Source: Callorhinchus milii (taxonomy: Eukaryota). Taken from it: a stretch of DNA of 64,000 nt. Below, in pieces: positions 1 through 64,000 of this stretch (its first letter is position 1; each line of letters begins with the position of its first letter). The position numbers and the translations under genes are program-made. Below the pieces are notes generated by a model, which worked only from the letters and a program-made list of their open reading frames with translations, was not told the origin of the DNA and ran no database searches. The stretch spans positions 135,658,001 to 135,722,000 of the forward strand of contig NW_024704742.1 of the NCBI RefSeq assembly GCF_018977255.1. The letters are read 5' to 3'.

Positions 1-499
1 CACGCACATTCTGTTTTCAGTCAGAACCCATCAAACCAAAACACTATGATTCCCACACACAGTATGGACGGATATTTCCATCCGAATTAAGAGCTCAGAG
101 GCTCTGTGGCTCAGAGGTAAGGGTCGGGGAACTTTATAGTGTAGTGTGTTGAGGAATCTGCTGGAGTTCAACCAGCAAGTGCTCGCTTGCACTACCCTAC
201 CCGTAAGGCTGGGCTGTGCTGTCATCAGCAGTGCCCTGGAATACTGCAGACCTGCCTGGCTCAGGAACCAGACTAGAATCTGTCATAGAAGGTGGCCTTG
301 ATTCCAAAATACCACGGCTAGGCAACTCAGCCCCAAGGAGATCCCTCTCCAATCTGCCTCTTCCCCCCACCCCCCTTCCCAGGATACTCACTTGGTGGTT
401 TCAAGCAGGATAGCATTACAATAGTCAAGTACTAGTTACACATATACGGGCACACACACAGTGCTCTATTAACATCATAACACTGAATACGTCACACAC

Positions 500-1755
500 A
501 TTCACTCCAATCGGGTTTCCTCGACGCCCACAGCACAGAAACAGCTTTGGTCAAGTGACAAATGATAGTGTACATCTGCGAAGAGTGCTCCCTCTGTCTC
601 CTCGTCCTCCTTGACCTCTCTGCTGCCTTCTATACCGTTGATCACTCTATTCCTCATCCACCGCTCTCCCCTCACCTCAACCTTCATGGTTCTGTCCTTG
701 AATGGTTCAGATCGTACCTCTCACACTGTCTACACTTCATCTCCACAGACGGCTTCTCCGTTAGCCCCCGCACCATCTCATGCGACATTCCTCAGGGCTC
801 TGTCCTTGGTCCCCTCCTCTTCAATATCTATACGTTCCCTCTTGGTGACATCATCTGCAGATGACACCCAGCTTTACCTCTCTGCCTCCACCCTCATAGT
901 ATGAGAGCTAACTTTCTTCAGCTGAACATCAACAAGACCGAGGCTCTCCTAATCGGCTCCCATCAGTGCCTCCACACCTCAGGCGCTGACAGCATCACCA
1001 TCCATGGTTGCACACTGCACTTGCCTGAGCGAGTCCGGAGCTTTGGCGTCTATCCTTTCAACCCCATATCCTTGCTATGCCCTGCTCTGCCTTCCTCCAC
1101 CTTCAGAACATCGCCCGACTTCGCCACAGTTTCACACCGCAGGCCACCGAGACCCTCATACATGCTTTCATTACATCCAGGATTGACTATGCAAACTCCT
1201 TGCTTGTCGGCTTCCCCAACTCTTCTTTCCATAGGCTGCAGATTATCCAGAAATTTGCAGGCTGTGTCCTCTCCTGCACCAGGATCCATGACCCCGTCAC
1301 CCCCATCCTCGCCCAACTCCACTGGCTTCCCATCACACAGAGGTTACAGTTCAAGATCCTGGACCTCACCTTCAAAATCCTCCACGGCCTCGCTCTCCCC
1401 CTACCTCCGTGACCTCCTAACCCCCTACCAATCTGCCCGTTCCTTCTGCTCAGCCTGCTTCACATCACCCGCCTTTCCCACCCCACCATTGGCTGGCGGG
1501 CCTCCAGCCACTCTGCCCTCACCCTCTGTAACTCCATCCTGCAGTCCCTCTGCCTCGCCCCTGCTCTAGCCTCCTTCAAAACCCATCTCAAGACCCTCCT
1601 CCTTGACCGTGCCTTCAATCATCCTCCTTCACCCCCTGCCCTCCACCTGCCCTGATCCCGACCCCCAACTCTGGTCTGAAACAACTGATTGTCCAGCGTC
1701 TTGGAACATCCTCCCAACGTGAAAACTCTATGCAAATGTAATTGTGTTGGTCTTG
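500..1755 (+). mobile_element. L2-clade LINE, decayed 3' part (RT and tail)
   Basis: Frameshifted peptides [45 protein letters not shown]. Confidence 0.9.
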
Positions 1756-2339
1756 TTGTTTCATACACAACACATACACACGCTCACTGCATACACCACA
1801 TATACACTGACTGCATGCACACGACAATAATAATAATCTTTGCATTTGATATAGCGCCTTATCGATGCCTGTAAGATGCCTCAAAGCACTTCATAGAATG
1901 TACCATAAAGTGAACTGACTGTATATTTTATGGGCGAAACATGGTAGCCAATTGAGCACAATAATATCCCACAAACTGAGTGACCCCTTTTTTTTTGTGG
2001 GATGAAATATTATCCCGGGAAAGCGATCCCGCCAATCAACAATAGATACGCACACACAACACACACATACATGACAATAGTATAATAAAATGGACAGTGT
2101 GTTTAGGAGAAGCCTGAAGGAATGCGGCAGAGCTGACATTCTGGAAAGTATGCCAACCTGAGTGGGAGGGAGGGTGTGATACAACCAAAACTTGCATTCA
2201 CTCAGTGCCTTCCACTTTCCTAGAGCTTTAATTATAATAATAATGCTTTCATTTGATACAGCCCCTTTGAGAAGTCTCAAAGCGCTTCACGGGAATTACT
2301 GTAAAATAGATTGATTATGTATTTTGTGAGCGAAACATC

Positions 2340-2800
2340 TTTACAACATTTTGCATTTATACAGAGCCCTTCAGGCAGGACAGCTTAACAATGACGGAGC
2401 CTGACACCGAGCTGGGGGGAGTGGGAAAGTGACCATAGGCACAGTCGAAGAGGTAGCTTTTGAGCAGAATTTTAAAGACCGACAGAGAGCGAGAGAGGGA
2501 GAGAGAGAGGGAAAGAGGGAGGGGTTGTGACGGAAAGGTTGAGGGAGTTCCTGAGGGTCGAGAGGTGATGGGGTGTGTGCTGTGCGGCTGAATTTGTTGA
2601 GCGGAGGGAGCGGGCAGGAAAGTGAGACTGGAGGGAGTCATGGAGGAAGGGAGGGATGAGGGTGCGTAAGAATTTGCGAGTGAGAATCTTGACATGGAAC
2701 CACTGGGAGCCAATAGGGCCTGGCAAGTATTGGGATGACGGGAGTGGGAGTGAGGATGCGGGCAGCAGAGTTTGGGGTGAGATGAACCTTGCGGAATTAG
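2340..2800 (-). mobile_element. L2 LINE 3' fragment
   Basis: Reverse complement matches the L2 3' end seen at 1300-1750 (QWFHVKIL, FK.LLKSYLFD.AY). Confidence 0.7.
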
Positions 2801-2819
2801 AGAGATCAGAGGGAGAGAG

Positions 2820-3270
2820 TCAGCCGGGTGCCTGACACACGCAGAAACCCATCACCATGCTTGAGTCTCCAAACCAAGCTGACAATTCCATGCATCCCAC
2901 TTACACGTGGAAATCCCAGAAATAGAACGGAATGCGCTCTCTCTCACTGGAGGGACCCATCCTGCTTACCCAATTCCAGAAAGTAGTAGGCGCAGGTTGG
3001 CAAGAGCCACGCACGGCTAAGGGGTCTCAGAGTGTGCGTTGGGGTAACTGCTGGAGTCTAATCAGCTAAAACTGCATAGCTTGCCATTGATATCACTGTC
3101 TGGCAAGCTTTCCCACTGCTTGTCCAGCTAGGACCACCCTATCCATTATGGTTTGGGTTTGCAGGATTAACAGGAGCTGAGTGGGGTGATTACCTGTCCC
3201 CAGTGACTGGTCCTCCTTGCCAGGTCGTCCCAATGAGCCAGGGTTAGCAGGACCGAGAAGGAGTATGTTT
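2820..3270 (-). repeat. Unclassified dispersed repeat family (about 0.55 kb), copy
   Basis: Shared text gtcagccgggtgtctgacac...gcaggttggcaagagcc...gagcttgccattgatat also at 24251, 29861, 33000 and 35076, and inverted near 33900, 39200 and 58750. Confidence 0.8.
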
Positions 3271-6200
3271 GATAAGTCAAGTCATTGACAAAACAGCTCT
3301 CTCCCCCTTCCCAGAACTGGAGCATTTGCCTGAACTTTGAGCTCAAAGGCACGACATGAGGGGGCTTGAACTATAAACTTTCTGATCCAGAGGCCAGAGT
3401 GCAACTGACTAAGCCAGTCTGACACTGGATACCTCCTGGTAATTGGCACAAAGAAAGTGAGATGAGACGCCACAAAGATTAAGCCCATAGCAACAAACAA
3501 TACGGACTCCAACAAGCTCCTGAGCCCAAAGGAATGTTCTTAATGCCTCTACGATACTCCCACTCTGTTAGCAATTGTGATTCTCAGAACAGGGGAACAG
3601 GCCCACTGACCCAGATTACATTAGAAGGTTTTATTAAAGGGGAACGCGATACCAGATTAAAAATTGCATCCTCACAGCCATTGGGGATTACTCCAGAGAG
3701 TGGGAATAGTGTGAGAGCATTGGTCTTCGATATTGCCAAGTGAGACATCCACTGAACGATCCTGTTACTGGACTGCAGGGGGTCAAAATTACATTGCAGC
3801 AACAATAAAACCCAAAGTAACTTTAACTATCGCCAAAGCAATACAAAACGGGCGTCAGCCAGGCTCAGTCAGCAGTGCTCTCGCCTCCGAGTTAGAAGGT
3901 TGTGGATTGAAGTCCCCAGGTTGGGGCTTTCAGCCCAGTAGCATTCCAGTTCGGATGTGAAGTCAAACCGAAGTCTCGCCTGTGCCTGTTCAGGTGGACG
4001 TTAAAGATCCCGTGCCACTATTCGAAGAGAGAAGGGGGATTCTCTCTCCTGGTGGCCTGGCCAACAATCCCCCAAATAAAAATTGGTCAGTTAGTCGGTC
4101 GGTCGCTCACTCCCTCGCTCACTCACTCGCTCGCTCACTCACATGACTGATTCTGGGGCATTTCTGTGCACAAATTCCTCAAAATATCTCAATGTTGAAG
4201 AATTTTACTGTAAATCATAGTGACACCTAATTTACAGATGAACACGGCAGCCATTTGCACCCAGCAATGTCCCGCAAACAGGTATGAAATGAATGACTGG
4301 AACGACTGTTTGTGGGACACTGCTGTGCGCAATTGGCTACCGGGTTTCTCCCACAAATATACAGTCATTTCACTTTACAGGCTATTCTTTTGAGGCGTCT
4401 AGAAGACGTGAAAACCGCTATATCAAATGCAAGGATTATTATTATTATTATATGATTTCATGGCTCAAAGGGTGGGGGCAGAAAGGCAGAAGTCCTGACC
4501 GCTGATGGTGGGACAGGCCGGGCGGGGGGGATGGAGCAAGCCGGAACCTGTTGAGCGGAGGGAGCGGACAGGTCTGTAATAATAATAATAATAATAATAA
4601 TCCTTCCATTTTGATATAGCGTCTTATCACGTCTTCTAGACACCTCAAAGTGTGTAACAGAATATAATGTAAAGTTAATTGATTGTGTTTTGTGGCTGAA
4701 ACGTGGCAGCCAATTGCGCACAGCAGCGTCCCACAAACAGTCGTGGATTGAGTGACCGAATTCTTTTTATTTATGGAGTTGGCAGGTCACAGAGGTAGGG
4801 AGAAACAAGGCCACGGGGGCTTTGAAGGCAAGGACGAGGATTTTGAACTCTGACAGAGAGGAAATTCCATAAGCAAAGTGTGTCAGTGACAGAGAAATAA
4901 TGAGAAATGTATTTAAGAGGGGCTTGTTGCTTATATGAGCGAGAATAAATACAGGGGTTTAGGAGGGGCCTCATGTGGAGTATAAACACTGACTAGTTTG
5001 GCCAAATGGCTTGTTATGAGTACACACAGTGTGAGAGAAAGAGAGACAGACCGACAGATAGACAGACTGAGGAAGGCAGTGAGCGACACAGACTGAGGGA
5101 TAGAGTTAGAGAGACAGGCAGACGAGGAATGAGAGAGTGTCTGCGATAGAGACATAGATGCCCACAAACAGAGAGACAGAGACACATAGAAATACACACA
5201 CCCAGAGGCATCCAGAAATCGACCCGGTGGGAAAACTGTACTAGGAATGAAGGAAGTGGTATCGTGGAGTCCAGTGATTCGAGCGCTCACTTCGCAAGCG
5301 AGAGACCCGGGTTCGATTCCCGGCAGGGTGAAACCTTGGACAAGTTTCCTTACTCCACACGCCTGATAATAATCCCTCAAAAAAAATAATAAATTGGTCA
5401 CTTCAATCCACAATTGTCTGTGCGCAATTGGCTGCCGCATTTCGCCCACGAAATATACAGTCACTCCACTTTATGATATATTCTGTGAAGCACTTTGAGA
5501 TGCCTAGAAGACGTGAGATGCAAATGCAAGGATTATTATTATAAATACATTAAGGCGGGGAAGGGGAACTGGAATTTCAAGTTAAATTCCATTCTGGGTG
5601 CTTACCATAATAATAGTAAAATAATAATATTCCTTGCATTTGATATAGCGCCTCATCAAGTTGTTGAGACATCTCAAAGTGCTTCACAGGATATACTGTA
5701 AAATGGCATCCTCACAGCCATTGGGTGAAACTTGGCTGCCAATTGCGCACAGCAGTGTCCCAAAAATAGTCGAGGATTGACTGAGCCCCAGTTTTATTTG
5801 GGGTGGGATTGTTGGCCAGGACACCGGTAGAGAGAAACTACCTTCTCTTTTCAAATGGAGCTATGGGATCTTTAACATCCAACCTGAACAGACAGACAAG
5901 ATCTCAGTTTAACGTCTCATCCAGAGGGCAGCATCTCCGACAATGCAATATACCCCCAGCACTGCATCAGTTTGAATTTTGTGATGCCAAGTCCCCACAC
6001 CTTCCTATCCATTTCCCTCGACAGAAACCTCCCAGGTATCACGGTGCGAAGGAGATGGGGGTGACATTATCAGATAATACACTGCATGCCCCACATAGCA
6101 CTCCACACAAACACAAACACACACACACACAGTCTCTTCCACATCCCCCCACCCCACCACCACCACACCGCCACCAACCCAAACACACACACATGAGCTT

Positions 6201-7459
6201 TGACGCCTCCTCCCATATTGATACCAACTTAACGGAAAAGGGAACCAAGCAAGGGAATGGCAGATGAATCCGCACGAGTAGCCATGAAGTGAATAACCAA
6301 TTCAAAGGGTCGCAAAGCATTTGACTTCCGATCCTTCTTGAACTTGGGTTAATCTGTATTTGCAGGTATTTCCCGATTCCCAATTCACTGCTGTGTGTTG
6401 AATATAATAACTCTTGTATTTTAAATGCCAGCCTGAATCAAGGGTTATTATATACAGTCTATTACCCCGTCTCTGAGTCTGGTTTTGTGGGTTCGAACCA
6501 CGACATTGGCGAGTGCTTCACTGGATTTAAAATGAAGTGTATTGACTGTGTATTTTGTAGATTAACCCGACAGCCGATTTGAGCGCAGCAATGTCGCATG
6601 AACAACCATCGATTTGATTTGGGGGATTGTTGGCCAAGACACCGGGAGAGAGAGAAACTCCCTTCTCTTTTCGAACAGTGCTGTGGGGATCTTTAACGTC
6701 CACCCGAACAGGTACAGAGAGGGCCTCGGTTTAACGTTTCACCCAAAGGACGGAATTTCCAACATTGAGTCAGTTCACCGGCACTTCACTGGAGCGACAG
6801 CCTGGACTGTGAGTTAGTTCAAGACCTGACCTGGGGTTTGAATAGTGTGTTACAGGAACACATGGGGTGCGAGTACAGATTATTTAATTTCACTCAAGGT
6901 CTAATATGGACCGAGAACAGAAAAAGGCCTTTGGGCTCATCGTGTAACTGGGCCAGTTATCCCTATATTATTATCCTTTCTTTATTAACCTAACTTTCCA
7001 GCTCTTTCACCATTTCTCTTCCTATCTTTACTGTTCTAAGGCTCAACCACCGTAAAGTGATGGGCCAATCGACTAACAACCTGGTTCCTAAACACTGCTA
7101 AGTAAACAGAGGTGTGTTGAGTAAGGAATCTTCTAAGGTTTTGCCCTGATTGGGATAGAATCCAGGTCCACTCGCTTGCGAAACGATTGTGCTAACTATT
7201 AGCTACAGGTCTCCACATATGTTATTTTTAAAAGATATATTTAAAAAAAAACTTGTGGCTGTTGTTTGTAAACTGCTCGGATGTAAAAATGTAAGGACAT
7301 AAGAATTTGCTGGGCAAAAGAGGACTAAGGTCCATCTAGTTCGCCTTCCACCATCCTGGCAGTCGCTTGACAATTACATAGCTCACCTTCCTCAACTGGT
7401 TGGTTGACATTTGTCCTTGTTCCTCGAGAGGGGAGAAATTTCAGTCTTGCCAACTGAGA

Positions 7460-8220
7460 GATTGACACACACACACACACGAGAAAGACACATGCATACA
7501 AGACACACACACGAGGAAGAGACACACGTAGCATGAGAGCGACACTCATACACGCAAGAGAGACAAACTCACACGCGAGACACACAATACACATACATGC
7601 AAACGAGAGAGGGAGAGACGCACAGACACCACAGACAGAGAGCGACACAGAGAGAGAGAGAGACAGAAAGATACACACAGATCGAGAGCAAACGAGACAA
7701 ACTGAAGCTTGAAAACACAGCAGATAAAGATTGGAAAACAAACCAAGTGAAGTGCCAACACTTCAGCATACAGGTGACAGCTTGTTACAGAGACTGATCA
7801 TCCACAACCCCAACAACCCCCCCCACACACAGCTGTCTCCCCGCCACTCCCACACACACACACACACAGACCCACACACACACAGCCCCCCACCAGACAC
7901 ACACATATAATCCATCCTACACACATGCACACACAATCCCCCTCACACACATTCACACAGCAACCCCCCCCACCCACACACAGCGCACTCTCCCAATACA
8001 CACACACAGCCCCCACCCCCACACACGCGCAGTGCACCCCCCCCACACACACGCGCACACAGCCCCCCACCACCACCCTCGAGACTGACTATGACACAGC
8101 ACCCCCAGCCCGCCACCCAGTGACCGCCCATCACACAGGACATCCCCTCACCTACACACACAGCCTCCGCGCCCCCGAGAGACTGACAATCAAACACAGC
8201 CACCACCCCCCCCACCCCAC
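7460..8220. repeat. Degenerate (CA)n/(GA)n low-complexity region
   Basis: Visible dinucleotide runs and C/A-rich sequence. Confidence 0.9.
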
Positions 8221-8860
8221 CTAGAAACTATCGCAGAAACGCAGGACATTTCCCTCCGCCCCCACCACAAACGCACAGACCGACTCTCACACAGAGGACG
8301 GTCAGCCTGTCTGCCCCACTGTCCCCCCGCCCCCTTCGATCTGTACTGTGCTGAACTCCGCACATTCCACAAGCAGTGAGTTCAGACTGTAACGTGTTGC
8401 ACACTGACTGGAGGGGAAACGGGCAAACTCAACCGATCGAGAGGGATGCAGCACTTTGCCACAATCATTCATGGTCCCGACGGAGTCTTTAAGGAGACTT
8501 ACTGTGTAGCTTTGCGGGGGTGAGCACACACTCTCTCTCTCTCTCTCTCTCTGGATACTGCGTGTGGATTTTAATCTTCCTTTTCCACTCTGCAGGTAAG
8601 CGACAGACCTCTCTACAGGTTCTCCTCTCTCTCTCTCTCTCGCTCTCTCCTCTCTCGCTCCCTCCCTTCCTACACCTCTCTCCCAATTACCTGTAGAGTG
8701 TCAGCTCTGACATTTCCAAGAGGTGTGGCTTTTGAGAAGTAACTCCACGCACTCCAGACCCAGGCAAATGTCAGCTTCAGAATTTCTAAGGAAGGGGAGG
8801 CGTGGAAATCTGCTCTCTTAAGATTTCCGTGTTTCGGATGAGACGTTAAGCCGAGGTCCC

Positions 8861-9174
8861 ATAATAATCCTTGCATTTGGTATAGCGCTTTTCACGTCGG
8901 GAGGACGTCCCAAAGCGCTTCACAGAACACACTGTAAAGCGAATTGACTGTATATTTGTGGGCGAACGCGGCAGCCAATTACGCACAGCAATGTCCCACA
9001 AACAGTCGTAGATTGAAAATGACCAATTTATTATTGTTTTGGGTTTTGGAGGGATTATTATTAGGCTCTGTGTGGAGTAAGGAAACTTGCCCAAGGTTTC
9101 GCCCTCTGCCTGGAATTGAACTCAGGTCTCTCGCTCGCAAAGCGAGTGCTCTAACCACTGAGCTACAGGACTCC
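8861..9174 (-). mobile_element. Young tRNA(Ala)-headed Deu-core SINE, nested in an older DeuSINE
   Basis: Near-identical to copies at 17150, 44858, 50056 and 51734; splits the host SINE text ...gaggtccc | atctg...gttaaagatccc. Confidence 0.9.
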
Positions 9175-11534
9175 ATCTGTTTGCGCAGCTGGATGTTAAA
9201 GATCCCATGGCGCTATTCGAAAAGAGAAAGGGGTTTCCCTCACCCCGTGTCCTGACCGACAATAAAATTTGGTCGCTCAGCCCACGAATGTTTGTGTGAC
9301 TTTGCAGTCAATTCACTTTACAGTATATCCTGTGAAGCACTTTGAGACGTCTCAACAACGCGATAATATGTAAGCATTATTATTATTTTACGAAACTGTG
9401 TCTGACTTAGTGGGCAGCATTCCTGCCTCCGAGTCCGAAGGTTGTGGATCCAAGCCCCTCTCTCTTCCTCCCCCACACGTCAGGACTGGATTCTAAGCGC
9501 CTTTCACATTGGGCAGGACATCTCAAAGCTGATCACTGGATTTACTGTAAAGTGTACTGACTGTATACTGTGCAGGAGAAATGCGGCAGCCAATTTACGC
9601 AAATAGAGCCATGGGATCTTTACCGTCCAATTGAACAAGCACAGATGGGACCTTGGTTTAATGTCTCATCCGAAGGATGGTCACCTCTGACAATGCAGCA
9701 TTCCCCCGGCAATACATAAGAGTTTCAGCCTAGACTGTGAACGAGGTTAAGCCCCAACTGAGAACATCCAATTTGCACCAGTATAATCTATACTTACCAT
9801 TGTATTAGCATTTGATAAAACATCTATTCTTTAATAGGTGCCCCACAGTTGACAATTTGCACACAGCAATGTGCTCACCAACAGCTGTGAAGTGAATGAC
9901 CAATTTATTATCCTGAAGACTGTCAGCCAGGACACTGGGGAATAATTCCTTATCTTTTCTAATAATTTCACAGCTGTAGAGACATGCACACACACACACA
10001 CATCACTCACCCACTCACGTACAAAATACTCTCACACACACACCACTCACATATACACACACGCATGCACACAAACACCCAACCACCATTTACATACAAC
10101 AACAACAACTTGCATTTATATAGCGCCCCTCACACAGGGTAGCGTTCCAGAACAATTAAGTGTTCCAGAGCGCACGCGCGCGCACACACACACGCACACA
10201 CGTTGATTTGGGAGTGAGATCGGACTCACTATTGAAGAAGATTGGGTGTGTCTCTCTCTGAACAGGAATTTGCAGTTTGACCTGTAAATTTTTAATTTAA
10301 CAAAAAATTTGATCTGCCTCCAGCTTTGCCCCTCCCTCTCACCGCAACCTGCGCCCGCCCCCACCCCACCCAACCCCAGCCTGCGCCACACACCCCCCCC
10401 ATCTGAGTCACCTTCAATGAAGACTGATGAGCTCCTAGCTTGTCTAGTCGTTACTCATAGCTCATTCCTCTAACACTGGGAATCAGCCTCGGCTCCTCTC
10501 CTCCGCACCACCCCTCTAGGGGTTTAGGTAGCCCCTCACACCGCAGGGACCAGAACTTGTACAGATGTTCGCAAAGTCCTGTTACCCCCGCCTGGGTTTT
10601 TTCTTACACTGTTTATTTTCTGTTGCAGATGAGTGGAGGGTAAGATGATAATTATCTGATGATAATAATCCTTGCATTTGATATTGTTATTGTTGAGACG
10701 TCTCAAAGCGCTTCACAGTGTACACTGTAGAGTGGATTTGACTGCGTATTTTTGTGATACCAGTAACTACTATCGAGGAAAGTATTGTGGTCAGTGTCTG
10801 GGTCAATGAACGTCTGAGGGCATTTTAAGGAACGGTTCCAAAAGTGCCCCTCACCCCCCAAAAAAAGATGTTAAACACATGTCCTGAATACCATTAAGTA
10901 TATCTATCAACAGTTATCATCAGTCTTCCACATGTTTCAGTTGTTGGTCAGGGCGCTACAGAAAAAAAACATGGGCGTAACATTTGTGAACTTCCTGTGC
11001 ACAGTGTCCGAGGTGAGGAGTGTCGTAAAAGTCAACGCACTGTTAGTTGGCTGGAGGGGAGAGGAGATGGTGGTTGAAGGGGGCTGAGGAGGCATAGGGA
11101 GTTAGGAGAGGGCTGGGCGGAGAATCTGGGTGTGGGAGGAGGGGTGACAAGAGATGGGTTCAAAGCGCAGTTAAGTTACAGCAAAAATGAGTGAATTTTC
11201 CTTGTCTCTCTTTCTCAATCTCTCTCTCTCTCTCTCTTTGCCGCTTCCTGTTCCAGTAAGCAGTCATTTGATTAGTCAACCTTACATTGGACCCAAATCC
11301 AAGGTCGACAGAGCACACGACCAAATGACATCTCTCCATCTGAAGACCTTCCTCTTTGACCGTGCTTACAGTCACTTACCCCCTTCCCCCCCAGGCTCAG
11401 CATTGTGCTTTGCATCATCAAGTGCTCTGGGATGCTACTTGCGCTGCATGAGGAGTGCTATATAAATGCAACAACAACAAATTAGATTTGTAGAGCGCCT
11501 TTCACACTGAGAGGACATCCCAAGGCACTGTTGT

Positions 11535-11695
11535 TGAGAGGAGGGGAGAGGTAGAGGGGAGGAGGGAGGGAGGGAAGGAAGGGAGAGGTTAGAGGAGGAA
11601 GGGAGAGGTAGAGGAGGGAGGGGAGGGGAGAAGTAGAGGAGGGAAGGAGGGAGGGAAGGAAAGAGGGAGGGAGGGGTGGGGGTGGGAAAGAGAAA
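11535..11695 (+). repeat. Polypurine (GGA/GGGA) tract
   Basis: About 160 nt almost entirely G/A. Confidence 0.9.
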
Positions 11696-14049
11696 CGAAA
11701 ACACACATGACTCCCCTGACAAAGAGGAGCTTTATGTAGAAAGTTTTACAAGAAATGTGCGCGTAATAATCCGATTGAAGTGGAAATGTGAACTTGACAT
11801 TTTACGCTTGACGGACAAAATTGTTAGTCGGCTGGTTTGGGGGGAGGGGTAGAGGAGGGCACTGGAGCTCACAATGCAGGCAATTGAAGGTGGTTTTGCT
11901 CTGATCTCAAAAACAACAGCTTGTGTTGATATAACATGTCGGGTAACGTCTCGGAGAGTTTTACTGCGACAGAGTTAGCCCCGCAGTCTTTCCCTGTCAG
12001 GTCCCAACCTCCCAGATCAGGCTCCGGCTTTTCCAGGCCAGGCCAGGACACTGAGAAACAACTCAATGCCTTGATGGGAAGAAAGTCGGTTGGGTGTTCT
12101 GTCAGAATGAGTTACAATCGGCTGAAGGGGTCTCTTCATCCTGTAGCGAAGTGCTTAGAGCACTCGCCTCGAGGGCGAGGGGACCCAGGTTCGATTCCCA
12201 GGCGGGTCGAAACTTTAGGCAAAAAATAATAATAATTTGATCACTAAATCCATGACTGTGGGATACTGCTGTGCACAATTGGCTGCTGCGTTTCTCCCAC
12301 AACACAGACAGTCAATTCACTTTACAGTATATCCTATGAAGCACTTTGAGACATCTCGAAGACGTGATAAGGCGATATATCAAATGCAAAGATAATAATA
12401 ATTATTATTATTATCCAAACCAATCTTGTGATCTCGAGTAATTCTGAGCCTCTTTAACAGCGAATTCAGGCCCTGATCACACTGCGTTGTGAAATTACAC
12501 TTGTCTGAAGGATTGTTGAGAGAGAGGAACCCCCTTCTCTTTTCGAGGCACGGCGAAGATCTTTAACGTCCACCTGAACAGGTAGATAGTGTCTCGGTTT
12601 AATGTCTCATCTGAAGGACGGCACCTCCCACACAATACAGGGGGCTCTCCCCCCAGCCCCTAACATTACATTGGAGCGTCAGCCTCGTCTGTGAGCACAA
12701 AGTCTTAGCTTTGAACCCACAATCTTCTGACTCACAAAGAATGACTGAGACAGGCTGAGGCACATAATAAACAGTGACTGCTATGCCTGTTTGACCAGAA
12801 TTGCTTCTCACTATTGGTTGTCGCTTCTTTTGCGAAACTTGCCCTGTGGCTCTTTCATGCAAATTCAGTTCTTCCTGGTTGTATGTCTGCAGATTAAATG
12901 CATTTGTTTGATATATATATATATATCTATATATATTTAAGAGCCACATTCCACCAAAGAAGCCGGAGGTATGGAATCTGAGATATGCTGCCCTAATTGA
13001 CAGCAAAGTGAAATGTAAAGCATCAGACTGGACTGGTTTAAGGAACAATGACATATCAGCCATAAATTAGTTCATATTTCCTGAATAACAACAACAACTT
13101 GCATTTACATAGCTGTATTGCTTGACGGTGGCGGGTTTGACCCCAAGCTAAGGGGAGAGGTGAATGGTGACCGTAAGCACGATCAAAAAGGAACGTCTTT
13201 AGGCAAGAGTTGAAAGTGGGGAGGGAGGGAGCAAGGAGGAGGGATTGAGGGGGAGAGTTTCAGGTACAGCCATTGATGGTGGAGTGGAGGGGACGAGGGA
13301 CAAACAGGAGGCCAGAGCCAGCCGAGCGGAGGCAGCTGGTGGTGGACTGGGGATGGGTGGTGGGGGGGGGGTGGTTAAGCAGATTGGAGAGGTAGGGAGG
13401 TGCATGAACGGATTTGAAATCTCTGTTTCGGAAAATTGTCACTCAATTGATGGCAGTTTGTGAGACAATAACTTGCACAAATTGGCTGCTACGTTCGCCT
13501 ACAAAATATACAGTCACTACACAGTGAAGTGTTTTGAGACATCCTCCTGGTGAAAGGTGTAATATCAAACGTTCTCTCTCTCTGTCTCCGGAGTAATGAC
13601 CCCTGGAGCGTGATGAATTCTGGAGCGTATTAGGCATAGGTTGACGAGACACAAACCTTGAGACTTTGATGTGTGCAAATTAGCTGCTGCATTCACCTAC
13701 AAAGATTCCCAGGCGTAGTGAAACCTTAGGCAAGTTTCCTTACTCCACGAGTCTCTGTTTACCCAACAGTAAGTAGGCACCCAACTGTCAGTCGATTGGC
13801 AGATCGTTTTCCGGGGGTAATAAGCCCTATCTAACCCCATCCCCCAAAAAACATAGTCACTCAACCCACGACTGTTTGCAGGACACTGCTGTGCACAATT
13901 GGCTGCTCACAAAGTCAATTCACTTTACAGTATGTGTGAAGCGCTTTGAAACATCTCAATGACCCGATAAGGCTCTGTGTCCAATGCAAGAATTATTATT
14001 ATGACACATAATCTCTACGCTTCACAGAAAAACTCCATGCAGCTACTTA

Positions 14050-14366
14050 AGACATTTTGAAATGCGAGGAATATTTATCATTAAGAATGTGGAGCAGTGA
14101 GCAGCAGCTGGGGACTTGGCTGTGTGTGTCGTGGGCGGCTGTGACTCACGAGAGAAGAGGTTATTAAACAACGGGGAAACACCCACAACAGAGGTGTCTA
14201 TGCTGAAAGCTGCTCACGCTCTGAACCCAAAATGTTTCTCTCTCACTCCACGATTCCAAGCATTTCCCCCTCAGGGAGGAGCCCAGATTCCTCAGCGCAG
14301 GGAATAACCGGAGAAGCAGCTCGGAGAACATAGGAATGTAGAACGTAAGAACATAAGAATTTGCTA
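14050..14366 (+). repeat. 317-bp block, inverted near-identical copy of 60074-60390
   Basis: Direct comparison; the ORF track gives almost the same peptide for 14116..14307(+) and 60133..60324(-). Confidence 0.95.
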
Positions 14367-14699
14367 GACAAATTGTTAGACAATAGTGTAAAGTGAATTG
14401 ACCCCTTGGGACGTCCTCCCGAAATGAAAGGCGCTCTATAAATGCAATCTTGTTGTTGTTGTTGTATGTTTTGTGGGTGAAACGTGACAGCCAATTGTGC
14501 ACAGCAGTGTCCAACAAATAGTCGTGGATTAAATGACCAAACTATTATTTTTTTTAAAAAAATTTTTTGGAAGGGATTATTATACCTGGAAGAGCAATCT
14601 CCCAATCGACCAACAATCAGGTTCCTACTTGCTGGTAAGTAAACAAAGGTGTGGAAGTTGCCTAAGGTTTCGCCCTACCCGACAAATCAGAAAGTATCA

Positions 14700-15310
14700 T
14701 TGAATCATAGAATTATACAGCACAGAAGGAGGCCATTCGGCCCATCGTGTCTGTACCGGCTCTTTGAAAAGACCTATCCAAATCAATCCCACTCCCCCGC
14801 GCTCTCCCCATAGCCCTGCAAACTTGTCCTCCCCAAATAATTATCTACTTCTGTCTTAAAAGTTGTCATCGAATCGGCTTCCACCACTCTTTCATGCAAT
14901 GCATTCCAGATCCAAAGAAGTCACTGTGTGAAAAAATTTCTCCTCACCTCCCCTCTGTTTCTTTTAACAACTATTTTAAATCGGTCCCCTCGGGTTACCG
15001 ACCCACCCGCCAGTGGAAACAGTTTCTCCCTGTTCACCCTATCAAGTCGCCCTGTAATTTTGAAAATTCTATTAATTTTATTCTATTAACCTCCATTTCA
15101 TCCTCTTAGCCTTCGCTGCTCCAAGAAGAAGAATCCTAGCTTCTCTCGCTTCTCCTGATAACTGAAGTCCCTCATTCCTGGTACCATCCTGGTCCATCTC
15201 CTTTGCGCCCTCTCTGATCCTTCACCTCCTTTAAGATTGTACCATTTGCTTATATGGCCTCTCCTCATGCTTCCTCCCAAATGCATCACTTTGCATTCAT
15301 CCACATGTCT
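14700..15310 (-). mobile_element. CR1 LINE 3' end
   Basis: QRRWTRMVPGMRDFSY..LEQRRLRG peptide and CR1 3' UTR with ttctatga-type tail; closely matches 17669-18315 and 53105-53550. Confidence 0.9.
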
Positions 15311-16854
15311 ACCAGTCTGTAATAATAATAAAAGTAGCAATAATAATATTTGATATAGGGCCTTATCAAGTCCTACTTACTGCTAGGTAAACAGAGGCAT
15401 GCGCGTGTGGAGTAAGGAAACTTGCCCACATTTCTATTTTTAGTCCTATAGCTCAGTGGTTAGAGCACTCGCCTCGCAAGCAAGAGATCTGAGGTCGATT
15501 CCCGACACGCCGAAACTTTGGGCAAGTTTCCTTACTCCACACGCTTAATAATAATCCCTGAGGAAAAAATAAATAAACAATAAAATTGGTCACTTCAATC
15601 CACGAATGTTTGTGGGACACTGCTGTGCATAATTGGGTGCCATGTTTCACCCACACAACATACAGTCAATTCACTTAACAGTATATTCTGTGAAGTGCTT
15701 TGAGACGTCCAGCAGATGTGAAAAGCGCTATATCAAATGCAAGGATTATTATTTCACCCCACCTGGGAATTGAACCCAGGTCTCTTGCTTGAGAGGCGAG
15801 TGATGGGTTTCTGCCTGTCGCAGACCAAAAACAACAGGATTACCAGCCTGTATTAATAATAATGGAAGTAATAATAATACTAATAGTCCTTGCATTTGAT
15901 ATAGCGCCTTATCAAATCCTACTTACTGCTAGGTAAACAGAGGCGAATGTGCGTGGAGATGCTAATTCACATTCTCTCTCCCCTCCATAACAATCTACTT
16001 CCATTGCCAACTCATAATAACTTGACGTCAAGCAATGCCTTTCAGGTTTATGAACCGAAGCTTTTGGATTACGGTTAAATCTGGTAGACCCAGTTACCAA
16101 AAGCACCTTCAACTTCCCACAGTTAATTAACGAGTAAAACAACATAACTGTGGTTTAGACTCACTACAAAGCATCGTGGTCAAAGGATACATCTCTCCCA
16201 CTTTATCCAAGAATGTATAACTCAGAAATAATCCACTGGATTTGCGCGGAACCTTATTACTGTTTGGTATCGGGTTTCAAGTGTAAGTCAATAGACCCGC
16301 ATTCTAAGTATTGCGAAGCAATAGGTGGCTGTATCACACAGCTGGTTATTTGAAAGGGACTTGGATGAACAGCTGAGGAAATAGAAAGAGATTGCTTTTT
16401 CCACCACATTGAAAGTGCCCCAAAGCACTGCACAGGTAATTACTTTCAGTTCTGGTGGCTCTTGTGTGTGCATTTGCAGGTACTCTCTCTCGCTCCTCTC
16501 ACTCTTCTACAAATCCGTTCATGCCCTGACATCCCCCTACTTTTCCGACCTGCTTTCTCCCCACTCCATTACCCATTGCCTACGCTCAGTAGGCTCTGGC
16601 CTCTTGCTTGTCCCTCATCCCTCCACCATCGGCGACTGTGCTTTCAGCCACTATGCCCAGAAGATTTGGAACTCTCTCCCCCCAATCCCTTGCTTGCCCC
16701 CTCCTTCCCCTCTTTTAGATCACGATTGAAAACATTCATCTTCGACCGTGCTTGCAGTCACCTCCTCCTTCCCCCCGGCTTGGTGTCAGGCGCCGCCACT
16801 GTTTAGCACTCAAAGACACTGATCCACATGAAGGGCGCTTTATAAATGCAAGTT

Positions 16855-17668
16855 GTCCCACTCTATCCTCATCCACCGCCTCTCCTCTCACCTCAACCTT
16901 CACGGTTCTGACCTTGACTGGTTCAGATCGTACCTCTCACACCGCCTCCACTTCATCTACACAAACGGTTTTTCCTTCAGTCTCGTGCGGCGTTCCTCAG
17001 AGCTCTGTCCTTGGTCCCCTCCTCTTCAATATCTATATACTCCCTCTTGGTAACATCATCAACTTCTACATGTATGCGAATGACACGCAACTATACCTCT
17101 CTGCCTCCACCCTTGACTCCAGCACCACTGCTGTCCTGCCAGAACGTCTATAATCCTTGCATTTGATATAGCGCTTTTCACGTCAGGAGGACGTCCCAAA
17201 GCGCTTCACAGAATACACTGTAAAGTGAATTGACTGTATATTTGTGGGCGAACACGGCAGCGAATTGCGCACAGCAATGTCCCATAAACAGTCGTAGATT
17301 GAAAATGACCAATTTAATTATTGTTTTTTGGTTTTTTGGAGGGATTATTATTAGGCTCTGTGTGGAGTAAGGAAACTTGCCCAAGGTTTCGCCCTCTGCC
17401 TGGAATTGAACTCAGGTCTCTCGCTTGCAAAGCGAGTGCTCTAACCACTGAGCTACAGGACTCCACTCTGTCAGACATCAAGTCCTACATGAGACCTAAT
17501 TGTCTTCAGTTGAACATCGACAAGACCGAGGCTCTCCTGGTTGGCTCCCGTCAGCGCCTCCTCACCTCTGGCACTGACAGCATCACCATCCAAAGAATCA
17601 CACTCCAACTTACTAAGTCAGTCCGGAAACTTGGGTCTTGTTTGACCCTCAACTATCCTTTCTACCGG
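16855..17668 (+). mobile_element. L2 LINE RT fragment interrupted by a young SINE (17150-17464)
   Basis: [13 protein letters not shown] and YANDTQLY; resumes after the SINE with LSDIKSYMRPNCLQLNIDKTE. Confidence 0.88.
17150..17464 (-). mobile_element. Young tRNA(Ala)-headed Deu-core SINE
   Basis: Full head ggagtcctgtagctcagtggttagagc through the aaatgcaaggatta tail. Confidence 0.92.
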
Positions 17669-18315
17669 CATACGGGATACTAGGCCTTATAAATAGGGGC
17701 ATAAAATACAAAACCCAGGAAGTTATGACAAACCTTTATAAATCACTGGTTAGGCCCCAGATAGAGACTGTGTTCAGTTCTGGGCACCAAACTTTAGGAA
17801 GGATGTCAAGGCATTGGAAAGGATGCAAAGGAGGTTTACCAGAATGGTACCAGGAATGAGGGACTTCAGTTATCAGGAGAGGCGAGGGACGCTAGGATTA
17901 TTCTCCTTGGAGCAGAGAAGGTTAAGAGGAGACTTAATAGAAGTTTTCAAAATTATGAGGGGATTCGATAGGGTGAACAAGGAGAAACTATTCCCACTGG
18001 TGGGTGGGTCGGTAACCGAGGGCACCGATTTAAAATAGTTGTTAAAAGAAACAGAGGGGAGGTGAGGAGAAATGTTTTCACGCAGCGAGTTATTGGGATC
18101 TGGAATGCATTGCCTGAAGGGTGGTGGAAGCCGATTCGATAACAACTTTTAAGAGAGAAGAAGATAATTATTTGTGGAGGACAAGTTTGCAGGATATGGG
18201 AGAGAGCGGGGGAGTGGGATTGATTTGGATAGCTTTTTTCGAAGAGTCGGCACAGACACGATGGGCCCACTGATCTCCTTCTGTGCTGTATAATTGTATT
18301 ATTCTTTGATCTATG
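17669..18315 (+). mobile_element. CR1 LINE 3' end inserted at an L2 fragment
   Basis: LYKSLVRPQ, QRRFTRMVPGM, LEQRRLRGDLIEVFKIM and the CR1 3' UTR. Confidence 0.92.
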
Positions 18316-18686
18316 AATGCCAGCGGAGGACTGATGCACAATAAAGAATGAAAATATAAAACAGGAATTCTTCTTAATAATTAATCCTTGTATTTGACAT
18401 AGTGCATTATCCCGTTGGTGAAATGTCTCAAAGTGCTTCCCATGGGCCCTTTAAAGTCATTTTTTTTTATTCCCGGTAATAATGGTTGCATTTGCTATAA
18501 ACATGCCTTTTCATGTCAGGAGGACGTCTCAAAATGCTTGACAGGATTTTACTGTGAAGTGAAGTGACTGCATATCTGTTGGCAAATGTGGCAGCCAAAT
18601 AGCAAACAGGATGAATATAATACAGACTACATGTACTGATGATTATAGTCTCTACACTCACTGTCTGATCTTAAAATCTACACTTG

Positions 18687-19055
18687 GGAGTCCTGTAGAG
18701 TAATGCTTAGAGCACTCGCCTCGCAAGCGAGAGGACCTGAGTTCGATGCCCGGGCAAGGCAAAACCTTAGGCAAGTTTCCTGACTCTACGCGTTTCTGTT
18801 TACCTCGCATTAAGTAGGAACCCAGTTATTAATTGATTGGCAGATCGCTTTTCTGGGGGTAATAATCCCTTCAAACATTTTTAAAAAATTATTTGGCTAC
18901 GCAATCCACGACTGTTTATGGGACACTGCTGCGCAAAATTAGCTGCCGCGTTTTGCCCACAAAATACGCAGTCAATTCACGTGTATTCCGTGAAGCGCTT
19001 TGAGACATCTTGAAGACGTGGTGAGATGCTATATGAAATGCAAGGGTTATCGTTT
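18687..19055 (+). mobile_element. Older long-form tRNA(Ala)-headed SINE
   Basis: Same head and tail as the young copies, plus an internal ctgtttacct...gtaggaaccc...gattggcagatcgc segment; similar copies near 20853, 23545, 40860, 41800 and 60800. Confidence 0.85.
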
Positions 19056-19468
19056 TATAAGTGAAATGACCTTAAAGGCGTAATCGGCCGCAAATTGCAC
19101 ACAGGATAAATAGAGAATATAATAGAGACTGCATTTACTGATGATTACAGACTACACCCGCTGACTGATATTTCCATCCATCACGTGTCATAAACAGCGC
19201 ATGACATGCACTAACATTCCCACCCTCCCCCACCTCCCTCACAATCTTCTTTATGAAACTTAGTGGAAAAAAGGAACTTTCTCTTAACATAAAAAGCCTG
19301 TAATTAGGGCAGCGTTCGCTGAGCCATGTGGGTAATTCACTAGGCAGAGCTCAAGGCATCATTGACATTTCCTGGGATTAGCAGGGACGTTAATTATTTA
19401 AACCCTGCAGTTTCTCTGCCTCAGTCGGTTGATTTTCAGCGCATAGTGAGCAGATCTGCCTCCAAATC

Positions 19469-19870
19469 AGCCTGACTCGGTTGGTAGCACTCTCCCCTCT
19501 GAGTCAGAAGGTTATGGGTTCAAATCCCACGTCAGGACTTGGAATTCACACAATCGCACAGTCTAAGCTGACACTCCAATGCAGTGCTGGGATGCGCTGC
19601 ATTGTCGGAGGTGCCGTCCTTCGGATGAGACATCAAACTGAGGTCCTGTCTGCCTGTTCAAGTGGATGTTAAAGATCCCCATGGTACGATTCGAAAAGCG
19701 AGGGCAGTTTCTCTCTCCCGGTGTCCTGGCCAACAATCCCCCAAATAAAATTAGCCACTTACTCCGTGGCTGTTTGTGGGTCATTGCTGTGGTTTCCGTG
19801 TTCGCCCACAAAAACACACAGTCACTAGATTTGACAGTATATCCTGTGAAGCGCTTTGGGAAGTCCAGTG
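19469..19870 (+). mobile_element. DeuSINE (AmnSINE1/SacSINE1-like) with a different tRNA-like head
   Basis: gcattgtcggaggtgccgtccttcggatgagac...gttaaagatccc...cctggccaac core recognised from the Deu domain; other copies near 3856, 22240, 27390(-), 32243 and 36720. Confidence 0.8.
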
Positions 19871-22800
19871 AGTTTTGAATTTACACTCGTCTCTTCGTTC
19901 TCACGGTTTTATAATAATCCTTAGATTTGATAATAATAATCCTTGCATTTGATATAGTGCCCTATCAAGTCGTTGAGACTTCTCAAAGCGCTTTGTGTAA
20001 TATATTGTAAAGTGGATTGAGTGTATATTTAGTGGGCAAAACCAGGCCGCCAATTGCCCACATTATGTCCCACAAACAGACTTAGTGACCACATTTTTTG
20101 GGGGATGGATTATTACCCCTCGAAAGCAATCCGCCAATTGACTAACAACTGGGTTCCTACTTGCTGATAGGTAAACAGAGGCATGTGGAGTAAGGCTAAG
20201 GTTACACCCCACCTGGGAATCAAACCCGAGGTCTCTCGCTTGCTACAGGATTTAATATAGCTCCTTTCACATAAGAGGACATCCCGAGTACACTCATCTA
20301 AACTCGCTGGCCAACACACACGTCTCCACACACAGCAGAGAGAGATCCCATTTGTCATATTTAAGTTGCTAACAAGAAAAAACAGGAGAGGATTAGGAGG
20401 TCAGAGGTGTTTAGGCTCTCACACATCCAGGTTGTAACATGCCTCACCACAAAGGATTTGGAAACCAAGTCTGTCAATCTATTTGGAAGGAGTTAGATAC
20501 ATATTTTGAAGGAATAACATCAAAGGGAAAGCGATTACTCTGGAAAACTGTAGTGCAGAAGTCATCACCAGCACAGATATGGTGAGCAAATAACAGGGGA
20601 ATGGGATTAGAGTAGAGAGCTCCAGTGGGGAAGTGAGCACCAGCACAGACATGATGGGAATGCAAAGTAGTTGACCAAGTACTGATGTCAGCCTGACTCT
20701 ATCAGTCTCACTCTCGTCTCTTGTAGAGACTTTCAATCCAATGGCAAGGAACTGTACAGATGCTTGAGAGAGAACAATATGTGAGGGAGGGGTGTAGCGA
20801 GTGAGAGTGTGGGAATAGATTAGGTGGAGAAACCAATCTTGTGGAGTCTTGTATTTATTAGACCACTTGCCTTGCAAACAAGAGGACCTGGGTTCGATTC
20901 CTGGGCGGGGTGAACTCTTAGGCAAGTTTCCCTACTCCACGTACCTCTGTTTATCTAGCAGTAAATAGGAACCCGGTTGTTAGTCGATTGGCAGACTGCT
21001 TCCCGGGGTAATATTCCTTTCCAAAATAACTATAAATAAATAGGTCACTCAACCCACGACTGTTTCTGGGGCACTGCTGTTCGCAATTGGTTGTTGCGTT
21101 TTGCCCACAAAATATATCGTCAATTCACTTTACATTATATTCTGTGAAGCACTTTGAGACGTCGAGAAGCTGTGAAAAGCGCTATATCAAATGCAAGGAT
21201 TATTATTATATTAATAATAAAAAAATGAGTGGTGTGTTGTCGGGCTGAGTGGCCTGATGGCAGTCTACAAAGGGTTAAGGCCGCTTCACTTGGCCTGTCT
21301 CCATCATCGCTTTATCAGTTATATGCAAATCTGCAGTGGAGACATATTCCAGGATGTCTGTGGGAGTTGTTATCGGGAGTAAAATCAATGGAAGTGAACA
21401 TTGGAAGTTCACTTCCAACAATGGAAGTGAAATAACTAATCACTAGAATCTCCCAGCGGCCTTTCACACACAGAATGAAGGCCATTTCACTTCTTAGCGA
21501 TCCAGAAACACAGCAAAATGTACTGTAGCACTGCCCCAGGCTAACCACATTAGAACCGTAAACATTTACAGCACAGAAGGAGACCATTCGACCTGTCATG
21601 TCTGTGCTAGATGTTTTAAAGAGTAACCTTCCAGTCCCATTTCCTTCCCCCTTTTCCCCATACCCCAGTAGATGACTTTCTGTTTTAGGTATCGATCTAG
21701 TTCCCTTTTGAAAGGATTTTTTGTCAATCAGCATTCCCAGCAGGACATATCCTAATTACTCTCGATATGAAAAACAGGCTTCTAACTTCCTCATTTGGCT
21801 ATTTCCTAACGATTTTAAATGGATGCTCTCTAGTCACTGCCTCATTCCTTGTTTCATAATTTAGCATAGCAAGCGAGAGGACCTGAGTTTGATTCCTGGG
21901 CAGGATGAAACATTAGGCAAGTTTCCTTACTCCACACCTAGTAGTAAGTAGCAACCTGTTGTTACTGGATTGGCGGATCGCTTTCAGGGGGTAGTAATCT
22001 GTCCCAAAAATTTGGTCATTCAATCCACAACTGTTTGTGGATCACTGATGTATGCAATTGGCTGCTGCGTTTCACCCATAAAATACGCAGTCCATCCACT
22101 TTACAGTATATCCTGTAAAATACTTTGAGAAATCTCGACGACGTGATAAGGCTCTATATCAAATCCAAGGATTATTATTATAATAACTTATGTCTTTCTT
22201 TTTCTTCCCCACCTCGGCCAATTCATCCTTTGTAAGTTTGGCTCAGTTGGTGCACTCTAGCCTCCGAGGCAGATAGTTGTGAGCTCCAGCCCCATGTTGG
22301 GACTTAGAATTCATACAGTCTAAGCTGACACTCCAAATCAATGCTCCAAGGTATGGCGGATTGGGGAGGATGCGTTGCATTGTCTAATATGCCGTCCTTC
22401 AGATGAGATGTTAAACTGAGGTCTTGCCTTTGCCTGTTTAGGAGACGTTAAAGATCCCGTGGCACTATTTGGTGTCCTGGCTGACAATCCCCCAAATAAA
22501 ATTTTATCTGGGCAATTGTCAGCCAGGACATCAGAAGAAAGACTCTCTTCTGTACATGGCTGTTTGTGGGACATTTCCGTGTGCATATTGAAAAAGAGGA
22601 GAAAGGGGGCAAGATGGAGGGATTGAGGGAGAGCCCAGGGTTTCTACTTACCACAAGGTAAACAGAGGCGTGTGGAGTAAGGAAACTTGCTCTGCCCGGG
22701 AAACAAATCCAGGTCCTCTCACTTGCGAGGCGAGTGCACTAACACTACAGGACTTTATTTTATCCAGTGGTGCACAGACTCTCGAAGTGCCAATCGACAC

Positions 22801-24250
22801 ACCCACAGAAATTAGCAAACTTAGAATTAATGACCTAATGCACACACACTGAGAGGCTAACACATGAACTTCCAGTCAGCCGTGTACCTGTTGTACTCAC
22901 CAAAGATTAGAAGATTGGTTTAGGTGAAACAGACTTTTCTCAAAGTCCATTTGATCTCATCCTTACTCCCTACTGACCCACCACACTCTCACTCCCCACA
23001 AACACAGCATCGAACTGCTTTTTTCAAATGAGCCCCAGTATCCAGGTTTAGGAACATAGGAACAGGAGGAGGCCATTCAGCCCTTTGAGCCTGTTCCGCC
23101 ATTTAATTAGATCATGGCTGATCTGCACCTCAACTAATCCTTTCAATTCCAATCTCCCGCTTTCTCTCCATATCCCTTCATCCCCTGACCTTCCAAAAAT
23201 CTATCAACCTCACTCTTGAAGGTGTGGATAGATCCAGCATCCACGGCCTTTTGGGGGAGAGAATTCCAGATTTCTATCTCCCTTTGAGTGAAAAAATTCT
23301 TCTTGATTTCATTCTTAAATGGGCCTGGTTCTGATTTTAAGACTACTTCCCTTGTTTTGGCTTCAACCACCCTTCCTGGCAGCCCTGTTCGAGTCATGAA
23401 TTACCCTCGGGGTAAAGAAATATGCCATCGTGTCTCCCTGAACTTGTCCTTTACAACTTTTGAACCTATGTCCTCCTGTTCTGTTGCTTTCGAACAACTT
23501 ATCTTGCATTTATATATCACCCGTCTCGGAAGACTTGGAGCACTTATAATAATAATAATCCCTGTATTTGATATAGCGCCTTATCACGTTGTTGAGGCGT
23601 CTCAAAGCACTTCACAGAATATATTGTAAAGTGGATTGACTGTGTATTTTGGGGGAGAAATATAGCAGCCAATTGTGCACAGCAATGTCTCACAAACAAC
23701 AGTGGATTGAGTGACCACTTTTTTTTGGAGGGATTATTATCACCGGAAAGAGATCTGCCAATCGACTAACAACTAGGTTACTACTTACTGCTCAGAAAAC
23801 AGAGGAGTGTGGAGTAAGGAAGGAAGCCTAAGGTCTTGCCCTGCTCAGGAATCAAACCCTGGTCCTCTCGTTTGCAAGGCGAGTGAGCTAACCACTATGC
23901 TACAGGACTTCACTTCACAATGTACGGTCACTACACTGGACAGCGATTGCCTTTGAGACGTTTCAATGTGATTAAGGAGCCGTCAAAAACACAAGAGTTC
24001 TTCCTGAGGTTACACAATCCTACAGTCACGCAGTGGAAGTTACATCACGAACACACCCAGCTTTAGGAGCGGTGGGAGGCTGGGATATGATTCACATCAT
24101 TTCCCAGCCTCCCACTCCTCCTGCAGGGAAGGGAAATGAGGCCGGTTGGGAACAAACACCGTCTACTCAAAATAATTCCCCCCCCCTTCCCCCAATTCAT
24201 TACAGAGTCTTGCTCGCTCGCTGTGCAATGCGAGCTGTGTTTTTTTCTTG

Positions 24251-24600
24251 GTCAGCCGGGTGTCTGACACATGCGGAAACCTATCACCGTGCTTAAGAGT
24301 CTCCAAACCAAACTGAGAATTCCATTCATCCCATCTACACCTGCAAATCCCAGAGATAGATTGTCGGAATTGAATGGATACTTTCTCCCTGGGGGGACAC
24401 ATCCTGCTTATCGAACTCCGGAGAGTATTGGGCGCAGGTTGGCAAGAGCCAAGCCTTGAGGACTCCAGAGTGTGCGGTGGGGGGTAACTGTTAGAGTCTA
24501 ACCAGCTAAAACCACAGAGCTTGCCATTGATATTGCCGTATGGCAAGCATTCCCGTTGCTTGTCCACCTAGGAACACCCTACCTATTAGGGCTTTGGCTT
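24251..24600 (-). repeat. Unclassified dispersed repeat family, copy
   Basis: Matches 2820-3170 and 29861-30150; preceded by a T run on + (A tail on -). Confidence 0.8.
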
Positions 24601-27600
24601 GTATGCATTTTTGTCCCCATATAAAGTACTTCATATGGGGATAAAAAAATCCTGGCAGGGACTATCACTTGAACAAAATTTTCTCCCACAAAATAGACAG
24701 TCAATTCACTTTACAGTACATCTTGTGAAGTGCTTTGAGACATCTGAATGGCGTGATAAGGCACTATATCAAATGCAAGGATTATTATTATCATATTATT
24801 ATTCCTCCTCAATATTAAAGCTTTGGGAACACTGCCAGGGCCCAGCAGGTCAATGTCTCTGGAAATATGGACACAAAAGCAGCTCTTGGGAGAAGGTCAA
24901 TCCAACCGAGCAGCCAGAGGGTGTCTGTATCTGGCTCCCCACACCCCCCGCATCCACCTACATCCCCATGTGTGTCCTCACCAGGATGGTGCCTATCTCC
25001 CTCAGCGACCTCCTGCTCAGTGGTGAGTATTTGGAACAGTAATTACCATTTACACAGGAGCAGGTCACACACAGCCAACGCCCCCACCCTCCCACCCCCG
25101 ACTCCCTCAACTCCCCTTGTCCCCTCTCCTGTGTCCCGGAGTACTGTGGCACAGTGGTTAGTTCGCTCGCCTAGCAAGCAAGTGGACCTGAGTTCGATTC
25201 CCGACTGAGGAGAAACCTTAGACAAGTTTCCCTACTCCACACGCCTCTGTTTACCCAACAGTAAATAGAAACTCGGTTATTAGTCGATTGGCGGGTAATA
25301 ATCCCTCCAAAAAAAGAAATAATAATAATTTGCATTTCTACATAATATAATAATAATCTGTATATTTGATACAGCGCCTTATCACGTTGTCAAGACGTCT
25401 CAAAGCGCTTCACAGATTATACTGTAAAGTGAATTGGTGGTGTATTTTGTGGACGAAACGCAGCAGCCAATTGCTCACAGGAGCGTCCCCACAAACAGTC
25501 GTGGATTGAGTGACCACATTTTCTTTAAGGTTGAATTTAAGGATCGTGCAAAGCAAACCTTTCACAACAACAACAACAACATCAACATCACCAGAATTAC
25601 ACTTGTACAGCTCCTTTCACGTCGGGAGGACATCTCAAGGCGCTGGACGGTCAGAGTTTCGGACCTGAGCTGGGGGTCGGAATTGGGGAGGGTGGACGGC
25701 GGGTGGGGGGAGGGGGGAAGCAGGGTTTTGCAGTAAGGGACAGACACAGAATAGCGGGTTTTCTCCTCTCCCCTCCTTCCCCACTCTCAAAACCACAAAT
25801 ATACTCGATGTCAGGAACTATCTCTCAGAACATCTCGCAAGGATCTCACAAAATGCTTTGAACATTTTCTCCCAACCACAGAAACAGTGTCAGTTATTTC
25901 TGTTAGTTGGGAAACGCTAACTTTTCGCTTCGTAACAGGTTTATTGCAGAATGTGTGGGGCCCCGTCGGGAGGACGTCTTAAAGCGCTTCACAGAATATT
26001 ATTATTATTATTATTGATATTGTTATTATACACTGTAAAGTGCAATGGATTGAACCCTGTAGTTAGTTCATTGGCGGATCGATTTCTGGGAGTAATAAAC
26101 TCTTCAAAAAAAATTCCACCACTGTTTGTGGACACTGCTGTGCATTCAGCCACAAAATACAGTCGATCTAATTTACAATACTGTGACGCCCTTAGAGACA
26201 TCTCAACAATGTGGTAAGGTGCTGTATCAAATGCAATCATTATTACGATCCCTTCTCCCTCATTTAAGGAAGCAAGACCAGATGGGAATAAGGGATGGGA
26301 ATAAGTGGAAAGAGGGCTTTAACTTCCCTCCAAACCTTCTTCCCACACACAAACTCCACCTCCCACCCTATACTGTATCCAACTACATCGTGGAACAACA
26401 ACATCAACAACTTGCATTTACATAGCGCCTCTCACTCAGGGTAGCATCCTAGAGCGCTTGAAAATGGTGCAACAGGCAAAACTCGCCCTGTTCCCACGAT
26501 TAAGATGTGTGTTAGAATTTCCTGGGAATAGTGAAATAAGGAGAAGAAAGAATGCTCCCTATTCCCGTGGGCTATAATGGGTTAAGTTGAAAGTTACCAT
26601 CTGTTCAGGGGAAAACAATATAGCATGAAATGAACCCTGTGAGCAGAGAATCTGTCCCTGCTCATAGCTCGTACAGAAGGGCTCCAATGGAACCCAATGC
26701 AACTCGAACCCACTCAACCCAAACCAACTCAATAACAACAAAATCACATTTGCATAGCAAACTGCTCGGGATTTCAACCCGAGCAGTGAAGATAGGGGTA
26801 GAGAGATGGCCGAAAGCTCGGGCGAAGAGGGGGTCTCAAGATGGGCCTTAACGGGCAAACTCAATCCCTTGGGCAGGTATCTCTCTCAGTGAGGAACTCA
26901 CACTATAAGTGAGCGTCACCTCAACCAAAAGCGCCATCTATTGGACAAATTACAATTACAACCAATTACACCAAAGCAGTGTTGGGGGTAGGTTGGGTTG
27001 GGTTGTGAGCAGGGGCAGGGGGGAGAAGCACTGCACGGTTGGAGATGATGTGCTTCGGACAACAAGAAGTTACATTTCTATAGCGCTTTTCACGTCAAGA
27101 CATTAAACCAATGTTGGATGGTCTGTAAAGATCCCATTCAAAACGAGGAGGCAATTCCTCCATGTGTCCTAGCCAACAATCCCCCCAGATAAAATTGTTC
27201 ACTCACTTCACTTTGTGGTTGTTTGTGGGATGTTGCATTGCGCAAATTGGTTACGCACAAAAATGAACAGGCACTACACTATTCAGTAAAATCCCGTGAA
27301 GCGCTTTGAGACGTTTTGACGGCATGACAAGGGTGCAGTATCAAGGATTATTATTATTACTACTATTATTATTCGCAGGCTTTCAACAATAATCCTTGCA
27401 TTTGATATAGTGTACTATAGTCGTCAAAACATCTCAAAGTGCTTCGCAGGATATACTGTAAAGTGAATTGACTGTATATTTTATGGATGAATGTGGCAGC
27501 CAGTTGCACACAGCAGTGTCCCACAAACAGCCATACAGTGAGCGACCGATTTTATTTGGGGGGATTGTTGGCCAGGACACTATTCTCTTTTTGAATAGTG

Positions 27601-28947
27601 TAGGGGGAGCTTTAACATCCACCTGAATGGGCAAACGGGAGCTCGGTTAAGTATCTCATCCGAAGGACGGCACCTCCGACAACGTGACACAACCCCAGCA
27701 TCGGAGTGTCAGCTTAGACTACTTGAACCCACAACCTTCTGACTCACAAGCGAGCGAGCTTCACAAAATGCATCAAAATAACCTCTCTCCCCCCCCTATT
27801 CCGTGCCTCCACAGATCACGAGCTAAGCACGTCAATGAGTGTTCTGTTCACTGATTTTCTTCAGCACATCCCAAGATTGGTGTATGGGGAAGGTGGGGGT
27901 GGGGGTGAAGGCTCTATCATATTTAACTCATTCCCTCCCTCCTTTCCACCACCAAGATCTCACAACACCTAAGAGTAGATTGCTGCAAAACAAGAAGGTG
28001 AAGTGTGGGTGTTTGTGTGTGTGTGTGTGTGTGTGGGGTGGAGGGAGGGTGGAGAGAGGGGAGAGGGGTGTGAATTTACCTCCACTCAGGTGTACATCGT
28101 ATGCGTGTGGGAGAGGGGTTAAGGTGGAATAAAAAACAATAAGAATACAAGTTGCCCCTGCGTTTAAACCATTATATTAATTAATTTTTTAAAATGCGGT
28201 CACTCGATCCACGAGCGTTTGTCGAGCGCAATTGGCTGCTGCATTTCTCCCGCAAAATGCACAGTCAATCCACATTACAGTATATCCCGCGAAGCGCTTT
28301 GAGACGTCTCAACGACATGATAAGACGCCACATCAAATGCAAGGGTTATTATTACTAATAATAAGATTGCAGAACGAAGGCGATGAGAGTCAGAATGGAG
28401 GAAGGGAGGGACCACAGTATTGAATACAGTATTGAAAATACTATTATCTTGCTTCTGACATTAACTACAAAGAATGCACAATTGTGTGTATCTTTGTGGG
28501 GTGGGGGTTGGGGGAAGAGGGTGGTGGGGGGGGGGAGGAAGTGAGAGGGATGATTAGAAAAATATAAGGCTGAGAAAAATAGAAAGAAATTAAAACCATC
28601 ACAACTTGTGGCATTGCCTGGTCGATTTCCATAGAGTGCAGACAGACTGATAACACACATACACTGACCCACAGACTGAGACACAGAGACACACACACAC
28701 ACAGTCCATCCAAAAGACAAGACACCAAATGCTTATGTAAAGCAGAGGAACAAGCAATCCGTTAGAATGAAATAAAGAAACACTTACTTTTTTTCTTGTC
28801 TGTATAATCCTTATATTTACGAATATATATATATATCTATATATAAAACTAGCCCATGCCTTTAGGGTTCCCAGCCTATTTCATTACGTTATATATACTC
28901 AATTCCAACAGCTGTCAATTCCTTTTGTTGTGTATCTTTTCTCTCCC

Positions 28948-29463
28948 CACCACTCACTCACTCACTCACTCACTCACACACTCACTAATAACAATAATAA
29001 TAATAATATAATAATAATAACTCACTCACTCACTCTTGTTGAGAGAGAAATGGGGGTAATAAAAAATAATACAGGGTTGCAAATGAAGAGGGATGCAATA
29101 GATGGATGGAGGGATAGATGGATGGAGGGATGGATGGATGGATGGATGGATGGAGAGAGAGAAAGAAAGAGAGAGAGTGATGCAGAGAGAACCAGCGACT
29201 CCTGTGAAATGAATAAGGAGACAGAATATGTCCAAATCAGCTACAAATGTGGGGCGTTGGGTCCTAGAGTTCCCTTCTCTCTCTCTCTCTCATCCACACA
29301 CCTCACCAGGCATTTGCACACTCAGCAATGTAATAATAATAATGATTATTAGTAATGATAATAATAATAATAATGACAATAATAATGATAATAACAATGA
29401 TAATAATAATGATAATAATATTGATAATAATGAAAATAAGAATAGTAGTAATAATAATAAAAT
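28948..29463. repeat. Microsatellite cluster: (CACT)n, (AAT)n, (GATG)n, (CT)n and a long (AAT/GAT)n array at 29330-29463
   Basis: Directly visible. Confidence 0.95.
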
Positions 29464-29860
29464 GGATTAACAAAATACCCAGTGAACAAAATATCAAACT
29501 GTAAACTGAATTGACCATATTTTGTGGGCGAAACGCAGCAGTCAATTGCGCACAGCGGTGTTCCATAAACAGTCGAGGATTGAGTCACCAAATTTTTTTT
29601 TAAAGGGATTATTACCCCCGGAATAAGAAGGTTAATAATAATAATAATAATAATCCTTGCATTTGATATAGCGTTTTTCACGTCGGATGATGTCCCAAAG
29701 CGCTTCACAGAACACACTGTAAAGTGAATTGACTGTATATTTGTGGGTTAAGAAGACAATTCAAAAATGCCTTGACATAACATCTGCTGAACAAAAGGTC
29801 AGTCGCTATTTTAGGAAGCTCAAATGTAGTAAGAGTCAGGGGGGAGGGAGGATATTTTTT

Positions 29861-30390
29861 GGTCAGCCGGGTGTCTGACACTTGCAGAAACCCATCACCG
29901 TGTTTAAGAATCTCTAAACCAAACTGAGAATTCCATGCATCCCACCTCCACATGGAAATTCCAGAGATAAATTGTTGGAATGGAGGCACGCATCCTGCTT
30001 ATCTAGTTCCGAAGAGTATTGGGCGCAGGTTGGCAAGAGCCAAGCCTTGGGGACCCCAGAGTGTGCTTTGGAGTCTAACCAGCTAGAACCCGCGAGCTTG
30101 CCATTGATATTACTGCCTGGCAAGCTTTTCCTACCCATTAAGCTTTTGGAAAGCAGGGTTAAAAGGAGCTAAGTGGAAGCATTCCCTTGACCCCAGTGAC
30201 TGAGTCTACCCTTCCAAGTCCTGCCGATGAGCCAGGCTGGGCTGTACTGTCATCAGAGGTGCCAAGGAATACTGTGGACCTGCCTGGCTCAGGAACCGGA
30301 CTAGGAAACAGGTCACAGAGCGCTCCCTCGATTCCGACATTCCATTGCCAGGCATTTCACCTTGGAGCCAGTTCAGGTTTACCTACCCCA
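29861..30390 (-). repeat. Unclassified dispersed repeat family, long copy
   Basis: Contains both the gtcagccggg end and the gagccaggctgggctgt...ggctcaggaacc part also seen at 190-330 and 37125-37330. Confidence 0.8.
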
Positions 30391-30974
30391 CAAGAAGGAT
30401 AGTCACTAGTTTTTCATTTGACATGCGACCAGCATGGGTTTGAGCTTCAACAACAACAAGATTCCATTTATTGAGCGCCTTTCACGTCAGGAGGACGTCC
30501 CACTAGGTGGCTGGCGGGTACCAAGAACTTCCTGTGAGCTTCTCGGTGGGCTCAGTGTGAAATGCGTGAGAGCAATGCTAACCCCTTCCTGTCCGCAGCT
30601 CGGGTACACATTTCTTTTCAATGAGCGAGAGAGGAGGTGACCCTAAGCACGGTCAAAGAGGAAATCTTGAATCGTGATAATTTCCTTTAAGGCTTTTTGT
30701 GGGATTCTGTAGCGTGCAAATTTTTTTTTACTGCTGCGAAAATATTCCTTATTGCATTCATTCCTGTCAAGTACTTTGAGGCATGTTGACAACACGATAA
30801 GGTGCGAAATCAAAGGTTATTGATTATCAACAGTGCATTGACTCTGCCTTCAGTTAATATTCTACAATTTCCTTTCTCTTCAGCGATCAGTATGGTCTCT
30901 GCAAAGAGTTTTGAGACATTGTGTGCTGAAAGGCTCTTTGTTACCAACTTGTGATCAGTTGCGGTATGCTGAAC

Positions 30975-32130
30975 GTAACCCCACTGCGCCATCTCCAACC
31001 TCCCTTTCCTTTCCAAAGTCCTTGACAGAGTTGTTGCTTCGCTCCTTCACTGCCACATCCTTTACGAGCCCCTCCAATCAGGTTTCCGTGCTGCCCACCG
31101 CATAGAAACAGCCCTGGTCAAAGTGACAAATTACATTCTGTCCATCTCTGACCAGGGCTCCCTCTTCCTCCTCATCCTCCTTGACCTCTCTTCTGCCTTC
31201 GACACTGTGGACCCCTCTATCCTCTTCCACCGCCTCTCCTATCACCTCAACCTTCAAGGTTCTGTCCCATCTCAGATCCCATCTCTCACACCGGCTCCAA
31301 TTTGTCTCCACAAGTGGATTTTCCTGCAGTCCCTGCACCATCTCATGTGGTGTTCCTAAGGGCTCTGTCCTTGGTCCCCTCCTCTTCAACCTGTAAATGC
31401 TCCCTCTTGATAACATCATCTGCCAACATCATCTGCACGTATGGGGATGACCCCTAACTCTATCTCTCTGCCTCGAACCTCGACTCCAGGACCATTGATG
31501 TCCTGACAGAATGTCTGCCGTACATCAAGTCCTGAATGAGAGCCAACTTGCTACAGTCAAACGTCAGCAAGACCGAGCCTCTCAAGATTGACTCGCACCA
31601 GCACCTCCACACCTCAGGTACTGGCAGCATCAGCATCCACAGATGCACACTCCACCTCACCAAGCCAGTCAGGATCCTAGGCATCTTGTTCGACCCTCAA
31701 CTGTCCTTTCTCCCCCATATCCGTGCCATGACCCACTCTGCCTTCCCCCACCTCCGCAATATTGCTCGCCTCCACCACTGACTCATCTATCAGGTCGCGG
31801 AGACCCTCATACATGCATGCCTTCATTACATCTAGGCTCGACTGTGCTAACTTCCAGCTTGTTGACCTTCCCAACTCTTCTCTCCACAAGCTGCAGATTA
31901 TCCAGAACTCTGCATCTCGTCTTCTCTCCTACATCAGGCTCTGTGACCCCCATCACACCCACTCTCGCCCGCTCCACCGGCTTCCCATTCCTCAGAGGAT
32001 CGAGTTCAAAATCCTCAGTCTGACCTTCAAGGCCCTCCACGGCTTTGCCCCTCCTACCTCTCCGACCTGTTACCGCCTTATTGACTTGTCCCCTCCCTCC
32101 ACTCAGCAAACTTCTGCCCACCATCGGTGA
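30975..32130 (+). mobile_element. L2 LINE RT fragment
   Basis: [33 protein letters not shown] and RIEFKIL, with frameshifts. Confidence 0.9.
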
Positions 32131-32242
32131 TCGGGCTTTCCAGAGTTTTGGGGCGTAGTGGCTGAAGGCACAGGGTAAGCAGGTCATATAGGCAAGAGGT
32201 GTGAGGGTAAGTAAGGTAAGTGTGATGAGGTAGTTGTGTGTC

Positions 32243-32685
32243 AGCCTTTGGTAGGGTGGTAGCGCTCTCGCCTCTGAGTCAATAGGTTGTGGGTTCAAGT
32301 CCTATGTCAGGACTGGGAATCAAGGCTGACACTCCAATGCAGTGCTGGGGGTTGGTGCATTGTGAGAGGTGCCGTCCGTTAAATGAGACATTAAACCAAG
32401 GTCCCATCTGGCTGTTCAGGTGAGCGTTAAAGATCCCATGGCTTTATTCGAAAAGAGAAGGGAGTTTCTCCTGGTGTCCTGACCAATAAATCCCCCAAAT
32501 AAAATTGTTCACTCAGTCCACGACTGTTTGTGGAACACTTCTGTGAGCAATTGGGTGCTGTGTTTCACCCACAAAATCCACATCAACCCACTTTACAGTA
32601 TGTCCTGTGAAGAGTTTGAGACATCTCAATGAGGTAATAAGGCGCTATATCAAATGCAAGGATAATCATTATTAATTATTATTAT
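32243..32685 (+). mobile_element. Full-length DeuSINE copy
   Basis: tRNA-like head, Deu core, shared 3' half and (ATT)n tail. Confidence 0.85.
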
Positions 32686-33396
32686 ATGTTTGGCAAATTG
32701 GATTTAATAATTAATTAGAAGTGCAGCTCCTGTTTATGCTACGCAACTATAGCACCAATTTTTGCACATTTTTTTTCACTTCACATCAACAACGTCAGCC
32801 TGGGCTGTGAAACCCTGCAAACCCAAAGATCCTCTGAGATCTTTATCTTTAATTTAATCAATAATAATCTGTCCAGTGATATATGATACAGTATCATAGC
32901 ATGCACTCTGGAACTCTAGCCAGCAATCCTTCCTCCTCACCCCTTCTCTTGCCTCCTTCAAGTCCCGTCTAAGGACCTTCCTCTTCCACCGTACCTTCGG
33001 CCAAACTGAGAATTACACGTATCCCACCTACACATGGAAATTCCAGAGATAGATTGTTGTCATGGAATGGAAATGCGCACTCTCTCCCTGGAGAGACGCA
33101 TCCTGTTTACTTCCAGAAAGTATTAGGCATAGGTTGGCAAGAGTCAAGGCTTGGGGGGATCCCAGAGTGTGTGTTGGGGCGCCCGCTGGAATCTAAATCA
33201 GCTAAAACCGCAAAGCTTGCCATTGATATCATCGTCTGGCAATCTTTCCAGAGTCCTGCAGACCCAAGCACTTCTTAAGGATTTTACTGTCGAGCAGTGG
33301 TCATCGACTGGTCGACCACCACCAGGTGGCACTCTCACACACGATCAATAAAGATAAGAGGAAAGAGCCATTTTTACCGCAGTAAAATTTATATTT

Positions 33397-33790
33397 TTAT
33401 TTTGAGATGAAGTTCATCGATGACCGAGTAATGGTTAAGCAGTTAGTGCTGAGTAAGACTGGCAGTAAACTTTGGACTCGGACCTCGTCAACATCAAGAT
33501 GGCTGGCATGCCACAAGTGCCGTGTAAATGTCCTCCTCCCACCACACTGAAGGCAGATGCCCTCCAGAGAGCTGATGAGGAAACTCTGAGGCTTGAGGCG
33601 ACAGCTGCTGGAAAACATTACCTGGAGTCCGAGTTCGTGAAAGTTTTCATATGTCCAACTAGAATCAACTTCAAGTGTCCTGCAGATGGTCCAGCGGTTG
33701 CTTCGTAAACTCCGCACATCCAACTGGCAGAACCATCGCCAGAAGGGAAGGGACATGTGCCCGAGCTACAGACAGTAAGATGGTGGCAAT
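33397..33790 (-). mobile_element. Possible ancient L1/Tx1-like ORF2 C-terminal relic
   Basis: Peptide ICLQCGGRRTFTRHLWH resembles a degenerate CCHC knuckle; weak support only. Confidence 0.25.
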
Positions 33791-35219
33791 GCTGTCACGC
33801 ATTTCATATTTAGGAGTGTTGCTCACCGGGAAGCTCGTGGGGAGTTCTGATGTTCCTCACTATCTACTATTGAGGGCTCAAATACAAGCATTCCAACAAA
33901 TATCTCGAATTTCCACGTGTAGGTGGGATGCATGGAATTCTCAGCTTGGTTTGGATACTCTTAAGCACCGGTGGTGGGTTTCCGCGTGTGTCAGACACCC
34001 GGCTGACCAAAACACAATTCAGAGATCCAATTCTCAAAGTGCTTCACGGTGTTTATATTATTCCTGGTGACTTTCGTTGACGGTGACTGGAAAGCGGGTT
34101 TGTCAGGAAGGGTGTGTAAGACCTAGACACTGGACAAAAAGCAGCTGGATGCTGTGATGGGAGGACGGTATTGTGGGTGCCCTGAAACGATGAGATCAGG
34201 CGAGCTGAAGGGCTTTCTTCATCCAAACCGATCTTATGCTCTTGGCCTGTCAATATCAGCCTGGCTCAGCTAGTAGCACTCTCACTTCTGAATCAGAAGC
34301 TGGTGAGTTCAAGCCCCACATCAGGAAAGGCTAGGCTGACACTGTAGTGCTGGAGGGACTGAACTCCAGTGTTGCTGATGGAATCCTGCAGCCTAGTGGT
34401 TAGCGCACTCGTTCTCGCAAGCCAGAGGACCTGGGTTCGATTCCCAAGTGGAGTGAAACCTTAGGCAAGCTTCCTTACTCCACACGCCTCTGTTTACCTA
34501 CCATTAAGTAGGAACTCACTTGTTAGTTGGTGGATCGTTTTCAAATGCAAGGATCATTACTACTGTTGGAGGTGCTATCCCAATTGTGCCTAATCAAATA
34601 GATGTTAAAGATCCTATGGCACGATTTGAAAAGAAAAGAGAGATTCTCCTGGTATCCTGGCCAACAATCCCCCAGATAAAATTGGTCGCTCATTTCATGG
34701 CTGTTAGTGGGGCATTGCTGTATGCAAATTGGCTGTTGTGTTCGTCTACTAAACACAGTCACTTTACAGTGAAACAGCTTGAAGTGTCTCAATGATGTGA
34801 AATGGCACTATATCAAATGCAACGAATAGGATTTATTCTATCGTGTGAACTTTGTGTTTTATTGCCTTTACCAGCTGTAGGTGTCATTCCCATGGACACT
34901 AGGTGGCACCAACAGCTTGAAGTTTGAGACATGCAAAAACAAAACGTGAGCTGGATAAAACTAAATGAAAACCAAAAATAATGAGGAGATCTTCAGTGTG
35001 ATGTCAGATATTACATTTGCAGCCACATCTTCCAATCAGAGCAATCACTGAGCTCTTCATAAATAGTTTTTTGGGGTCAGCCAGGCATCTGACACATGCG
35101 GAAACCCATCACCCTGCTTAAGAGTATCCCAACCAAACAGATGGAAATCTCTATTGTTTTGGAATGAGCACTGCATTGTCAGATGTACTCTCTTTTGGGT
35201 GAGTTCTTAATCCTAGGTC

Positions 35220-36390
35220 CCATCTATTTTTGCAAAGGACCTTCCACATCAGGAGGATGTCCCAAGGTGCTGAACAGTCAGGGATCAGGACTCAAGCATG
35301 GGGTTGGGTGGGGGGGGTGGCGCAGGGTTGAGATGAGGGAGGACAGAGGGGATAGGAAGGTGGCTGAAGGCACCATCAAAAAAGAGGGTCTTGAATCATG
35401 CGAAGGGATTGGGGGATGGCGTACCAAAGGGTGGGGACAGAGCGGCTGAAAGCACGGCCGTCGATGCTAGGGTGGATTGGGTGGGAGAAATGGAGCAGGC
35501 CGGAGCCTGCTGAATAGACGGAGCAGACAGGTTGTTAGGAGGTTAGCAGGCCAGAGATGTAGGAGGGGGCAAGACCTTGGAGGGCTTTGAAAGTGGGACG
35601 AGGATTTTGAATTCTATCCTCTGAGGGATACGGAGGCAGTGGAGCCGGGCGAGGGTGGGGGTGATGGGGTCACAGAGCTGGTGCAGGAGAGGACACGAGC
35701 TGCAGAGTTCTGGATGATCTGCAGCTTGTGGAAGGAAGAGTTGGGGAGACTGACAAGGAGGGAGTTTCCGTAGTCGAGATTTGAGGTAACAAATGCGTGT
35801 ATGAGGGTTTCGGAGACCTGAGGAGTGAGGCAGTGGTGGAGTCGGGCAATGTTGCGGAGTTGGGGAAGGCAGAGGGGTCATAGCACGCTATGGGGGAGAA
35901 AGGACAGTCGAGGGTCAAATAAGCCACCCAGATTCCAAACTGGCTTGGTAAGGTGGAGTGTGCAACCTTGGACGCTGATGCTGCCAGTGCCTGAGGTGCT
36001 GAGGCGCCGACGCAAGCCAATCTGGTGGGCCTCAGTCTTGCTGACATTCAGCTGTAGAAAGTTGGCTCTTATCCAGGACTTGATGTCAGACATCAGTTGT
36101 TCTAGAATCGATGGTGGAGGCAGAGATAGAGTTGGGTGTCATCCGCGTACATGTGGAAATTAAACCCCATGTCTGTGGATGATGTCTCCAAGGAGGCACA
36201 TGTAGAGGAGGGGACTGAGGATAGAGCCCTGAGGAACACCACCTGAGACTGCGGGGGCTGGAAGAGAAACCGTTGGTGGAGACAAATTGGAGACGGTGTG
36301 AGAGATAAGGCCTGAAGCATTCAAGGCAGAACCTTGAACGTTGAATTGAAAGGAGAGGCGGTGGAGGAGGATGGCATGGTCCACGGTATT
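35220..36390 (-). mobile_element. L2 LINE 3' part
   Basis: GVPQGSILSPLL, HMYADDTQLY, NFLQLNVSKTE, RIPQRIEFKIL. Confidence 0.9.
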
Positions 36391-37497
36391 ACATTGAGAT
36401 GTTTGACGTCATTGGTACTGTGTCAACGTCGAGGATTAATTTATTCATCCCTGAGGGTAATTCACATCTGGCGTTTAATCTGCGCATTTGCTGGTAAATT
36501 TGTCAAATAAAAACAAAGAGCAACACATCTAGTATTTTAATGGTAGTATTATTGGTAACTATAGCGACAGAGAGAAGCAGAGTGTTGGTTCATTTCATTT
36601 GTGTGAGAATGTACCCTGGCCAGTGAAGGGTGTAGGGAGATCCAATCAGTTGGCTTGGGTTCAGTGAATACAAGGAGGTCTATTCTTGCGGTATTTCGTA
36701 ACAGCATTCCTTGATAAACTCAGGATTGGAAGTTCAAGCCTCACATGAGAGACTTTGATCTCACAGTCTAGGCTGATGCTCCAGTGTAGTGCTGGGGGTA
36801 GTGCCACATTGTCAGAGGCGTAGACAATATGACACTACCCCCAGCATGACTTTGAATGAGTCCAAAGTCCCGTCTGTGCCCTGTTTAGATGGATCTTAAA
36901 GATCCCGCGGCATTATTGGAAAAGAGAAGGGAGTTTCTCCCCAAGTCCTGGCTGGCTAAAGATATCCCCAGCTGAACATAAAACTGGTTGTTTATCTCAT
37001 GGCTGTTTGTGGGACATTGCTGTGCGAAAATTAGCTGCTGTGTTCCTCCACAAAATATAGTCACGACACTTCATAGAAAACTCCATGCAGTGTTGTGATG
37101 TATTTTGATGTCCAGATAGGACCACCCTACTTTGGTTTGCAGGGTTAACAGGAGCTGAGTGGGATGATTCCCTACCCCCAGTGACTGGTCTGTCCTTTTA
37201 AGTCCTGTTGATTAGCCAGGCTGGGCTGTGCTGTCCTCAGCAATGGCCTGGAATACTGCAGACCCACCAGCCTCAGGAACCAGACTAGAGAACGTCACAG
37301 AGGGTTCGCTCGATTGCGATATTCAATTGCTCCAATGAGACCCTACTTTATAGGTGCTGTATCTAATGATAAGGAAGTGAGTGTGTGTGGGTGGGGGGCT
37401 TCTTGCAGTAACCAGTATTACATCTCGCTGGAGGAAACCCACTATTACATCCAGATCGGAGTTCTGGCGGGTCGACAGGAGATTGTGACGGGATTCC

Positions 37498-37503
37498 TTT
37501 ATT
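37498..37503 (-). terminator. Candidate polyadenylation signal (AATAAA) of the bicupin gene
   Basis: tttatt on the + strand about 430 nt downstream of the stop codon, in non-repetitive sequence. Confidence 0.45.
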
Positions 37504-37928
37504 AAGGAATAATATTCCTGTTCCGAAACACCACAAACATTAGCTAGACCAGGTCACAGAACCCAGTGACAACCGGAGCTGGGTCCCTTTTCATCCCAAC
37601 TCCCAGGCGAAAATTCCGTCTGGCGTTGAAGTGCATCGAGCGGCGTCACCACCTTAACACCGAATGCCATTCATTCCCCCATTAACACCCAGAGCAAGCG
37701 TAATAGTAATAATCCCTTCAAAAATAATAAGAATAATTTGGTCACTCAATCCATATTTGTGAGCAATTGGCTGCCACATTTTGCCCACAAAAAAACTGGT
37801 TAATTTACTTCATAATATATTCTGTGAAGTACTTTGGGACGTCTCAATTACATGATAAGGCATTGTATGAAATGCAAGGATGATTATTATTGAGGCATGG
37901 TGAGCATTTAGCTAACGGCAGGTTAAAC

Positions 37929-38063
37929 CTATGGCATATTGAGTGCTTGATTCCCCTCTAGAACCTTCAGTCTCTTGACCTGGTCCTGGGGTTTCATGAA
38001 TAGTTGAGCCAGGATGTGGTCAGCCGTTGCATTGTAATATTTGTGTATGTCCAGAGTCTCCAG
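37929..38063 (-). CDS. Bicupin gene terminal exon 9: LETLDIHKYYNATADHILAQLFMKPQDQVKRLKVLEGNQALNMP*
   Basis: ctttctctgttcctcag|CTG acceptor, 45 codons to TAG; C-terminal helices resemble OxdC/germin tails, and NQALNMP mirrors NQAVNLP of exon 5. Confidence 0.9.
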   Translation of the reverse strand: METLDIHKYYNATADHILAQLFMKPQDQVKRLKVLEGNQALNMP

Positions 38064-38746
38064 CTGAGGAACAGAGAAAGAATCACACGTCATTCTCCCG
38101 AGCAAACACACAAACATACCCCATTGAGCATTCAAAATGAGAAAGAGTTTCTCCAGCTATTCTAGGAATTTAGGAACAGGAGTAGGCCATTCAGCCCTCG
38201 CGCCTGTTCCACTATTCTATCAGATTATGACTGATCTGTACCTCAACTCCAATACCTGCTTTTTCCCATATCCCTTGATATTCTGACCTCACAAAAATCT
38301 ATCCACCTTAGTCTTCAAAAAGTGAATGGATCCAGCATTCACAGCCTTTTGGAGGAGAGAGTTCCATAGTTCCCTTACCCTTTGTCTGAAAACAATTCCA
38401 TTTTCACAATGTCCTGGCCAACAATCCCACCGGATCATAATAATAATAATAATTATTGTCCCACAAAATCATGAATTGAGTCAATTTTTTTTTGAGGGAT
38501 TATTACTTCTGGAAAGTGATCGACAATCGAATAACAACCGGGTTCCTACTTACTGCTAGGTAAAAACAACAATAAATTACACTTGTGTAGTATCTTTCAC
38601 ATCAGGAGGACGTCCCAATGCATATGGAGTAAGGAAACTTGCCTAACTTTTCATCCTGCCCAGAAATCGAACCCGGATCCTTTTGTTTGCAAGGCAAGTG
38701 CTCTAACCACTACACTACAGGACTTGATTAAGGAAGGATGTCTTAC

Positions 38747-38896
38747 CTGGTTGCCAGTGCTGAAAGCACTGATTGCCAACATTGGCTCGTCACAGATACT
38801 TTTGACGAAATGTTGAGTCCCAATGGGGAAGAATGCCAAGTCTCCTGTGTTTATGTAGAAGTTTGAGACTGAGTTTCCGGGACTAAAGACCCCAAC
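38747..38896 (-). CDS. Bicupin gene exon 8: VGVFSPGNSVSNFYINTGDLAFFPIGTQHFVKSICDEPMLAISAFSTGNQ (cupin 2, motif 2)
   Basis: ccattcag|GTT acceptor, CAG|GTAAGA donor, 150 nt, phase 0/0; GD-x4-P-x-G-x2-H motif. Confidence 0.93.
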
Positions 38897-39578
38897 CTGA
38901 ATGGAGCACAGAATAAAACAACATGGAGCATTAATATTACTACTAATAATAATCCTTGTAGTTAATACAATACTGTGATGCTGAGTGTCTCAATCGCTTC
39001 CCAAACATTTACTGACAAATAGTTGCAGGCAAGTGCATAGACCCACAAACTGTTGCTGTGTCAGATGAGCCTGGCTCAACAGCAGTACTTGGATGGGCCG
39101 GGCAGTCACTGGGAGCTGGGATTCTTCCCACTCGGCTCCTACTAACCCTACAATCCACATAGGACCTTATCTGGTCAAGCAGTGGGAAGCTTGCCAGACA
39201 GTGCTTTTAATGGCAAGCTATGCAGTTTTAGCTGGTTACAATCTAGCAGTTACCCCAACGCACACTCGGGGCTCCTCCAAGCCTTGGCTTTTGCCAACCT
39301 ACGTCTAATATTTTCCAGAATTAGGTAAGCATGACATTACAGGACTCCACTCCATTTTGGCTAAACAGAATAAGATGGTCTTTTCAAGTGGCACCTTTTG
39401 CCGCAGGCTTCAACAGAGCAGTTAGTTCCATTGCTGGCGATAGCTTCGCTCCCAATACTTCTGAGCTAGAAACAAAGCTGCTACCAACTGAGCCACAGCT
39501 GACATGTCTCCTTATGCCGTATTTTTACCGGCCCCAAAGTTAGCAGCTGTTAATGTTAACAATGAAAGGCAAGGTTAC

Positions 39579-39692
39579 CGATCCACAGCCTCTCGCGATG
39601 TACACCATCTCATTGGCGTTGGTGTGGAAATGGGGCACACGGAGCCCGTTATTCGGGATGTCCATTGTTGATATAGTGAGGCTGTCTTCATT
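39579..39692 (-). CDS. Bicupin gene exon 7: NEDSLTISTMDIPNNGLRVPHFHTNANEMVYIARGCGS (cupin 2, motif 1)
   Basis: ttttgttccag|AAT acceptor, TCG|GTAACC donor, 114 nt, phase 0/0; RVPHFHTNANE metal motif. Confidence 0.93.
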
Positions 39693-40706
39693 CTGGAACA
39701 AAACATTACGTTGAACCAAAGATAAAACAAAGAGAAAATGCAGCCAGCCTTTACATTGGATTCAAGCCAAGTCTTCTCTGCCTGAACTCAATCCCTCCGC
39801 CTCGTTGCCTCTTTGCCCGTCTTCAGATCACACCTGAACATCTTCCTCTTTGACCATACCTACAGCCACCTCCCCTCTCTTCCAGGCTCAGCATCAAGCT
39901 TCGCCACTGTTAAGCGCTCTGAGACTTTGGCCCGTGTAAAGGGTGCTGTACAAATTTAAGTTGTTGTTGTTCATTTGTGAACCCAAGATCACAAGAAGTT
40001 TGGATAAACACTCTTTGGTGATTTCATCCTTCCAGATTACCCACACTACTGTCCTCCCATCACAGCATTGAGCTGTTTGTCAAATGATAATGTCCCAACG
40101 CCTGCCCTCAACCGCACTTCCTTGTACCATAAGCTCTCCAAGATGTCGTCCAGTGTGAAGAGAGCTAGATAAATGTAATTTGTTGTTGTTGTTATTGTTT
40201 CCTTTCCTCTGCACTGCCTCTCTGGCCTGGGCCTTAAAGAACATGTTAAGAGAGTGAGGAATCCAGAAAAATGCTCTGGAATTCAATCTTAATTTGGAAG
40301 CCGTTTCCCATAGGATTATCTTGGGAGGTGGTCGAGGAAGGCTGGGGTGGGGGAACGAGCCTCCAAAATCAGACTGAATTGAGTGAAAAGCATTTTGTAA
40401 AATTCTTCACCATCTCATGATTCTTAATGAAATGGTATTAAATCTAAGGACATGAGGCCATTTAGGCTCAATGGGTTATTGGTCTCCCAATGGCCTCCGG
40501 TGGGTATAATAATAACAATAATACTTGCATTTAATATAACACCTTATCAGGTCATTGAGATGTTTCAAAGCGCTTCACAGGATATACTGTAAAATGGATT
40601 TGCTGTATAGTTTGTGGACGAAACACGACAGCCAGTTGCGCATATTAGTGTCCCACTTTAGAGTCACATCTGTAGGACAGTCACTGGAGATGTAAATGGC
40701 AAGTAC

Positions 40707-40816
40707 CTCATTGAGGAATTCACTGTATATCTTCTCATTTTTATTCAGTGATGATGTATCTTTACGGTATCGGGCCCATTGAATCGTGCCACCAGGATAG
40801 ATGTAGGTTATGGAGC
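40707..40816 (-). CDS. Bicupin gene exon 6: (G)SITYIYPGGTIQWARYRKDTSSLNKNEKIYSEFLNE
   Basis: gtcctag|GC acceptor, GAG|GTACTT donor, 110 nt, phase 1/0; PGGTIQWARYR repeats PGGTVQWSRYR of exon 3. Confidence 0.92.
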
Positions 40817-41246
40817 CTAGGACCAGAAATAAAGACACCATAATGTGTTTTAATAATAATAAAATAATAATCCTCGTTGTAGCATCTTATCATGGTTTCA
40901 AGACGTCTCAAAGCACTTCATCGAATATACTGTAAAGTGAATTGACTGTATACTTTGTGGGAAAAACGCAACAGCCAATTGCACATAGCAGTGTCCCACA
41001 AACAGTGACCAAATTATTTTTATTTATTTTGAAGGAATTGTTACTCCCGTGAAAGTGATCCGCCAATTGACTAACAACTGAGTTCCTACTTACTGCTAGA
41101 TAAACAGAGGCGTGTGGAGTAAGGAAACTTGCCTAAGGTTTCACCCTGCCTGAGAATTGAACCCGGGTCCTCTAGTTTGTGAGGCGAGTGCTCCAACCAA
41201 TCAACACAATCATCCCCTCTAACACTGCATCGCTGTTTGTGGTTAC

Positions 41247-41400
41247 CTTTCAGATCATAAAAGTACTTTGCGACAATGTCATCCGAAGCCTTTGGGTAAC
41301 TAGCGCTTCTGATCAGCTGGTCCAGGTTCGGGGGAAGATTGACAGCCTGATTTTCTTCCGCTCTCTTGAATGATTTTATGAACTTGATTCCGTCTATGGG
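41247..41400 (-). CDS. Bicupin gene exon 5 (inter-domain linker): PIDGIKFIKSFKRAEENQAVNLPPNLDQLIRSASYPKASDDIVAKYFYDLK
   Basis: tgtgcaaag|CCC acceptor, AAAG|GTAACC donor, 154 nt, phase 0/1 matching both neighbours; non-repetitive island, translated by hand. Confidence 0.88.
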
Positions 41401-42202
41401 CTTTGCACATGGAAGACAGGAGACAAGAGGTTTTGGGGAAAGCGGGTTAAAATTGGACGGTGTGATGTGCTAACTGATAATAATAACACCACTAATCCTT
41501 GCATTTGACATAGCGCCTTATCACATCATTGAGATGTCTCGAAGAATATACTGCAAAGTGGATTGACTGCATATTTTGTGGGAGAAACGGAACAGCCAGT
41601 TGCACCCAGCAGTGGCCCACAAAGCCGTGGATTAAGTGATTTTGGGGTTGGATTAATACTCCCGGAAAAGGCGTGTGAAATACGCAGGAGCCCAGAGCCA
41701 GTCGGGTGGAGGCAGCGGGTAGTGGGTTGGAGAGTAAGCAGGTTGGAGAGGTAAGGAGGTGCCAGGGGATAAAGGGATTTGGAGACGAGAGTGACAATAA
41801 TAATAATAATAATCTTTGTATTTGATAATGCACCTTATCATGTCATTGAGACATCCAAAAGCTCTTCACAGAATATACTGTAAAGTGTAGGGCCGGGCAT
41901 TTTGTAGGCGAAATGTGGCAGCCAATTGCCCACAGCTGTGTCCCACAAACAGTGGTGGATTGAGTGACCAAATTATTACCATTATGTTTTTTGGAAGGAT
42001 TATTACTCCCGGAAAGCGATCTACCAATTGAGCAACAAATAGGTTCCTACTTACTGCGAGGTAAACGGAGGCGTGTGGAGTAAGGAAACTTGCCTAAGGT
42101 TTTACCCTGCCTGGGAATCGAACCCAAGTCCTCTCGTTTGCAAGGCGAGCGTTCTAACCAATATGCTACAGGACTCCACTTCACAATGTGCACTTCACTG
42201 AC

Positions 42203-42436
42203 CTTGAGTGCCCTGGCAGCGATATCCTGTGGTGTGGCGAAGAACGCATCGTCCACGTCAATGGAGCGGAGCTGCTCGTGAATGGTGAAGAAAAGGAGGA
42301 AGATAACCTCATCTGGCCCCACGTTCTTCATCCAGTGCATCGTGTTCTTGGGCAAGAAGAAGACCTGTCCCACCGTGATGTTAAACGTTCCTACCACCTT
42401 GGCATTTTCATCCACCACCCCAATCCACGCTGTTCC
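42203..42436 (-). CDS. Bicupin gene exon 4: GTAWIGVVDENAKVVGTFNITVGQVFFLPKNTMHWMKNVGPDEVIFLLFF...FFATPQDIAARALK (cupin 1, motif 2)
   Basis: ttttcctcctctag|GGA acceptor, AAG|GTCAGT donor, 234 nt, phase 0/0; G-x5-P-x4-H-x3-N motif 2 and the TP.D...A helix typical of OxdC-like proteins. Confidence 0.93.
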
Positions 42437-42944
42437 CTAGAGGAGGAAAAAGAATGCTCACATTCTAATAATATAATAAAAACAATAATAATATTCCTCG
42501 CATTTGATATAGCGCCTCATCACGTCATCGAGACGTCTCGAAAAGCTTCACAGAATACACTATTAAGCGGGATTGGGCTGTGTATTTGTGGGTGAATCCT
42601 CGCATTTGATACATCGCTTTATCTCATCGCCAAGACATCTCGCAGCGCTTTGCGGGATTTACTGTGAAGCGTAGTGACTGTGTATTTGTAGGCAAATGCA
42701 GCCAAATTGCACACAGTGCTTCACTTCACAGAATATGCTGTAAATTGGATCGACTGTATATTCTGTGGGTGAAACACAGCAGACAATTGCACACAGTAGT
42801 GTCCCACAAACAGCCATGGATTGGGTGAAACCGACGGCCAAGAAGTGAATGACCTGATTTTTATCAGGGGGAATGTTGGCCAGGGTGAAACTCCCTTATC
42901 GTTTTTAACTACTAATTACATTTTTATAACGCCATTATACATTT

Positions 42945-43320
42945 TTATAACGCCTTTCCCCTCGAGGACATCCCAAGGCGCTGGACAGTCAGAGATTTGG
43001 ACCCGAGCTGGGAGTTGGGATCAGGAGGGGTGGAGGGCAAGGTGGGTAGGGGGTAGAAGAGTGACTGAAGATGAGGTCGAAGAGGAAGGTCTTGGGACGG
43101 GCCTTGAAAGAGGCAAGGAAGGGGGCGAGGCAAAGGGACAGTGGGATGGAGTTCCAAAAGGTGGGGGCAGAAAGGCTTGAGGCCCGACAGCCGATGGTGG
43201 GCCAGGCGGGGCGGGGCCAAGTGGAGCAGGCCAGAGTTCGCCAAGAGGAGGGAGTCAGCGGGTCACAGAGACAGGGAGGAGCAAGGTCGTGGAGGACTAC
43301 GTGCTAAAGCCTGAGATCTT
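42945..43320 (-). mobile_element. L2 3' fragment in intron 3 of the bicupin gene
   Basis: Matches the L2 3' end (ttcaaggcccgtcccaagaccttcctcttcgac...cagcgccttgggatgtcc). Confidence 0.8.
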
Positions 43321-43369
43321 AAGGCTGAGAGCAGCTGGAATTGCAGGGCTGCATAGGCCATGGGCTTAC

Positions 43370-43576
43370 CTGCAAGACGTATCCATGTTCATTGGAGTTC
43401 AGGTGCCAGTGAGGAACACGCATGCCTTTCCTCTTGATGCGGAGGATGCTGCCAGTCATTTTAGACTGAAACTTGTTGATATTGGTACCAAATTCACGCG
43501 ACTCTCTGTCAGGGTATTCTTCTGGGTTCTGACGATATCTGGACCATTGCACAGTGCCTCCCGGGAACTTAAATAA
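43370..43576 (-). CDS. Bicupin gene exon 3: LFKFPGGTVQWSRYR...GMRVPHWHLNSNEHGYVLQ (cupin 1, motif 1)
   Basis: tctcag|TTA acceptor, CAG|GTAAGC donor, 207 nt, phase 0/0; R-x-x-H-x-H-x4-E cupin metal motif. Confidence 0.93.
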
Positions 43577-43999
43577 CTGAGAGATTATGAGAAGACTGTA
43601 TCTTAGCTCATTGAACACCCAGTACACAGTGGTGAGGTTTCCACCTCAATAAGAGTAATAAAGAGTTACCAACAGTAGTAATAATAAATATTAACTAATA
43701 ATAGCAATAAATAGTAATTAATAATAGTAGTAATAATAATAACCCTTGCATTTGATGTAGTGCCTCATTATGTCGTTGAGACGTCTCAAAGTGCTTCACA
43801 GAATATACAGTAAAATAGATTGATTGTATTCTGTGGGTGCAACGTGACAGCCAATTGCGCACAGCAGTGTCCAACAAACAGTTGGGGATTGAGTGATCAA
43901 TTTTATTTGGAGGATTGTTGTCCAGGACACCGGGAGACAGAGAAACTCCCTTCTTCTTTCAAGTAGTGCAGTGGGTCCACCTGAACAGGCACCACCATC

Positions 44000-46095
44000 T
44001 CCTCCGTCCAACTTCCATTACCTCGCCCATTCTCTCCTCAAACTCCAACTGTGAGGAGATGCTGGACTTCCTCGAATCCAAAATCGAGGGGATACATTCA
44101 GCCACTTCAGCCCCATCCACAGCCACCTCCACATCACCTCTCCCTCATGACCCAACCCCCACCCATTCCCCACCCCCCATACTCCTTCGACCGTATCTCT
44201 CCCTCCTCCCTCACCACGACTGTCCGCAAACTCAAACACACCATCTGCTCCCTCGATCCCACCCCCAGCTCTCTCCTCATCTCTCAGCTCCACCTTCAGG
44301 CCCCTCTCCTGTCTGATGTCATCAACCTCACCTTGTCCACCGGTTCAGTTCCCACCCCCTAAAAACAGCCGTCATCACCCCCATCTTGAAAAAACCTTCT
44401 CTGGATCCATCTCTCCTCTCCAGGGACCGCCCCTTCTCTAACCTCCTATTCCTCTCCAAGGTCCTGGAACGAGTTGTCGCATCCAGCTCCGTACTTTCCT
44501 TTCTCGCCATTCCCTCTTTGAACCCCTCCAATCCAGCTTCCCCACTGCCTATAGCACGGAAACAGCCCTGGTCAAAGTCACTAATGACTTTCTGAATATC
44601 TGTGAACAAGGCTCCCTCTGCTTCCTTGTCCTCTTCGACCTCTCTGCCACCTTGGACACAGTCGACCACTCCATCCTCGTGCACCGCCTCTCCACTTCTC
44701 AATCTTCGTGGACCTGCCCTTGCCTGGTTTGATTCTATCTCTCTCACCGTCTCCACTTTGTTGCCTTAACGATTTCTCCTCCAGCCCCCGCACTGTCATG
44801 TCTGGCATCCCCCAGGGCTCTGCCCTGGCCCTCTCCTCTTTAATATCTACATGTTTTGGAGTCCTGTAGCTCAGTGGTTAGAGCACTCGCTTTGCAAGTG
44901 AGAGACCTGAGTTCAATTCCAGCAGAGGGCGAAACCTTGGGCAAGTTTCCTTACTCCACACAGAGCCTAATAATAATCCCTCCAATGTCAAAAACAATAA
45001 TAAATTGGTCATTTTCAATCTACGACTGTTTGTCGGACATTGCTGTGCGCAATTGGCTGCCGCGTTCGCCCACAAATGTACAGTCAATTCCCTTTACAGT
45101 GTGTTCTGTGAAGCGCTTTGGGACGTCCTCCCGACGTGAAAAGCGCTATAACAAATGCAAGGATTATTATTATTATTATTATGCTCCCCCTTGGTGACAT
45201 CATCTGCAGACATGGGGTCAACTTCCACATATATGCAGATGACACCCAACTCTATTTTTCTGCCTCCACCCACTGCTGTCCTGACAGACTGTCTGTCGGA
45301 CATCAAGTCCTGGATGAGGGCAAATTTCCTACAATTGAATGTGAACAAGACTGAGGCCCTCCTGATTGGCTCGCGCCAGCGCCTCAGCACCTCAGGCTCT
45401 AGCAGCATCAACCTCCATGGTTTCTCCCCCACATTCAAGCCATGACCCGCTCTGCCTTCCTTTACCTCCGTAACATTGCCCGACTCCACCACTACCTCAC
45501 CCTCAGGCCGCTGAAACTCTTGTTCATGCCTTCATCCCTCCAGGCTCGACTATGCAAACGCCCTGCTTGTCGGCCTTCCCAACTCCACAGGCTGCAGATA
45601 ATCCAAAACTCTGCAACCCATAGCCTCTCCTACACCAAACTCCATGACCCAATCTCCCCCATTCTCGCCCGACTCCACTGGCTCCCTATCCTTAGAGGAT
45701 CTAGTTCAAGATCCTGGTCCTCACATACAAAGCCCTCCGTGGCCTCGCCCCACCCTACCTCTGTGACCTCCTAACCAACCCGCCTGTTCCGTCCGCTCAG
45801 CCGGTTCTGGCCTATTCCATGTCCTCCGACCCACCAGCCCCACCATTGGCGGGAGAGCCTTCAGCACTCTGCTCCCAACCTCTGGAATTCCATGCCCCAG
45901 TAACTCTGCTTTGCCCCCTCCTTAGCCTCTTTCAAGTCCCATCTCAAGACCCTCCTCTTCGATCATGCCATCGACCACCCCCCCTTCCCCTCCCCTCCCT
46001 TCCACCCCGACCCCAGCTCGGGTCTGAAATGCTATACTTCTGTCAGCACCTTGGGACGTCTTCCCAATACAAATGTAATCTTCTTGTTGTTGTTG
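44000..46095 (+). mobile_element. L2 LINE (about 1.8 kb of ORF2 3' half), antisense in intron 2, interrupted by a SINE
   Basis: KKPSLDP..RPFSNLLFLSKVLERVV, HIYADDTQLY and LHWLPI, with an L2 tail ending ttgttgttg. Confidence 0.92.
44858..45180 (+). mobile_element. Young tRNA(Ala)-headed Deu-core SINE
   Basis: A box tagctcagtgg, B box agttcaattcc, anticodon-like loop tttgcaa, (ATT)n tail; splits the L2 text aatatctacatg / atgctcccc. Confidence 0.93.
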
Positions 46096-46317
46096 AAGAG
46101 GCAGCAAGATTTAACATCTCATCCGAAGGACTGCATCTTTGACACCCCCAGCACAGCACTGGAGTGTCAGCCGGGACTCTATGGTTTCCAACTCCCAATG
46201 TGTGGGGCAAACCCACAAACTACGGACTCAGAGGCGAGAGAGCTACCAACTGAAGTAGGCTAACACAGCTAAGAATATTCTGTGATCGTAACATTGCACT
46301 CATCCTTAAAGACGTAC

Positions 46318-46535
46318 CTTGGACTTGTATAGATGGCTCAGGAATCTATATTTTGTATCGATCTGCGTCAATTTGGGCTTATTATTGCCGTCTGTTGGAG
46401 TTCCTTGCTGGTTTGGGTTGTAGAGTATTGAGGTGGTTTGTAGGTTACCACCACAATCAATGTGATTATAGTGGTTAGCACAGTGGCCAACAGACACACC
46501 AAGAAAATCTTCAGCGTGGAAACTGTCTTGATGGC
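46318..46535 (-). CDS. Bicupin gene exon 2 (218 nt, two open frames): TM frame AIKTVSTLKIFLVCLLATVLTTIITLIVVVTYK...AIISPN*; -1 frame ...KLTQIDTKYRFLSHLYKSK leading into the cupin
   Basis: Acceptor ccttttcccttccag|G and donor AAG|GTACGT. The -1 frame ending KYRFLSHLYKSK is phase 0 with exon 3 and parallels KYFYDLKGS before cupin 2. Confidence 0.8.
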
Positions 46536-47403
46536 CTGGAAGGGAAAAGGCAACCAGTGAGAGTTGCTGTGGATTCATAGAATGTTAGAAAGTTTACAGC
46601 AACAACAACTTGCACCCCTCACACAGAGAAGCATCCCAGAATGCTTGACAGTGGCGGAGCCGGGGGTGGTGGTGACTGTAGGCACGGTCGAAGAAGAAGC
46701 TCTTCAGGCGGGATCTGAAGACGGGGAAGAAGGGGGCAACCCGGAGGGATAGAGGACGAGTGTTCCAGAGTTTACAGCATTTGGCCTATCGTGTCCATTG
46801 CTGGTGCTCACTGCTCCCCCACCCCCCAAGAGCTTTTAGTCTCATCCCATTTTTCTGCTTTCCCTCATCTTGCATAGACTGGTCCTCACTCCCCCACTGG
46901 AAAGATTCCCTGCTGTCTCCCGATCGTGTCTGTGCTGGTGTTCGCTCCCCTACTGGAGCTCTCTACTCCAACCCCATTTCCTGCTCTCTCCCCATTGCGT
47001 CTGAGCTGGTGCTCACTCCCCCACTGGAGCTCTTTTCTCTGATTCCCCTGCTTTTCCCCTTTTACTTATCACTTTTATTCTTATTTCAATAACCTTCTGT
47101 ATGTAAAATTAGGGTTTTTCCCGACGGGGAAAGTCCACATTCAACTCCAGATACATGGGGAACTTGCATGTGTGGGTGAGATACATATGTCGAGCTCTCA
47201 GTCTTGATTTAGTTGCTCTTAAGTGTAGTCTGCGTTCCTCATAGAATCATAGAATCTTACAGCACATGAGTGGCCATTCGGCCCATCGTACCTATGACAG
47301 CTCTTTGAAAGAGTTACCAACTAGTCCCACTCCCCCACTCTTACCCCATAGCCCTGCAATCTTTTCCTTTTTAAGTCCGAGATGAGGTTGTGACATATGG
47401 TAC

Positions 47404-47493
47404 CTGGTATGGTTGTGGGGGTCCATGAGAGCTTGAAGCACCTTCCATCTGTCTTTCACCCAATTCAAATGCTGCGTTATCCTTACCAGGCAT
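47404..47493 (-). CDS. Bicupin (oxalate decarboxylase/germin-like) gene, coding exon 1: MPGKDNAAFELGERQMEGASSSHGPPQPYQ
   Basis: Acceptor tttttacag|A at 47505, ATG at 47493 preceded by an in-frame TAG, 30 codons, then donor CAG|GTACCA (phase 0). Joins in frame to the hydrophobic helix of the next exon. A second donor, CTG|GTAAGG, lies after 47487. Confidence 0.7.
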
Positions 47494-48989
47494 CTATGTG
47501 AATCTCTGTAAAAAGATACTATGATTCAAATTAAAAAGTAATACACATTTTCCATGCCAGCCTCCACTCTCCATCCCCACCCACACCTCTGTAATTTTCA
47601 TAATTAAAGTGTCTTTAAAAATAAAACACCCAGACTCACTGCATCTTATTGAGGACTCGCCTTCAAAGCTCTCCGCAGCCTTGCTCCTCCCTCTTTTGTG
47701 ACCTGCTAACTCCATGTCGACCCGTCCGATCTTTCCGCTCAGCAGGCTCCAGCCTCCTCCATGTCTCCCACCCAGCGCGCCCCACCTTCGGTCTCTCTGC
47801 CTCCCACTCCCCTGCTTTTTGGAACTCCATCCCACATTCCTTTCATCTTGATACCTCCCTTGCCTCCTTCAGGGCCCGTTTCAAGACCCTCCTAGTCGAC
47901 CACGCTTTTGGTCACCCTCATACCGTCCCTGCCCTCCACCCCTCCTCATCCCAACTCCAGCTCAGGTCCAAATTCCTGACTGTCCAGTGCCTCGGGACAT
48001 CCTCTTGACTTGAAATGTGCTAATCAAATGTAATTTGTTGTTGTTTGGTGTTGTTGATTGAGTTCAGAACCCCTGGAGTCATAAGCAAACTGTGTTTGGT
48101 GCTATGGTGCTTTGGTCAGGACGCACCTACTGCAAATGTCACGTCCTGCATGTTGAGTGAGCTGCGCTATGCACATGAAGTGTAGCTTATGTCATTTCCT
48201 GCGTACTGCATATAAGTGCTATGGACAGGAAACGTGTATGTCACCATGTATACATGAAATACACAGGAAGTGTTGCTGTCACTTTTCAATGGGAAACCCT
48301 TCTTTCACATATTGCACAGGAAGTAATATCAGCGAACACCTGACAACATAGAAATATAACATTCTTGAATCTATATCTTGTGCAGAAGGAGGCCATTTGA
48401 CCCATTGAGTCAGCACTGGCTCACAGAGCAAGGAGATCAATATAATCTTACCACCCCCCTCCTTATTCCCATACCTCTTCAAGTTTTCTATTCTTACAAT
48501 AATAATCGTTGCATTTGATATAGCGCCTTATCATATCATTGAGACGTCTCAAAGCGCTTCACAAATATATTGTAAAGTGGATTGACTGTATATTTTGTGG
48601 GTGAAACAAAATCAAGCGTAGTGACTGTATTTTGTGAGTGATCGTGGCAGCCAATCTGCACACAGAAATGTCCCACAAAAAGGCATGAAGGGAATAATCA
48701 GGACACTGGGAGACAGAAAACCTCTTCACTTTGAACTTAGTGCCGTGGGATCTTTAACATCCACCTCAATAAGGAGGTGTGACCTTGGTTTGACATCTCA
48801 ACTGAAGGATAGCACCTTTGACAACGCACAGAAATGCACTAGTGTGTCAGCCTAGACTGTGAGCTCAAAGTCCCAATGTGGAGCTTGAACCTACAAGCAT
48901 GGACACTACTGAGATAAACAAATGTAATCTGTTGCTTTTGTTGGTGTTGAGAATTGCCCTGGGATGGGAACAAGTTTTACATAAAATTA

Positions 48990-49335
48990 CATAGAATATA
49001 CAGCACAGAAACAGGCCATTCAGCCCAACTGGTCTATGCCGGCTCTTATGCTCTCCCCCACAAGTGCAAACATCTTCTCTATGTCTACCCTATCAAACCT
49101 TTCATAGTTTTAAAGACCTCAATTAGGTCACCCCTCACCCCTTCCCTTTTCAAGAGAAAAGAGTCCATGCTTGTTCAGCCTTTCCTGATAGGTATAACCT
49201 CTCAGTTCCAGTATCATCCTTGTAAATCTCTTTTACACCTTCTCCAGTGCCTCTATATCTTTTCTATAATGTGGGGACCAGAACTGTTTACAGTACTCCA
49301 AGTATGGTCTAACCAAGGTTCGATATAAGTTTCTA
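48990..49335 (-). mobile_element. CR1 LINE 3' fragment
   Basis: Reverse complement encodes [14 protein letters not shown] and a degenerate KR.G.RGDLIEVFK, followed by 3' UTR. Confidence 0.8.
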
Positions 49336-50055
49336 TCAAAAAAAAAGTAATTCAATTCAGCAGAAAGCCCAGCAGCGTGAGGAGGGAACTGAATGAGATG
49401 GAACAGAGTGAGAATTCTGTTAAGGAATTTGGTGAGAGTGGAAATTCAGTGCAGAGGGGGAAAGAGGTGCATAATTATAAAATATATAATAGTTATAGTA
49501 AAATAATATAAAACATGTCTGGGAATATGACAGGGCAGCTGAGACCGGTTGCATGCACAATGTATGCCATGTGGGAACTTCAAGATGCTTTGTGTGCCCT
49601 GGAAAAACACGTGTGTAGAAAATGCCTCTGGCTGCTCGAGCTTGAACTCAGAGATTCTGAGCTTGAGGAGAGGCTGTTGTCATTACATAGTGTACGGGAG
49701 GCTGAAGAGTTCATGGATTGAATTTTTCAGGAGGTAATCACCCCACATCCACAAAGGAGTCAGAAGGAGAGTGAGTGGGTGACCACCCAGCATGGTAGGA
49801 AGAGTGGATGGGCAGTGCAGAATTCCGCTGAAAGTGTGGCACTCACAAATCGGATCTCTATACTGAATACAGACACCTCTGGGGAGGGGAGTCAAAAGCA
49901 AATGGATGCACAGATTGTCATTGGGGACATAATGGTGAAAGAAATAGACAGGCATTTCTGCAACCAAAGACATAACTCGTGCATGGTATGTTGCTTCCCT
50001 GGTGCCAGGGTTGAAGACATCATGGAACGGGTGCAAAATGTTCTACACGGGGAAG

Positions 50056-50377
50056 GGAGTCCTGTAGCTCAGTGGTTGAGCACTCGCTTTGCAAGCTAGA
50101 GACCTGAGTTCAATTCCAGGCAGGGCGAAACCTTGGCCAAGTTTCCTTACTCCACACAGAGCCTAATAATAATCCCTCCAAAACCAAAAACAATAATAAA
50201 TTGGTCATTTTCAATCCATGACTGTTTGTGGGACATTGCTGTGCGCAATTGGCTGCGGCGTTCGCCCACAAATATACAGTCAATTCACTCTACAGTGTGT
50301 TCTGTGAAGCGCTTTGGGACGTCCTCCCGACATGAAAAGCGCTATATCAAATGCAAGGATTATTATTATTATTATTA
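50056..50377 (+). mobile_element. Young tRNA(Ala)-headed SINE in CR1 ORF1
   Basis: Full-length copy, short aagg duplication at the flanks. Confidence 0.92.
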
Positions 50378-51733
50378 AGGGGACCATCCAGAAGTCATGG
50401 TCCATGTTGGGATCCATGATGTAGGGAGAAAAAGGACTGAGATCCTATAGGGAGAGTATCAGAAGCTAGGGAAAAAGCTAAAGAGTAGGACCTCAAAGGT
50501 GGTGATCTCTGAATTACTCCCATTACTCCCAGTGCCTTGTGCAAGTGAATATCAAAACAGCAGGATCAAACACATGAATGCAAGGCTGGAGAAATGGGGC
50601 AGAAAGGAGGGCTTCAGGTTTCTGGATCATTTGGACCAGCTCTGGGGCAGGTCGAATCAAAGGTGAACATACTCAACTGGAAGAGGCTAATTTCAGTGAG
50701 TTAAAAAGGAACCGAGGAAAGAAAGATTGGTTGGTAAAATAGCTAACAAGCAATGGGAAGCCTTCAAGGAGGAAATAGTTTGGGGGCAGAACCAATACAT
50801 TCCCACAAAGTAGAAAGGCAGGGCATCCAAACCTCACTTGATTAATAAGGAAATTGGAATTAAAATAAAACAGAACAAGAGGCTTATGATAAATGTCAGG
50901 TCCAAAATACAGAAGATAATCAAATAGAATATAAAAAGTGCAGAGGAAAACTGAAAAAGGAAATAAGAGGGACAAAGAGATTGTTTGAGAAAAGATTAGC
51001 AGGTAATATAAAAGGGAGTCCGAAGGTATTTTATAAGCATACAAAGAATAAAAGGTTAGTCAAAGGTAGGGTGGGTCCAATTAGGGACCAAAGAGGAAAT
51101 CTTCTTGTGGAGGTGGAGGGCATGGCTGACGTACTGAATGAGTACTTTGCACCTGTCTTCAGAAAAGAAAAGGATGCAGCCAATGCCACAGTATCAGAGG
51201 AGAGGGTAGAGAAATTGGATGAGATAGGAATAAACCAAGAGGAAATACTAAAACAGTCATCGGTGGTCGAGGTAGATAAGTCACCCAGTCCAGAAGGGAT
51301 GCATCCTAGGTTACTGAGGGAAGTAAGGATGGAAATAATGGAGATTCTGGTAAATCTCCAGAAGCTCTTTCAATCCCCTTGGACACCGGGGTGGTGCCAG
51401 AGGACTGAAAGATTGCAAATGTATTCCCCTGTACAAAAAGGGACAGAAGGGATAAACCCAGGAACTACAGGCCATTCAGCCGCACGTCAGCAGTGGGGAA
51501 ATTTCTAGAGACTATAATCCGGGACAAAATAAATTTTCACTCAGGAAAATTGGGCTAATAAAGGTCAGCCAACATGGATTTGTTAAAGGCAAATCAATGT
51601 CTAACAAACCTGATAGTATTTTGTGATGAAGTAACAGATACCTGGATGAAGGCAGTGCAGTTGATGTAGTTTACATGGATTTTCAAAAGGTGTTTGATAA
51701 AGTGCCACATGAGAGACTAGTAAGCAAAATAAA

Positions 51734-52060
51734 ATAATAATAATAATAATAATCCTTGCATTTGATATAGCGCTTTTCACGTCGGGAGGACGTCCCAAAG
51801 CGCTTCACAGAACACACTGTAAAGTGAATTGACTGTATATTTGTGGGCGAACGCTGCAGCCAATTGTGCACAACAATGTCCCACAAGCAGTCGTAGATTG
51901 AAAATGACCAATTTATTATTGTTTTTTTGTTTTGTAGGGATTATTATTTGGCTCTGTGTGGAGTAAGGAAACTTGCCCAAGGTTTCGCCCTCTGCCTGGA
52001 ATTGAACTCAGGTCTCTCGCTTGCAAAGCGAGTGCTCTAACCACTGAGCTACAGGACTCC
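51734..52060 (-). mobile_element. Young tRNA(Ala)-headed SINE in CR1 ORF2
   Basis: Full-length copy with a long (ATT)n tail. Confidence 0.92.
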
Positions 52061-52808
52061 ATGATCCAATTTTAGATGCTTTGATGTTCAAGTTTCTCCT
52101 CCTGTTTGGGTACAATTGAACCGGACATCAGTGCGTAATACTGCCCACAGTATTAAAGGGATAGTGGCAGCATGGATACCGAACTGGCTGGGAGACAGGA
52201 AGTAGAGTGGTGGTGAATGGTTGTTTTTCTGACTGGAGGGAAGTGTACAGTGATGTCCCCCAGGGATCAGTATTGGGACCACTGCTGTTTTTGATCTATA
52301 TAAATGACCTGGACTTGGGTACAGGGAGTACAATTTCCAAGTTTGCAGATCATACTAAGCTGGGAAAGTAGTAAACAGTGAGGAGGATAGCAGCAGACTG
52401 CAAATGGACATAGACAGACTGGTAAAATGGGCAGACACGTGGCAGATGAAGTTTAATGTGGAGAAATGTGAAGTGATGCAATTGGGAGGAAGACTAAGGA
52501 GAGGCAATATAGGCGAGGTTGTAGAATCTTAAAGGGGGTGAAGAAACAGAGAGATCTGGGGGTTTGTATAAGCAAATATTTGAAGGTGGCAGGACAGGTA
52601 GACAAAGCTGTTAAAAAAGCATAGAGGGTGCTAGGCTTTATAAATAGGGCACAGAATACAAGTCAGGAAGTTATGATGAACGTTTATAAAATACTGGTTA
52701 CGCCTCAGCTAGAGATTGTGTTCAGTTCTGGGCACCACACTTTAGGAAGGATGTCAAAGCAGTGGAAAAGGGTGCAAAGGGGATTTACCAGAATGGTACC
52801 AGGAACTT

Positions 52809-53105
52809 AATAATAAATAATAATAATCCTTGCATTTAATATAGCGCTTTTCACGTCTTCTAGCCGTCCCAAAGCGCTTCACAGAACACACTGTAAAGTG
52901 AATTGACTGTATATTTGTGGGCGAACGCGGCAGTCAATTGCGCACAGCAATGTCCCACAAACAGTCGTAGATTGAAAATGACCAATTTAATTATTGTTTT
53001 GTTTTGGAGGGATTATTATTAGGCTCTGTGTGGAGTAAGGAAACTTGCCCAAGGTTTCGCCCTCTGCCTGGAATTGAACCCAGGTCTCTCACTTGCAAAG
53101 CGAGA
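52809..53105 (-). mobile_element. Young SINE, 5'-truncated, in CR1 ORF2
   Basis: Same family; head ends at ...gcaaagcgag, where CR1 text gacttcagttatc resumes. Confidence 0.88.
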
Positions 53106-53574
53106 CTTCAGTTATCACGAGAGGCAAGAGAAACTGGGATTATTTTCCTTGGAGCAGAGATTAAGAGGAGATTTAAGAGATTTTTCAAAATTATAAGGGG
53201 ATTTGATAGAGTGAACAGGAGAAACTATTTCCACTGGCGGGTGGGTCGGTAACTCGAGGACACCAATTTAAAATAGTTGTTAAAAGAAACAAAGGGGAGG
53301 TGAGGAGAAATTTTTTAAACATAGCGAGTTGTTCGGATCTGGAATTCATTGCATGAAAGAGTGGTGGAAGCCGATTCGATAACAACTTTTAAGAGAGAAG
53401 CAGATAATTATTTGGGGAGGACAAGTTTGCCGGGCTATGGGGAGAGAGTGGGGGAGTGGGATTGATTTAGATAGCTATTTTTAAAGAGCCGACACAGACA
53501 CGATGGGCTGAATCACCTCCTTCTGTGCTGTATAATTCTATAATTTTATGAAAGCTAGCAGAGGGCTGATGCAC

Positions 53575-53900
53575 ACAACAGCAAATTACATTTATATATA
53601 GCGCTTTTCACATCGAAAGGATGTCCCAAGGCGCTGGACTGTGAAGGATATGCACCTGAGCTGAGGGTTGGGGTTCAGGAGTGCTGGAGGGCAAGGGGGC
53701 GTGGGGATGAAAGAGTGACTGGCGGCATGACCAAAGAGGAAGATCTTGAGATGGGCCTTGAAGGTGGCAAGGGAGGGGCACAGGTGGAGGGGCTCTTGGA
53801 TGGAGTTCCAGAGGGTAGGGGCAGAGAGGTTGAAGGCCAGACCGCCGATTGTAGGGCGGGAAGAGCAGGGGTTGTGGAGCAGACCAGTACCCCTGAGCTA
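53575..53900 (-). mobile_element. L2 3' fragment
   Basis: Matches the other L2 tails. Confidence 0.75.
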
Positions 53901-55685
53901 AGCGAGCGGGCATTGGTACGATATGTGAAATCAAGGATTCACTGTGATTGACTGAGCAGGGAAAGTGTTTACCTGAATGTGAGTTGAACCGTTTTATCTC
54001 ATCCTTAAAGAACGACTGCCCTAGTTTCAACTACAGCTTCGAGCAGCAAGTTCCACATTCTCACCACCCTCTGCATGACAGTTATTCCTAAACTCTATTT
54101 TAGATCTGTCACTTCCTATTTTATATTCATAGCCCTGAACTTCTGGACTCAGTAATAAGTGAAAATAGCCTATTAATGTCCACTTTATATAATATTCTTA
54201 ACCATCCCATAATTACAGAGGGTGTAGCGAAACAATAAGGAATTTACAACACAAATAAATGAGTTGTTTTTTGCATTATTAAATGTTTCGTTATGAAGGA
54301 GCTATGTCCAGTTTGACATTAGCAACAGTTGTAAACAAAGGGGTCTATTCCTAGTCATTACCTTGCCCGTAGTTTTAAATAGTAACCGGATCGATTAGAT
54401 GTGATTTGTGAATGATAAATGTGACTTATGTCAATGGCAGCAAACAAGGAAACAAAAAAGAGTGACGCATTTTACAATTCTGTGAGTGCACACTAATAAA
54501 CATAAGAACATAAGAATTGCTGGTCAAAAGAAGACCAAAGTCCATCCAGTTCACCTTCCACCATCCTGCTAGTTACTTGACATGTCACGTCCCAAACTAT
54601 ATACTGTATCCCACAATAATAAGAAAAGGGTGATGTCTCCAAGTGCTTGACAGTCACTCCTGTGACCATTGATCCTGTGGGGATACTGATCATGGGCCAA
54701 TATCTTTTGATTGTCCCTAGTGCTAGGGGGAAGACTGTTCCAGTGCAATAAAAGTGCTATAAAAGTGCAAGTTGTTGTTGTTGTATTCCCTTCTTCCTCA
54801 CGTACGCATCAAGTTTCCTCTTAAATACATTCATTTTTTTTTTGACACAACCACAGCTTCCGGCAGTGACTCACCGCATTCTAACCGTTCTCTGTGTGAA
54901 GAAGTTCCTCCTAAACCCCCTGTCGGATCCGTTACTAATTAACTTATATTTATGCACCCTCTAGTTTTGGACTCACAAATAAGTAGAAACTACCTATTAA
55001 TGCCCACCTGATCAGATCCTTTCAATAACCTTAAATCACTCAATTGAGAGGTAGAAAATGCCAGATAATACCGTCCGTTTGTTCATGAGGTATTGCTATG
55101 TTCAAATTTGGCTGCCGTGTTTGCCTGCAAGTAAATAGACACTGCACTTTTCAAGAAATAACTCTGTGAAGCACTGTATCAAATGCAAATGATAATCCTC
55201 GGGATTGATAGTGTCTTATTACGTCGTTGAAACATCTCAAAGTACTTCAAAGGAATTAAAATCATCTTTACATTTGGTACCACCTCTTCTAGGTCAAGAG
55301 ATCTCAACTTCACAACAACTACAATCTTATGTTTTATATATTGCTTTGTACGTTGTGAGGATTTACTGTAAAACGTAATGACTGTATTTTCTGGACAAAC
55401 GTCGCAACCAATTTCTGCACAGCAATGTCCCACAAACGGCGATGAATTAAATGCGGGTCATTGCTGTGTACAAAATTTCCTACCACATTCACCCACAAAA
55501 CTGCAGTTACTGTATATCTTTTCACCTATAAAATGTACAGTCAATTCACTTCACAGTATATTCTGTGAAGCACTTTGAGACGTCTCGAAGAGGTGATAAG
55601 GTGCTATAACAAATTCAAGGATTATTAGGATTATTATTAATATTATCTTGCAAAGTTATATTTTAATTCTCAGATACATGCTTAC

Positions 55686-55797
55686 CTCAATAAAGTGACA
55701 CCTCAGTGTGATCAATCCCTTCTGGATAAACTTTTTCTCAAGGGTTAGTTCACAGTCTCTAGGAGCTCTCTGACCTGGGTGACTATATAGCCAAACA
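55686..55797 (-). promoter_or_regulatory. Candidate promoter and non-coding first exon of the bicupin gene
   Basis: Minus strand: forkhead-like TGTTTGGC, TATATAG (55789-55783), then about 70 nt without ATG ending in a strong donor GAG|GTAAGC at 55686. Coding exon 1 has its own acceptor, so an upstream exon is needed. Confidence 0.45.
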
Positions 55798-56049
55798 CTG
55801 TTGGCTCCAGTGAATGGATTGTCACTGTGGCTACTTATTATAGATTGCAATTGAATACAGATTTAGTAACAGTGAAAACTGTTGAGACACTTGTGGCGTA
55901 ACCACTGAAGTCATGAACTAGGTTACCAGGAAAAGGTTTAATTTGTAAAGCGAAGAAACTAAGAACGCAGCGTAGGTTGATCAGAATGTTGGATAAGTGT
56001 GAGGAAATGGAAATTGTTGACTAAGCTCTTCATTTCCTCTTCCCTCTAA

Positions 56050-56475
56050 GTCTCCACTGGCTCCCTATCACCAATCGGATCGATTTCAAGATCCTCTCAC
56101 ACTCATCTTCAAATCCCTTCATTGCCTGGCACCTCCCTACCTCTCAGACCTGCTTACTCCCCAACTCTCCACCCGCAACCCACTGAGTCTGCTTGGCTGG
56201 CTCCGGCCTCCCACTTGTCCCTCATGCCCTCCGTTCCACCATTGCTGACTGTACTTTCAGCCACTATGCCCTGAAGCACTGGAACACTCTTCCTCTATCC
56301 CTCCATCTTGCCCCTTCCTTGCCATCTGCAGGTTGCACTTGAAGACCTTCCTCTTCGACTTTGCCTAGGTTGCCTACCCCCTCCCCCTTGCTCGGTATCA
56401 TGCTCCGCCACTGTTAAGCGCTCTGGAATGCTGCCCTGCATGAGGGGCACTACATAAATGCAAGTAGTTGTTGTT
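56050..56475 (+). mobile_element. L2 3' fragment
   Basis: ctccactggctccctatc...gatttcaagatcctc (LHWLPI..RIDFKIL) through the aaatgcaagtagttgttgttg tail. Confidence 0.85.
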
Positions 56476-58867
56476 GGAAATTCAAGTTGTTGTTACTGTT
56501 GTTGAAAGTTTTGGTGCAATTCTCTGGAGCTGAGCAGTTTGGTGTGGGGGGGGGGGTGGGCGAGGTGGGGGCAACTATAACGATTAGGACAACTTGGGTG
56601 TTGTACCAGAGGGCAACTCAAAGAGTAGACACCAGGGGCAGTGAGGCCAGACCTGGGGCAGAGAGGTGTATGCCAGGGAGAGAGAATTAGATTTGCAACT
56701 TCTCCCTTCCTAGAATCATAGAAATTTACCACAAAGAAAGGGGACCATTTGGCCCATCGAATCTGCACCAAGTCTCAGAGCGAGTTGCTCATTCCCGTAG
56801 TATAGTGGTTAGTGCCTTAAAAGCGAGAGGACCTGGGTTCGATTCCAGGGAAGGGTGAAACCCTTGGCAGGTTTCCTTACTCCATACATCTCTGTTTACC
56901 TAGGAGTAAGTAGGAACCCAGTTGTTTGGCTTCGATTGATGGATTGCTTTCCATTGGTAATATTCTAACCATTCTGCGTGAAAAATTCTCTTAACTTCCC
57001 CATTTGCTCGTTTACTAACTGTCTTAAATTGACTCACGAACCATGGAAATAATGTCTCCTTATTGACTCTATCAAATTCCCTCATCACTTTAAAGACCTC
57101 GATCAGGCCACCCCTCAATCTTCTTTGTTCCAGCAGAAAAAGTGAGTCCCATGGCATAGTAGTCAGCTGGCTCACCTCGTAAGCGAGAGGACCTGGGTTC
57201 GATTCCCGCGTGGGGTGAAACTTCAGTCATGTTTCCATACTCAAAACGACTTTGTTTACCTACAAATAAGTAGGTTGTTAGTTGATTGGCGGATCATTTT
57301 CCAGGGGTAATAATCTCTCTCTTCTCCCAAAAAAATGTGGTCACTCACTCCACGACGGTTTGTCGGACGCTGCTGTGTGCAATTGGCTGCCGTGTTTTGC
57401 CCATAAAATACACAGTTAATCTACTTTACAGTATATTCTGTGGAGTACTTTGAGATGTCTCAACAACATGATAAGGTGCAATATCAAATGCAAAATATTA
57501 TGATGAATATTATTATAGAGAGCCCCAGTTCCTCCAGTCTCTGCTCAAAAGCTAAACTATTCATCTCCAGTAAATCTTCTCTGCACCCACTCTATTGCCT
57601 TACATTTATATTTGGCCGTTTTGCAATATAAATTACGGGTGGGGGGCACGAAGAGACTGGAACTGAAACAGCCTAGGATGAGTTGGTCTTGATGCTCAAT
57701 CAAAATGATATTTAAAAGCAGAAGCATCTTCACGTGACAGCTTGAAATTGCTGAGCACAAACTGACTGCTACATTTGCCTGCAAAATACATAGTCCCTTC
57801 TCTTCAATTCCCTAAGCAATTTCCATAAAGTCATATAGCGTAGTGATTAAAGCTCTCGCCTTGCAAGCAAGAGAACCTGGGTTAATAACCCTGGAAAAGA
57901 TTTGCTTCAAATATCGCTTAAATAATCGCTTCAAAAATTAATAATTAACTGTTTAGGATGAGCGCAGTGCAACAATGTCTGACACCAGTAACTTCCTCCT
58001 CACTCCATCATGTTACACAAGATATTGCACCGAGCATGGTTGACAGATCATTATCTGCCATGCAGAGGATGGTGCTCACACACTCACATACACCAATCCT
58101 CCTGGACATCTCAATACAGTTAAACGCTTGTGCTAAATACAATGAAGCACTTATAAATGGTTAGAGTGCTCGCCTCGTAAGCGACTCCCAGAGAGCTTGT
58201 GTCAAATAAGGCTCATGGTTTCTAACGTGCAATATTTCTTAACCTTGACGTTCGCCTGGCTCAGTCGGTACAACTCTCACCTCATTGAGTCAAAAGGTTG
58301 TGGGTTCAAGCCACAACATTAGGATGTTGAATCCAGGTTGACCCTCCGGTGCAGTGTTGCGCTGGGAGAGTGGTGCATTGTCAGAGGTGCTGTCGTTAGA
58401 ATAGTGCACTGGACAGTAATATCCTGCAAAGGGCTTTTGAGTTACTTCAACTTCACAGAGGTTGAGCGAGTGCCCACACCACCACACCAGGCGAGTTTCA
58501 AATATTTTTACCTCTGCCTTCTGGAACTCTCCCTCTAAATCTCTCCATTTTACATCCCGCCACCCCAAGCCACCTCACCCTTATCCCTATTTTCAAAAAC
58601 CCATCTAGTGAAGTCACCGTGGTGTAATGGTTTGAATCCTGGTCCGTGCTGAGTTTGCTGGTCTCAACCAGGCTACACGCAGAGGGTAAGTGGGCTTCAG
58701 ACTTCCTTGGCGTTCAGACAGGAAGCAGAGAAACATGCAGAACTAGAAAAGTACGGGGACACACTAAACTTCAGCAGTTACCCAAACAAACTCAGTGACT
58801 CCCTGAGACTTTGCCCTTGTCAAACTATGCTAATACTGTCCAGAATTAGGTGGGCAGGGTTCATCCC

Positions 58868-58935
58868 TCCAGAGAGATAAAGAGCGATCCAGAGAGATAG
58901 AGAGCATTCCAGAGAGACAGAGAGCATTCCAGACA
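58868..58935 (+). repeat. Minisatellite, about 3.5 copies of a 20-bp unit (ccagagagatagagagcatt)
   Basis: Directly visible tandem units. Confidence 0.85.
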
Positions 58936-59394
58936 CGGGAAATTTGTGGGTGGCATGCGTGTGTTTTGCCCTCAAAATACACAGTCACGACACTTTATAT
59001 ATACTCCGTGAAACGCATTGAGATGTCAACAATGTAATAGGTCACTATTAAATGCAAGGATTATTATTACTATTACTATTATTATTATGTGGAGCTCTGT
59101 CTGGTTTGGATTATTAGGCACGGCAATGGGCTGCTACATGAATCAAGGCATCTGATTTAGCAATAAAAATTCCTGGCAGAAACCAGGACAAGTTTTTCTG
59201 CTCTGTCAAGTCAGTTGGTGTAGCTTTGAAGCGAGAAGTAGACAAGAATCTGAGAGAGAGGAGCTTGAAGGAATGTGGGGATAAAGCGGGCAGTGGGATT
59301 GAATTGATCTCCTTACTCTCTGACCCGGTGCAGACTCAATGGGTTGAATGGCCTCCTTCTACACTGTAGATTTCTACGTTTCAAATCCCTTCCT

Positions 59395-60114
59395 GGGGAA
59401 CGAAAAGGACCTGGGGATCCTGATTGACAATAAATCGAAGCTATCGCAGCAGTACTCGGTAGCAGTGAGTATGGCAAGCCAGATGCTGGGCTGTATTAAA
59501 AGGGCAATATTGACCTGAAGTAGTGGAATAATCCGGCCACTTTATAAATCACTGTTGTGACTGCATGTGGGATATTATGTACAGTTCTGGTCGCAGTAGC
59601 ACAAAAAAATATTGCGGTGATTGACAGGATACAGAGGAGGGTAACGAAAATGATCGAGGGGATGGACTATGAGGAGCGATTGAGTAAACTGGGCATGTTC
59701 ACACTTGAGAAGAGAAGGTTGAGGGGAGATATGATAGCGTTTTTCACGATTCTTAAAGGAACTGGACAATGTAGGCCATGATCAGCTGTTTTATCCTGTA
59801 CTGAACAGTAGAACTAGAGACACCCAACGCGATTGAGGGGGGAAATTCAAAACAAATCTGCGCAAACGCTATTTCAGTGACCAAGTAATAAATATATGGA
59901 ACAAGCTCCCTAGGGGAATAGTGGAAGCAGAAAGTATTGATTCTTTCAGAAGTAAATTATATAGATTTCTTTTAGGAAATAATATCTTTGGGATACAGTG
60001 TACAATTTGGGACACGACATGTCAAGCGACTGCCAGGATGGTGGAAAGCGAATTGGATGGACCTTCTCTCATTTAGCAAATTCTTATGTTCTTACGTTCT
60101 ACATTCCTATGTTC
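59395..60114 (+). mobile_element. CR1 LINE 3' part (different subfamily) with a ttcttatg-type tail
   Basis: EKDLGILID, IQRRVTKMI, LEKRRLRGDMI; the same tail family is inverted at 7295-7370 and 54500-54570. Confidence 0.9.
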
Positions 60115-60390
60115 TCCGAGCTGCTTCTCCGGTTATTCCCTGCGCTGAGGAATCTGGGCTCCTCCCTGAGGGGGAAATGCTTGGAATCGTGGAGTGAGAG
60201 AGAAATATTTTGGGTTCAGAGTGTGAGCAGCTTTCAGCGTAGACACCTCTGTTGTGGGTGTTTCCCCATTGTTTAATAACCTCTTCTCTCGTGAGTCACA
60301 GCCGCCCACGACACACACAGCCACGTTCCCAGCTGCTGCTCACTGCTCCACATTCTTAATGATAAATATTCCTCGCATTTCAAAATGTCT
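60074..60390 (-). repeat. 317-bp block, inverted near-identical copy of 14050-14366
   Basis: Direct comparison. Confidence 0.95.
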
Positions 60391-63160
60391 CAAACAGTTC
60401 CAGGAAATTTTACATAGAGATTGTGTATCATAATAATAATCCTTACATCATATATCCATTGCAAGGATTATTATTGTTAATGTGGAACCTACAACCTCCT
60501 GATTCAGAGGTGAGAGCCCGACTGACTGAGTCAGGCTGCAAGTTGCTGCTTTGTTGTGGTTCATTTATTTAGGGTTAGGGAACTAGACAGGTACATGAAG
60601 GATAGAGCCTTGAAAGGTTATGGGGACAGGACGGGGCAGTGGGATTGAATGATCACCTTTCTCTGAGAGCCAGTACAGACCTGATGGGCTGAATGGCCTC
60701 CTCCTGCACTGTAAATTTCTATGATTCTATTAGATGGACTTGGACGTACATTCCAGTCACTGGGGCTGAGCTTCCTCCACTTCCTGTTAACCCTGTTAAT
60801 AATCCTTGCATTTGTTATTTGATATAGCGCCTTATCACATTGTTCAGACGTCTCAAAGCGCTTCACAGAATATACCGTAAAGAGGTATATGTTTGTGGGC
60901 GAAATGCAGCAGCCAATTGCGCACAGCAGTGTCCCACAAACAGTTGTGGAATGAGTGACCAAATTATTATTATCCCCAGAAAAGCGATTCTCCAATCGAC
61001 TAAGAACCAGGTTCCTACTTACTGCCACGTAAATAGAGTCGTGTGGAGTAAGGAAACCTGCCTAAGGTTTTTCCCTGCCCAGGAATCGAACCCAAAGCTC
61101 TCTATTGCGGGACAAGCGCACTAACCACTACACTACAGGCCGCTACAGATTGTGTGTCAGTCTGGCTGAGCCTCTGAGTCAGAGGTTGTGGGTTCAAGCC
61201 CACATCATCATTTGAAATCATTTGACACTCAGCTGACCTTCCAATGCAGTGTTGGGGGATGTGCTGCATTGTCGGAAGTGGCGTCCTTCGGATGAGATGA
61301 TTATTATTATTATTAGTTATATTATTATGATGATGGTGATGATTAAGATCCAGTGAGACTAATCGAAAAGAGAAGGGAATCTCTCCCTGTGTTATTGGAT
61401 CAATGACTCCCATCACGGTCTCTAACATGCAATATTTCTTAACCTCGGCATCAGCCTGGCTCAGTTGATAGCCCGCTTATCTCTGAGTCAGAAACTTGTG
61501 GGTTCAACCCCTGACATTGGGATGTTTAATTCATATTGTCCAGGCTGACATTCTCATGAAAGAGTGACAGGAACCAGTCAGGACCTAGATTTAATGTCTC
61601 ATCTGAAGTACAGCACGTTTCAAAGAGCTGGCACAGGTACAGGAACAGGCATGATGGGCTGAATGGCCTCCTTCAGTGCTTTAAAATTCTGTGACTCTAT
61701 TGTATTCCCGCCCTACCCCAGAGCAATGTATTGGTATATTAGCCTAGTGAGCTCAAAGTTCGAATGTTTATCTTGCAGTATCTAGGAATCCGTTCATTAG
61801 TCGTTTGGTGGATCACTTTCCAGGGGGTAAAAATCCCTTCCAAGATAAATGTGGTCAATCAAATCCACAACTGTTTATGGGACACTGCTGTGCACAATTG
61901 GCTGCTATGTCCACAGTCCACAGTCAATTCACTTTACAATAAATTTTTCCTGATGTACTACGCTGCCTTTTAAACTTCACCCAGTCTGGTTTAGGGTTGA
62001 GACCGGCTGTGAAAAACTGTCGAATGTTGATTGGGGAACTGACCGAGAATAGAGATAATCATGACAGCAGCCCAACACAAACAGAGTGAGAGCTTGACAG
62101 CAGTTTTGAAATCGGAGGAACAGGAGAGGAATGACCAGAATAAACATGCTATTAAAGTTAGTTACCAATACAATAATAATAGATGAGAATTTCGGGAACT
62201 CAGTGCTGAAAGGATAAGCTCCCAGACAGATAGCAACTGCCAGCGGGTAAAACTAACAAAGGGAATTGGCAAGTTGGATAGTTGGCAACTCTTAATAACA
62301 ATCCTTGCATTTCATATTAGCTTATCACTCATCGAAAAGTCTCAAAGGGCTTAGAATCATAGAATCTTACAGCACAGAAGGAGGCCATTCAGCACATCGC
62401 GCTTGTGCCAGCTCTTTGAAAGAGCTACCAACTAGTCCCACTCCCTTACCCCATAACCCTGCGTGTTTTCCCTTTTTCAATATCTATCCAATTCCCTTTT
62501 GAAAGCTACTATTGAATCATGCTCCCCCACCTTTTCAGCAGTGCAATGCAGATCATAACAACTCTCTGGGTAAAAAAAAATGTCTCCTCGTCTCCCCTCT
62601 GGTTCTATTAATTCTATTAAATCTGTGTCCTTTGGTTACCGACCCATCTGCCAGTGGAAACGGTTTGTCCCTATCCGATCTACCAAAACCCCTCATAATT
62701 TTGAACAGTGGATGAACGTAGCAGGCAATTTAGGCACAGCAGTGTCCAACAAACAGCCAGTTTATAAAAGAGCTAAGTTTATATAAGAGATACCTGGGGA
62801 GCAAGTGATTGTTATGGAGAAAATGTGGAAAAATGGGATTAAAAGATCTGCCGTGATCCAATAAACCTTAGAACAGACTCGATGGGTTGAATGAACTCCT
62901 CCTGTTCCTATGATTAGCATTACCAAAGATTACGGTACAAGTTGCAGGAACAATTTAAATTCTTGTCTTGTGAAACATGAGANTTTTTTTAAACGTAATG
63001 AAGGAAATGGTACACACTGTAAAATGGTGACTAATCAAAGATAAACGTACATAATAATAAAGATATTGCTCCAAGTGATGTGTGTCAGGCTGGCTCAGGT
63101 CGTACGCACATTCACCTCTGGGTAATATCATCTGCAGCCACAGGGTAAATTTCCACATCA

Positions 63161-63420
63161 TAATAATAATAATCCTTGGATTTGATATAGCGCCTTTCAC
63201 GTCTTCTAGACCTCTCAAAGTGCTTCACAGAATATGCTGTAAAGTGAATTGACTATATATTTGTGGGCGAAACACGGCAGCCAATTGCGCATAGCAGTGT
63301 CCCATAAACAGTTGTGGATTGAAAATGACCAATTTTTTTTTTGAGGGATTATTATTAGGCGTGTGGAGTAAGGAAATTTGCCAAAGGTTTCGCCCTGCCT
63401 GGAATTGAACCCAGGTGTCT
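63161..63420 (-). mobile_element. Short-form SINE, 5'-truncated
   Basis: Same family as 44858-45180. Confidence 0.85.
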
Positions 63421-63427
63421 TGCTGTG

Positions 63428-64000
63428 TCACGTATGCGGATGACACATAAATCTACTTTGCCTCCTCCATTACCAACCTCAGGTCCGCCGATGCTCTATC
63501 AGCTTGTCTGGCCGACATCAGGGCCTTGATAAGTGTAAACTTCCTGCAGCTGAATGTGGACAAAATGGAATCCATACGCCTTCTTCCAACGTCTTCAATC
63601 CTGTGGATCTGAACTCCTCATCCTGCCTGGACTCTCTCTCACACTCACCGAACCAGTGCGCATCCTAGGCATCCGGTTCGACCCCCAGCTGTCCTTCCTC
63701 CCACATCAGGTCCCTGACCAGGACTGCTTTCTTACACCTCCGCCCCATTGCCCACCCCTGACCGTAACTTACCTCAAATACAGCCGAAACCCTCATGAGT
63801 TTGTCACCTCCCGCCTAGATTACTCCAACGCACTCCTTGCTGGTCTCCCCAACTCCACTATTCAAAAGATCCAGTTCATTCAGAACTTTGCCGCCCGCAT
63901 ACTGACCCGGACCAAACTCCATACTCACATCTCACCAGTTCTGGCCCAGGCTCCACTGGCTCCCCATCACCGAATGGATCGACTTCAAGATCCTCAGACT
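63428..64000 (+). mobile_element. L2 LINE RT C-terminal fragment running off the window
   Basis: YADDT, NFLQLNVDK, FVTSRLDYSNALLAGLP, LHWLPI. Confidence 0.88.

What the first reader, a model, noticed from the sequence alone, without database searches (positions are those of the whole stretch)
37929..47493. Intron-containing vertebrate bicupin of the oxalate decarboxylase/germin type with two intact metal sites
Seen: exons 3-9 splice through GT-AG junctions with consistent phases into 367 aa carrying two cupin domains (MRVPHWHLNSNE...MHW and LRVPHFHTNANE...QHF). Established: this His/His/Glu/His set with an Arg three residues before the first His is the Mn site of Bacillus subtilis OxdC (Arg92, His95/His97/Glu101/His140; His273/His275/Glu280/His319). 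Such enzymes are characterised in bacteria, fungi and plants, and humans lack an oxalate-degrading enzyme. Inference: this fish encodes an uncharacterised Mn-bicupin, possibly for oxalate or superoxide chemistry, either retained from early animals or acquired anciently. The ORF track shows it only as scattered fragments.
Basis: partly seen in the sequence, partly recalled or inferred. Interest (0 to 1): 0.85.

Follow-up and report, generated by a model that had tools for sequence, protein, structure and literature searches.

The report
Cell-surface oxalate-enzyme relative humans lost
This is a real, spliced chimaera gene of the named but untested vertebrate CUPIN1 family (reported as a pseudogene in humans), encoding a predicted membrane-anchored protein with two intact metal-site motifs that likely uses manganese to break down oxalate or a similar small acid outside the cell.

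Summary
Exons 3-9 give 367 aa, identical to residues 104-470 of a catalogued 470-aa Callorhinchus protein (LOC103184852), and one transcript-type contig bridges exons 2-9. Exon 2 looks frameshifted, but three runs carry the missing base, so this is likely an assembly slip.

- an N-terminal membrane helix, which predicts an outward-facing enzyme;
- the family's range, from chimaera to mammals; it is already named CUPIN1, a pseudogene in humans and reported lost in mouse;
- this copy being a fast-changing second paralog.

All eight metal ligands are kept in 114 of 120 homologs, and the fold matches MncA and OxdC (Z about 36). It fails the OxdC family model (94 bits, cut-off 254). Its lid is two residues shorter, with Gln where most homologs have the Glu aligned to Glu162. 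Its two domains are sisters of each other, so it is not a direct OxdC orthologue.

Best reading: a manganese ecto-enzyme acting on oxalate, oxidase-like in this copy (about 0.38). Ten literature searches showed no functional study.

The parts
47404..47493 (-). Coding exon 1 (residues 1-30, predicted cytosolic tail); a likely acceptor lies about 12 nt above the ATG, so the 5' UTR probably has an upstream exon
   Evidence: Translation equals P0001 1-30; GT donor; upstream exon is inference
46318..46535 (-). Coding exon 2 (residues 31-103): membrane helix, stalk and first strands; one base missing in the window near 46407-46408
   Evidence: 218 nt here against 219 needed; extra base in contigs of X1, X5, X8
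46443..46517 (-). Predicted transmembrane helix, residues 37-61, CLLAC-like
   Evidence: Hydropathy peak 2.9; helix 37-61 in the model; PF15675 19.8 bits against cut-off 25 here, above cut-off in four homologs
43370..43576 (-). Exon 3 (residues 104-172): Arg156, His159, Trp160, His161, Glu166 of site 1
42203..42436 (-). Exon 4 (residues 173-250): sequon Asn191, His206, lid-like loop 223-230 with Glu226 and Gln227
41247..41400 (-). Exon 5 (residues 251-301): end of domain 1 and linker
40707..40816 (-). Exon 6 (residues 302-338): start of domain 2
39579..39692 (-). Exon 7 (residues 339-376): Arg356, His359, Phe360, His361, Glu366, Cys374 of site 2
38747..38896 (-). Exon 8 (residues 377-426): His405, Cys411
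37929..38063 (-). Exon 9 coding part (residues 427-470 and stop)
37500..37928 (-). 3' untranslated region, continuing below 37500
   Evidence: X1 contig covers 37500-38063 unbroken and has 169 more letters beyond the stretch laid

Best explanation
This is an intact, spliced gene for a divergent second copy of vertebrate CUPIN1, a predicted membrane-anchored, outward-facing two-domain cupin that keeps both His/His/Glu/His metal-site motifs and likely uses manganese and oxygen to break down oxalate at a cell surface, in this copy probably as an oxidase giving CO2 and hydrogen peroxide. Shown: the gene structure, splicing, family membership and ligand conservation. Predicted: a type II membrane helix, bicupin fold, N-glycans and a Cys374-Cys411 disulfide. 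Inferred: manganese as the metal; the N-terminal site as the catalytic one, with Arg156 holding a substrate carboxylate; Glu227 of most homologs acting as the Glu162-type proton donor (decarboxylase-like); and the Glu226-Gln227 pair of both chimaera copies resembling the oxidase-type lid. The substrate is untested.
For: Ligands: all eight in 114 of 120 listed homologs; Arg156 in 119 of 120 and Trp160 in 120 of 120. Asymmetry like OxdC, where catalysis is placed at the N-terminal site (PMC6850040 passages): Arg356 is Gly in 23 of 120 rows, 22 of them named birds, while Arg156 stays; the lid position aligned to Glu162 is Glu in domain 1 of 116 of 120 but Gln in domain 2 of 111 of 120 (register). 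Lid residues switch specificity: SENS161-164 to DASN or DSSN turns OxdC into an oxidase, and Asp241 at the 161-equivalent matters in the fungal bicupin oxidase (PMC3585803 passages). Both chimaera copies have an acid at that place and Gln next to it. Fold: model pLDDT 90; best matches MncA Z 36.2, rmsd 2.7 over 335 residues, and OxdC Z 35.2-35.9. Topology: hydrophobic segment in 113 of 120, sequon at 191 in 112, Cys pair in 115; human dynAP, which shares the CLLAC segment (recalled), is a type II membrane protein with its C-terminus outside (PMC8329785 passage).
Against: TIGR03404 score 94 against cut-off 254; four homologs score 113-142. Identity to MncA and OxdC is only 15-21%, and metal-free 11S globulins score almost as well by fold (Z up to 34.6), so the fold does not name the reaction. 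The loop is two residues shorter than OxdC's in 118 of 120 and aligns without gaps to the DEL162-163 mutant 2uya; profile alignments place the gap differently, so the Glu162 register is uncertain. The Trp274 position is Phe in 112 of 120, and W274F keeps about 20% of OxdC efficiency (PMC8254039 passage). Putting Glu into the fungal oxidase lid (A242E) did not make a decarboxylase, so lid reading has limits. The two vertebrate domains group with each other (99 SH-aLRT), so site roles need not map onto OxdC. OxdC works best near pH 4 and keeps 7% at pH 7.2. Cats, dogs and rats keep CUPIN1 yet form calcium-oxalate stones, and mammals are held to lack oxalate breakdown (both recalled). This copy departs from 33 of 163 family-conserved columns, against 6-9 for three other copies. 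Tissue is unknown.
Confidence: 0.38

Rival explanations
1. It is a metal-dependent ecto-enzyme on another substrate: superoxide (germin-like dismutase), or another small carboxylic acid or aromatic compound cleaved with oxygen at a mucosal surface.
For: Three His plus Glu sites serve many cupin reactions (PMC3765361 passages). OxdC family cut-off not met. Both domains carry a family-specific helix at 127-138 and 327-338 and an invariant GG..QW.R segment that was not found in the 104 distant hits. Own internal duplication on a long stem.
Against: Arg three residues before the first His is kept in 119 of 120, as in oxalate enzymes; the best solved matches by sequence and fold are oxalate-decarboxylase-type proteins.
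Confidence: 0.35
2. It binds metal or a ligand without turnover, for example sequestering Mn or Zn at an epithelial surface or acting as a surface receptor or adhesion protein.
For: Amphibian paralogs have lost the ligands yet keep the membrane anchor and bicupin body, some with Thr-rich tails (P0127, P0129, P0134), so the scaffold can serve without metal. Seed globulins are metal-free members of the same structural cluster.
Against: The main family keeps not only the ligands but also second-shell residues (Arg156, Trp160, His225, Glu227, Thr230) from sharks to mammals, which fits catalysis better.
Confidence: 0.17
3. This copy is a decaying or broken duplicate, and the working gene is the other chimaera copy (LOC103185496).
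For: Frameshift in exon 2 of the window; end branch 0.65 against 0.19 for the other copy; 33 departures from conserved columns.
Against: The missing base is present in contigs of three runs from three studies, and a spliced contig spans exons 2-9 with one other letter; a RefSeq NP_ record reads through; all eight ligands, both Arg and the Cys pair are kept.
Confidence: 0.1

Closest known systems
Vertebrate CUPIN1 (cupin superfamily member 1; VGNC names in horse, dog, cat, cow; human pseudogene CUPIN1P, HGNC:54490)
   Same: About 50% identity over 99% of the length to pig and cat proteins named CUPIN1; membrane helix plus two cupin domains; falls inside the family tree.
   Different: A second, faster-changing chimaera copy: mean 55% identity to other homologs against 67% for LOC103185496, and 56% between the two copies; CLLAC score under cut-off; Gln227.
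Bacillus subtilis oxalate decarboxylase OxdC (TIGR03404 family)
   Same: Bicupin fold (Z 35.2-35.9), two His/His/Glu/His sites, Arg92 and Arg270 equivalents, Trp96 equivalent.
   Different: 16% identity; family cut-off not met; membrane anchor; lid two residues shorter with Gln at the Glu162 position in this copy; Phe at Trp274 and at Trp132 positions; domains not one-to-one orthologous.
Synechocystis MncA / Sll1358 (2vqa)
   Same: Best match by sequence (E 3e-16) and fold (Z 36.2); a manganese bicupin.
   Different: 18-21% identity; bacterial, with no membrane anchor of this kind; full-length lid.
Ceriporiopsis subvermispora bicupin oxalate oxidase
   Same: Bicupin with both arginines; acid at the lid position equal to OxdC 161 and no Glu at 162, as here by alignment.
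   Different: Fungal soluble enzyme; not compared directly by sequence here; the lid register in this protein is uncertain.
Human dynAP / DYNAP
   Same: Type II membrane protein; NCBI names many full-length homologs 'dynactin-associated protein'; shared CLLAC segment (recalled for dynAP).
   Different: 210 aa with a Thr/Ser-rich outer part; 'cupin' does not occur in the paper read.
Plant 11S globulins and germin oxalate oxidase
   Same: 11S: same bicupin fold (Z up to 34.6). Germin: same ligand set, weak sequence match (E 4e-4).
   Different: 11S proteins lack the metal; germin has one cupin domain.

Membership tests
Vertebrate CUPIN1 | Full-length similarity to named CUPIN1 proteins and place inside their clade | tested here: met
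   50-51% identity over 99% to P0062 (pig) and P0080 (cat); within the 24-row vertebrate set at 97 SH-aLRT, quick tree
Vertebrate CUPIN1 | Two Cupin_1 domains with complete ligand sets | tested here: met
Vertebrate CUPIN1 | N-terminal CLLAC transmembrane segment (PF15675) | tested here: inconclusive
   Helix predicted; Pfam 19.8 bits, E 6e-4, under cut-off 25
Vertebrate CUPIN1 | One-to-one orthology by gene neighbourhood | not testable with these tools
   No genome held; no clear neighbouring gene in the window; the second copy lies on a contig of the same length, 139,202,109
Oxalate decarboxylase OxdC family (TIGR03404) | Score above the curated cut-off | tested here: not met
   94 bits against 254.2
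Oxalate decarboxylase OxdC family (TIGR03404) | Two His/His/Glu/His sites and Arg92/Arg270 | tested here: met
   His159/His161/Glu166/His206, His359/His361/Glu366/His405, Arg156, Arg356
Oxalate decarboxylase OxdC family (TIGR03404) | Lid 161-165 with Glu162 proton donor | tested here: not met
   Loop two residues shorter; Gln227 opposite Glu162 in this copy, Glu in 116 of 120 homologs
Oxalate decarboxylase OxdC family (TIGR03404) | Trp96/Trp274 electron-relay pair | tested here: not met
   Trp160 kept; position 360 is Phe
Oxalate decarboxylase OxdC family (TIGR03404) | Mn content, hexamer and formate production | not testable with these tools
   needs purified protein
Bicupin oxalate oxidase (CsOxOx type) | Acid at lid position 161-equivalent, no Glu at 162-equivalent | tested here: inconclusive
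   Glu226-Gln227 fits in the phmmer register; gap placement differs
Bicupin oxalate oxidase (CsOxOx type) | Oxalate-dependent H2O2 production | not testable with these tools
   needs assay
Germin / monocupin oxalate oxidase | Single cupin domain per chain | tested here: not met
   two domains
11S seed globulins | Bicupin without a metal site | tested here: not met
   all ligands present

The most novel reading that the evidence does not exclude
Jawed vertebrates have their own oxalate-degrading enzyme: CUPIN1, a cell-surface manganese bicupin built by a lineage-specific doubling of one cupin domain of possibly microbial origin, kept from chimaeras to most mammals and lost in human and mouse. 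Chimaera copies run it as an oxidase, others as a decarboxylase, and DYNAP is a sister copy that lost first the metal sites (amphibian paralogs) and then the cupin domains.
Probability: 0.22. Interest if true: 0.88.

Novelty: new variant of a known kind. Interest (0 to 1): 0.55.

Why it matters
The gene and family are already catalogued and named, so the find itself is not new. What appears to be open is what the protein does. Animals are generally held to have no oxalate-degrading enzyme (recalled), and microbial enzymes are being developed against hyperoxaluria. A widely conserved vertebrate surface protein with two intact oxalate-enzyme-type metal sites, lost in humans and reported lost in mice, makes that assumption testable with one recombinant assay. 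If active, it would bear on species differences in oxalate handling and offer an animal-derived enzyme scaffold. If it has another substrate, it is still an unassigned vertebrate metalloenzyme that human- and mouse-centred work would miss.

Tried and rejected
Pseudogene reading from the exon 2 frameshift: rejected.

Other exon 5 acceptors: three shorter in-frame options exist; contig X1 and P0001 use 41400.

No genome is held for this window, so no genome-wide paralog or synteny search. tblastn found no second cupin gene in the window, and an exon scan of unmasked DNA showed no clear neighbour.

Pattern scans with the vertebrate alignment found no relative in GTDB genomes (6 stretches, none confirmed) or viral contigs (10 stretches, none confirmed); these scans reach close relatives only.

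Sequencing-run search: no RNA holder listed on record as RNA, the labels are guesses, and tissues are coded, so no tissue pattern.

Homodimer prediction with Mn gave no verdict (score 0.02).

Intron positions in the two domains do not coincide, so they do not date the duplication.

Horizontal transfer could not be shown. No donor clade is resolved, and some unnamed distant hits near the vertebrate branch (P0184, P0180, P0208) sit on long branches; P0184 looks like a secreted eukaryotic protein.

Earlier findings of this scan: nothing by sequence or by words.

Literature searches showed no functional study of CUPIN1. I saw 40 of 70, 25 of 1,668, 30 of 31 and 20 of 489 listings in the four larger searches. 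Subscription journals are mostly absent from the library, and the preprint's supplementary tables were not seen.

Full report
Gene structure. Nine coding exons lie on the minus strand from 47493 to 37929, all with AG/GT ends. A search with exon 3 among longer proteins returned 1 hit of 3 candidates, 100% identical: P0001, 470 aa, named C. milii LOC103184852, NP_001358763.1 and 'Oxalate decarboxylase oxdD-like'. Exon 1 equals residues 1-30 and exons 3-9 equal residues 104-470. Exon 2 is one base short in the window. I laid 4 of the 13 listed runs. Contigs of X1, X5 and X8, from three studies, carry one extra base at 46407/46408. One X1 contig of 2132 nt runs through exons 2-9 and into a 3' UTR, and X2 and X5 bridge some of the same junctions. 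The runs are only guessed to be RNA, but skipping introns at exon ends is what spliced transcripts give, and the X8 contigs are unspliced. The gene is intact and transcribed; the tissue is unknown.

Anatomy. Residues 37-61 form a hydrophobic helix, followed by a stalk and two cupin domains. The AlphaFold model has mean pLDDT 90. Its best solved matches are MncA (Z 36.2, rmsd 2.7, 335 aligned) and OxdC (Z 35.2-35.9), with 11S globulins close behind (Z up to 34.6). Among 120 listed homologs, 113 have the hydrophobic segment, 112 the sequon at 191 and 115 the Cys374/Cys411 pair. Human dynAP is a type II membrane protein with an outer C-terminus (PMC8329785, passages). That it shares the CLLAC segment is recalled; four homologs pass the CLLAC Pfam cut-off and this copy falls just under. 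An outward-facing bicupin is therefore predicted, not shown.

Family. P0001 found 158 proteins at E 0.001 or better among 3972 candidates; 120 were listed and 112 carry names. They cover chimaera, ray, sturgeon, paddlefish, gar, bowfin, coelacanth, amphibians, reptiles, birds and mammals. I saw no teleost, jawless fish or invertebrate name, but 38 hits were not shown. Pig and cat rows are named cupin superfamily member 1. PMC8574622 (passage) says CUPIN1 of horse, dog, cat and cow is orthologous to the human pseudogene CUPIN1P. [quoted passage not shown] PMC10100782 (one figure legend) lists it among genes in sheep caecal epithelium. C. milii has a second, more typical copy (P0006). The copy here is the divergent one: mean identity 55% against 67%, end branch 0.65 against 0.19, and 33 of 163 conserved columns changed against 6.

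Active-site reading. All eight ligands are present here and in 114 of 120 homologs. Arg156 is kept in 119; Arg356 is Gly in 23 rows, 22 of them named birds. In the phmmer alignment to OxdC, residue 227 faces Glu162 and 230 faces Thr165. Residue 227 is Glu in 116 of 120, and Gln in both chimaera copies and one frog; residue 226 is Asp or Glu in 117. The matching place in domain 2 is Gln in 111. This asymmetry suggests catalysis at the N-terminal site on an anionic substrate. By published lid swaps (PMC3585803 and PMC6850040, passages), an acid at the 161 position without Glu162 is the oxidase pattern.

Against a plain OxdC assignment: the family model scores 94 against 254. The loop is two residues shorter, and profile alignments shift the gap. 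The Trp274 position is Phe, which costs OxdC about 80% of its efficiency (PMC8254039, passages). A242E did not convert the fungal oxidase. OxdC is weak at neutral pH. Species that keep CUPIN1 still form oxalate stones (recalled). I therefore put oxalate chemistry at about 0.38, another redox substrate at 0.35, non-catalytic binding at 0.17 and a decaying copy at 0.10.

Origin. A search of 1.84 billion representatives gave 461 hits, 150 listed. Of 148 new rows, 11 were named, all jawed vertebrates. Of 137 unnamed rows, 30 are at least 55% identical to a named vertebrate protein, 3 are at 42-55% and 104 are below 42%. Ten of the 104 were looked up: one fungus (Basidiobolus), three bacterial clusters and six without names. 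The other 94 were not named, so an invertebrate or protist among them is not excluded; P0184 looks like a secreted eukaryotic protein. In a quick tree of 63 rows the 27 vertebrate rows form one side of a long branch (1.92, support 100) with no resolved sister. In a tree of 80 single domains the vertebrate N- and C-domains join each other (99) apart from all 60 others, and score 124-150 bits against each other versus 66-82 against the best outsider. The bicupin thus likely arose by its own doubling or homogenisation, as some distant rows also did. It is not a site-for-site orthologue of OxdC. Transfer from a microbe and descent from an old eukaryotic lineage both remain possible.

Relation to DYNAP. 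Amphibian paralogs named dynactin-associated protein or uncharacterised keep the anchor and cupin body but have lost the ligands, and some add Thr-rich tails; three of them form a separate branch. This suggests a series from metal bicupin to short mucin-like dynAP. That series is inference; synteny was not tested.

Novelty. The gene is in RefSeq, automated names already point to oxalate decarboxylase, and the family has a symbol. Ten searches of the held library showed no study of its function, topology or origin; subscription journals and preprint supplements were not visible. Measured against characterised enzymes it is a new variant: a membrane-anchored vertebrate bicupin with a short lid. 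Interest 0.55, because a single assay would test a long-held assumption about animal oxalate metabolism.

Noticed in passing
window 46407-46408: The window lacks one base that three runs carry; the runs differ in the letter (C in X1 and X8, T in X5), and both read as Arg, so a variable site may have caused the assembly slip.
   Followed up: yes
window about 44000-46100 (intron 2), also about 559-1569, 30979-32300, 35500-36500: Broken remnants of a LINE reverse-transcriptase-like frame (likeness to L2-type elements recalled); a CR1-like remnant lies near 50800-52800. About 56% of the window matches other parts of itself.
   Followed up: no
window 62983: The single N of the window.
   Followed up: no
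window about 7800-8800: CA- and GA-rich stretch with exon-like segments (8712-8785 minus; also 10520-10639 plus) that could be the start of a neighbouring gene; not identified.
   Followed up: no
proteins P0124, P0127, P0129, P0132, P0134, P0136: Amphibian CUPIN1 paralogs that have lost the metal ligands; some have Thr-rich tails and are named dynactin-associated protein, paralleling the metal loss of plant 11S globulins.
   Followed up: partly
bird homologs, e.g. P0008, P0017, P0018: Birds have Gly in place of the C-terminal-site Arg (23 of 120 rows) and the three bird rows have a shorter or altered C-terminus; databases name bird fragments OXDC, GL25 or LEGB.
   Followed up: partly
proteins P0002, P0003, P0112, P0047: Pelodytes ibericus has several copies on one contig length, two annotated with three cupin domains; may be an expansion or fused gene models.
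   Followed up: no
proteins P0184, P0218, P0190, P0206, P0244: Unnamed distant cupins that look eukaryotic (P0184, P0206 and P0244 with leader peptides; P0190 with a membrane segment near residue 60 and three cupin stretches). P0184 falls near the vertebrate branch on a long, unsure branch.
   Followed up: partly
protein P0143: A Basidiobolus ranarum bicupin sits among bacterial-type bicupins in the tree and is the best-scoring full-length non-vertebrate hit.
   Followed up: no
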